A stretch of DNA of 63,270 nt, filler included, from Vannella sp. (taxonomy: Eukaryota): assembly GCA_023345925.1 (NCBI GenBank). It is 7 parts of 7 records of this genome, joined end to end, with 100 filler letters (N's around TTAATTAATTAA, not from the genome) between each part and the next. Parts side by side here need not be neighbours in the genome. Positions count along the whole stretch, not along the records: positions 4,660 to 18,272 come from JAJQQN010001300.1; 6 more parts are not named here. One strand, written 5' to 3'. The notes beneath the pieces were generated by a model. It was not told where the DNA came from. It searched no databases and was given only the letters and a program-made list of their open reading frames with translations. The position numbers were made by a program, and so were the translations under genes. Positions 1 to 63,270 of this stretch are shown in pieces. Position 1 is the first letter of the stretch. Each line of letters starts with the position of its first letter.

Positions 1-141
1 CTCATCTGGCACTGACAAGAGAGAGACTGGAGAGGAAGTGAAAAGATAAGAGAGTCTCTTATCTTGTGAGAAATGGGTTTCAAAGAAACTCCGGCGTCCC
101 TGTCGTCATTCACCGGATTCCACTCTCTGAACCGACGAGAA

Positions 142-157
142 TTAGGGTTTAGGGTTT
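142..157. promoter_or_regulatory. telo-box-like (TTTAGGG/AAACCCTA) repeat
   Basis: TTAGGGTTTAGGGTTT about 105 nt upstream of the DCN1 ATG; the same motif recurs upstream of other genes. Confidence 0.55.
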
Positions 158-262
158 AACTCCTTCGGACCCTCTTGTTCGTGGTTTATTGGATGACAAG
201 AGGCTGTTTCGGACCTCAAGTTAGGACATCTGAATTCATTGTTTTGGGAGCAAGGAGGGGCA

Positions 263-1411
263 ATGGTGAGGGGTCCTCGGCGAGGGGGTTTTGTTGACTC
301 TTTTGGACAGGATAAGAGCCGGCTTTCTGCGAGACAGAAGCAAGTGATTCAAAGGAACTTCTTGGCAGTGACAGAGGATGTGAGGTAAGCGAGATGAGGA
401 AGGAGAGAGGGGGAGAGAGGTTCACACCATTTCAAGCGAGAACGCGGCCACCAAGTTCCTCCACAAGCATGATTGGAACCTTCAGGAAGCTATGAACTCC
501 TACTTCGAGAACCCTTACCAGCTACGGAAGAGCAATGTCTCACAGAGCGGGATCGAGGTCCTCTTCCAACTCTATCAAGGTAACCTTACTCCATGAGCGA
601 GTAGAAAGCTGTCTGCTGAACGTATTCACCTCAGATGAGAACATTGAAGATGGTCCACGTATCACAGAGGACGGATTTGATCGCCTCGTCGCGGACTTGG
701 GTATTGCTGAGGAAGATCCCGTCCAGTTCGTCTTAGCGTGGGAATGTGGCAGCCAGCAAGTATCTGTTATCACCTTTACAGAGTTTCGTCTGGGAATGAA
801 CCATCTGGAGTGAGTTCTGGCAAAGATCACGTGGGAATGGACTGACAAGGTGACCGGAAGGTGCGATTCTCTGGCAAAGCTGACTGCAAAGCTCCCCTCC
901 CTTCGTCAGAAGCTTGAAGACCCCAAGCAGTTTAAGGAATTCTATTTTTGGCTCTTTGCCTACGCCAAAGGCGCCAAAGAGAAGAAGGGACTCCGTATGT
1001 TGGTCTTGTGATCTTGAGTCCATCCGAGCTCACCTTTTGGACTTGCTTTGCAGAGAAAGATGTGGCTATTGGGCTATGGGAGATGATCTTCTCCTCGAGA
1101 TTCCAGCTCCTCCCCCAGTGGTGCCAGTTCCTGGTCAGTATCTGATTTTCGATCTGAGGATCTCTTTCACTCACTGGCAGGTCTGCAGGAACCTCACAAA
1201 AGAGACATCTCAAAAGACACTTGGCAGCAACTTTTGGACTTTTCCAATACTGCGTCAGAAGACCCAACGCTCCAGAATTACGATAACACAGGTATGCCAA
1301 CGCACCCAAGATTACCTTCCAGCCTCTGACAGTGAACCAGCTGCCTGGCCTGTACTTATTGACGAGTTTGTGGAATGGCTGAAAGAGAAAAGCATCATTC
1401 CCAAGAACTAA
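263..1411 (+). CDS. DCUN1D: DCN1-like neddylation co-E3 (UBA + PONY domain), multi-exon
   Basis: Hand-spliced model. ATG-only first exon 263-265 followed by GTGAGG. UBA-like KFLHKHDWNLQEAMNSYF; PONY motifs FKEFYFWLFAYAK, ISKDTWQQLLDF, AWPVLIDEFVEW; stop at 1411. Confidence 0.92.
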
Positions 1412-2003
1412 CTCAATGAACCCACACATTTCCCAACGCACCCTTTCGTTAAGCAACATCCAGTGAGACTCTTTCTTCACAGAATGGTTGAGTGCAAACT
1501 CTGGATGGACCTACGAATAATCTTGCTGAGGAACATCGCTCTGCCCATCTGAAGAGCCTTTCTTCGTTAGTTAGGAAGAGTGTTCGTGAATAGATGGAAG
1601 TTCGATTTTCAAGGTTGGGCAGCAACAATGGCAATATAGAGCTCCTGGAGAGATAAATCTTGGTAGCAGAGGTGCTTTAGAAGAGAGGACTGAGGTGGAA
1701 GCCAATTCCGAGGACATTGTGAAAATCATGGAGACATCGCCACTGTCCCTTTACTATCCTCTCTGATGTCTGGTGAGGGAAATGAACAGGAAACGGTTTT
1801 GCGAGTGCAACACTTGGACCAGGCCAAAGAGGGCTCGGACACGATTTTGGATGGTGTGCTTCTTTATTCCCTCTCATCGGAAGGAGGTGGCCTTCCATCA
1901 GTCGGCTTTCGGACAAAGAAACTGGTTGAGCTTGTGCGCATCCATGACACCTGTTGATGGTGGAAGAGGGCCAAGTCACCTGAAAAGGCTCCGTCGTCTT
2001 TCA

Positions 2004-2102
2004 CTTGAGAAAGAAAACCGACACCATCTTCCACGCAAACCTTCACAAGTGATTCTCTTCTACAGGTTTGCGTGGAAGATGGTGTAGGTTTTCTTTCTCA
2101 AG
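2004..2102. ncRNA. 39-bp near-perfect hairpin, candidate pre-miRNA/hairpin RNA
   Basis: Arms 2004-2042 and 2064-2102 are reverse complements at 38/39 positions, with a 21-nt loop. The hairpin lies in a 1.4-kb interval with no convincing CDS. Confidence 0.45.
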
Positions 2103-2856
2103 ATCCTCAGGTTTCTTTGCGAGGGGCACTTCTCCTGTCGAGCGAAAGAAGTGTTGGTTCCAGAGGACTTGCGGAAGAGCCTGAAGAGGTCCTTGGAAGT
2201 GGAGCCACCAGCTGAGAAAGCTCTCTAATCTCTTGCTTCGCACCGGGGGACATCCTCGGGTACTATCCGCGCTTCTTGGGAGTCTGGCCTTGATCAGAGG
2301 TCCAGAATCAGCGATACGCAGGATTGCTTCTTCAGCTCTCGTGTCAATGAGACTTCCTTGTGAAGTACCTCTTCGCGATCTTGTCTCGGATCGTTGAGTT
2401 GCAAGGTACACCGCTCTCTGCGGCAAGTTCTGAAGCATGGTCAGTCCAAAACCGTCTGGGGTATGTCGTGATGTATCAAGAAATCAATAAGCGGGGTGTT
2501 GACTGTGTCGACCATCAGCATCCATGTCGAACTGTTGATGCCAAAGCAAGTGCTTTCTCATCCTGCTTGTAGAGGAGCTTCCCTTCTTCGTTCTTTTGTA
2601 GATGCCCTTTGTGGGGGGACAGAGCTTGCACCACGCGTGGGTATCTGTAAGGTTGAAGTGTTCAGCTTACTTATTTTGCGGATCTCGTCATCATTCATCC
2701 CCGCATGGTCCTCACCACCAGACCCTGAGAAAAAGAAATGAAAAGTGGTGGTTCCTGTATTTCTTAATCATACCGGGACGAGACTTGAATTAACTAATTA
2801 ATCTATGAGTATAATCCAATCATTATTTAGCTTCCTTCTTTTGAGCGGAACGGGCG

Positions 2857-4559
2857 ATGGCGGACTCGGAGGCGAAGCTGTCCCGCGTGGCTGCGCAACA
2901 ATACACTGAAAAGAAGTTTGGCCCTTGTGCTAAGACCATGCAACGGGTCCTCGCTTTGAGCAAGGCCAAAAGCGCTGCCTCTCTTCTTCTTCGCCACAAC
3001 TTTGCGGTTGCTAACTTCTGCGCAGAGAGCCAAAGAGATCCAGAGAAGCTGCTTGGTGTCCTTCTGAAGATGGCTCCCACATGGGACTATGAGAAGGAGA
3101 AGCTCTCTGAGGAGCGCTGCGTTGTTGTTTACAACATCGCCCTGCTCGAGTTTGGCATGAGGCGTTACCGTACGGCCTTGACACGCCTGGAACCTGTGTT
3201 CGCTGGCATAGAGGAGTTCTCTGACTACCTCAGCGTGAAGGTTTGCTTCCTCCTGCTCGACATCTACTTGGTACTCGGCAGGCAACACTGCAGCACCATC
3301 CAAAACGCTACTCCAGTCATCTCCTTCTTGCAGAGCTTCGCCAATCAAACCACAGCCAAGAAGGCACCCACTAGCGCAAAGGTAGCCCCGGAGGCCGCCA
3401 CCCCTGGAGAGGAGGCCATGCAGGTGGACATGGCTGAGTTCAAGTATCAGTTCCACCTCTACAAAGCCAAGTTCAGCCTGTTCAACCGCGTGCTGAACCA
3501 AGCCACGCGCGAGATCAAAGTCTGCATGGGCATCAGCAACGCCTCTCCCCAGCCCATGTTCCTCAAGTCCAACCTGGAGCACCTTAAGGAGAACTACGAC
3601 AAGGCGATTAAGATCCTCAACGCCCTACAGGACGATAAGAGCGATCCCAGCTTGTCCACGCTCTACTTTAACAACATTGGCGTGATCCACTTCCAGTTGC
3701 GGAAGTACGAGGCTGCAGGCTTCTACTTTGCAAGAGCCATGGCAGAGAACGAAACAGCTCACTGTTCTGAGGGTCAGTGGCAGGTGGAACTGGGGACATT
3801 CACTCGCGACCGCCGTCAGGAGATTCTTTATAACGCAGGCTTGCTCCATCTAGTGGCAGGGAGACCAGAGCTAGCGTTTGATTGCTTCCAAGGAAGCGCT
3901 CTCACTTACTACAAAGATCCTCGCTTGTGGCTTCGTATGGCTGAATGCTGCGTAGCCACTTATGCGAAACAAGCTACTGAAGCTCGCGGCGCACAGAGAA
4001 CAGTCTCTCCCGTGCACATCCCAAGCAGTGCTATCCCAGGATCCGACGCAGTGACAACAAAGCTTGTGCTGCATGGTGATCCCGACTCTGCTTTGGAGAT
4101 TTCAGAGAAAGATGAGCCGCAGCTCAAATCCCTCTTCTCTGGCGCCCCCTTTGGTAAACTCAGTCTTGAATACGCTGAGACGTGTCTCCGTAGCTGCCTC
4201 TACCTTTGCCGTCGCTTGCTCTCAAAGTTTCCTGCAAACCCAGACGCCGCGAATGCAGACCCTCTCTCTTCCGAGGAGTCACCAACACTGACTTTGCAGC
4301 TGACAAAGGATGATCTTGACACCATCCGACAAGCTTGTTTGACCAACCTGGCTTATGTCTCACTGAGCACGAACAATCCGATGATCACAATCACCTGTGC
4401 CAAGAACCTTCTTCTCTCCAAAGGTGGAGACCACGCGTTTGGGTAAGTCACTCCCACGATGGTCCCTTCTCTTCTATTGCTGATGCCCATGGGGGTGGAA
4501 CAGTCTCTTCGCTCATCTCTACGTGGCGGAGGCGTATTGTATTTTGGATCGTCCTGCGG
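2857..4559 (+). CDS. CNOT10: CCR4-NOT complex subunit 10 (TPR), 3' truncated at contig end
   Basis: 529-aa ORF with LYFNNIGVIHF, EILYNAGLLHL, PRLWLRMAECC and NLAYVSL motifs; GTAAGT intron at 4443. Confidence 0.9.
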
Positions 4560-4659
4560 NNNNNNNNNNNNNNNNNNNNNNNNNNNNNNNNNNNNNNNNN
4601 NNNTTAATTAATTAANNNNNNNNNNNNNNNNNNNNNNNNNNNNNNNNNNNNNNNNNNNN
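4560..4659. other. artificial contig linker
   Basis: 100-nt N run with central TTAATTAATTAA (stops in all six frames). Confidence 0.98.
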
Positions 4660-4753
4660 CCCTTTCCTTCCACGAGTTTTGTGGGCCGTCTCAAATGAAG
4701 ATCAGATTTACACTCGCATTATTAGTATTAATAGAGTCTGAGATCATTTTTTG

Positions 4754-5999
4754 ATGGGAAACACTCAAAGCGAGGATCAGGCGGGTTGTCCTTACACCCA
4801 CGGCTTCCACGTGCTTCGTGTAAGCAAGGGGATGATGCTGTAGACTGGTGGTTAATCAATGGGGTGACAGGTGCGGGAGAACTCTCCGGGAAGCAGGGCA
4901 GGGTTGAAGTCGTTCTTTGATGTCATCACGGAAGCGAATGGGCAGGTGCTGGTACGAGAAGAGAAAGCGCATTTGAATCTTTCCTTACAAGCTAACACAG
5001 ACGAACATGGACGGGACTCTCACGCGCATTGTCAACGAAAACATGGACAAAGCTGTTCGTATTCGAGTGTACAACACCAAGACAGAGCAGATGCGAGGTT
5101 AGAGGGGTGACGGTCTACTTTATATACTTATTCCATCATTCAGAGACGGAGATTGTTCCCTCTCGATGGACAGAGAACCCAAAGGAAGTGTTGGGGATCA
5201 GCATCCGCCACTGTGCAGTGAAGGACGCCAATGACTTTGTTTGGCATGTGCAAGACGTCTTCCCCAACTCCCCTGCAAGCGCTGCAGGGTTGCGGGACAA
5301 CACGGATTACATCATTGCGAGTGATCGTTTCTTCTTCCAGGACTCGGAAGACTTCTTCCACCTGATTGACGAGAACCTGGGGAAAGCTCTGGGTCTTTGG
5401 GTGTACAATTCAGTGTCAGATGACATCCGATTGGTGAGTGGGGCCTGCCTCAGGGCCAACGAGGAGCTGACCTTCACCAGACTACCATCACTCCGGATCG
5501 CTCGTGGGGTGGAACAGGTACTCTGGGGTGCAATGTGGCCTATGGGTTCCTCCATAAGATCCCCACCAAGAGAGGGAGCAACATCCTCCATTCAGAAACA
5601 CTTCCAAACCCCCCACAGAACGCTTATGTCCCCAGCCCGGTTGCCCCTTCGGCCAAATCAGTTCTTGGAAGCATTAGCTCTGAGCCTTTGGTACCTCAAC
5701 CAGCACCTGTGTTCCCAGTCCCTCTCAATATCGAGCCTCAGGCGGAAATCCGACTCCCCACCGTGGACGAGCGAGTGCAGGAGATGTTGTCCCAACTGGA
5801 AGACCCAAATGATGTCCCTTGCTCCCCAATAGTGACCACGGCCCCTTCCAGAGCCTCTCCCGCCGGGTTCGTATCTCCTGGATTCCAGGGGACCGTCATT
5901 GCCGGCTCCCCAGCTCCGGACTTGTCTGCACTGAAGGACAAACAAAGCGACTTGCAAAGGCAAATGCAAGCTCTTCGTGAGCGAATGCGCGAGCAATAA
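4754..5999 (+). CDS. GORASP: Golgi reassembly stacking protein (GRASP55/65 family)
   Basis: MGNTQS myristoylation-type start, GFHVLRVRENSPG, WHVQDVFPNSPASAAGL, WGGTGTLGCNVAYGFLHKIP, Pro-rich tail; several short introns. Confidence 0.92.
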
Positions 6000-6066
6000 A
6001 CACGAAATGGCTCCAAAGAAGGCGAAGGGGAGGGAAAGGGGGGAAAGGGAGGGGATTGGCTTCATT

Positions 6067-9000
6067 CTAGTCATCATCCTCGGAAGAGGCCTCGATTTCA
6101 TCAAGATAGTTTGTGTACAAAGTGTCGCAGAAGGATTGCCAAGGAGAATGCTGACTGAGGAACTCTTCCACTGGAGCGATGGCTTCGGAGCGGATGAGGG
6201 CGGAAGTGAGTTCCACTAACATCCCACTGAAACTGTTCCGGAAAGCGTGGGGCTTGGCCCATTCCTCTGTAGCCTTGACTATGATAAAGTCCGCCATTCC
6301 AAAGCGGTTGAGTAGAGGAGAAGCGATCTCCTTGATCCTCAGACAGAGATGGAGCAAATACAGAATCGTCTGTTGCATGATGGAGTTCCGAGGGAAGCGG
6401 CACAGCATCTTCAGGATGACCAAGAGACACCCTGACTCTACCACTTGTTCCACAGTGAGCGGAGCAGCTGATGTTTCCAACAGAACGCAGAAAAGCTCGA
6501 GAATCTTCAATCGAAGGACCCCCAAAGCCTCAATTTCGCCATCTGTTGTTGGAATCATCTTGAAAGGGCCATTAAGATGGGAGGACCTTTAAAGGGTAGC
6601 TCTTACCCGTCCCTGGGCTTCTAAACGTTCCACAAAGACAGGAATGCATTCGCACACTAACTCGTTTAGCGTGGGCATTGGCTCTTCGAACTATTAAAGG
6701 GATGAGTTTGGGTGAGAGGTTAGTAGAGCTACTTACCAGAGGGATCCCAAGGTCTTCGACATCCACAAGGTCAAAATCATCATGGAGGAAGGTTTTGGGT
6801 TCCTCTCCGCGCCAAAGCATGTGAATGAGCATCTCCAGTCCCTTCGTGTACTTGAATTCGGTCTGTTCTGGGGTCTCTTCTTCGGTGAAGAAGGCGTCTT
6901 CGATAAAAGATGAAAGCATCGCTTCGTCATCTACTTCCATGTGTCCAAGGATGACAGAATCCTCTATTAAAGGCAGTAAATTGTCCCCAACCAGCAAGTT
7001 ATGGAGGATGTGGTTGGCATCGTAGTGTTCAATGATAGCTTCCACTTCTTCTTGCTCGAATTGGCGCCTAGAACCTGGTTCTCTCCATAACACAGTCATC
7101 CCTGAGTTGCCCAGCCCAACATCGTTCAGGGCCAACTCTGACTCCAAAGAAAAGTCATTCAAATTCAGGTCTAAAAACTGCAGTGGCGAGTCTGGCCTCT
7201 TGGCAATACTATCAGAGATTGCCTTTGCAGTTTCCAAGGCAATATCGCAATCGCGCATGAAAAGCTTCTTCAATCGAGAGACTAGTAAAGCCTCTCCGAT
7301 GAATTTCCCACCAACGTCGCCAAGAGAGTTGCAATTGAGTACAATCTCTTCTAAGGGAATCACAGCAGGCTCCTACAAGACAATCAGCAAGTCATAAGCA
7401 TAAGGTAGATTAGGTGGTCCACTCACTCCACTGATGGAGAATTGATCATCATCGATTTCTTCAATGCCAGAGACAGTTCCAAGAAGGTTCGTTGCGATAG
7501 ATTCTACCCCTTTGTGCGAAATTTCGCAGCCGCTCAAGTCGATTCGGGTCAAACTAGGATGGTCTCTGAGAGCTATGGCCAGCCGAACAGCACCACGGTC
7601 CCCAATAGAATTGTTAGATATGGAGAGGTTGGTCAGTCCTTTGTTTTTTTTGAGCCCCCGAGCGAGGGCACTGGCTCCATCGGCCGTGATTTCATTGCCT
7701 TCAAGATTGAGTCCCAACTGAATGACTGTGAGCATAGATTGGGGTGTTGATGAGGCTTCCTACCAAGTTTTTGACAAATGGTAGGGCTTTTGAGAGCTCT
7801 TTTACCCCCTCTGTGGTCAATCCACTCCAAGAGAGATCTAAGATCATTAATCTGCAATCTCTTCGGCGAAGGAAGCTTCCTAATCGCTCCATACTTCCTG
7901 GATTGTCAAAGCGACTCCCGCTCATAAACAGCCTGCGGAGATTTCGGACTTTCTTTCGCTCCTGAAAGCTCCAGTTAGGTCTGTTTCCACTAAGGGAGCT
8001 CTAAAACTCACTTCTAACTTGTCCAAAAGGAGAATGAGTTCGGTAGTGTTGGTGTCAGCAGTGTTAAGGTTGATGCAAAGGAACGTTCGGTCAGTATCTA
8101 ATAATTCTAGATATCCTGGAACATCTAATCCATCTTCTTCTGGGTCTTCCATGGCTCTAGGAGTATCGGGCATCTCATCTGAGAGAGAGTCTGACATGCT
8201 ACTTCGTTCAATACGGGGAGATTCTTGCTCCTCAAGCTCTGCCTCGAAAGCTTCGAGAGTAACTTCGTCGTCTTCATCAGACTGGACGGGTTTTCGAGAT
8301 TTCTTTTGAGCAGGCTCGGGTATCCGACGGACTGGTATAGGGCTGTCGCGCCTCTGAAGTTGTAAGTGAGGTGCAACCTTGAGTGGTAGTGCTTTTGATC
8401 CCATTAGCGCCTCCTGCTCTCGAGTGATACGGAGGGACTCGATTTGCTCATTTGTGAGCAGGTTCTGTTCCCGAGTGCCACGCTCCTGCTCTATTGTGGG
8501 ACTCAAAATGTGTGGCTCTTCTTTACGAAGAGACTGCCCCTCCATCTGTGCTGAGTGCAGGGGCTCCTCTCCTTGCTCTTTAGCTCTCACCCTTGCCTCT
8601 TCTTCGACCCTTGCAAGAGCTTCAGCCTTCGCCACTTCTTCAGCCTTCGCCTCTGCTTCGGCCTTCGCCTCTTCTTCGGCCTTTGTCTGAGCATCGGCCT
8701 TCGCCTCTGCTTCAGCCTTTTCCTGAGCTTCAGCTCTCGCCTCTTCTTCGGCCCTTGCCTGAGCTTCAGCCCTCTCCTCCTCTTCGGCCTTTGCCCTTGC
8801 CTCCTTTTCAGCCTTTGCCTTTGCCTCTGCTTCGATCCTTGCCTCTTCTTCAGCCCTTGCCTCTGCTTCTGCTTCGGTCCTCGCCTCTTCCTCAGCCTTT
8901 GCCTTTGCCTCTGCTTCGGCCCAAGCTACTTCTTCAGCCTTTGCCTTCGCTTCAGCTCTCGCCTCTTCTTCGGCCTTTGCCTGGTCCTCAGCCTTTGCCT

Positions 9001-10522
9001 TTGCCCTTGCCTCCTCTTCAGCCTTTGCCTTTGCCTCTGCTTCAACCCTCGCCTCTTCTTCAGCCTTTGCCTTTGCCTCTGCTTCGATCCTCGCCTCTTC
9101 TTCAGCCTTTGCCTGAGCTTCAGCCCTCGCCTCCTCTTCGGCCTTTGCCCTCGCCTCTTCAGCCTTTGCCTCTTCTTCAGCCTTTGCCTCTTCTTCAGCC
9201 TTTGCCCTTGCCTCCTCTTCAGCCTTTGCCTTTGCCTCTTCTTCAGCCCTTGCCTTTGCCTCCGCTTCAGCCCTCGCCTCTTCTTCAGCCTTTGCCTGAG
9301 CTTCAGCCCTCGCCTCCGCTTCGGTCTTTAGCTTTGCCTCTTCGGCCCTCGCCTCCTCCTCCTGTTTGGCAAGGCGTTCAGCTTCTTGGACCAAGCGGGC
9401 TTGCTCTGCACGTAATAGCTCTTCTTCTCTTCTCTGATTCTCTTGCCTTGAGCGCAGCTCCTCTGCTTCACGCTGTACTCGCTCCTCCTCAGCAAGGCGA
9501 GCTTCTTCTTCTGCCTGGCGAACTTCCTCCTCACGTTGTCTCTCGAGCTCCTCCAATCGCTTCTTCTCCTCCTGCATTGAACGAAGCTCTTCGGCTTTGC
9601 GCTGTTCTTCAGCAAGACGGGCCGTTTCCTCGGCTCGAAGAGTCTCCTCTTCGCGTAGTCTCGCCTCCTCTGCTCGTCTCTGCTCTTCTTGGCGTTCTTG
9701 GAGTTCCTTTGCTTCACGCTGCGCTTCCAGTATCAGTCTCTGCTCCTCAGCAAGGCGAGCAGCTTCCTCGGCAAGTCGGAGCTTCTCCTCGCGCTGTTTC
9801 TCTTCCTCCAGCCTTTGCTCCTCTGCAAGTTGAAGGCGGAGCACCTCAGCTTCATGTTCTTGCTTCAGGCGTTGCTCTTCCAGGGCTAGACGCTCTTCTT
9901 CCTGCCTTTTGGCTTCGTCAGCGGCGATTTGCTCTCGTTCTGCTTCGAGGCGGCTCTGCTCAGCGACTCGAGATGCTTCTATAGCCCGTTGTTCTTCTTC
10001 AACCCGCTTTCGCTCGGCCTCACGCTCCAGTTCTTGTCGCTTCTCCTCAGCCAAGCGGTTGGATTCTTGTTGTCGTTTCTCTTCAGCCTGAGCCAGTTCC
10101 TCAGCTTCTCGTTGGGCCTTCTCTTGCTCTCGTTTCTGAGATGCGAGTATCTCTGCCTTGGCAGCTTCCTGCTCCTCGCGGCGGCGGGCTTCTGCTTGCT
10201 CGACCGCTTTGACTTCTTCCTGGAGGCGGTTCGCGGCCTCTTCTTCCTTCATTCGTCGCTTCTCTGCTATCTGGAACAGCCTTTCCGTCTCCTCAGGAGA
10301 AGCCGCAAAGCGCGAAGCCAAGTTGGCGATGGAGCCTGAGCCTGCTCGAAGCAACGGACCCGCAGCAACAGCTGCTGCGGAGGTTCCCCGATTCAAAGGA
10401 ACCTTAGGCGGTATGGGCTCCTCCTCTTTGGGCTGGAAACGCGCCATCAGGCCGGCAATCTTGGAACCCCGCCGCTGGCTCATGCTTCTCGGTAAAATGT
10501 CTCCATCCGCCGGAAACTTCAC
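6067..10522 (-). CDS. large protein: E/R/K/A-rich helical repeat + RNI-like LRRs + C-terminal SAPS-like domain (multi-exon)
   Basis: Successive minus-strand ORFs (7922-10522, 7701-7965, 7373-7735, 6572-7363, 6067-6558) separated by intron-sized gaps. LRRs: LNLEGNEITADGA, LSISNNSIGDRGA. ALGVLRLKILELF and FPRNSIMQ resemble SIT4-associated proteins. Confidence 0.75.
8600..9350 (-). repeat. coding tandem repeat (AEEEARAEAEAKAK-type units)
   Basis: Many degenerate copies of TCTTCAGCCTTTGCC on the + strand, within the 7922-10522 ORF. Confidence 0.9.
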
Positions 10523-10580
10523 TATTTATTTATTGTTCAGAGCTAAAGCGTCTATTTTTACCTTGATGTAGTTTTCCTTG

Positions 10581-10638
10581 TTTAGGGTTTAGAGGGCGAA
10601 ACGTGGGTTTAGGGTTGATCCCTCCTGGGGTTAGGGTT
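10581..10638. promoter_or_regulatory. telo-box cluster in a 164-bp bidirectional promoter
   Basis: TTTAGGGTTT, GGGTTTAGGGTT and GGTTAGGGTT lie between divergent ATGs at 10522 (-) and 10687 (+). Confidence 0.55.
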
Positions 10639-10686
10639 GCCTCACCCCTTCGTGTGGCGTCACTCTTTCCTGCGCCTCTGTCCATC

Positions 10687-11760
10687 ATGGAGGATGCGCT
10701 TCTTGTGGCTCGATCGGGTGATGTTGAAAGCATTTCTACCTTCCTTGATCTCAACCCTGAGTGCCTGAATGCAAAGGTGAGCCTTCGTTGATGACCCTTT
10801 TGCGCTTCTTTGCTCACCCCCTTCTCAGACTGTAAGTTGGCCCCTCGCATTGCGCGACGCTAACAACATCTCAAGTGGGTAGGTCACCTCCACGATTGGT
10901 TAAGGAGGGAGACGTTGACGTGGAATAGTCCGTAAGTTCCCTCTGCAAGACAGACAACAGGAAAGCGCAGTAATGAACAGTGACAGAATGTAAGACGTCC
11001 TGCTCTATTGACTTTAGAGCGACTCACAGTACAGCAGCATGTAAGCCCTCTTCTACTTCAACGCTCAACAAGATGAGTCCTCATCAAGGGACACAATAGC
11101 GCGTAAGTTTGTTCAAGCTCCTTTGTATCTTCAGAGTGCATCAACTTGTTCTTCTCTAATACAAGGCAGGCGGTAAGTCACATGCACATGAGGTCCTAAA
11201 AGCCGCGGGTTTAACAGGAATAGATTGTAAGCTGCTTCTCTTGTTTGAAGGAGCGTTGCATTACTCATTCGATTGCAGAACGTAAGTGGATACGATGTTG
11301 ATGTCGAGAAGGGGGCATTAACAAGCGAAAAGACTTTCTTGAAATGCGCGGTAAGTGGCAACAAAGTATCAGTGGTACAAATGCTCCTTGCTCGGTCAGG
11401 AATCGACCTCCAAGCATCCCCGTATGAATCTTCCGTAGGTAACTGATGTTTATGGGTGTTTAAACTTATTTTGTTAAGTGGGTAAGTCCCTCTTCCTTTC
11501 CTTGTCACCTCCAACTCGGTCGGTAGCCGGCAATGGACCTCGCTTTGCACTACTATGGCAAACCAAAGAACCAAGGCAATGAGAACAGGGCTGAGATCGT
11601 TCGCCTTTTGTACATGGCAGGAGCCAGACCGGTGCGATTCTACCTGACTGATCTCCAGACGCACTAACAATCCGTCTCTGAGTAGGTTCAACCCCAATTC
11701 CAAGAGAAATTGGCCAAGTTCGTCACCTCACACGGACTACCTCCTGTTCCGGTCAAGTAA
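10687..11760 (+). CDS. small ankyrin-repeat protein (~133 aa) containing ten single-codon microexons
   Basis: Exons: 10687-10776, 10829-31, 10876-78, 10929-31, 10987-89, 11038-40, 11100-02, 11170-72, 11224-26, 11279-81, 11333-11434, 11479-81, 11527-11631, 11686-11760. All 13 introns are GT-AG, 44-67 nt and phase 0. Product: MEDALLVARSGDVESISTFLDLNPECLNAK-TWSNHRAIN-TFLKCAVSGNKVSVVQMLLARSGIDLQASPYESS-W-PAMDLALHYYGKPKNQGNENRAEIVRLLYMAGARP-VQPQFQEKLAKFVTSHGLPPVPVK. The 3' end is less certain. Confidence 0.88.
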
Positions 11761-12123
11761 TGAGGGAGGCCCACCTTTGAATGAAAATCTCGCCTTTTCA
11801 CTTCTTTTCAATTCCGGCGAGTAACTCACTTCCTTCAAAACGATAGGAATCATCAGGAAACTACGCAAACTCAAGGTTCGGAACCCGGTTCCCCTTGGAC
11901 TTTCTCACAGTTTTGTGGCTTCTTTGTGTCATCCACTCTGCACTTTGCCCACAGAGTGCTTACCTGAGACGTCTCTACCACCAGACAGCATCCCTTACAT
12001 GACGATTGCAACTATTTGAATCAACAGGTCTGAAGAGATGTCAAAGAGAAGCTTAAGGAAGTCTCAATGCAGAATTCATGTTCAGAAAGTCTAAAGGGAA
12101 GCCACCTGTCTTTTTGAAGATGT

Positions 12124-14835
12124 TTAATCAGTTATTTCAATGGTCACTTGATTGCCCAAAGCCTTTCTGCGAGAGGTGCGAATCCGCATCCGGATTTCAA
12201 CGACCAGGATAGAAAATAGGACAATGCAGATGGCAATCCCGACAAAAGCTGCCGAGATATAAGAAAGAACGAATCCTGGACTTGAAGGGCTGGTGCAGGG
12301 ATCGCCGCTCTTTCCCTTGCCGCTTCCTCCCAGCAATAACGCAAAGTTGGTTAGATGATCCACCGTACCACACAGAGTGCCGTTAGACACTATCAAGCAA
12401 GGATCGTCGCACACCCACTTGCGCTTGAGCTCATCAAATGAGCCCAAGCATTGGCCTTTGCTGCTCTTGCTTGAATTGTTTTTCTGAGGAACGAAGCAGA
12501 TTGAGATGGGAGCGTTAGGCTGGATGGATTGTCCGTTGGAGGTCGACAACACAATACTAACCACAGACGACCCCAAATCGCTTCCTCCTTCTGCAATCGC
12601 ATCAGGATCTCCTTCACTCACTTGTAGGCTAACATTGGGGTCCAGACCGCCCACTTGGACTGAAACTGTATCCCCGCCAGAAAGAACGACTTGCACGAAT
12701 CCAGTTGGGAAAATGAAAGGAGATTGGCTCCCCGATATTGTCTCTGACGCCGAAGTGGATCCCAAAGGTGGAGGGGTCGCGGATTCGAGAGCCTCAATCA
12801 TGCTCGGAGAAGGACTTGCAATCTGCACTGATGGAATGCTTGACAGAGAAATACTCCCACTAGTCAACGCGCTGATGCTTGGAGAAATCTCAGTCTCTGC
12901 GCTTGAAGTTCCTGTGGCTTCGGGAGTGATTAGTGCGCTCATGGAAGTAGAGGAAGCGTCACTAGAAACTGAAGCGGGGGTTCCAGTAGTGGTTTCTGAA
13001 GGAATCCCTTGGGGTTTGAATGAAGAGGATAACGAGATTGTGACGCTGTGAGAGGCGGTTGAAGTATCAGTGAGCGACTGAGTTCCTGTTTCACTAGGAA
13101 CATCAGATGGAGCACTCGAAGTAGAGAAACTTTGTGTTGGAGATGGAGTCACTGTCTCTGAGGTAGTAGCTGTAGGGGTCCCTGAAGTGGTTATTGAAGT
13201 TATCACACTAGGAGTCACTGTCTCTGAGGCAGTAGCTGTAGGCGTTCCAGAAGAAGAGAATGGGTGAATTCCTGAAGAGGTGAGTGAAGGAGTGACGGTC
13301 GGTGTAACAGATGGGGTCCCCGTGGGAGGTTTTGAGCAGGAAATAGAGGCCGATGGGCTTGGAGTGCTTGTTTGGGTGCTTGTCTGTGAAGCAGTGACCG
13401 TTGGTGTAACAGATGAGGTCCCCGTGGCAGGTTTTGAGTGGGAAATTGAGGCTGATGGGCTTGGAGTGCTTGTTTGTGAAGGAGTGTCGCTCAATGTCAC
13501 GGTGGGAGTGACAGAGGGTGAAATAGTTCCACTTACAGAAGACGTTAGAGTCGGTGATCCTTGGACACACTTGTAACCAAAAGATGTCATTGCAAAGTAA
13601 TCCCCAGAGCCACTGACAAAGCCATCGAACTGGAAGTAGGGGTCTGTGCAAGTAGCAGTAAGTGACAAAGGAGAAACCGAGAAATTGAAGCAAAAGGTAC
13701 TAGCGGTAAGTGCGTCCACGACATCATACTGGTTCGAATCCTCCGGTACGCTTCCTTGAAAGAGGATATGAGATGCTCTAGGAAGAGTTCCTGAAAACGA
13801 GATGGTATCATTGCACGAATTAGCACAACAAAGCTGAGCTAGAAAGCTGTCAGTAGACTCGGGAGCCAATTGTAGTCTCTCATCGCTGTCAAGCTGCTGA
13901 CTCACAGACAACGTGATATGCACTTCAATAGTGTGACTGAAGTCACAGAATTTCAAGTCTGTATCACGCCAAATGGCTCCTCCTGAAGATTCATCCGGAT
14001 AGCACAAGACATCGCCGGTAATTGAGCTGCACTGACTGCATCCAGACGGGTCATCACTTAATCGTTGACAAACTGTTGAATTTGGTGTCAATTCTAGTTC
14101 CCCAATGGGTGCGAGGCGAAGCTGAGTTGAACTGCAAGAGGCAGGAGCCGGTTTGGGGCAATCGAAGGTCAAGGATTCCAGTGCAATCTTCTCGTTTGAC
14201 TTTGATGTACCAGAGGCGAAGGTCTCTTTCCTTGCAAATGGATAAATCAAAGGAGATTGTTGTGTTTGCACAGAATTCCTGGTCTTGTCCGGCAACGGAG
14301 ATAAATGGAGCCCCAGAGCTTCTGTAAGTTGGGTTCCCAGCGTTTGTACCTCTAAACAAGTAAAAATCCACGCATGTCTCGGTTGATGTCCCATTGTCAC
14401 AGCAAAGAGAAAGACCAAACTCGTCTCCGTCCTCCACCTTTCCAACCACCCCCATTCTTGTCTTCACCGTCAGGATAGATTCAACACTCAAGTCGAGAGA
14501 GCAATCCAGGAGTGCCCACTTGACATTAGAGAGGTCTTCCAACGGGAGGAATTTACTTTTCTTGCTTGCGGCTGGCATGCAGATGTGGTTCGCGTTGGGG
14601 TACAGAGGACTATCTTTCAATGAGAATGGGATGGAGGGTCAATAACTACTTGCCTGCACGCGCAGGGGGGGTTCCCAGAACAGAAAGCAGGGGAGGTTCC
14701 ATTGGGTCCGCTCTTCGTCGAGTACGCGTTCGCGCCAGTCAGACGAAGGCTCCCGTCACATACTCCATAGTACGGAAGCCCTTTCACTTCCATACAACAA
14801 ACGAAAACCACCACCAGCAGCAGAAGCCTTTCCAT
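12124..14835 (-). CDS. single-pass surface protein: signal peptide, Cys-rich domains, Ser/Thr mucin stalk, GPS motif, TM
   Basis: MERLLLLVVVFVCCMEVKG signal peptide; WVCDDPC...LCGTVDHLTNFALLL GPS motif; TM FVLSYISAAFVGIAICIVLFSILVV followed by a basic tail. The model needs a GC-AG intron and has an unexplained frame switch near 14230. Confidence 0.75.
13145..13500 (-). repeat. coding tandem repeats in the mucin stalk
   Basis: Two ~102-nt copies (starting 13292 and 13394) and two 66-nt-period copies (13145 and 13211), encoding T/S/P-rich units. Confidence 0.75.
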
Positions 14836-15228
14836 CCAACACTCCACTCTGGCCCTAAACACAATGAGCTTGACAATGCCTCTTTGCCCTTATTTGAGCA
14901 AAACCCCGCTTTGGGAAAGGTTCAATGAACTCGTTACGCCGACCTTATTCCTCGTTCGAGCAGGGTAGACCTCCGTTGGAACTCGATCAAGAGCACGTGC
15001 TGGTTGAGGAGAAGCGGTGAATTCTCAAAAGGATGCGTATGAGGGGAAATGCCCTCGCCTCTCCTGCCTCTATTCCCACTAGAAACCTGCTTACGACAGA
15101 AAAGATGTTCAATTTGCTTGTAACAAAAAGGCCGATTGGAATAGAGAGGAGGCAGGAGAGGCTCCTCTTCCAGGAAGAAAGGAGAAGGTCCTGTGGATTT
15201 CACATTCCTTCCGAGACTTGCAAAGGGA

Positions 15229-16473
15229 ATGGGCTCGCTTTCGCTCTGGCCTGAGGAAGAGGCTCAGTCATTGAGGAGTCGGCTGAGTGCGTTTGAGAAG
15301 CATGCTCCTCGCATCCTTCTGAAGACGATGCTCGATGCGGGTGCCTCCAGCTTTGGGAAGGCGTTCTTGTTGTACGCTTTGCCCATGAGTGTCATGCGGG
15401 GCGAGTTGAAGAAGGCTATTCTTCGCAGAGCCAGTGCTTTGGCGGCTTTCATGGGAATGGCCAAGGCAACACAGGTCTTCCTCTGTCAGTTGGAGAATGC
15501 AAAGCTCCGCCACTACTCGCAGGCTATCGCTGGTGGCTTGGGCGCTGCACTCGCTTTGGTGATTGATCCAGGTCTTGGTTATAACACTCTTGTCATATGG
15601 TTCAGCATCCGAGCAGGACGCTGCCTCATCGAAGAGAACAAGTTGGGCGAACTCCTCGACATTCCTCACCTTCCCACCGCGATGATGTGCCTTTCAGCTT
15701 CCCAGATCCTATCTTGTTGGGTCAGATACCCAAGTGAAGTCGATCCCGGCTACCGAAGGTTCCTGGACTTCCAAGGAGGGCGTCCCGCCTGGGCCATGCG
15801 AGCATTGGCGGCTCCCCATGTCCCCATACCGTACCCAATCTACCTCATTCGTAAGCCAGGAGCGAGCTTATTGATGGAATCTGTCTTCTACTTCTTGGCA
15901 GGGCTCAAGCGCGCGACCAAGATCTATCTTCCGCTTTACCTTGCGGCCTTGGCCTTTGGTCTTCTTCAGCCTCGCAATCACACGCTCTCTCGGATAGTCA
16001 AGCTTTTACTCAACGCTGCTGTCAATGTGATGCGTTCAACTGCGTTCCTCTCAGCGTACTGCACGATTGCATGGACCTCATGGCCCCTCTTGAAGCTCCT
16101 TCTTCCCTCTTCCTACAATCGTGGGGCAACCAGAGTGGCCCTTCGTCGCCACGTATGGATGGCAGGACTGGCCACACTCTTAGAACGAAAGGAGCGCCGC
16201 CCAGAGCTGGCAGCGTACTGCACAACCTACGCCTTGGACACTCTTTGGCGCCGTCTTGAGAAGGCTCACCCAGCAGTCAACAAGATCCAGCCGTACATTG
16301 CTGGGCTGCTTCTGATAGTCTCCTGCTCGATTCTCCTTCACCACTTTGAGCAGCAGCCTGCTCTCGTCACCAAATGGGTTCTTGGTTTCACTCCAGAAGA
16401 CGTCGACCGGCCCGTTGCTCCTGTCCCTGATGAAGACTCAGAACAAGCTGAGGAAAGCGTGCAATCTTTGTAG
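15229..16473 (+). CDS. TMEM135-like (peroxisomal Tim17-fold) membrane protein
   Basis: Intronless ORF with KIYLPLY, RSTAFLSAYC, LERKERRPELAAYC and several hydrophobic helices. Confidence 0.75.
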   Translation: MGSLSLWPEEEAQSLRSRLSAFEKHAPRILLKTMLDAGASSFGKAFLLYALPMSVMRGELKKAILRRASALAAFMGMAKATQVFLCQLENAKLRHYSQAIAGGLGAALALVIDPGLGYNTLVIWFSIRAGRCLIEENKLGELLDIPHLPTAMMCLSASQILSCWVRYPSEVDPGYRRFLDFQGGRPAWAMRALAAPHVPIPYPIYLIRKPGASLLMESVFYFLAGLKRATKIYLPLYLAALAFGLLQPRNHTLSRIVKLLLNAAVNVMRSTAFLSAYCTIAWTSWPLLKLLLPSSYNRGATRVALRRHVWMAGLATLLERKERRPELAAYCTTYALDTLWRRLEKAHPAVNKIQPYIAGLLLIVSCSILLHHFEQQPALVTKWVLGFTPEDVDRPVAPVPDEDSEQAEESVQSL

Positions 16474-16615
16474 ACGGTGCTGCTGCGGATCCCTTAAAAG
16501 AGGGAAGAATGTTGTCCAAAAGAGAGTTTCCCACCCAATCGAGTCCGTTTGAACTGCGGAGGTTTGCCCTAAATGCTACATTTGCTATCTTCTGGCTCGA
16601 AGTCGATAAAAGTGT

Positions 16616-18237
16616 TCAAAGTGGACAAGACACCTTCCCAAGCCGGTTAAAGTACTCTCGAGCTCGCTGCACTTTGTCTACTCTGACTCCGTGTAGAGGA
16701 TCTACAGCGTTCTAGAAGAGTGTTAGTACGGTTTGAATGGCCATGGAGAGATCATACGAGGAGATTAGAAGGCATTCCCACCACGATTGAAGGTTGGCCA
16801 GGTCGATTATTCTGTGCTAGAGAAAGTCCATTCAAGGTATAGCAAGTATGATAGTAGTCTGAACCTCTACACCCCACTAGTGAGATCTTTGATGCAAGGA
16901 TTGCCGATTCATACTTAGGAGGCTTATCACACAAACCCCCTCCCGGCGGCTGGCAGCAGAGTAGGATGTAGTCTTGAAGAGCGCGCTGATTGAAGAGCCA
17001 AGAGGCTTCATGAAGAGTCTCTTCAACAAACATTGCTTCAGGAGCAGGTGCCTCTGAAGAAGGAACCGGAGGTCTGGAAGAAAGAAGACTATCTAGTAGA
17101 GGAAACAGAGCTCCCGCCCAAAAGGAGTAGCAGCCATCGACTAGCTTATTTGTCCTCCCCTGAAATCCCCCCTCGTACTGCATCTGGCGGCTGCACGCCC
17201 AGTAAAGAAGGCGGTCCAAGTCCAAAACGTCGACCACACCTGCTAGAATCCCCGCTGCCAGGCCACAGAAGGTGTATCCTCCATGAGCTTCGTTCCCTGG
17301 CTCGGCAGAAATGCCACCTTCAAAGGTCTGGCACTGTTGCAGGAAGTCCCCAACCTTCCAGAGGAGACGTTCGTCCAACAGATTGGTCAAAGAGGCGATG
17401 CTCAGTGCACAGTAGGTAGCACGGATATCAAGCTCCCCGTTGTGGTGCATTCTAAAGCCGCCACTGGGGTCCTTCATAGCAGAGAGGAAGCGATAAAGCT
17501 CCTCCCTGTCAACCGACCGGAAGGCTTCTTCTGTCCCAATGGCACAGAGGGCATTCACAGCCGCATAGGAAGGAGCTAAGTGAGCGAGTTGACCAGGTCC
17601 ACCTGCGTACGAGCCAGAGCGCCTTGCCTGCCCGTCAGAAAGATCTCTCAAAGAGACTCAAGTGCGCACCTGTCGACACAGCGAGAGAGGAAGGCCACAG
17701 CAGAAGAAAGTGTCTTATGACTAACCTCCTCTGATGATATGAGCTCTTGGCCTGGATCAGGGAGCTGCCCTAGAAGGTCGAGCCCGTGAAGGATCCAAAA
17801 GCAAAGCCACGGTTGCGAAGAGTCAAGCCCTTGATGCCCAGAGCTCAGCCAACGTAAACCTCGAAGTAGATAGTTTGTATGCGCTGATCTCTTGAGTAGC
17901 AGCCTGGCAAGAGGATGAGTAGAACCACAGGATGGGGAGGAGGCAGACCCACTTGCTCCTTATCTCTGGCTCCGTCTTCTCTCCTTCAAGATAGGAAGAC
18001 ACGTTGCTCTCTGTAGACCTTTGCTGGGCAGAAGTGATCGTGAACTGGCCCTCATCATCAAAGCGCAAGCTTTTCACGATTGCGGCTCCCACGGAACACT
18101 CAGAGGAGCTAGAAAGCACCTCTCTAACCACCCATCATCAGCTCGTTGCTATCAAACAGAAAGAGAACCCACATGACATCCACATCGCCCTCTCTCGTCT
18201 CCGTAAAGCCCAAATCCCCGAGGGACTCGCGCAGCAT
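16616..18237 (-). CDS. FNTB: protein farnesyltransferase beta subunit
   Basis: GGPGQLAHLAPSYAAV, NEAHGGYTFCG, GFQGRTNKLVDGCYSFW, DYYHTCYTLNGLS, SQPWLCFWILHG; multi-exon. Confidence 0.93.
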
Positions 18238-18272
18238 GGAAAGAGCGAAGAAATAATGACATTTACATAAGA

Positions 18273-18372
18273 NNNNNNNNNNNNNNNNNNNNNNNNNNNN
18301 NNNNNNNNNNNNNNNNTTAATTAATTAANNNNNNNNNNNNNNNNNNNNNNNNNNNNNNNNNNNNNNNNNNNN
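18273..18372. other. artificial contig linker
   Basis: 100-nt N run with TTAATTAATTAA. Confidence 0.98.
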
Positions 18373-18777
18373 GTGAGCCACTTGAGAGTTGTGCATCCGC
18401 TCCACGAGCTGGCACACTTGGCGGAACAGGGAAGCTGTTTCCTTGAGAGAGAAGAAGCGCTCCTCCGTGGACTCCAGCCAGGCCATCAGGTCTTTTGAAG
18501 CTCTCTCGAAGACAACAGCTCCCGTGAGTTCTGGGGTGATGAACACAGTATGGACGGGAAGGGAGACATCCAAGTCAGCGCAAAGGCGAGAGAAGTAAGC
18601 CTCGTTTTCAAACACCTCCACCATCTCATCCGTCTCGAGGGAAAAGAGTTTAATGGCGACCTCGACTCCCTCGGAGGTCCGAGCCAAGCGAACGTGCCCG
18701 TCCGCGCCGCCCCCAAGGATTGATTTTTCGTCCCAATCAGCAAGGTTGGGGAGGTCCTCTTCAATGCACCAGACCAT
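18373..18777 (-). CDS. Ser/Thr protein kinase, N-terminal half (truncated at contig end)
   Basis: LGGGADGHV Gly-loop, VAIK, ...MHNSQVAH ending at the gap just before the catalytic loop. Confidence 0.85.
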
Positions 18778-19036
18778 GAGAGCCACAAGAAGTAATCCAT
18801 GGGAGCTCCAATTACTGGTTGCGCTCTTCCCGCAGTGTTGAGTTGTGGCCACAATTGCGTCCTAATGACGCAACAATGCCGTCATAACTTAAAAAAAGCT
18901 CCCAAAATGACTCGCAGTAGCTTGGATGTTCACGCTAGCGGGAATGAACCAATCACCTTACAGGAAAGCGAGCTGGCTCCACAAGGATCCCAAAGGAACA
19001 CAGGAAGCTTGAAAAGTACATTTAGTGAAGAGGAGC

Positions 19037-21988
19037 TTACTCATCGTCATCATCATCGGGCTGAGGATCCTGTGCAACAGGAGCAGGGCGGCTGCGAACG
19101 GGCTCAATGTCAGACGAGAGTTGGTACAGTTGTTCATCATCCAGAGGCTTGAGAGCGCTCAGCTGCGCCTGAATTTCAGCATTGCGCACCAAAGCGGGCT
19201 CATAGCGTGTCATAGCAGGGTCTGCAAGACGAAGGCGAGCAATGTCCTCCGCATACATCACCATTCGAGCAAAGGAGAGGACCTGCGCATCATCGCCAAG
19301 GGTCACGGGGTTCCCCTCTTCAATCAAAGTGAGTGTCCTTAGATGGACAGCAATGAAAGGCAACGAAGGAGCCTCGTGAGAGAGCTGATTGCGGTAATGA
19401 GAATAGCCCGATACGGGGTCAAAGGTGTCATTCAGGCTCTCATAGAGCTCAACAGTCTTCCAATCTAGCTGCTTGGAGAGCTTCTTCAATCGCTGGACCG
19501 CTTGGTTACTCACCCCGCTGAGAATCTGAGCGCAAGTGGCATAATTTCGTCTCTCTAAGAGCCGCTGGGCCACCCGAATGAACTTGGAAAACATTTTGGC
19601 TTGGAGTTTGGGAGGACCAGCTTGGAGAATCTCTGTAGCCACCCACAATCCCACTGTGTTATAGTGAGATATTAACTTGGTGAGATTCGGCGCTCTGTCC
19701 GGATGCTTGTCCCAAGCCAGGTCTAAGAACTCATTGAGCCTCAACTATATCTCGTGTGAGGCGTGCGTTCTCAACGGCAGATTCCCTTACCTCTTTGTAG
19801 AACTCCACTTCGAAAATAGTCATCTGCTCGACAAGAACATCAGCTTTCTGTGCGGCCAAGGGAATAGTGGACTCTGAGATGACAATAGGAGCCTCTGCTT
19901 CGGGCTCATCCACCGCAAATCGGACACCTGAAGGTGCTGGAGCGAGCTCATCAAGCAAAGCCTTCAGGGCAGTCACTCTCTCTGGTCCACAATGATAGGC
20001 AAACTTGAGAACAGGCGCGAATTGCTGTGCCAGAGGAGGTGCTTGAGAGGTGTGCATATGAGCGCGGAGTTGAATCCACTGAGCGATAAAGTTGTACAGT
20101 CGGCGCTCAAGGTTAACAATGGCAGAGATCTGCTCATCTTTGATGACATCTGCAGTATTGATGACTTCAGGACCCCCCGAAGTAGTCCGAAAGAAGCCCT
20201 TCTTCCTGCTTCCACTGGCATTGCCCTTTCCCGTGGGAAGAAGCTTCTCTCGTAAGAGATTGAATGTCTCTTCTAAGTGAGTCATCACTGTGGCATCGTC
20301 ATACTGCTGCAGCAAGGCAGATACATCAATATTGGCTAAAATAACAAATGACTTAGTGGCCTATTTGGTGCGGTGGAAGGGCTACATACGCTTATCTCCC
20401 CTTTCTGATGATAAGAGACACCAACAGACAATGTCTGAGAGTGTTCCACCAAGCATTCGCCAGCCTTGACGGACGAGATCAGCAAGCGGGTGAAGGTCCG
20501 ACCCAGAATCGTTCAAATAGACCTCCTGCAGCTGCATTCGCCCAGAGAAAGCGGGGCCACCTTCTGCCAGCAGCTCGTCAGCATCCCAGCAGACGTACTT
20601 GTAGAACTGCTCAGCATCCTCCCGTTGTGCAGCTGCTCGCTGCCCAGCCGCCCTCTGTCCGCTATTGCTCTCCCGCATAGCACCCGCACCGCTTACAGGA
20701 TCAACGCGAGAGCTGTTTGCTGCAGAGGTACGACGGATACGAGGGGCGCTGAGTGTCTCACGAAGCGCTGCTATCCCGTGGGAGATGGAGGAACCGCGAG
20801 ATCGTGTGAACTGGAAGGGATTGTGGATGGAGAGCTGCGTGGCAAGCTCCAAAGTACTCAACCAAGCCGTCATCATCTCAGGGCTCTTCAATCGGATGCA
20901 ATGAGTGTTCGGCAACCGATTGATGTAGCTGATTGTGAACTCCATCGGCGAGATGGGAGTGATCCGCACGTCTGTTAGAGGTATCACAGCGAGAAGCTGA
21001 GAGGGGCCGGTCTTCAGCTCAGAAGAGAACACGTAGAAGAGGTAGTCTGGCGCTCCCTTTGGCAGAAAGGCGGAAGCCCAACTGCCTCGCTCACCCTTGG
21101 ACTTGTCAGCTGTGTTCGACATGTTCTCTGGAAAGTAGGCGATCTCTTCGTATCGGCGCTTGATAAGAGACTCTTCTGCTCCCCCTTCCCTTGCTTGAGC
21201 AGTCTCGATTTGCTTAGAACGCCTCTTCTTCTTCTCCTCCTTGTTGGTAGGGACCTCTCCCTCCTTCTTACGCTCCTTAGTACGAGTGCTGTTCTTAATC
21301 CTGCCTCGTTCGTCATCTCGGCTTGGCCCCACACGCTGGGGGACGAGCTCCACCCAAAAGTTGTAGCCTTTTGTACTCGGAGGCCCTTGTTTGGTAGTCT
21401 TCTTGGTCTGATGAGGTCCCTTACTGTCAGTAACGACTCAGATCAAGCCCAGGAGGAACTCACCGAACTACGACGGCGTATACTACTGACGGGGGAGATC
21501 TTCTCAAAGGCAGAGACCATGTGGATGGGAGGACGGATGTCCACGTAGCCAGCAGTGTAGGATTCGCGGATCTTCTGGTGTATCTCCATGTAGCGCTCCT
21601 CTCTTAACTTGAGGAGGCGGAGGAGGAAGTGATTGGCATCATCCTTACCAACATGCTCCTTGTGAGAGAAGCTCACGTTGTCTCCTATGCTGATGAGGGA
21701 GCCGCTTTCGGGTAAAGTTGGCTCCCCCGCGTTCTTGATGGCCTCTTCAAAGGCAGCTCTATCCTGTCCTCGGAAGGACACAGAGAGACGTTGCTTTAGG
21801 TTCGTCCTCTTCTTCTTTGGTCGATCCAAGGTGCCCCCCATGGACTCTGAGCGAGGCATCTCTGTTTCAGGGCCTCTTGGAGAATGAGAGGAAGTGCGCA
21901 GAAAGTGCGTGCTACGCAGAGAACGAGATCGTCGTAGCTTTCCTGATAACGAAGGATCACTTTGAGAGGGGCTCAGACCATCCGCCAT
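19037..21988 (-). CDS. RasGEF with N-terminal CRIB-like motif, PH domain, REM and CDC25 domain
   Basis: ISIGDNVSFSHKEHVG; PH end SPEMMTAWLSTLE; CDC25 motifs WVATEIL, NYATCAQILSG, PSLPFIAVHLRTLTLIEEGN. Start may be 22051. Confidence 0.85.
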
Positions 21989-22126
21989 CCCACAAGACCA
22001 ACTGCCGTCCGCGAAGAGGCAAAAAATGGTCCAGTAGTAATGAAATCCCATCCAAAGCTCTGAAAAAGGAAGGAAATAGAAATGGTAATTAAAGCGGATG
22101 GAAAGGGCTATTATTTGAGGGGTCTA

Positions 22127-22875
22127 ATGGAAGGTCCGCCTCCGGTGAAGAGAAGGAGAATGATGGGCCCTTCATTGGAGGATCTGGTGAGGGAGGATGT
22201 GAAAGAGGTAGAGGAAGTTGTGATCGGTCCGCCTGTGCCGGTGGACTTGGAGGCAGAGCGAGAAGCGGCGGAAGCTGCTCGAGACGAGGAGGCAGAGTTG
22301 GACCAGCAATGGGAAGCTGTTATGGCTCGAAGCCAAGATACAGGGCTACCAAAGAGTACCGGGAAACGGGAGGAATGGATGATGGCCTTACCAGAGCCAA
22401 GTAGGAGGCTCAAAGCCTCCTAGTTTCTTCCCTCATCCACTTGGGTCCTTCAGGGCAACAGAAGGTGACCACTCAATCACAAACTTCATTCGCCAAGAAT
22501 GCCACGCAGCATCTCGACTCGTCTTGGACCCTTGCGCCTGGCCAAACTGCCGCTACTCCTCGGAGGGAGGCAGTTCCAGCACCAATCGGACCTGCTCTCC
22601 CTCCTGTGAAGGTGAACGCGCTTCCATCATGCTCTCATCATACATGCTCACACTTAGCAATGTTCCAGAAACCCTCAGGGCCCTCTCTTCTTGAGCTGCA
22701 CCAGAAAAAGCTCGCCTCCAAACAGGTCGATCCGCAAGAAGTGGAGGAGAAGCAACGCTGGAATCGCGAGCGAGATCTTCTTGGTGTTGGTAAAACAATG
22801 AGCCGTACCTCCCGCGAACAGCTCATCCGAGAAGCCAGTAACCTTCACAGCCGCTTCACCAACTCGTCCAAATAA
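22127..22875 (+). CDS. GPALPP1: GPALPP-motif / DUF3752 protein
   Basis: KREEWMMALP, IGPALPP, PSLLELHQKK, WNRERDL; two short introns. Confidence 0.75.
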
Positions 22876-23584
22876 GTCCCATTCAAGGAGCCAACCCACC
22901 AAATCGAAGCTCTCTTACCAAGAAAGCTCTTTTGCCCATCCAATCTTGAACTTCCCCGGCCCCACAACGGGAAAAGGGCAAAACTAGTCCTGGCAGCAAC
23001 CGAAAGGCCCGGAGGGGAGATGTTTTGAGGGTCCCCTTCATTCCTGATAGAAAGAGAAGTCATCGCTTTGCTATTTAGAAGAAGAAGCAGGAAGTCTGAG
23101 GAAGACGAAGCGGATCAAGGGATTCAATAAGTCAGTTTCCAGACCTCTTTTCTCGCTTCTGTCTTCGACGGGCCTACAACCTGTTTACTGGTATGATGAC
23201 CTTTCTACACTTCATAGAATGGTGATAGATCCTCCGATATCCCCTTGATCCACATCAAGGACGAGTCACTTTGAGGAAGGGAACGCAGTTCTTCCCTTTG
23301 CATTCACGACAAGCAAATCATGTCAAGGCTTTATGCTACGTACCATAAAGCCTTGAACCCATCCGAGGAAGGGCGCCAAAGACCAGCCAGTTCCTCTAAA
23401 TCAATAATCTCCAGAAAAGCCACAAAAAGGTTGTTTGACGAATCATCAAAGGAAACAAAAGGAATGATTGAGTGCGAACCACAGCCGAGAAGAATCATGC
23501 TGATTGTGTCGGTCAATTGACATTTGATTACGCTTTCCTGGAAATGAAGCCTAGAGTCCTCACATTTCATTTTTTCTCTCTTCC

Positions 23585-25329
23585 ATGGCGGACCAACCGA
23601 TGTGGGATGACATCCCTGAGTCTGTCTTGAATGAGTTGTATCATTCCTTGTACGAAATAGAAGCAAGGCGAAGGAGGGACTAACTTGTGACGCAGTGACC
23701 CAACTACGGAAGGATACGTAACGGAGAGACTTCCCGGCTTGTTTGAAGATGTGTCGAGTGTGGAGGCGCATGGGACTGTGGTTAGTATCACCAACTCTGT
23801 CCCAATTGCTCCTGCGCCACAAGATCCCGGCCATGAGGCCCAGCTCAACCAGATGTTCCCAAAGATCGCGGAGTTTCTGAAAGAGTTCAACACCCACGTC
23901 AGGGAGTACCAACGCCTGATGGATACTATCAACAAAGATGTGCAGCACCATCAGCAAGACAAGTCCTTGGCCGTGGCGCCTCTCCAAGACCAGTTCGTCA
24001 AGGACTTGATCATGAGCCAGAGTTCCCTCGATGAACTGGCACACGCCCGGCGAATGTGCCTGCTGAGCCCCCTACAGATCTACCAAGTGTCGACGTACCT
24101 TCATGGACTAGCAAACGTTGAGTTGATCATCCAGTTCTTCCAGTCAGAACTGCTTGCACTCCTCCAAGATGAGTCGCTAAGAGAGTATGTCCTTCTCCCT
24201 CTGGACCTGGTGTTGTAGCTAACAAGACTAGGCGGATGCTCATTGTGAAAGAGCGCTCGCTGGCTCATGTAGTGTTCAAGGGCAAGGTCCTGGAAGATCG
24301 CCAGATCGTAGAATTGATCACAACATTGCCAGACGCGCACTACCGGAACCAGAAGGAAACCAAAGTGGTCGCTTCAGTGTTCACAGAAGATAACGTAGCC
24401 TTCAAGGGCAAGACAGTTCTCACAAACAACATCGCTTCCTTGACAAGTGACCGAACCGCCGTCTTTCAAAAGGTGAAGGCAGAGATCTCATCCCGTATGG
24501 CAATCGTGCACTTGCACTTTGAATTGCGAAACAAGGCCGATGTGGTGCTTTGCAGTACCTCACATGACCCTCGCGTGGTGCCCTGCTTCATTGTGATCAC
24601 GAACGAAAGCCAATGGTGCGAGGCCCAGGGCAAACTGATCGTTCAAGACTGCTTCCACGGTTCTGTACGTCAAACGCGATCTCGCTTTCTCTCCCATCTC
24701 ACTTTGTCCTCTAGACTGGGGAAGTCCCTTGGATCCACTGTGCCAACGAGATTCACCACCATTTCCTCAAAGCCTCTCGCCAGGACCTCACCAACTTCTC
24801 TCGATGCATCTTGGCTCATGAGTGGGACTACTTGCATCAAAAGTACTTCAACTTCACAACCCTAATCAACACCCACCTCACCAATGCCTTTTGGAACTGG
24901 CTTGGTCCGGTCACTTGCGCGCTTCGCTTCAAGCGGTACATCAACACACTTTGGTTCCACGGCCTGATCTATGGTTTGATCTCCAAGGAGGACTGCGAGG
25001 TCGTCCTCCAGCGCCGTGCAGTTGGTACCTTCATTGTTCGCTTCAGCGAGACCTGTCCTGGCTTCTTTGCAGTCTCCTACGTTGCTAATACGCCAGCTGA
25101 GGGTGACTGCGTGATGCACTACCTGGTGGATCACACCGACATCGGCTCGCAGAAGACCCTCCCTGACTTCCTTCGCACAAAGGAACAGTTCCAGATCGTT
25201 GCACAACTCAGTCCCAACACTGGGCAGCTGAACTGCTACGACAAAGACGCCATGCTCGCGCAGTACTACTCAAAAGGCAAGTTCTTGAGTGCGAAGCGAG
25301 AGGGCTACCAGCCACTTAACCCGGTATAA
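23585..25329 (+). CDS. Dictyostelium-type STAT protein (coiled coil, DNA-binding-like, SH2, C-terminal Tyr)
   Basis: Spliced from MADQPMWDDIP. FIVITNESQWCEAQGKL; SH2 LWFHGLIYGLISKE...GTFIVRFSE; terminal GYQPL. Confidence 0.85.
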
Positions 25330-25629
25330 AGGCAAGTTATTAGTTAAGGTTCTTTGAGTTTATTCCCTCAAGGACCTCTTGCGGTGGTGTGTTGGGATCT
25401 AGGAACAACAGGTTAGACAATGACGAGGGGAGGAGTGAGAAAAGAAGGAAGAGAAGAGGATCAGCAAGTAATGGGAGTCATAATCAGCAAAAGACGAGTC
25501 TTGTTATGCGTGGTGCATGACATACTATCATCATAGAAGAGGAGAGGAGGAACGTGTGTTGACTCACCAGGCGAAATGAAAATGGCAAACAAACGGAAAT
25601 TTGCGTCGGCTTTGACAAGATCTGCGAGA

Positions 25630-27768
25630 TTATTGATAATTGTCATGAAGGGGTTGATAAAGGGTGTCCAGGACATTGACAGCGCGTTCCTTCTTGAGCA
25701 TTTGCTGAACACTCCAAGGCATTCGCCCGCGAATGTAATGGTCAGCAGACAGTTGGAGTCGGCTGATACGCTTGTAGTCACGATCAAGCTCGCGGAGAAC
25801 GTCGTTCTCGCGGAAGACCTTTTGGGTGGCGAAGCGGCGGTTGCGGACGAGAGGATGTTTCTGCTCTTCGAGGAGTCTCTCTTCCTCCTTATCAGTGGGG
25901 AAGATGACAGGGTCCGTGAGCACACTGCGCTTGAGGTTAGTTTGTGGAGGACAAGAGAGAGAGCGTACTCTTGAGTGACAAAGGAGGATCCTTTGATGCT
26001 GGTTCCAAACAATTGTTTGCGGAAGGCTCGGCGACGTTCCTCCCAAGTGAGATGGCGCATGGATCCATCGCTCTTGACCCAGAACATCTTGCACTGCTCT
26101 TCAAAGTTCTCCACGGGACTGGAGTCGATGTAGATGTTCTCTGATCGGTAGTCACGCGATCTCCATCGCTTGTGCAGAGGTCCTCGGATAATCTCCCCAT
26201 CAGGGTAGATGTGAGGGTACGCATCCGACCCAATAGGGCGCTCCTCTGGCATCTCATACCACGAAGGACGAATACGAACCGCCATTCTGGACAAGGAAGC
26301 CAGATCCTCTTGCTGCAAGCTCGCAGTTAGCGATAAAGACCTTCCAGCAGGTGCTCATACAACCACTTACCTCATCATCAATCATGCTAACACGCGCATT
26401 CCTCCAGCGTCTTTCGGTAAGAGTGAACCGATCATCGTCGTGGCCCATCCAGTCCCCGTTGCCTGTGAGGCCAAAGAACTCTCCGTACATGTAGTCGATG
26501 TCGTCTCCACTCAGGTTGACAGTCCATGGCTTCGTCTTGCGGCGAATGTGCTCGTCAATCTTCAACAAGAGGATGGCTTCGATGCGGGCCTTCTTGATGC
26601 GGAAACGTTGAGCCAGTTTACCGGATGTCCATTCCTCTGGGTTAGACTGATGCAGAAGGAAGATAGAGTCCTTCACTGCCGGATCAAGGATGGGACGGAA
26701 GTGGATTGGGGCGAGGTTGGCGAACTCGTTAAGTTGGCGAAGGACGATAAACTCGTCCCAGAAGTCCTGGCTGGCCTTGTGACTATCTAAGATACGTCTA
26801 GCACGCTGTACCATTTCAATAACCTTCGTACGCTTCTCCAGGGGGAACTCCGAAGTCTTGAACTTGGACACGTCTTGGAGGAACTGCTGCGCTTCCACAA
26901 AGCTGCCACGCTGGAGAATGTAGCGGTCCAGGTCAATGTCTTCGATGTAACTCATGTCTTCAGCTGCCTGCTTCTCATCCTCTCCAGAGCCCTCTTCCTC
27001 AGCGTCATCTTGCAACTCAGCCACGCGTGGGGCGAGAGTATCAGTACGGAGGAGATCATAGATGGTGTATGTCTTCTCAATACCACCACCAAGGCCCTGT
27101 GGTTTGACAGGTGCAGGCTTAGAGGGCTCAGGCTGGGATGCTTCACCCTCAGCAGGAGGCTCTGCAGACACTGCTTCTGGTTTGGTGTAGGACCCAACAG
27201 AGCCCTCCAGGAGGGCATCAAATTCGTCAGAATCAACATCATCCTTTGCAGGAACCACCTCCTTCGTCACATCTTCCATAAAGCGGAGGACATCATCGTT
27301 TTCAGCAGCTCGTTGTTCAATGGGGTTGGAGCTGTACTTGATGGGGAGATCCTCTCCTGAGTCTGTAAAGTCAGCATAACCTACCAACGACTGTGTAGAG
27401 AGGGGTTTCTTGAATTCCTCGTCCACTTCAGAGTCAGACTCGACGAAGGAAGCGTTGGCGTGGCGGAAGAACTCGTCAGGGCGATAGCGGCTGGGGGTGG
27501 AGAGCGGCTTGTCTTGATTACTCAAGAGGGTTTCGTTCTTCTTCCATAAGAGATCAAAGGTCTCCTCGATCTTCAACTTGCGGGGATCTGGTAAAGAGCT
27601 TACGATCTTCTTTTCGTTCGGCGCACTCTTCACATTGCTCTTGGGCAGCACGTCTTCGCTCAGTTTCACCTGCAATCGATTCTTTGATTCTCGTGTTCCA
27701 AAGGAGGCGAATGCTCGACATCCCTCCCTCGTCAGCCTGGAAGAGACCACCCGCGATCCCGACAACAT
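25630..27768 (-). CDS. mitochondrial protein with mS45/Bot1-like domain
   Basis: Arg/Ser-rich presequence MLSGSRVVSSRLTREGCRAFASF; LDPAVKDSIFLLHQSNPEEWTSGKLAQRFRIKKARIEAILLLK; two introns. Confidence 0.6.
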
Positions 27769-28199
27769 GGAAATGGCCTTTGAGATTCGACCAGTGACGC
27801 CAAGGAAAAATCCGAAATGATCAATCCTATGATAGAACAGCAACCAAGTCCTTTCGTTCAAATTCTCGAAAGTGCGATCGGTCGGATCGGATCGATCGAT
27901 CTGACGCGATCGGTTGTTCAAAAGCTTCCCCAGCCGTGGACTCCACGGCTGGGAAGCTCCAGCCCCTTTGATTGGGACACGATGAACATCTCCTGGATGC
28001 ATAGTTTCAGTGCATCCTCCAAGAACTCGTCATCCGTCCCACTATTGGATCCATGGGGTTGAATGGGAGGACCGGCAGGAATCGGTTAGGCCAGTGGATC
28101 TCGAGAGTCCAGGAGCCAGGGAAGAGCTCACAACTCATGTTTTAATGGCGAGAGAGAGCCGTTCTGAGCGCTCCTTTTGGCATGAGGGGAGCTGAGTTC

Positions 28200-29054
28200 T
28201 CAACTGAGAGAATCCAACTGCTCTTGAATGCGTTCAAGCTTCTGATAGAAGGCAAAGAGTTGGTCGTGTGTGAACTCGATGCGAACCTTCTCTGATGGCT
28301 TCCCCTAGGGTCAGAGAGGAAGAAGATGGGAAGGGGGAAGCCAGCATACCACAGCGTTCTCTGGATCCGTACCATCGAGTGTTAACTCAAACAAAGCGGT
28401 TGGTTCTTTGAGACGAGACAGGTTACTGCTCAGGGTGAGTTCCGCGACAGTGCTGCGCGAGCAGCTCACCTCTGCGCCATTTGGAGATGGAGTTGGTACT
28501 TCACAGAGTCCATCACCTTTGGGACCAAGCTTTGCTCCTTCAGCTCAGCGATGAAGGCGCCCCCCTCAGCCTTCCAGACCTTCTGGAAAGCGATGCACTG
28601 GACAATGATGAGCAAGTTTGCAGGTGGACGGCCTTCTGTTGCCGCACCTGTGCTTGCTCGAGCTCTGCTTCGTGTAGTTGATTGGCTAATCGATTGGGAG
28701 GGAGTCCATAGTATGCAGCCTGCTCGAGAATGAAAGAGCATGAGTCCAAGACTGAGTTGAGTTGAGGAAGGTCCAGGCCCAGCACGTTGATCAGCTGCTC
28801 CTTCTCTTCCTCTGAGAAAGGTTGCTCTTTCTAGTGCAACCATGTTCAGACTCAGAGAAGGAATCAAGGGGCGCTCCACACCTTGAGATGGAGCTTCTTG
28901 ATGATGCGATTGAGAAGCAGCGGGAACTTCGTCTCATCCACTCCGTTCATGAGTTGGATAGCAGCCTTGAACCTTTGATGTATTAGCTCTCAACCTTCAG
29001 CCTTCAACTGACCTACTTGACGGTGTTTGGCAAGACAGACGCTGGCGTCTCCAT
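28200..29054 (-). CDS. COMMD10: COMM domain protein 10
   Basis: KFPLLLNRIIKKLHLK, SFILEQAAYY, WKAEG, YQLHLQMAQS, IEFTHDQLFAFYQKLERIQEQLDSLS. Confidence 0.88.
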
Positions 29055-29452
29055 CCTTGCCCAAACACAAATGAATGATATTGCAACACTCATTCATAAT
29101 GCACAACCTAAAATCTTCTTTGTTGAGATAGAACAGAAGAATTCAGTTGAGCGATGAAGACCGGGTTGGCAGCCCAAATCTCTCCTGATCTGACGTGTAA
29201 CTCGGGTTCAACGTTCCTCGACAGTTCTTGAGAGGCTGGTTCTTAAGAAGTGTAGGCGCATATTTATCCAAGAGATCAATTGTTGCTCAGACCTTTTGAA
29301 AAGACAGATCCGATCTGACAAAACGAAGATAAAAATAGACTAAAAGGTTGAATCGGATAGAATCGGGACACATCGGGCGCCGATCAGATCGAATCGAGAT
29401 CACTTTTGAATCGTATGCACAAGGTTGGGTTAAGTGGTCATTCACATACAGC

Positions 29453-30022
29453 ATGGACACAGAAGGCCGGTCTCTTCGACCCGAACAACGGCGTGCCATG
29501 GAGTCAGTCTCTAAGGCCATTCAAAGTCCTCCCCAAACGATCATCCCGATCGACCAGCTCTGCTTGGCTAATCTTTTGGTGACTGGCTCTCACATCTTTG
29601 TTCGAGGTCCAGCCTCTCGCAAATCACTTCCCAGTGACACATTCTGGCGCTGGAATCAAAGTAAAGCTCAAGTCCAGATCAACTTGGGCGATGGCCAACT
29701 GGTTTCTCTTTCCAAGTTCAATCCCAGGAAGACTAGATCGACTTCTCTCATGACCCTGCCTTCGTACAAGATCTGGGTGTGTCAGATTCCCGACATGGGT
29801 GAGCCCCTGACAGTGATCTGGTGCGAAAGGGGACTTCATGGTCATGGACCTCCTTCCCCCATCCACAGAGCGGACTCTCCAGAGTCCATAGTGACCATAG
29901 ACCTGGCAGAACCATCAGAACTCGACGAAACACTCCTCAGAAACCTCTCATTCCTGGCCCGCTTCGTCGATCCGCAACTGGCGGTTGAGTTTGGCTGGAC
30001 CGGCTCTGGCACCATCGGATGA
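29453..30022 (+). CDS. hypothetical protein (~189 aa)
   Basis: Intronless ORF from MDTEGRS with a globular-looking core IFVRGP...FWRWNQSK...YKIWVC...VIWCERG. Confidence 0.7.
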   Translation: MDTEGRSLRPEQRRAMESVSKAIQSPPQTIIPIDQLCLANLLVTGSHIFVRGPASRKSLPSDTFWRWNQSKAQVQINLGDGQLVSLSKFNPRKTRSTSLMTLPSYKIWVCQIPDMGEPLTVIWCERGLHGHGPPSPIHRADSPESIVTIDLAEPSELDETLLRNLSFLARFVDPQLAVEFGWTGSGTIG

Positions 30023-30102
30023 TCATAAACTCCAGCCCATTGTAACGTATGATTGCTGTGAGGGGCTGGTGCTTCGGGAGGGCCTCTGGAAGTCATTATT
30101 TG

Positions 30103-31503
<1,401 letters not shown>

Positions 31504-31602
31504 ACGAATCAAGCTCAAACGGCTCGTCAGAAGGGGCACGGATGGAGAATCCCTCCTCAGGAGGAGCACTTTTTGGTGCTCCTTGTTGGTGGGAGGTGGG
31601 GG

Positions 31603-32194
31603 ATGGACTATGGCTTGTTCTCTCAGCTTGTGGCGATGGAGGTGACTGCGTGTGGGATCATAATGATGTGGGGGATGGTTATTGTGCGTATGGTGAGGAG
31701 TTCTGATGCCCACAAGTTCTACAAGAGGACTTCGTTGCCGATGTCTCCCGGTTCGTACGTCTATGCTGCCAGGTATGCTCTCTCACACTCGTCTTGGTTC
31801 TCTAGAGTTCCCCCTGTTCGTTGTAACGTTCGTCACTTGCGCCGTGGTCGCTGTTTCCCCTGGTGGCGTTCCTTTCGTTGGTTGGAAAGCCATTGCGAAG
31901 CTAGATGTGGTTCTCTTAGCCTTTGGGATCGTCTTCAACCTGTATTGGGCACTCTACCAAGTCTTCCTTCATGGTGATATTCCTCTTCCCCCTCCAAAAG
32001 CCCAAGAGATCTCTCTTCGCAAACCCTCAAGCCTCCCAGAGCTGGAGGTGCCTTTCATCGATGCATCGGCACCTCTATTTACCCCAGAGGACCAGGAATT
32101 AGCCACGGTTGACCAAGAACATCCCAACCCCTCCCTCATCCCAAAGTTCTCCCTCTCGGAGGAAGAGGAGGACGAAGAAGCCCGCTCTCAATAG
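31603..32194 (+). CDS. hypothetical small multi-pass membrane protein
   Basis: Two overlapping ORFs joined by a GTATGC..CTAG intron; about 3 hydrophobic segments and an acidic tail. Confidence 0.6.
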
Positions 32195-32421
32195 TCAGTA
32201 ACAAACCGGATGAATGGGCCAGGGATTCAACATGTTCATCTCCTCAACGTTTGGAGTATCATGACTGTAAGTCACTTCAGGACAAAGTTGATAAATTCTC
32301 AAGCACGCTGAAATGAAAGTGTTTTATAAGATATATTGAAAGATAGATTATACAATGGCTTTTGTCCATGCCAACGACAGGACCTTCAAGGTTGGTGGTT
32401 CTGAGTATTGTACATAACAGG

Positions 32422-32640
32422 TCAGTTATGGAGACGATAGGTTGATGCGGGGCCGATAGATTTGCTTGAGGAGCTGGGAACGCGAAAGTCGACAGGGAGT
32501 GTGACGCAGCAAGGGTGGGGCGTGAGTCCTCGGGCGATAATCTCTTTCGCGGAGCTAGAGCCTTCCTCAATCTCTATTTGTTGGTCAAACGCAACAGCGA
32601 ATCGTCTTGAACGGGAGGCGTGTAGCGGATTGGCAGGCAT
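32422..32640 (-). CDS. possible 72-aa small protein
   Basis: Best ATG ORF (MPANPLHASRSRRFAVAF...) in an otherwise empty 750-bp interval; no recognised homology. Confidence 0.3.
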   Translation of the reverse strand: MPANPLHASRSRRFAVAFDQQIEIEEGSSSAKEIIARGLTPHPCCVTLPVDFRVPSSSSKSIGPASTYRLHN

Positions 32641-32954
32641 GTGAAAGTGATTCGCTGTCCCCAGCAAACGATTCCTCTACACCAAGGTTGCACAGACTTT
32701 ATCATTTTCCACGAACGATCAAGGTTATTATCCCTTTTGGGATTTTTAGCCTGATGATTCTCAGATGCTTCAAAGAAAGTCGGTGATCAGAAGCAATCCG
32801 GAAATCGGCACTTCCTCGTTCGACCGACATCGGTTCTTACTCCAATCTGTGAAATGAAAAAGAAAAATGACTCGTTTCCATTGTATTCATCCAAGTTTCA
32901 TCTCATTGCTCCGATGAGATCCGATGGATCGTCCGATCACGCAGCTTGTCGCTG

Positions 32955-34369
32955 TTAGAGAAGAAAATCGTTGATTAGAGAGTTGACTCGTTTGGGTGCT
33001 TCGTGAGGAACCCAATGAGAGATCCCTTCGAGGATGACAAGCTTTCCTTGGTCACACATCTCGATGCTGGGCTTGGCCATGGAAGTGCTCAGAGCCACGT
33101 CTTGATCTATTCCTTCTTGTTAGTCACAGTGGAAAGAGGAAGCGTGTTCGTACCGCCCCATATCATCAAAGTGGGCACATTCTCGACCCGCTTGCTGCGA
33201 ATCGGGCGCAGAATAGTCCCTACAACTGCTGCTCTGTACCAGCTGATCATTCCATGAGGCACCCCCTCTTGTGCCCATGCTTCCTTGTACCTTCCCATCC
33301 CATTCAGTGACCCCCACCGCCACCTGGTGGGGTAATCTCACAAGTCAATAGTCGCTGCAGAGAAAGTTCCGGGTGGAGACATGGAAAAGGCACCTGACAG
33401 CCACTCATAGTTGTTCCTATGATAGAGTATGTAAGCCTGTGTCAAGAAGAAGCTACCAAGGTACCTTTGGATCTTGGACTCGGGCAGGAAAGGCACTTGG
33501 AAGAAGAAGATGTACCAACTGTTCTTAATCTGCTGCCAGCTTCCCATTATCTCAGCTTCGAAGACGGTTGGATGTGGCACGTTGATGACTACCATCTTCT
33601 TCAGTCTGTTTGAATGGAACTGGCCCAAATGCCAAGTTACTGCTGCACCCCAATCATGCCCGACCACCTTTCCTCTTTCTGTGAGTTCCTCAAGCGTCCT
33701 GAGAGTATCAGAGGAGTACTAACAGATGCTTTCTCCCTTCCAAAGTGGTCAATGAGCCCAATGATGTCTGCAGCGAGCAGATCCAAGTGATAGTCCATCA
33801 AGCTGGAGAACTTGGCGCTATTGTTGTATCCCCTCTGGTCTGGTGCCACCACAAAGTAACCCAAACGAGAGAAGTGATCCAATTGATGATGCCAGGCGAG
33901 GTACGCTGTCTCAGGGAAGCCATGAAGGAAGATCAACATCTCCCCTCGCGGATTCCCCCCAGTGATCACGCTCAAGTGTCCTACGGTGACCTTCAAGCAT
34001 GTCAACACAGACCCATACGATGATAGAACACTGACACGAGAGCAAGAGTCGCAAGGGGTCAACGACGGGCCATTGATGGGGTAAAGTCTCTTCATATCGA
34101 TCTCAGCACCTACGCCAAGTCAGAGAGCTGAGGTTCCTCGGCAGCGAATGCTACTGGAACGCACCGTGGTAGAAGTAAGCAAAGCAGATGCCCCAGATGA
34201 TGGCACAGAAGGTAGCCACCGCGAGAAGCAAGAAGAAGTCCCGAACCTCTGTGATGATGTACTTGGTCCATCCACTGTACCACCCACCCGCTTTCTTATC
34301 CTTCCTCCGAGAATCCCCCTCCGCCAGGCTCGCTCCGCTCCTCCCTCGCCGTGCTTTCGAAGGAGCCAT
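32955..34369 (-). CDS. alpha/beta-hydrolase, epoxide hydrolase-like, with N-terminal TM
   Basis: FLHGFPE, VAPDQRGY, VGHDWGA, SWYIFFFQ, PTLMIWG, ISHWVPHE. Confidence 0.9.
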
Positions 34370-34758
34370 CCACAAAATGAACCATCCCATGCACCATCCC
34401 ATGCACCATCAGATGGTCCTCCTTTACCATGCTCGCTGCAGAGTTACTCATCAATGATCAATCAGCCGCAAGGAAGCTTCCAGATGGCCTACGGGCTACG
34501 GATTGTTGTTCTCCGTTGCACCAGCTCTTCGGACACTTGCTGTTGAAAGACTGCTTCATTGAGAGGTCACAAACTGTCCGGATTTGAACCCTGTCTTCCT
34601 CATTGAGACTGGGACTTCAAGACAAGGCTTCTAGAAAGATTCGGTGACGCTCTTTCTGAAAGAAGTGGCAATACCAATCAAGTAGGCGTCTTTCGTTATG
34701 ATTTACCATCCTACTCTCTTTAGGACCCTTCTTTCCGTTCTTTTGAGAGGAATACATG

Positions 34759-35150
34759 TTAGGTTGACTGCTTTATCGTCACCCAAGGGTGCGCGAGGAC
34801 CTCTTGGATGGATGGGCGGGACACTGGATTGGAATGGAGCATCCATCGCATCAGTGTCTGATACTCTCTATCTCGGTTTAACATGTTACCCAAGCTCAGA
34901 GGTAGGGGGAAGGAGGACCGCCTTGAGGACAGGGGCCAAGGAAAGCAACCCGTCACCAAAACGTGGAGGATGACTCCCAAGCTGAAGATGTCCGCCGCTG
35001 CCACGTCAAAGTCATTGTGAGAGAATCTTTCGGGACTAGAGTACTCTTTGGTGCTCACAGAAGCCAGGAAGTGATCGTACCTCCGCGATGAAGTCGTCCA
35101 TTGGTGAGACCGACCAAAGTCACACAGTCGGAGATCGCCCTCGCTATTGA
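34759..35150 (-). CDS. Ser/Thr protein kinase, C-terminal half (5' truncated at contig end)
   Basis: NSEGDLRLCDFG, YSSPE, ADIFSLGVIL, RPSIQEVLAHPW. Confidence 0.88.
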
Positions 35151-35250
35151 NNNNNNNNNNNNNNNNNNNNNNNNNNNNNNNNNNNNNNNNNNNNTTAATT
35201 AATTAANNNNNNNNNNNNNNNNNNNNNNNNNNNNNNNNNNNNNNNNNNNN
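35151..35250. other. artificial contig linker
   Basis: 100-nt N run with TTAATTAATTAA. Confidence 0.98.
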
Positions 35251-35814
35251 CTCGGCCACACCAATTACGCTGATCAACCGACCCTTTTACAGGTAGAAGA
35301 ACGCTCTGAAGGGCCTCTTCGATGCCTGGCTGCCCTCTCTGAAGGAGTGATTCTCATCGACTCGGAAGGAGGCGTCTTCTCCTCTGGTAACAACTCTGAT
35401 GGACAACTGGGGCGCGCTATCGAGGATAACACGAAGCTTCAGCGAATCGAGAACATCCCTCCCATGCTTGCAGCTTCCTGTGGATCCTATCACACTTTCT
35501 CTCTGGATGAGAACGGCGGCGTCTGGGCCTGGGGATACGGTGAATACGGACATTTGGGGACGGGAAACACTCAGCATCAGCGCCAACCCGTTTTGGTCCC
35601 TCTGTTGGATAGAATGAGCGCCCTAGTGGCAGGAAGAGTTCATTCTTTGGCGTTCCCAGAGGAAGGCGGCCTGCTGGTCTTCGGACGCAACAACTTTGGA
35701 CAACTCGGACTCAATCACACGACCAACCAACTCACTCCCGCACTTTCTTCCCTCCAGCCCGCTCCCCCTCCCTCAGCCATCCGCAGCAGAAACAAAAGCG
35801 CCCGCTTCCTTTGA
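35251..35814 (+). CDS. RCC1-repeat protein (5' truncated)
   Basis: Frame open from the contig start; GNNSDGQLG, SCGSYHT, WGYGEYGHLG, FGRNNFGQLG. Confidence 0.9.
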   Translation, partial: LGHTNYADQPTLLQVEERSEGPLRCLAALSEGVILIDSEGGVFSSGNNSDGQLGRAIEDNTKLQRIENIPPMLAASCGSYHTFSLDENGGVWAWGYGEYGHLGTGNTQHQRQPVLVPLLDRMSALVAGRVHSLAFPEEGGLLVFGRNNFGQLGLNHTTNQLTPALSSLQPAPPPSAIRSRNKSARFL

Positions 35815-36412
35815 TGCTTGTCAAGGAGGACTAAGGAGGAGTGTCGTTCAAGTTGGTTCAAGAAGGGAGGAGTCTGCGCATGGGCTGAGTTCCTCCAGGA
35901 ATCTGCGAGTGAGGGAGTCAAAGAGTACCTGCGTACTTTGATGGGGGCCTATCATGGCATCAACCGGAAGAGATCCTCGAATTAAGTGATCAACCCCGAA
36001 GAAGGAAGGAACTTTCCTGAATAGGGCTTACCTCTTTCGCTTACTCACTCGGGTCCTTCACTTCTCTCTCCATTGGAACCCCATTAGCATTCATTGGAAT
36101 GCTGTTGGGCAATCACACGTTCCCCCTCTTCCCGGAAGGGGCCTTTTCGGTTTTGGATGGAATAACAACAGCGTGGGCCAACTTGGACTCCAGTCACAAA
36201 AACAACCAACAGTAACCTGCAGAGGTCCCTCCGGCTGGTTGCTCTCATCCCTCTCTCCCATCTTCCAGCAAGTTTCAAGTCTCCCTGAAATTCAGAACGC
36301 TTGCCATGGCTGAAAGCAGAAAGATCTATTAATACTATAAAAGGAGATGTCTCTAGCTTGAGACCCGCTCGCGTTTCTCTAAATGACTTCCAAGTGTCGA
36401 GTGAATGAAGGC

Positions 36413-37288
36413 TCACAAAAGCAGGATCGGACTGGAAGGGGCAAAAGGGGCAGATACTTGGCGTTGTGGGAGTGGATTGTAGCTGGTATGAGTTTTACAG
36501 TGAAAGCTGGCTTCGCGAATGACAAAGCATCCTGATTCGCCAGCTCGGAAGAAGCTAAAGAAGTGAATGAAGACTCCAACGCTTCTGTCTCCTTCAGGAC
36601 TGACAATGTGGCCTCGAACAGTGACTTTGAGCTGTCCAAACTCATCGTACTCGTCCTCATGACTTCCATACATGAAGCGAAAGCGGGCTACCATGGTCAG
36701 TAAGCGCTTGACCTCCTCTGATTTATATGCCTTCTGCTCGTGAGTGAGATGAGCTCCGTCTTGGTCAAAGAGGAACAGATATGCCTCTCCAGAAGGGGAG
36801 AACAAGCCACGGTTTACAACATCTTCAGGAGAGGAGCTATGGATGATCTGATAGAAGAGACGGGAGAACTGCAGCCCCAAACTCTCCTCGGTGGGGTTCT
36901 GGGCGGCTTGTTCCTTCTGGTAGGGCGCTAAAGAGTTATGGGATTCTCCTTCGCGCTTTGATGGGCTCGAGGTCGCCCTGCTGGCATCAGAACGGACAGC
37001 CATGGAGAGGCGCTCTTTCTCCCAGTGAGCTAACAGTCCCTCGCGCATCTCTCCCACCAATCTACAGTAAGGAGCTCCCAGCTTGTCCAAGTACACCTGT
37101 AGAAAGGACTTGGAACAGGTGTTAACAAGCCGCAGCTGAGAGAGATTGGATAACATTTGGATGCGCTCTTCTTCATCCTTCCCGTAGATGCCATTGCGAC
37201 CAGCCATATCCAATGTCTCTTCTTTGGAAAGGAACCTCAGGAAGAGAACCTTCTGCTCTCTCTGTTGGTCCACACTGGAGTGTGACAT
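36413..37288 (-). CDS. hypothetical protein (probably spliced; 3' end uncertain)
   Basis: 291-aa ATG ORF with a degenerate telo-box about 30-50 nt upstream; no family recognised. Confidence 0.55.
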   Translation of the reverse strand: MSHSSVDQQREQKVLFLRFLSKEETLDMAGRNGIYGKDEEERIQMLSNLSQLRLVNTCSKSFLQVYLDKLGAPYCRLVGEMREGLLAHWEKERLSMAVRSDASRATSSPSKREGESHNSLAPYQKEQAAQNPTEESLGLQFSRLFYQIIHSSSPEDVVNRGLFSPSGEAYLFLFDQDGAHLTHEQKAYKSEEVKRLLTMVARFRFMYGSHEDEYDEFGQLKVTVRGHIVSPEGDRSVGVFIHFFSFFRAGESGCFVIREASFHCKTHTSYNPLPQRQVSAPFAPSSPILLL

Positions 37289-37403
37289 GAGAGGGGAGGT
37301 GACGGGAAGTTATGAATAGGGTGTAGGGTTAAGGGGTTGGAGGGGGTAATTCTAACTCCTTCCCACGATGAAGGGAGATTCATAACCTCGCTATTTAATG
37401 GAA

Positions 37404-38669
37404 TTAATGCTTGTGGTGGAGGTGAGGAAGGTGGAAGAAGTGGGAATGCTTCTCAAGGGCGTCCTTGGCGGGTTGGTAGCCGAGGTCGGCGCTTTGATGC
37501 CAAAGCTCCTTGCCCTTGTCTTTGTTCTGCTTGGTTCCCTGGCCTTCGTAGTAGGAGGTGGCCAGACAATGGAGAGCAGCTGCCTTGGCATCCTCGTCCT
37601 CATCTTGCTTGCTTGCAGCTTCAAAGAGAGCAAAGGCCTTCTTGTGGTCTTTCTGGACGCCATCTCCGTTGTCATAACAGATACCCAGGTTAGTTTGAGC
37701 TAACGGGTGGCTCTTGGCAGCAGCCAGCTCGTAGTAGTGCACAGCCTTGACCATATCCTCCTTGACACCTTCTCCACGACGGTAGCAGTTGGCCAGGTTG
37801 TACTGAGCATCACGGTTGCCCCAGTCGGCTGCCTTTGTGTACAGTTCAACGGCTTTGGAGAGATCCTCAGAGGTCCCCTCTCCGTGTTGGTAGCAGTAAG
37901 CGAGGTTAAAGATTGCCTTACGGTCGTTCTGAGCAGCAGAGAGAGCGTAGAGGGAGAAAGCCTTCTCTAAGTCTTGCTCGACACCTTCACCATGCTCGTA
38001 GCACACGCCCAAGTCAAACTGAGCTTCAGGGTCACCTCTGTTAGCTGCGCGGGTGATCCATTCAACAGCTTTCGCGATGTCAACCTCCACTCCGATGCCG
38101 TGCTCGTAGCACTGGCCGAGGTGATGCTCTGCGTCAGAGAAGTTCTGAGCGGCAGAGAGCTCGTACATGGCGACAGCCTTCTGATAGTCCTTTTCTACAA
38201 GAACACCATACTCGTACAGCTCGCCCATCTTGCACTGAGCCTCTCGGCAGCCTTTCTCGGCGGCCTGTTGGAAGAGCGCTAGAGCACGTTCGAGGTCCTT
38301 CTCCTTTCCAATACCAGACTCGTAGCATAGTGCTAAGCTATAGATAGAATCAGCAGCGTCCGCTTCAGCGCCTTCCTGGAACAAAGCAGCCGCACGTTCG
38401 ACATCAACTGGGGTTCCTTCACCATAAGCGTGGCAAAGGGCCAAGTTGTGGATAGCCTTGATATCCTGTTGAGCAGCAGCCTTCTCGAAGAAGCTGACAG
38501 CTTGCTCCTGATCTTGAGAGAGGTCTGGGTGTCCACGAAGGTACAAGTTGCCCAAAATACGTTGTGAGTGAGCCACTCCAGCCAAAGCCTGGGCTCTCAA
38601 CTCCTCCAGCTCACTCGTGCTAATAGGTTCCACCACAGAATCACCTCCAAAGCGGCAACGTTGTTCCAT
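37404..38669 (-). CDS. Sel1-like repeat protein
   Basis: About 10 repeats of the AQFDLGVCYEHGEGVEQDLEKA type; intronless; His-rich C-terminus. Confidence 0.93.
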   Translation of the reverse strand: MEQRCRFGGDSVVEPISTSELEELRAQALAGVAHSQRILGNLYLRGHPDLSQDQEQAVSFFEKAAAQQDIKAIHNLALCHAYGEGTPVDVERAAALFQEGAEADAADSIYSLALCYESGIGKEKDLERALALFQQAAEKGCREAQCKMGELYEYGVLVEKDYQKAVAMYELSAAQNFSDAEHHLGQCYEHGIGVEVDIAKAVEWITRAANRGDPEAQFDLGVCYEHGEGVEQDLEKAFSLYALSAAQNDRKAIFNLAYCYQHGEGTSEDLSKAVELYTKAADWGNRDAQYNLANCYRRGEGVKEDMVKAVHYYELAAAKSHPLAQTNLGICYDNGDGVQKDHKKAFALFEAASKQDEDEDAKAAALHCLATSYYEGQGTKQNKDKGKELWHQSADLGYQPAKDALEKHSHFFHLPHLHHKH

Positions 38670-38812
38670 CGCGGTCCAAAAAAGAATGATCCCATTAAAC
38701 CCCAATTTGTGCAATAATCACGTTTCTATTCCGAAGCCTTCTTTTGAAATTCAAGGACCATTTTAGTGGAACTTTCGAAAGTTTGGGTTTTGGTTGGTTG
38801 AGTCACTTTCTC

Positions 38813-39626
38813 ATGTCCAAAGGGTGGTTGGTGCTGGCGGTGGTCTTGCTGATGCTGGGATGGAGTTTCTCATCCCCTGTGTATGGGGTGGATGTGTCTG
38901 ACCCAGTACTGCCCAGTGCATGGAGTTGTTTGGAGAGCTCGTTGAAGACAACCTTCGCCATCATTCGCGTACGTTCTTGCCGTTTGGCTGTATTCAGGAA
39001 ATTAAACGATGTTTCTGTAGTGCTGGCATAGCTATGGAGCTCCTGATACCAACGCACCACGTGAGTAACCTCATGGAATCCTCCTCTTTGCTCATGTTTC
39101 TCTAGACACTATTGCCAATGCCCAGGCTGCTAAGATTGGCCGCGTTGACGTTTACATGGTAAGTATTTGATACGTTATGGCCTGTTCTCATCACCTGCTT
39201 GACCCCCCTCAGTACCCCGATGTATCCGGAGATTCTGCTCAATCTCAAGTCCAACAGGCTGTCAGTTACCTCAAGTCGTATAACAGCAAGTATAGTACCT
39301 TCTGGCTTGACATTGAAGGTCAATGGAGCTCTTCGAAGACGTCAAATCAGCAGTTCTTCGAGAACTTGGTCAGTGAGGCTCAAAAGCTCAATCAGACCGT
39401 TGGCATCTACACGAGCGAGTCTCAGTGGAGTGTTATTATGGGTGATTCATACACCAAAGGAAGCAAATTCCCACTCTGGTATGCACACTACGACAACGTT
39501 GCCTCTTTCTCCGACTTTAAACCCTTTGCCGGTTGGACTAAGCCTGCGATGAAGCAATACTCTGGAGACGACGAAGATTGTGGCATCAATCTTGATCAGA
39601 ACTGGGCTCCTACCATCAACTACTAA
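38813..39626 (+). CDS. secreted GH25-type (protist/nematode) lysozyme
   Basis: Signal peptide, YGVDVS, FAIIRCW, VDVYM, FWLDIE, VGIYTS, LWYAHYD, FAGWTKPAMKQY; three introns. Confidence 0.9.
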
Positions 39627-39721
39627 CGGATACCTTCGGAATCTCATTCATCTATAAACGAACAAAGTGGACCTTTGAACAGCATTGATGTATCTAGTGC
39701 CAATCTGATATCCAATTGAAG

Positions 39722-40983
39722 TTAAATGGACTTTTTGAATCGATTCACAAGAGAAAACGCCTCCTGAATAGGCACGAAAGCCGAAGTGAGACTTTGACAA
39801 AGAAAATCGACTGTCATTGATGCCCTCTTCTCCTCTGACCCAAACGTGAAGATTCCTGTACATCTCCTTAGTTTGTGCTCAATAAGTAGACTTGTAATCT
39901 CACCAGCACACTCCATCGTTCCGATGCCGATGAAAGGAGGCAGTTGAGAGCGATTGTACCTAAAACCAATGTAGATGAATTCCAAGGCACAGAACCTCCC
40001 ATAGAAACTTACCGACGAAGAAAAACATAGATAGAGCCTTTCCCGATGACTAAATTAAAGGGAACGCTTTCACTCCAAAGATGCTCTAGGAAAGAGAATA
40101 CCTCTTTGGCCACCACTGGGATATCACTCATCTTCGCTATTTGGAAATTGATGTGGACACAAGAGCACTGGCAATCACTTCCGTGAAGCTTGATACGAGT
40201 GGACATGGTAACATTCCCGGGCCCTTCAAAGAAAGGGTCTTTTTGGGGACCAGATGTTGATAAAAGGGGTGACGAAGAGTAATATGAGTGACAGTGAATG
40301 TGGTTTTGAGAAGCTCCTGCTCCTATCGAGTTGTAACCGATAAAGCCAAGCTCTCCTCTGCTGGAGGGAATAGAGTGATGCATTAGATCGATTAGATCTT
40401 CGATATCAGCCTCGGAGAGGGCCTGAGAGCGTCGATTAGAGGGCTCTTGAACATCGGGTACCAGTAAAAAGTGGCCACGAGGGTCTTGTGGTGCAATATT
40501 CCAATGAAACTGCCAAGGGCGATTATTTCCCATTGGGGTTAAGGTCGCTAAGGGTTCTCTTTGAAGTAGTGTGTTAGCTCCTGTACAGAGAGAGCATTCT
40601 GGTTCAATATGAGCTCGTGGAATCAAGTATTGAGGTTCATTAGGCTCGATCTTTACAATCCCTGGATCCAATGTGGTGTAAAGCGTGCGATAATCTAACA
40701 CTGGGCGCATTGAGAGAGGGATATCATGATCTAGTTGGAAGTTTCTCGCTTTTGGAAGTGGTTGAATGAACTCCAAGTGCTGATCCGACTCATGGTGGAC
40801 ACTAAACGGTACGATCTCTTTGTTCTCCTCCGGGCTCACCCGCAGTCCGTAGCGAATGGGAATCAGCTTTCCAGTAGATGGCGACTTGATCGTACAGATT
40901 GTCTGGATCTTCCCAAGAGCAACCAGTTCCCTCCATCGAAGTCCCATGTCCACCACCCCAACTCCCTTCCCCAAGAACCGCAT
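39722..40983 (-). CDS. HIT/GalT-superfamily nucleotidyl phosphorylase (GDPGP1/VTC2/Ap4A phosphorylase-like)
   Basis: GHFLLVP and GYNSIGAGASQNHIHCH; VPFNLVI...YVFLRR followed by a GTAAGT intron. Start may be 40947. Confidence 0.7.
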
Positions 40984-41064
40984 CAATGAAAAATGACTAT
41001 CATGTTCTGAATGCCAATGATTCAATGGATTGGAGAGGTGCAAATGGATGGTAGGGCTGAGAGA

Positions 41065-41083
41065 TTTAGGGTTTAGGGTTTAG
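41065..41083. promoter_or_regulatory. telo-box-like repeat
   Basis: TTTAGGGTTTAGGGTTTAG about 80 nt upstream of a minus-strand gene. Confidence 0.55.
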
Positions 41084-41127
41084 TGCACTACTTCCGACAT
41101 GTCCCCTTGCAAATAAGTTGGATTCTC

Positions 41128-41227
41128 NNNNNNNNNNNNNNNNNNNNNNNNNNNNNNNNNNNNNNNNNNNNTTAATTAATTAANNNNNNNNNNNNNNNNN
41201 NNNNNNNNNNNNNNNNNNNNNNNNNNN
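41128..41227. other. artificial contig linker
   Basis: 100-nt N run with TTAATTAATTAA. Confidence 0.98.
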
Positions 41228-41568
41228 AGGGCAAGCTGCGCAAAAACGAGTTCTGCTCCCTGTTCCCCTTCAGTCGTGGATTTTCTCAAGGAGCACAGAG
41301 AGAATTCTCACTACTTTAACTTCTAGAACCTCCTGGATCTTCCTTCTTTGTATTCAATAGCGCACTTGACAACAAGAGGGTTGTGCAACCACGCAACAAC
41401 CCAAAGCCTGTTTCTGGACCAATTCAAGGAATGGTCTTGAAACGGACGCTACCTTTGCGAAAATACCATATATGTGACCATTTCACCTGTATTCGTTACT
41501 TGAAGAGCTCTGTATCGCTCTTGCGGCGACTGCGGGTCACAGGAACGATCATTTTCCCTCCTGGTTTG

Positions 41569-43232
41569 ATGAAGACTGCCTTCATCACCTTGGTGCTCTT
41601 GGGGCTCTTCTACTCTGCCTTGGGATCGTGCACTGCTTGCCAAGCGTATGCGGGTGTGGTCCATCTGGACTGCTCCGTCCCTTCTTCCGTTGCCCTTCGA
41701 ACAGCTTTTCCACAGCTTCAAGTGTTTTGCGGATTTGCTTTTTCTGAGAGCGAAGACGATCAGGTATGCTTCTAGACTGCGCGTTTCCGCTTCTCTGGAC
41801 TGATGAATTGTGATAGCAAAGATGCATGAGCGCCACTTCTGAGTACCTCGAAGACGTCCATCGGGACACCATCAGTGAGTCTTCGCACGAAGATGTTGTG
41901 GTTGTTCCGGCTTCTCGGCTGTGTGCTGCCGTCTCTGAATGTGATGTGATCTGCTGTTTGACGGAATACGTCCCTGAGCAACTCCATCTGGCTCTGGGAG
42001 CTGATGAGACACAAATGACGGTCAGTTGGGTGACTTACAAGAGGTTGTCGAACCCCGCTGTCTACTTTTGGGAGGCCAACAAGCATGAGAACCTGACTAT
42101 TCGTGGTATGAACGCAGCTGTGAGTACCTACACTGCTGGTGGATGGCTGGGAACCATCTACAACGTGACCTTGAAGAACCTCGAGGCGGGTACAACGTAC
42201 CGTTACCGCTTGTCGGGTGCCAATGATAAGAACCAGAACCCAGAGTTCATTGAGCGAGTCTTTACCACTCCTATTGCTGCTTCTTCTGAGCCACTTGCCC
42301 CTCGCAGCCTCAAAGCGAAGACTGTTCCGTACGTTCCTGGTACTTCTGCCAGTGTTATCGCCTTCTATGGGGACATGAGCACGGCTGAAGCAGCTCAAGA
42401 GACCTCTAACGCCCTTGCTACCCTCGCTGCAAACAGAACTCTCCAACTCGTTGTTCAAGGCGGCGACTTGTCCTACGCCAACGGCAATGAGACCATCTGG
42501 GACGAGTACATGCGTCAAACCCAGCAGTTCTGCTCTCAGGTACCGATCATGGTGGCCCCTGGAAACCACGAGAACTACTACCACTTTGCGTCGTATGACT
42601 CCCGCTTCTTCATGCCTTGGACTGCCTCTGGTTCACGTTCGAAGCAGTACTACAGCTTCAACCATGAGAAGATCCACTTCGTCAGCTGGTCCATCGAGGA
42701 GTTGGATGGCGCTGATCTGCTCCCTTTGGGTCGCCAACGACGCTGGTTGGAGGCTGATCTTGCTCAGGCTAACCTGGAGCGAGACGTTCGCCCTTGGGTT
42801 GTGTTGTGGGGTCATCGTCCCCTCTATTGCTCTTCAGATAGCAGCGATTGCACCTCTCTAGCGATCAAGTTGCGCGATCTGATCGAGGGACTCGTCAACA
42901 AGTACCACGTGGACGTCGTTCTGCAAGCTCACAAGCACAACTACGAGAGATCCTATCCTGTCTACAAGTCTGTACCTACCCAGATGGACTACGAGGACCC
43001 AGAGGCGCCAATGTACTATGTTGTTGGCACTGCCGGGCGCGGCAAGAACGACGACTTCCTCTCCCCTCCTGAGTGGAGTGCGCACCAAGATGACACGTAC
43101 GGCTTCCTGCTGATGAGTGCTCCCGACCAGTTCTCGCTAGAGATGGTGTATTTGAGCAAATCCTTCCACGTTCACGACTCTGCCACCATCACTCGCTCCA
43201 CCAACATCACCAACTGGACCTTCTCCCATTAA
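41569..43232 (+). CDS. secreted purple acid phosphatase with N-terminal saposin-like Cys region
   Basis: Signal peptide; PEQLHLAL FN3-like start; metal motifs YGDMS, GDLSY, GNHE, GHRPLY, AHKHNYER. Confidence 0.9.
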
Positions 43233-43372
43233 GGAGAACTCTGTGACTAGGGGATGACTCATCCGTACGATGGACTCTCACCCCCCCTTCCCAGGATCCC
43301 CATCGGGGACCTCCCTGGACTGAAAGACACCTTTTAAAGATAGATAGGATCGTTTAACAGACGTGTGCCCTT

Positions 43373-44475
43373 CTAAGGTTGTGGGCTGAAGCGAACCTGA
43401 TGGAGAACGGAGGCGGGAACGAAAAAAGCAGAATAGTGAATAGTGTCTGGCGTGGTGTCTTGGTGGTAGTGGCCGCCTGTTGTTCGGTCCGAGCTCCAAA
43501 AGTGAGTGTGCTCCAAGCGGCAATCTGTGCCCAATGCATTGCTGAGAATGGTACTTTGACAGACCAAAGGAAGTGTTTCTGTTCGGTAACGGAGCCAATC
43601 CTCAATCATGAACGGGATCGTCATTGGCCCCTGCATACCCTTCAACTCTCTAGCCATTGAACAGAAGGAGACACTCACTTCAGGGAAACCAGGCATGATA
43701 TGAGAGCGAATGGCTCCGTTCTGCACCAGAAAGACTCCTCCCAAGCCCACTGCCTGTTCAGGGAAGCTAGAAGTAAGGCAAGTTCGGATAGCTTCAATGA
43801 AATCCTTCTCTCCGGTGCGGATGGAGGCATCAATGTGAATGACAGGCCCACTTCCATTCATGTCACCTCCAAGTGACTAATTGACTTTCCCCTTTGGCCA
43901 CTTACCGGCAAGGTTGGGTCAGGAGAAGGTTTGCAAAGCCTCCAGTGAGAACAGAATCGTAGTCTCTGGGACATGGAATGGTCTCCGTATCGTCCAGCAA
44001 GACGCCAAGGGACCGGTTTTGTTGGTTCTCCAAGTCAAGGTTGGGAACCAGCTCTCTTCACTGCAGTGAGACCCTGAATAGCATGTAATAGAGAACTGAC
44101 CCCGTCTTTTCAGTTACAGAAAGAGCGCAGGCCCCAGCTCCCAGGAAGAATGAGCGATCCTCTCCACAAAGCCTAGAGAGTGAGCTTCTGAGAGACGTGA
44201 GGGCTTTAGCCTTACCTTCTAACCTCAGAAAGATCAAACACTCGCTCCCTTCGACTCGGTTCTTGCAGATTGGCAGCGCAGCCAAGATCAAGCAACGCTC
44301 CTTCGCTCCCCAACCCTTCAGCAGCCATCCCCCACGGCGCCTCGCGTAGGTCTGGACACGGGACCACACGCACGTCTACAGACGCAAAGTTCTCATCCAA
44401 AGCGCTCTTTAAGGCGCAGAGGAGCTGCTCCAGAGCGGGCTGATGAAGAGGGAAGGTCCTCACACTCAAAGCCAT
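43373..44475 (-). CDS. C11orf54: C11orf54/PTD012-like ester hydrolase (DUF1907)
   Basis: VVPCPDLREAPW, FLGAGA, GLGGVF, HIMPGF, RLEHTHF, GGHYHQDTTP; final exon uncertain. Confidence 0.85.
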
Positions 44476-44517
44476 CGCTAAATGAGGGGCAAAGGGAAGA
44501 CAGAAGGCTATTCTTTG

Positions 44518-45996
44518 ATGTCCAGTAGAGGAGGGAGGGTGCGGCAGTCGCGCTCCCGCAAACCAGAGGCGAAGCCGGTCCTCTCTAGGGCAGAGGAGGA
44601 CGTTCCTCGATCTGTGACTCGTGGTTCTATGGGGAATAGGCGTGGGGGAAAGGTAGCTATCGATGTGGCTCCCACAGACCTTCAACGGCAAGAAGGAGCC
44701 ACCAAGAAGTTTGAAGCTCACCGGCAGGAGGCCAAGGAGTCCATTCAGAAGCTTCTAGGCGAGATCGAAGTGTCTTCTTCAGATGAAGAGAGCGATCCCG
44801 TGGAGAGCGAAGCCTTCGCCGAGGAGAAGATCGCCCGCGGAGTGCCTTGTACTTGCGTTGTTTGTTTAGAGAAGGTGCGAGTGAAGGACTCGATCTGGCA
44901 GTGCGAGCAGTGCTTCTGTCAGCTTCACTTGCCCTGTACACAGAAGTGGGCTCGCAGCTGTTACAGCACTTCCGATGATGATCGAGGAAGCGGGCCTGCT
45001 GGCGAGGCGAACAGCTTCTGGGCGTGTCCCAAGTGTAGAATGCTCTATCCTCGCGACAACATACCTCGCAAGTACCTCTGCTTCTGTGGGAAGGAGGAGA
45101 ATCCGCCAGTCGATCACTGGATCCCCGCTCATTCGGTCAGTGTGAGAGGCGCGATAGAAGCATCTGACTAATCTTTGTTCTAGTGTGGTGATGTATGCCA
45201 TAAGGTGCTCAAACCTGAATGCGGACATCTATGCTCGAACCGGTGCCATCCGGGAGCGTGCCCACCTTGCCCCCAAGTCATTCAAGCGGACTGCTACTGT
45301 GAAAAGCAAACCACAGCAAGGAGATGCAACGACAGGAACTTCTCTTGCCTCTCCCCATGTGGCCAATTGCTACGTAGGAACTCTCTCTTCCTCCCTTTGC
45401 CAGAGTTAACGAACCAGAGCAGCTTGCGGCCAGCACCGATGTGAGGAAATATGTCACGAAGGAGAGTGTCCTCCTTGTCCTAGGACGAGACGAGCCAAGT
45501 GCCAATGCGGAGCGGAAGAAGCTTCCATTTTCTGTGCTCAAGGCGCTTTGCAATGCGAGCGAATGTGTGGAAAGCCTTTGAGTTGCGGGGCGCATTCCTG
45601 TTCTGTTATTTGCCATTCAGGGCCCTGTCCGGAATGTCCCTTGGAGGGACCAAGACCTTGCCATTGCGGGGGAATAACTGTGGATGATCTTGCCTGCACA
45701 GAGCCCAACCCTTCCTGTGGCGGAACTTGCCGCAAGCCTTTAGGTTGTTACGGAAAGCACTTTTGTCAGCAGCGGTGCCACCCTGGGGAATGCCAAAAGT
45801 GTCGCCAGTTGATTGTCAGTTCGTTGCTATCGAAGAGAGTTTGTCACTTACTTGGGAGTAGACAAAGCCGTGCCGATGTGGAGGAAGCAAGAAGCTTGTT
45901 CAGTGCTTCCAAGAGTTTCTTTGCGAGAAGAAGTGCCCGGCCATAAGGAATTGCCAAAGACATCCTTGTAAGCGCAAATGCTGTCAGGATGAATGC
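44518..45996 (+). CDS. NFXL1: NF-X1-type zinc finger protein (3' truncated)
   Basis: RING/PHD CVVC...WQCEQC...HLPC...WACPKC, YLCFCGK, repeated CGxHxCxxxCHxGxCxxC fingers. Start may be 44482. Confidence 0.88.
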
Positions 45997-46096
45997 NNNN
46001 NNNNNNNNNNNNNNNNNNNNNNNNNNNNNNNNNNNNNNNNTTAATTAATTAANNNNNNNNNNNNNNNNNNNNNNNNNNNNNNNNNNNNNNNNNNNN
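45997..46096. other. artificial contig linker
   Basis: 100-nt N run with TTAATTAATTAA. Confidence 0.98.
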
Positions 46097-49077
46097 ATGG
46101 ACGAGACCGAAGACAGGCAACAGGCCTTGCTTACTTGGGTGAGGGCTCCAGCTTGCTCTTTGGAGAGAAGCTGACAGAAGGGATGTAGTTGAATGCGTTT
46201 CCCAACCTCTCATGCAAAGCGCTGGGGCTGGGGGACTTGTACGACGGTGTTCAGCTTGGGGAGGTTCTTAGCCAACTGTAAGGGTGTCCCCCTCGCCTAT
46301 CCTTGCTCTCACACCTGCCTAATGAATACTCTTATCAACAGGATACCTGAGGACTTCAATGCAAAGCTTATCAAGCGAGACTTTGGCGACAACGCCATCA
46401 TTCGAACGAACAACCTGAAGCGCATCATCAGCGCTTCCCAGAGCTTCCTCAACAGCGTGAATGTTCGCTTTGCTGTATTCAAGCGTGTGGACCCCCAGGT
46501 TGTAGCCAACACGGCGGACGAACCCCTGATCGAGCTCCTCCTTCAAGCCGTCCTCGGTGTCTCAGTCCAGTGTCCTCGTAACGAGGAGTACATTGGCTTG
46601 ATCATGCAACTTCCTGAAGACTGTCAGAACCACCTGATGGTGATCATCAACAGCGTTCTGTACCCGACAGGAGAGAATGCTCAAGCCGCCTCCCACTCGA
46701 CTATGGTGCGTGCGGCGGCTGATGAAGCTGACCAGGCACTGGAAGAAGCTTCTGTCTTGTAAGTGGTATGGTGATAGAGGAGTCAGGGGCTGACCTGGCG
46801 GGGGATAGGGCCGCGCAGGTGATGGACCTTAAGAAGCGGGTCCAAGACCTCTCGAGTGAGCGCCGGGAGCTTACTGAGCAGTGCTCCCATCTTGAAGATG
46901 AAGTGGAGCTTGAGAGAGCGCAGAAGAAGGTTCTGAAGGCGGAACAGGACAAAATCATCAAGCAGGCGGGGGAACTTCAAGAAGAGCTGGAGAGGGCGGA
47001 GAAGCGCGAGCAGGAGCTACAGCGTACTATCCGAGTGCTTGAAACGACCATGCAAAACCGTGATACTGATGCGCGAGCGATCTCTGCTCAGTTGCAGGAG
47101 GAACTTGCGCAAAGGGAGGAGGAGTTGGGGCGCCTCAGGAGGCGAGTCCAGGACCTAGAGAAGGAAACAGCCGTCGTATTAGAGCTCCGTCAGCGAGTAG
47201 ACATCCTACTTGACGCCCAAGCAGAAGCTGAGCAAGACAAGAAGAGGCTGAACCGTCTTCGGGAGAAAATGGACGAATACCAGGACCTGAAAGCTCGCTT
47301 TAATGACTTAGAACAGAGCAACAACGCTACTGTGCGTGAGAATGCTGATCTGAGCACCCAGCTGCAGCAGCAAAAGCAGACAGTCCAATCCCTTTCCTCG
47401 TACAAGGAGCAATACGCAGAAGCAAGTGGGAATCTCATCCAGCTTGAGCTACAAGCATCCTCTCGTGAAAACCAACTGAGAGAAGTCGAGCAGCAGCTTC
47501 AGGAGCTCCAAGGCACTTCGGAATCCCTTCGCCAAACTGTCGAATCTCTTCGAGCCACAAATCGGGAGCTTTCAGGAGAGATTGAAGAGCTGAAAGGTAC
47601 TTTCCCACTCCGTCCTGCCTTTTAGTTGATGTCTTGAGGGTCTTACTTTGCCATTCAGAGGATATCGCTGTTAGAATGGAAAACGAAGTCAACTTTGGGC
47701 TTTTAGAGATTCTCACCCCCGAAATGTGTGTCCTGTCGAAGCTCTCCTTTACAAGAGTTTCCGTACTAACCATCTTGAAATAGAAAGGGGCAGATTGCGG
47801 TGCTGGAGGAGGAGAACAAGACTCTGAAGAGTAACTTGTCTGAAGTAGAACAAGCGCTGAGCACATCAAAGGGCGATCTGGAACGCTCCCAAAAGGTACT
47901 GTTTCTTGTGAAACTTTCTTGTGGTCTCTCACGCAACAAATAGAAGGAGAAATTGCTGCAAGATAAAGTGACAGCCTTGGAAGGGCAATTGTCTCTCACA
48001 CAAGAGGAATCTACTAATCTGCGAGCTACTCTGCGTGCCAATGAAGAGTCTCTACAGCGCTCTGCCTCTGAGCAGTCAGAACAAGCTCAGGCAGAAATTG
48101 CCGCGCTCACAAAAAGCTTATCCGAGGCTCAAAATGCCTTAGCTATCACCAAGAGCCAACTGGAGCAAGTCACAGTTGAAAAGGAGGGCGAGTCAAGGGG
48201 TGTTGTTGAATTGCAGCAGCAGTTTGCGAAAGAGGCTGAAGAGACTCGTGCCCAAGTCGAGTCAGTGCAAAACGATTTGTCCCAGGCACAGGAAGCTGTT
48301 GCAGAGAAGCACTCAGCGCTACTGCAAGTCACTCAGGAGAAGGAATCTCTTCAACAACTGCTCGATGAAGCAAGAGAACAACAACTGGCATTACTCCAAC
48401 AACACCAAGAAGAAATCGCCCAACTGCAGCTGGCGCAAGCGGAACTCATCCGCTCACATGAACTCTCTCAAAGCGCTGCAGCAGAAGAAACCTCCAAGGC
48501 TACGGCTGAGTTCCAGGAGCTTCTTAACTCACTTCAAACAGATTTGGAAGCGACTCAAACTGAATTAGCGAATGCCAAGGCACAGCCTCCTCCTCCTGAA
48601 GAACCAGAAATCGATTACGCTGCTCTTCAAGCTGATCTTGACTCTCTCACAAGACAATTCACTTCATTGGAAGAGCGCCACCGCCAGACAGAGTCAGAAC
48701 TCACCTCCGCCCGCTCAGCTTTGGAAACTGCTGAGATTGAGAATGAGCAACTCGCCTTGGCTCTGGAGTCTGAGGACCGCCCTGCTGTTGGTTCAAATGT
48801 CACCACTGAAGTGGTTCCCGCTTTTGATGTACGTTCCCGAAGAATCTGGACCTAAGAGAGACTGGCTGACTGACTGACATTGTTGCAGCTTGTGCCAGGA
48901 CAAGAAGATCCGCTGATTCTCTGTGACTATCTGAAAACCCAAGTGGATATGCTGAACAGCTCTTTAGCCGCTCTCGGCCTCCGTTATGGTGGAAGAGTGG
49001 CCATTACCTCATCAAACGCAATGGAGCGCCTTTCCCTCATGGCTCGAAAACGCAACGTCAGCGGGATCACTTATTAA
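46097..49077 (+). CDS. HOOK: Hook-family dynein adaptor (Hook domain + long coiled coil)
   Basis: LLTWLNAF, DLYDGVQL, NNLKRI, LLLQAVLGVSVQCPRNEEYIGLIMQL, LEILTPE, then long heptad repeats. Confidence 0.85.
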
Positions 49078-49161
49078 CCCGCTATCTTATCCGAATAGAT
49101 TCTACTTCCCTCTCTTCTGCCTTCCAGTCAAGAAGAAAGCGATGGCAAAGAACAAGTCCAT

Positions 49162-51441
<2,280 letters not shown>

Positions 51442-51521
51442 GGGAGAGGGAGGAGAAGAAGTGGGCGATGGGGAGAGGAATTTAGCATGTTATTAGCACA
51501 AAGATGCCGGCAATGGTGTCT

Positions 51522-52763
51522 TTAGAGCTTCCACAAGACAAGTTTGCCGTCGAGTCCGGTGGTGGACAAGCTAGTGAAGTTGCCAGCAGCTCCAGAGCAG
51601 CCTTGGATGGAGTTGACGTAGTTCTGGTGCTTGGTGTTCAGCTTGCTTTGGACGGTGGTCTCTCCAGTCTTATCCTTAGTTTGGAACATGTTGAAGGCAG
51701 CGCGAGTGCCGGTGCTCTGTTGAGTGGCAGTGGCCTTTTGCTCGTCGAGGTTTCGGCCGACAGACCAGGCTGCGCCTTCCTTAACGAAAGAGCGGGGGAA
51801 GTTGTTGTGGCCAGCACCAACAAGTGTGTTCTCGTTGACCCAAACAAGATCGCACAGAGGGAGCTCCTGAAGCTTCAGGACAGTGGGCTCACCAGAGTAG
51901 GTGTCCATGATGGTCACAGTGGAGTCGTGGCCTGAAGGATGGTAAGAATCTTTCAAGTTATGCATGCGACGACGCCCATGACAGCCAACTATACTTACTG
52001 CAGAAGGCCAAGAAGTTGCCAGAAGGTGACCACTTGACGGCGTGAACCCAACCGTTTGCGGGGTAAGTCGCGAAGAGCTCGCCGAAGGGCAGGCGGCTTC
52101 CGTAAGCGGTATCTCCGGGCTTCTTGTCAACACCTCGCACGAAGGCGGAGACAACACGAGCAGATCCGTCTGTGGAGCAAGTGGCCAGAAGGACATTGTT
52201 CGGGTGCCAGTCAACCTTGGTGACAGTGGAATCGTGCTTCTTCAAGTGCTTGCTGACCCACCAGTCGTTATCCTTCTCGAAGTAGCAAATAGCCACGAGG
52301 TGAGCGCCAGAGGCGACAGCGAACTTGTCCTCTGCAAGAGCGTAAGTTCTGGTGCCTTACGCAAAATAGAATAAAAAGAGAGCAACAAGGTAGCTCACCA
52401 GCAGGGCTCCACTTGACGTCGGTAGCAGCGCGGTTGATGCGGAGGATTACGAGAGTTGGCTTCCAGGTTCCTTCCTCGTACTTCCACACATACGCGTTTC
52501 TGTCCTGGCCACAAGTGACGATGCGGTTGCTCTTGGGGGCCCAGTCGATGCCGGTAACAAGCTGGTCGTGCTAAAGGAGGATGAGTCTCATGTCCTCGCT
52601 ACAACTAAAATCGGCTTGTAGATCCCCACCTCCTCAAGAGTCTGCTCCTCTTCGAACTCAGCACCGTTCTTTTTGTAAATGACGACAGTGGTGCCATTTG
52701 GGCAGATGGCCACCTCTGGTCACGAACAAGCGTGAGTCTCCCTGATTCTTAACTACTAAGAAC
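51522..52763 (-). CDS. ARPC1: Arp2/3 complex subunit 1 (p41, WD40), 5' truncated
   Basis: [46 protein letters not shown]. Confidence 0.95.
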
Positions 52764-52863
52764 NNNNNNNNNNNNNNNNNNNNNNNNNNNNNNNNNNNNN
52801 NNNNNNNTTAATTAATTAANNNNNNNNNNNNNNNNNNNNNNNNNNNNNNNNNNNNNNNNNNNN
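52764..52863. other. artificial contig linker
   Basis: 100-nt N run with TTAATTAATTAA. Confidence 0.98.
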
Positions 52864-53766
52864 ACCTTGATACCAGAAAAGATCAATCCGGATATCATCA
52901 CTCTACTCGACGTGTTCCCTCGAATAGTAATTCCTTCATCCAGATAACGAGGATTGAAAGTGCAATTCTGGAGAGCAACAGAAGAGGACTTTTCGAAAGA
53001 GAATAGCCTGGAGGCACTGTCTTCGTCAACAGTCATTTTCTCTAATTCTATGACATCTACGGCACTTGTTCTGACCATATGCGCAGAAATAACACTTGCA
53101 ACGGAAATAGAACTTATGCTCAGCCTTTGGATCGTTTCTACATCGATCAGAGTCTTCGCTCGTAGATCATCAAACCGGAAGTCTTGAAGCTCTAGCTGTG
53201 CTCGGCCTAACCCCTTTTGATCAGAAATGGACTCCACCTTCACTACCCCAGAGTGAAAACTTACTTTCCTTTGGAGAAAAGAGAACCACACTTTGCATGA
53301 GCACCTTTTGAGTTCCCGAAGAGACGTGAAATCCGGAGATTCTCATGGAAACGCTCTCTGAAATGCCTTCATCAAAGTGGAACAGTGAATCAAATTTGCT
53401 ACTGATGAGCACAGATATCTTGGTTAACTCAGACCCACTGGAGGAGCTGAGCATAGTCAGTCATTTCGGGTGTCTTCCATAGAAGCAAGCTCACAGGATT
53501 GAGAGAGGACAAGGTATCAAGATGCCTGAATGAGCAACATATTCTCCTTTCTCCACATGCACCACTGTGCTGTTGAGCGTCTCCACAGTCTGTTGAGCGC
53601 AAGCAGTTCGCACTCCATCCTCTATCGTCCCGCAAGGCGCCGATATACCCCCACATGAAGAGTTCGCCCAAGTAGAGCTTGCAGACACATACACATCCAA
53701 TCCGCTCACCCCAGCAACAGCCCAAATGAGGACGAACAAACCGGCCAACTGACAGCGCCACCCCAT
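52864..53766 (-). CDS. secreted/surface beta-helix (pectin-lyase-fold-like) protein, 3' truncated
   Basis: Signal peptide then VYVS...CG...PCGTI...G...VHVEKGEY, typical of beta-helix N-caps; two introns restore the frame. Confidence 0.65.
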
Positions 53767-53867
53767 CCTTCCCAGCACAGCCCAAAGAAATGACCCAGTT
53801 GCTTACGAAAGGGGTTTGAATGGAATTTAATGCATTTAAAGAATAAGCGAGTTTCGGTCATTTGTTG

Positions 53868-55045
53868 ATGAACCAGTTCTCAGACGCGGACGTGGGTTTG
53901 CGTAATGACCCTTTGTTTAACCCTCGTTATGAGGAGCAGTTTGTACTGCGGCTTCCACAGCATCTTGCTGATAAGATGTCGGATCCTGAGGTGGCTGAAT
54001 CAGTGGAGTTCTGCTGGTCTGGTGAGTGGTTGTGTCGTCTCGCTTTGGGCGAGGCTCACGCATGGGCGGGGCAGACCAACGAAGAGGTGTTATGATTGTT
54101 GGTGGAGAGAGGCACTCCATGTTCTTGGCTGACCTTCCCTGCCCCATTGAGACGCACAAGACCCTCGACCGAACAGAGTACTTCAAAACGGGCGACATTG
54201 GCCAGATCATTCTCGTGGGCCTCTCTTCCAAACGAGAAGCAGCTCTTGCAGACCAAGGATACCGTTTCCCTTCAGGAATCACGCCACCAGCCCACGACGT
54301 GAAGAGGAGAGTATGGGCGGACAGAGAGCCGGAGAACCTCAAAGATGCGGAGATTGAAGCGATCCGCTTGACAAAGGGTGGAATAGCTAGCGATGTGACG
54401 TTAGAGATCGTCAATCCAGAGCAAGTCCGACACTTGGAGGAGTTTACGGAGGAGATCGTTGACGACGGTCCTTCAGCACCAGGTAGCCCTCTGGCTAGTG
54501 AAGCAACAAAGCGCCAGCGAGATTCTGCATCAGAGAATGGGAGTGAACCTCCCAAGAAGCGTCGAAAGAAGCCCGAAGACGGAGCCGAGAAGCCAAAACG
54601 CGCTCGTAAACCATCAGGAACAGGTGAGGAGAAGCCTAAACGATCACGAAAGAAGAAAGAAACTGTGGTAGTTGCAGAACCAGCCCCTTCTATCCGTATC
54701 GTGATGAAGCCACCCTCCCAAGCTATAGATGGCGGCTCCAGCTCTGATACATTCTCTGCAACCAGTCACATCTCGTCATCTTCGCTCCGTGGAGAGTCTA
54801 GTGAACCAAAAAGCCCCCCAACTGATCATTCCGCCCGAAGAGAACAGATCCTCCGAGAACGGGGCGCTGCAGAGGCGTCGATCACTTCATTGACACAAAC
54901 GAATGAAAAGACCCGAGCCAATCCTTCCTCAAACCCAATCATACAACAAAGGCACCGCCAGCTCATCGACCAGAACGAGTCCCTCATCCAGTCCACCCGC
55001 GAGACGATTCTCCGTCTCGAAGAAGAGCTTGAAACGCTTCCTTGA
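53868..55045 (+). CDS. TAF7: TFIID subunit 7
   Basis: EEQFVLRLP, LADLPCPIETHKTLD, FKTGDIGQII, SGITPP, C-terminal coiled coil. Confidence 0.92.
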
Positions 55046-55057
55046 GTGACTAAAGAG

Positions 55058-56041
55058 CTATATTGAGTGTCTACGATAGATGTCAATGATCTCTGGGATG
55101 TGTGGCCAGTGCAAAAGGGGAATCGTCCCGACATGCTTCCATTCTCGCTGATCAGGAACGTCATGCGCGCTCTCTGTACCATCAAAGCTTGGTCTTCCCT
55201 ATCGTAGAAGTGAGTGGTAGCTAGGGAGAGCCAGTCCAATGCTCACATTCTTCTCTCCAATGACCAAGACAAGATCACCCTTCCAATGCTTGTAACCAGG
55301 GTAACACCGCGGCCAGCAGAACAGCAGAGCGTGATCATCAAAGCTCTGTTCAGCCAGCATCTTGTTAGCGTCTGCAGTGACCACTGGAAAGTGATCGATC
55401 GCGAGACGATCAGACACATCATCGCATGCGACCACCTCACAGCCTGCCAAGGACAAGAGCTGGGCCCAATAACCTGTGCCTGCTCCAACTTCGAACACTC
55501 GAGGCGCCAGCTCAGCCAATTGCCTCAAAACGGGGGCAGTGGGGATGGCGTAAGCATACTTTCGCATGAAAGCTTGCCTTAGCACGAGGAGCACGCCCAA
55601 GTGGAAGTCAACAAAGAGGACTGTCTCTACGAACCACTCCAGGTACTCATTGGCGATCTCGTAGTCCACCACTTGAGGGAGATGCTGCGCCTGTTCCAGA
55701 ATGAGGATAAGCAGGGCAATTACACCTCATACCACACGATCTCGGAGCTCCTGGAGGCTTAGTTCTGATCCTCCTTCATGTGGAATACCACAAACAGTAG
55801 AAAGATGCTCTAACCAAGAGCGTTGACGCGCTTCCTCAAAGGGCAACGAGAACAACCTCTTTTCCTCCTCAGCAAACGAAGAACGCGGGATCTCTCTCAG
55901 CAACCACTGCACATGTGCCGGCAGATCATCGTACACAACACTACTCCAATCAATAAACTCCCCGTACTGATGAATGAGGCCCTTCAAGAAGCCGACCACT
56001 CGAGCCTGTCGACCCGCTTCCCACGCCAATCTCCCCAACAT
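55058..56041 (-). CDS. class I SAM-dependent methyltransferase-like protein
   Basis: YAYAIP, EVGAGTGYWA, LLFCWP; two introns; stop TAG at 55058-55060. Confidence 0.75.
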
Positions 56042-56127
56042 GATGAAATGGCCCTAAATTCAAAAGTTCCCATTCATCAGTGGCGTAAATTAATGGGTGG
56101 CGGCTATAAAGGGCACTTTTTGTCCGG

Positions 56128-57573
56128 ATGCTTCGGCGGTCGGAAGAGACCCACGAAGTTGCTAAGCGATCTGCATCAGGTCCAACACAGTTGAATCATG
56201 ACACTGAGAGTTCGATGGAGATGGTGAAGGCTGCAACGCGGCACGCGAGTTTGTCGACAGACATGTTTTCGTTATCCTTGGAGGACAAGAAGGCCAATGA
56301 TGCTACGTATCTGGCGCATGTGGGTGCCTTTCGCTGCATGACAAGCTCTTTCTAACAGGACGTGTAGTTCTTGTGCAGTAGCCCGACTGCAACCAAGGCT
56401 CTCATGTCCATCTTCATTGAACGTAATGACGAGGAGCTTCCTCTCTCTCTCACTTGGATCTTCTCCGTGGAAGGCGTTGGCAATCGGATCCTCCGCTTTT
56501 GCATTGAGAGCGAGATAGCCCACATCAGTAGGAGCCTGCTTCCCCTTCATGACTTTCCTTTCTTTCTCACCAACGGCCAGACGATCACACACTCCTCCTA
56601 CGTGAAGAGAACGCTTATGTACGTGTCATCAGTACGTATATGCAGCTAGAGGGCTACAACTACATCAAAAGCGTCGTGGGAAAGGTTGTCAAGAAGATTG
56701 CCGCACCAAAGACCGGTTCTTTGGAGGTTAGCCAGCGCCTTGGTCCCTTCTTCACTGCCTCTAACTCTCCTCCAGATAGACTCCGGAAAGGTCGCTACCC
56801 CTGAAGAACTCCAGCAGAACCGCGTGGCCTTACGGAAGATGTGCAAGGAGATGATGGACATCTTCTTCAAGAGCGCCAGCGAAGTATCCGCGTCAGTCCT
56901 TTCCTCCTTTCTCTCTTGTAGGGCGCTCCCTGACGGTACATAGGACCATGCGCGATGTACTTCTCCTGGCGTACACAAGCGCGAAGCAAAAGTTCTCGGA
57001 AAGCTCTTACAAAGTGATGGGAAGTTGTTTGTTCTTGCGCTTTGTGGTTCCCAACATGGTCCAGCCTGAGAAGTACGGATTGCTCAAGGATGTGACCAAG
57101 GAGACACGTCGCAACATCATCCTTTGCAGCAAAGTGCTTCAGTTGATTGCCAACGAAGTAGAACCAACGGACAAGGAGATGTATATGGTCGAGGCTGACC
57201 TCGGCCCCTTCGTTTTGGGATATATCAAGAAGCTGCACAAGTTCTATGAGAAGCTCCTCGTATGTGTGTTCTTCTTTCAGCGCTTTCCTCATATTCGATG
57301 GCGCAGAAAACCAAAGGGGCCAAGAGAGTGAACAACTATATTGTCAGTCTACCTTCGGGGGAGTTATCTGAAATTTTCGTGGAAGGTCACTTGCAGAAGG
57401 TGTTCACTTTCATTCAAGCAGAGTTCAACGTGGTGTGTGAAGCCATTGAAGCGAAGAGCAAATCCCATGAAGAAAGTAGCTCTTGCATTGCCGGCCTCAA
57501 TGGAGCGATGGTCGATAGCATCCGCAAACGCACCAAAGCCTCTTCCCCGACTGTTTTCGAGTCTCTCATGTAA
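56128..57573 (+). CDS. small RasGAP-domain protein
   Basis: LFLRFVVPNMVQPEKYGLL, RRNIILCSKVLQLIAN; multi-exon. Confidence 0.85.
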
Positions 57574-57765
57574 ACGAGAGCGCCTGTATTATACAACTAA
57601 GTCTAATGTCCTTCTCGTCCAACACAAAAGTGCCACTGAAAAGGGGAAGCGGCCAATCATGTCACTTCCCTCACCGTTCCCTTCCCTTCTTGGGGAAGCT
57701 TCTGGACCATAATGGAGGTGCGACTCGAAAGGAAAGGGTTCTTATAGCTGTGCTGGGTCTGTTGC

Positions 57766-57810
57766 ATGAGGATTGTGAAAGAGACCTTCATTCAGCGACT
57801 CCCCTCGTAA
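57766..57810 (+). promoter_or_regulatory. Pro-Ser-stop uORF (MRIVKETFIQRLPS*) upstream of SAM decarboxylase
   Basis: ATG AGG ATT GTG AAA GAG ACC TTC ATT CAG CGA CTC CCC TCG TAA within the ~620-nt interval before AMD1. Confidence 0.6.
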
Positions 57811-58194
57811 CATCTTTCAAAATACAACCGAAGACTGTCACATCCTTTTTCTCCAGCCCTCAACTGATACCACGATCATATTGATAGCACAGACTCAACT
57901 ACGAACACACCGATACTTCCGGGCCAATCCTTTGGCTGTTCTCTTCCCAAAAGAGTCTGAGAACCTCCGAAAAGCTGGCGACTTCCCGACTGGTCACTGA
58001 TCTGTCAGATCCTGTTTCCTTTCTTAATGAGCGCGATATTTCCATTCCTTGGATAAGAATGAATCGCCAGAGAGCCATTATTTGACCTTTCAGGGTCTGC
58101 TCGGTGTTGCTCGCAAGTGCATGCTCGGAAAGAGACGGATCTCTTCGCTGACAACCGATCCCACTCTCTGAAAGAGCTATACTTGATCCCAAGC

Positions 58195-59312
58195 ATGTGA
58201 GTGAATGGGTCCTTATGGCTTCCTGGTCTCACATGCAAGAGGAAAGGAAAGAACAGGAATCCGCCTTAACATCGGCCCGCGACTATTTCTTCGAAGGAGC
58301 GGAGAAGCGACTTGAGATCGACTTCCTGGAGACGGCAAACAGCTACAAGAAAGGTATGCTGGCCGTCTCTCGAGCGCAGTGGGAGATTCTCCTCGCCAGC
58401 GTCAATTGTTTGATCCTCAGCAGCACGATTTGTGAAGACTGCCACTCCTTTGTACTCTCAGAGTCTAGTCTCTTCGTATTCCCGCTCAAGGTCCTCATCA
58501 AAACCTGCGGGAACACCACTTTGTTGGAGTGCCTCGACCTCCTCCTGAAATACTCGCTCGAAGCGAACCTCAAGGTGGACTACGTCACCTACTCGCATCG
58601 CTCCTTCGTCCGCCCACACCTACAGCAACGAGCGTATCGTTCTTTCGAGTCTGAAGTGAGTTATGTTCAGACTGTATCCGCCTTTCCTCATTTGAACCAG
58701 ATCGAGGAGCTTAACAGGCACTTTGATGGCAATGGCTTCACCTTAGGACCATTGAATGGTGAAAGGTGGTTCATCTACGTGGCAGACTTGACCCAATGCC
58801 CCAGCAACAAGGAAGAAGTCGAACAAACGATCGAGATCATGATGTCGTGCTTGGACCGCAAGATCATGGCTCAATTCTATAAGGGAGAGACTAACAGCAA
58901 CGTTTCAGACACCTCTGGCATTGCTGCGCTCATTCCTGGCTCACTAATCGATGATCATGTGTTCGAACCTTGTGGTTACAGCATGAACGGGTTGAAGGGG
59001 CGCTATTATTCAACCGTCCATATCACTCCTCAGCCAGAATTCAGCTATGTCAGCTTCGAGAGCAACCTCCCGATGTCTTCGTACGACGACCTCATTCGCC
59101 GCGTGTTGAACACCTTCAAGCCAGGCTGCTGCATTATCTCTGTGTTTGCAGACTCAGAGGCTCCCTGTGGTGATGCAAACAAGTCATACGACGCCCTGTT
59201 CCCCGGCTATTCGCGAACATTCGCGAATACTTGCGAGTTTGTTGGTCGGCGCAGCGTGACCTGCTCCCACTACGTCTCCAGTGCACGTTCGACACAGAAA
59301 CACCCCTCATGA
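58195..59312 (+). CDS. AMD1: S-adenosylmethionine decarboxylase proenzyme
   Basis: FFEGAEKRLEI, autocleavage VLSESSLFV, IKTCG, FEPCGYSMNG, TVHITPQPEFSYVSFE. Start codon ambiguous (58195 split by an intron, or 58215/58233). Confidence 0.96.
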
Positions 59313-59626
59313 TCAAACAGACCTCCTTGTAGGTGTAATATACTTCAAACCCATAATCCCAGAGGTCCCGCTGGTGCATTTCCCCTCCCGATCACCGCCG
59401 TTCTCATCACAACTACACGTGCCTGCAACTGATCCTGACCACGGCATGGACAGACATCATATTTGAGGGACGGAGATTGAAGAGAGATTAAGCTTTAGCG
59501 TTGACGCAGCTCCATCGCGGCATCGTCACGAATCTCCCAACAAACCACTCCAAAGCATCTTCTTGAGTCCACTTGGACAGCCAGGAACAGGATTTTAGAG
59601 GAGAAAGGTGCCAGCTAAGGCTTTGA

Positions 59627-62005
59627 TTAGTACAGGATGTTGTTGGTCATGTACTGGAAGCGGTCGTAGTAGCGAGTCCGCCAGTTGTCGTACGATTGCT
59701 CGGCCGTGTAGGTTAAGAACTCATCAATCTGCTTCTCGGTCATGTTCAGGTTGAATCGTTCTCGGAGAGTTTCCAGAGCATTGGGCGCTCCAGAGAAGCA
59801 AGGAAGCGTCGCATCTGTGGGACTGAGTCAGAGCCAAGTCATCTTTACCCGAGTGAATGAAACTTACCAATGGACATGATCTCCACCAGAGAAATGATTT
59901 TTTCGTGATGTTTACGGACTTCCAGATAGCCACAACGAAGAAGCCCCACAAAGTAAGAGTACGAGCTACTCTGAGGGCCTCCCATGAGTTCCATATAGTC
60001 CGGAGTGAATTTGAAAGGAACATTCTCCGCATTCATATTTCCCGGGCTATTGGTGAGTAAGAAGCCAAAATCAATGTGGATTAAGTGCCCATCAGCATCA
60101 ATCATGATGTTGCCATTGTGTCGGTCCTTAATCTGTAACAGATAAGCTACAATCGAGTAGCCAGCCAGACTCTCTACAAAGTTGCGCACGGCTAGCTTGT
60201 ACTCTCGACTGTCAGGATCACCATAGAACTGGTTAAAGTGATGTCGGAGTGATACACGTTCCGTGGTGGAATAGAACTTCTTCAAGCCATCCAAAGAGAT
60301 GGAATCCGTTAACGTTTCAATGATTCCCGAGTCAGGAGAGTTGACCAAAATGCGGTAAGGCCGCAAGAAGATGGGCAGGTTGGCGTCGTCAAAGATCTTC
60401 TTGAATTGGCCAATTAGTTGAAGGGCCAGATACTCCTGTTTACAGTCATCCCCGTATTTGATAATCACTGACCGCAAGTGCCAGCCTGGCAAGTGACCAT
60501 ACGGAGAAGTCTTACGAATGCGCTCTTGCTTCGCTGCGAAGGGCTCTCCAAAAGGAGAGTTCTTGTAAGAAATGCGATCCAGCGCCTCTTCTGGGTCTGC
60601 TGACGGGAGTGGCTTGACTTCTGATGTTCCACTAACTGATTTCTCGACCATGGCCTCTCGGATTTGGTGGACTTCGGTGTTCCAAACCTTTGCGACTTTG
60701 TGAACGGTCGGGGACGAGCAGTCCTCAATACTTTGGACAGCCTCGAACAGAAGAATGAATGGAACTCGCTCACGAGATTTGAGGACGATCATCTCCTCCG
60801 CTACCAGCTGTAACATGCAGTAGTGGCGAGTGTTCGCCTCCCACAGTGGCAAGTAAATCCCCACGTCCAGCTTCTTGTTGAGTACATGACACTCGTCTTT
60901 CAGTGCTTGCCCTGTCACCCTTTGTCAGATGATATTGGCATACACAAGGGAGCTACGAACGCCGAAGAGGAACAGGAACATGGCGGAGCTTCTCGCTGAT
61001 CTTGCCCAGGTCCTCTACAAAGTGAAGGACCTGGTAGAAGTACTCACAACGCCCCAGTTTGTCCAACGCCTGTATGGCGATCATATCGTGCACCTCATCA
61101 GGCTGGATATGAACAGGGAACTCCTCCACTTTGACTCCCTCGGACGGGTCATCGGACTGGTTCCGAGAGGAGGCGGGGGAATCGCTTGCTGGCTTTGTGT
61201 AGCTCTTCAGCGTCCCTTCAGTCTGCATGCGGCTGAGTTCAGAGGCGCTCTCGTAGCAGTGGTCCACGACGTGGAGGCTGGAGTGCTGCACTTGGTCGAG
61301 GTTCCCGTTGACTGTAGCGATCTCGCAGTGCGCCTGAAGGCTCTCTGACCGGGCGACTACCTGTGGCGCACCGCACATAGAGGAGGCAAAGAGCCAGTTG
61401 ACCTGCAAGGCAAAGTGGACGGACTGCTTGCATTTGTCCAGAATAAACCTCTCCAAGGCGTTGCTGGAGGGGAAGTGGGAGTGCACTAGCATGGTACTAA
61501 GAGAGAGAACATTAGCTACCGGTTTCACGAGGACAGGAGCTTACCAGAGCTCCACAAGGTAGAACTCCATGTCGGGATCGGGCATCTGGTACAGTTGGTT
61601 GCACAGGTAGTCATGAACACCTGCTCCTGGGTACCGAAAGAGGTAGCTTATACCGATCCATGAGTCAAAGAAGTCAGATTTGAAGAGTCGCAGCAAACTG
61701 TCGATGTTGAGAGACTCTTTGCGCGCTTGCGCAGCGGTGGGTTGTGCAGGCTCAACAGAAGCCCCTGTGTAATTACTCTTCGCCAACATCTCCTCTGCTC
61801 GTCGCTTGACTTGCGAAGCGTCCATCTCCTCTTGGATTTTGGCTTGATAGAGCTTGTATTCCGCTTCTTCCTCCTCCCCAAGGATCCCCTTCGAAGGGGT
61901 GGTCACAGGTTCACTCGTTCCCTCTTCCAGTGTTCCCTGTTGGCTTTGAGCATCGTTCTGAAGCTCAACAGAGACCTCGTTGATCCCGACGCCCTCGTCC
62001 TCCAT
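59627..62005 (-). CDS. PI4KB: phosphatidylinositol 4-kinase III beta (Pik1)
   Basis: LLRLFKSDFFD, LKSRERVP, IIKYGDDCKQE, LLQIKDRHNGN, IHIDFGF, YYDRFQYMTNNILY*. Confidence 0.95.
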
Positions 62006-62082
62006 CCAAACTAAAAAGAAACCTTTTAAAAGTCCATTATTTTATTGGTCAATGCCAAAGAAGTGATGATTTAGGCATTCTG

Positions 62083-63270
62083 ATGGAGGATCTTCGTCGG
62101 GTGTACCAAGAAGAGTACTCTCACAGCCCTTGGGCCTTCATGGCTGCTGCTTCTATTGTAGTAGCGGAATACAACCCGGCTTTGGTGAGGGAGAGGTCCT
62201 GTATCGGGAAATAGAGACTAACGGACGTGCGCCAGGCGGATATCTCCTTGCTCTTCAACGGTGTCAGCGAGTACCTCGCCTGCGTCATTGAGAACTCCGA
62301 TTCAGACCCTATGCTCGTATCTGAGACCCCTCTATCTTCACCTCCCACCCCCGACATTCGGCTTTCATCTTCTTTGGACGCCGAGTCTTCATTGGTTTTG
62401 TGTGAGGACCAGGACCAGTCCCCATCTTCAGCTTCCACAAGAGAGCAACTGTTGGGATCTTCTTTCGACCTAGGAGAGCTCGAAGATTCAGAGGAAGGGC
62501 TGGAGTTCGACCAAGAACTCGAACCGGAAGGAGTCTCTTCCTCCTTTGTGGTTCAATCCACCCCAGATGCAGACGGAGAGCTCAACGAACTCAGTGATGA
62601 TTCGTTTGACATCACAGACCCAGTGGATCCAGCACCCTCGCACCAATGGGCAATGTCCAAGCCTTCGCGCCCTCGTCCTGGATCAGACCTTCGCGACTCT
62701 CAGCTTACAGCGTTGCTCTTCCAACCACTTCAATCTCGGTCCTTCCAGAATGAGCCTGAATCAGAACCGTCTGCAAAGAGCGAGGGAGAAGCCCCTAAGT
62801 TCAAGTTGATCCGGTTTCTGAGGACGGTTACGAGCCAATCCACTCCAACACGAGGCAAAACAAGTAGAAGCACTCTAGGAACTAACACTAAAGAGTGGCT
62901 GGCCCCGTTCCGCTACTCAACGTTCGTGGACATTGGCGAAGACAACATTTGTACCGTCCACAACATTCGTAACCTCTCCTTTGATGAATGGATGCGCTGC
63001 TCCACGCTTCCCACTCCTTCTGTATCACCTTATCATGAGAATGCTCAGTATGACGTCACTCTCCTCAAAGACATTTGGATTGGATTCTCCCCTCAGAACA
63101 TGTGGATGACTTTCAGCTTCTATCCCAAGCCAGACGACACTGTTGGCCGTGCTGACACTAATGCTCTGAAGAGCAATGTGACAGTTCGCGAAGCAGCACC
63201 TTACGTGGACCGGGAATACAGGAGCATCGATAACTATGACTATCTTTGCCTGTCCATTGAGCACAAGCAG
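62083..63270 (+). CDS. hypothetical protein, runs off the window end (not in ORF track)
   Basis: Frame open from ATG 62083 (MEDLRRVYQEE) to 63270, with a likely in-frame GTGAGG..CCAG intron; acidic Ser/Pro region, then a globular region. Confidence 0.75.

What the first reader, a model, noticed from the sequence alone, without database searches (positions are those of the whole stretch)
10777..11332. Nine consecutive one-codon (3-nt) exons build the variable loop of an ankyrin-repeat protein: candidate combinatorial splicing diversifier
Seen: ten GT-AG introns of 44-67 nt in a row, separated by exactly three nucleotides each time: ACT(10829) TGG(10876) TCC(10929) AAT(10987) CAT(11038) CGC(11100) GCG(11170) ATT(11224) AAC(11279) = T,W,S,N,H,R,A,I,N. 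All introns are phase 0 and no microexon is a stop. Eight of the nine following donors are GTAAG and one is GTAGGT, stronger than typical donors elsewhere in the window. The introns are not visibly copies of each other, and I found no other gene here with internal exons like this. Established: the site, between LNAK and TFLKCA, is the ankyrin beta-hairpin. This is the main ligand-contact region, randomised in DARPins, and the consensus spacing there is about 5 residues (DxxGx) rather than 9. Inference: any subset can be skipped without frameshift, giving up to 2^9=512 loop variants from a chemically diverse codon palette. That could be a recognition repertoire for prey, pathogen or self. Known analogues (Dscam cassettes, schistosome micro-exon genes) use larger exons; I know of no described single-codon array like this.
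Basis: partly seen in the sequence, partly recalled or inferred. Interest (0 to 1): 0.96.

Follow-up and report, generated by a model that had tools for sequence, protein, structure and literature searches.

The report
One-codon exon array, amoeba ankyrin loop
In a small ankyrin-repeat gene of a probable amoeba, one surface loop is written as nine single codons separated by ordinary short introns, which likely lets splicing vary a predicted binding loop one amino acid at a time, a trick reported for truffle immune-receptor genes but not yet shown by RNA here.

Summary
Observation confirmed: ten GT-AG introns (44-67 nt) at 10777-11332, each separated by one codon. The chain has 9 units; 300 simulations gave at most 2. 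The gene is a stand-alone 133-aa ankyrin protein, probably amoebozoan. Donors after the microexons are GTAAG in 9 of 10 cases against 8 of 35 ordinary introns (p=0.0002), and the introns are no more alike than unrelated ones (0.45 vs 0.44).

It is not unprecedented. Tuber melanosporum NACHT-ankyrin genes are reported to be diversified by alternative splicing of codon-sized microexons (Iotti 2012, seen only through citing papers). Five of 117 metagenome loci carry such arrays in the same hairpin. This scan noted similar arrays on other DNA before, including a Pelomyxa ankyrin hairpin. What differs here: lineage, no NACHT domain, fully diverged introns.

No RNA was available, so variable inclusion (about 50%) versus one fixed nine-residue loop (about 37%) stays open. 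Verdict: new variant of a known kind.

The parts
10687..10776 (+). Exon 1 (30 codons, from ATG): predicted N-terminal ankyrin-like repeat ending LNAK
   Evidence: Sequence. No Pfam or PDB hit on its own; repeat status is read from the motif (inference).
10777..10828 (+). Intron 1 (52 nt, GTGAGC...CAG)
10829..10831 (+). One-codon exon 1, ACT (T)
10876..10878 (+). One-codon exon 2, TGG (W); donor GTAGGT
10929..10931 (+). One-codon exon 3, TCC (S)
10987..10989 (+). One-codon exon 4, AAT (N); an AG 6 nt upstream would bring in an in-frame stop
11038..11040 (+). One-codon exon 5, CAT (H); tandem acceptor 3 nt upstream could add Q
11100..11102 (+). One-codon exon 6, CGC (R)
11170..11172 (+). One-codon exon 7, GCG (A)
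11224..11226 (+). One-codon exon 8, ATT (I); an AG 6 nt upstream would bring in an in-frame stop
11279..11281 (+). One-codon exon 9, AAC (N)
11282..11332 (+). Intron 10 (51 nt, in frame, no stop: retention would add 17 residues)
11333..11434 (+). Exon (34 codons): ankyrin repeat core starting TFLKCA
   Evidence: Pfam Ank E=0.041; 12 of 12 PDB hits ankyrin proteins, best E=0.5; Atlas; own six-repeat profile E=1.2e-5
11435..11478 (+). Intron (44 nt, GTAGGT...AAG)
11479..11481 (+). Tenth one-codon exon, TGG (W), at the next predicted hairpin; not in the original finding
11482..11526 (+). Intron (45 nt, GTAAGT...TAG)
11527..11631 (+). Exon (35 codons): predicted last ankyrin-like repeat with an inserted inter-helix loop
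   Evidence: Open frame; weak PDB match of its second helix to a chain named TRI-05, E=1.2; no Pfam hit
11632..11685 (+). Intron (54 nt, GTGCGA...TAG, CTAAC branch-like site)
11686..11760 (+). Last exon (24 codons plus stop); 133 aa in all with every microexon included
   Evidence: no Pfam hit

Best explanation
Nine one-codon exons between ten short GT-AG introns encode the predicted beta-hairpin between the first two repeats of a small ankyrin protein, and splicing likely includes them in varying combinations, so that one gene would make a mixture of proteins with different binding loops. Shown: the architecture, phase 0 throughout, no stop codons, unusually consensus donors, fully diverged introns, and a tenth one-codon exon at the next hairpin. 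Inferred: the introns are removed one by one; because the three exonic bases that normally pair with U1 are the codon itself, the intronic GTAAG(T) carries the pairing and leaves the codon free to vary; skipping a unit (a 97-129 nt intron) keeps the frame, so even modest skipping per exon gives many loop variants, probably with the longer forms common. The array likely arose by old tandem duplication of an intron-plus-codon unit. The ligand is unknown; a sensing or adaptor role for microbial or cellular proteins is a guess from the Tuber precedent.
For: Architecture far beyond chance. Donors: GTAAG 9 of 10 vs 8 of 35; intronic +3..+6 matches 3.6 vs 2.5, p=0.0007; exonic matches 0.8 vs 1.3, p=0.10, not significant. 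Intron lengths and branch-like motifs match ordinary introns (44-67 vs 45-67 nt; 6 of 10 vs 21 of 35). All subsets are in frame, 504 peptides. The recalled ankyrin consensus leaves five residues at this place; nine is four too many, and the six best-scoring isoforms against a small ankyrin profile all include five. Precedent: Tuber nank genes, alternative splicing of codon-sized microexons (passages in PMC4986451, PMC13449251, PMC3689799, PMC10197012). The ankyrin hairpin is part of the binding interface and carries positively selected sites in fungal NLRs (PMC4986451 passages). Same site reused elsewhere: L069, L090, L114, L125, L140 (5 of 117 metagenome loci).
Against: No transcript evidence for this gene in hand. 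Strong donors fit obligatory inclusion equally well. The profile test is weak: scores span 10-19.5 bits, the form skipping all nine scores 15.6, as high as the mean five-exon form (15.2) and above full inclusion (12.0). In L140 three codons give a near-consensus loop when all are included, and its homologue L125 has at least ten, which points to variation at the DNA level. There is no NACHT or effector domain, and no immune-type neighbour. No paralogue or orthologue was found. The Tuber data were read only second-hand.
Confidence: 0.5

Rival explanations
1. The nine exons are real but constitutive: one fixed nine-residue loop is made. The array is a frozen product of past intron-plus-codon duplications, and any diversity lies between alleles or species (units gained or lost, codons mutated), not between transcripts.
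For: Stronger-than-average donors would be kept if every intron must be removed to avoid a frameshift (7 of the 10 introns are not multiples of 3). Homologous loci L125 and L140 differ in unit number (at least 10 vs 3) with intron cores up to 81% alike, and in such arrays codons differ far more than introns (L114: 0.40 vs 0.97). Coprinopsis has 27 3-nt exons in 26 genes, so 3-nt exons need no diversification role (PMC12230235 passage). The lone W exon at the second hairpin looks like an ordinary microexon.
Against: The introns here are at background similarity (0.45 vs 0.44), so unequal crossover is unlikely to be reshuffling them now. Full inclusion is among the lowest-scoring lengths against the ankyrin profile, though by a small margin. 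Tuber arrays are reported as alternatively spliced.
Confidence: 0.37
2. The gene is a decaying or silent copy of a once-functional microexon gene.
For: Weak ankyrin scores; no relative found; only two and a half to three repeats.
Against: All 13 introns keep GT-AG ends, all exons are stop-free and join into one 133-aa frame, and donors are near consensus although the intron bodies have fully diverged, which implies continued selection.
Confidence: 0.08
3. 10777-11332 is a single 556-nt intron or a degenerate repeat, and the triplets are recursive-splicing or ratchet points or coincidence.
For: The fully skipped form does not score worse against the small ankyrin profile. The AG-NNN-GTAAG pattern also occurs in plain satellites and coding repeats (many of 117 metagenome loci; about 240 stretches estimated in prokaryote genomes).
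Against: No repeat underlies the array. The spacing is exactly 3 nt nine times, whereas ratchet points have 0 nt (recalled). The chain is 9 vs at most 2 in simulations. Removing all nine would delete the whole hairpin (from the recalled consensus).
Confidence: 0.05

Closest known systems
[quoted passage not shown] 2012, PMID 22289772; not readable here, seen through PMC4986451, PMC13449251, PMC3689799, PMC10197012)
   Same: Multiple 3-nt, one-codon exons in an ankyrin-repeat gene, skippable in frame; proposed to diversify the sensing domain.
   Different: Here a probable amoebozoan, a stand-alone 133-aa ankyrin protein without NACHT, nine plus one exons rather than tens, no known paralogue family, and no RNA evidence. 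Whether the Tuber exons lie in the same hairpin could not be checked.
Unannotated metagenome ankyrin genes with one-codon arrays (L069, L090, L114, L125, L140; probably fungal, inferred from intron style and not tested)
   Same: Array placed after a repeat's second helix and/or directly before the TPL-type motif of the next repeat; phase 0; GTAAG donors.
   Different: Their introns are tandem near-copies (0.62-0.97 identity) at the last repeat; here they are at background similarity, unrelated to those cassettes (best 0.50-0.55), and at the first hairpin.
Brown-algal NB-ARC-TPR and ROCO-LRR exon shuffling (passages in PMC13449251)
   Same: Exon architecture used to vary a repeat-domain binding surface.
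   Different: One whole repeat per exon, not one residue.
Schistosome micro-exon genes and Dscam cassettes (recalled, not looked up)
   Same: Runs of in-frame small or alternative exons giving combinatorial isoforms.
   Different: Larger exons; secreted or surface proteins; Dscam exons are mutually exclusive.

Membership tests
Tuber nank NLR family | NACHT nucleotide-binding domain in the same protein | tested here: not met
   The gene runs from ATG 10687 to the stop at 11758-11760, 133 aa, between a divergent gene about 200 nt upstream and a convergent gene from 12124; no NACHT or NB-ARC among the exons and neighbours scanned.
Tuber nank NLR family | Ankyrin repeats | tested here: met
   Weak but concordant: Pfam E=0.041 below cut-off, 12 of 12 PDB hits, Atlas 0.97, own profile E=1.2e-5. 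Only one exon scores.
Tuber-type codon-sized microexon array | Several consecutive 3-nt, in-frame exons between spliceosomal introns | tested here: met
   (DNA level only)
Tuber-type codon-sized microexon array | Alternative splicing of the microexons shown in RNA | not testable with these tools
   No RNA run could be listed.
Tuber nank NLR family | Expanded paralogous family in the genome | not testable with these tools
   No whole genome is held; no second array in the 63 kb window.
Tandem-cassette arrays (as in L069, L090, L114, L125, L140) | Introns are near-identical copies | tested here: not met
   0.45 mean identity, the background value.

The most novel reading that the evidence does not exclude
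Amoebae and fungi independently evolved the same splicing-based library: one-codon exons placed exactly in the ankyrin beta-hairpin. In this amoeba it runs in a minimal stand-alone binder, a natural DARPin library of up to 504 loops times two, kept long after its introns lost all similarity, so that splicing rather than recombination must supply any diversity used to recognise prey, symbionts or viruses.
Probability: 0.25. Interest if true: 0.82.

Novelty: new variant of a known kind. Interest (0 to 1): 0.58.

Why it matters
The only printed case that my searches found is one 2012 truffle report. A compact amoebozoan example with non-repetitive introns can be amplified and read unambiguously, so it offers a clean test of whether one-codon arrays diversify proteins by splicing or are constitutive relics. 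It also bears on how the spliceosome handles nine consecutive 3-nt exons. Recurrence at the same ankyrin hairpin in distant lineages suggests a widespread diversification device that gene finders and read aligners miss: 12 of 117 sampled metagenome loci passed an array filter, from 3 of 64 parts of the collection.

Tried and rejected
RNA evidence: no RNA holder listed for window 9500-18800; this is no evidence either way, and no reads could be laid. No whole genome is held, so paralogues were not sought. Homologue searches with exon pieces found nothing: 0 of 2 candidates, 0 of 43, and one HMMER hit, P0127, that is a spurious repetitive frame; the exact pieces are not in the protein collection. 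The pieces were too short for the related-loci search. Viral contigs: 27 loci, 0 of 27 passed the array filter; those read are coding or simple repeats. Two automatic intron finders were too noisy and were dropped (whose training set also had wrong strands for some ORFs); the 35 ordinary introns were then picked by hand from protein continuity within 40-75 nt, so they say nothing about whether longer introns exist. Isoform scoring against a profile made from six repeats of L069 was inconclusive. The spliced protein was not folded, so loop geometry is untested; only L069 was folded. The bacterial promoter scan was uninformative. Iotti 2012 is not held. Paper searches for an amoebozoan or other non-Tuber one-codon array found none in their listings; subscription papers and supplements were not seen and could hold such a case. 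A chain of three 2-nt 'exons' at 13170-13278 was rejected as the antisense of a Ser/Thr repeat ORF.

Full report
Observation. The ten introns and nine triplets are at the stated coordinates. A strict three-unit pattern matches three times in the window, all inside the array, and never in 100 shuffles. The longest chain of AG-NNN-GT[AG][AG]G units spaced 40-75 nt is 9, against at most 2 in 300 Markov simulations. With only AG-NNN-GT required, one of 40 simulations reached 8, so the donor consensus carries the significance. No repeat underlies the array, and intron cores are 0.45 identical on average, against 0.44 for 20 unrelated introns of the window.

Gene model. ATG 10687, a 30-codon exon, nine one-codon exons (T, W, S, N, H, R, A, I, N), a 34-codon exon (11333-11434), a tenth one-codon exon (W, 11479-11481), a 35-codon exon (11527-11631) and a last exon ending in a stop at 11760 give one open frame of 133 aa. 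The model is inferred from DNA alone. The middle exon is ankyrin-like: Pfam Ank E=0.041, under the cut-off; all 12 PDB hits are ankyrin proteins, best E=0.5; Atlas neighbours at 0.97. The other two long exons score nothing or next to nothing alone and are read as repeats from their motifs. By the recalled consensus, both microexon sites fall in the hairpin between repeats; the first would be four residues too long with all nine exons, the second one residue too long with W. The gene has no room for a NACHT domain, and the neighbours scanned are housekeeping or unclassified.

Organism. The window is seven pieces joined by N linkers; the gene lies on 4660-18272. An S-adenosylmethionine decarboxylase on another piece is 68% identical to a transcriptome protein labelled Tiarina fusa (a ciliate label; I recall doubts about that sample's purity, not checked), 52% to Vannella, and about 40% to two dictyostelids, the only NCBI-named hits among the 120 listed. 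Amoebozoa is likely (about 80%), assuming that the pieces share one organism; GC content and intron style agree across them.

Splice signals. Against 35 ordinary introns picked by hand from recognisable genes (7 on the same piece, search limited to 40-75 nt), the introns that follow microexons have the same lengths and similar acceptors and branch-like motifs, but stronger donors: GTAAG in 9 of 10 vs 8 of 35 (p=0.00022); +3..+6 matches 3.6 vs 2.5 (p=0.0007); exonic matches 0.8 vs 1.3 (p=0.10). Inference: the exonic U1-pairing positions are the codon, so the intronic part compensates and frees the codon. Near-consensus donors on fully diverged introns imply continued selection for splicing. They do not tell constitutive from variable inclusion. 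Skipping one unit means a 97-129 nt intron, skipping all a 556-nt one. Subsets give 504 peptides. Scoring all 1024 model isoforms against a profile from six repeats of L069 was inconclusive: the best six include five exons, but the all-skipped form (15.6 bits) equals the five-exon mean (15.2) and beats full inclusion (12.0).

Elsewhere. The three-unit pattern gave 117 metagenome loci from 3 of 64 parts (about 2600 estimated), 123 prokaryote-genome loci from 33 of 64 parts (about 240) and 27 viral loci. Many are satellites with stop triplets or one repeated triplet. Requiring at least five units, no stop and at least four different residues within 300 nt of the first match left 12 of 117, 1 of 123 (L255, which looks eukaryotic) and 0 of 27. 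Flanks were read for 24 selected loci, and a profile search over all loci added L140. Six of the 117 are next to ankyrin repeats. Five (L069, L090, L114, L125, L140) have the array in the hairpin position, though only L140 shows both flanks; L060 has it after the repeats. Pfam supports L069 (7e-50), L060 (2e-10) and L090 (0.009), not L114 or L125. In the L069 model the array starts in the loop after the last helix pair. These arrays have near-identical introns with divergent codons, and the homologues L125 and L140 differ in unit number. That supports birth by tandem duplication and DNA-level variation in those genes. Our array shares no cassette with them (best 0.50-0.55).

Literature. Four papers, read as passages only, state that Tuber melanosporum NACHT-ankyrin genes are diversified by alternative splicing of codon-sized (3-bp) microexons, citing Iotti et al. 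2012 (PMC4986451, PMC13449251, PMC3689799, PMC10197012). The original is not held. The lead came from earlier notes of this scan. PMC4986451 places positively selected sites in the ankyrin hairpin and inner helices (passages). PMC12230235 reports 27 3-nt exons in 26 Coprinopsis genes (passage). PMC11514114 gave the general ankyrin layout (passages). Seven searches found no amoebozoan case in their listings. An unreviewed note describes 18 such exons in a Pelomyxa ankyrin hairpin; I did not check it.

Verdict. The feature is real at the DNA level and works like the Tuber system, but the gene is not a nank family member. Variable inclusion (0.50) and a fixed loop (0.37) remain close because no RNA could be examined. 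New variant of a known kind; interest 0.58.

Noticed in passing
L255 (whole locus, 1338 nt): A contig filed in the prokaryote genome collection holds about 30 or more one-codon units between roughly 30-nt AT-rich GT-AG introns; probably eukaryote DNA in a prokaryote bin, and a much longer array than the one studied.
   Followed up: no
L125 and L140: Homologous ankyrin genes (24 of 42 residues identical in the last exon) with at least 10 versus 3 one-codon exons at the same hairpin.
   Followed up: partly
L144, L060, L045, L030, L103, L118, L123, L055, L048, L085: Further one-codon arrays of about 5-32 units in varied genes; L055 lies between kinase-like and HET-like frames by eye (no Pfam hit), L048 follows a signal-peptide-like start.
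   Followed up: partly
window 11351-11399: A consensus donor GTAAGT inside the ankyrin exon with an AG 49 nt on; its use would shift the frame and remove the repeat core.
   Followed up: no
window 10582, 10609, 10631: Three TTAGGG telomere-like motifs in the roughly 200-nt gap between the divergent genes, 3 of 13 in the window; possibly promoter telo-boxes (recalled).
   Followed up: no
window 4560-4659, 18273-18372, 35151-35250, 41128-41227, 45997-46096, 52764-52863: N44-TTAATTAATTAA-N44 linkers: the window is seven concatenated contigs.
   Followed up: yes
window 12124-14463 (-): 779-codon Ser/Thr-rich frame with a C-terminal hydrophobic segment and no Pfam hit; looks like a surface protein.
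   Followed up: no
window 24715-25326 (+): EF-hand_12 plus SH2 domain, a STAT-like layout (link to amoebozoan STATs recalled).
   Followed up: no
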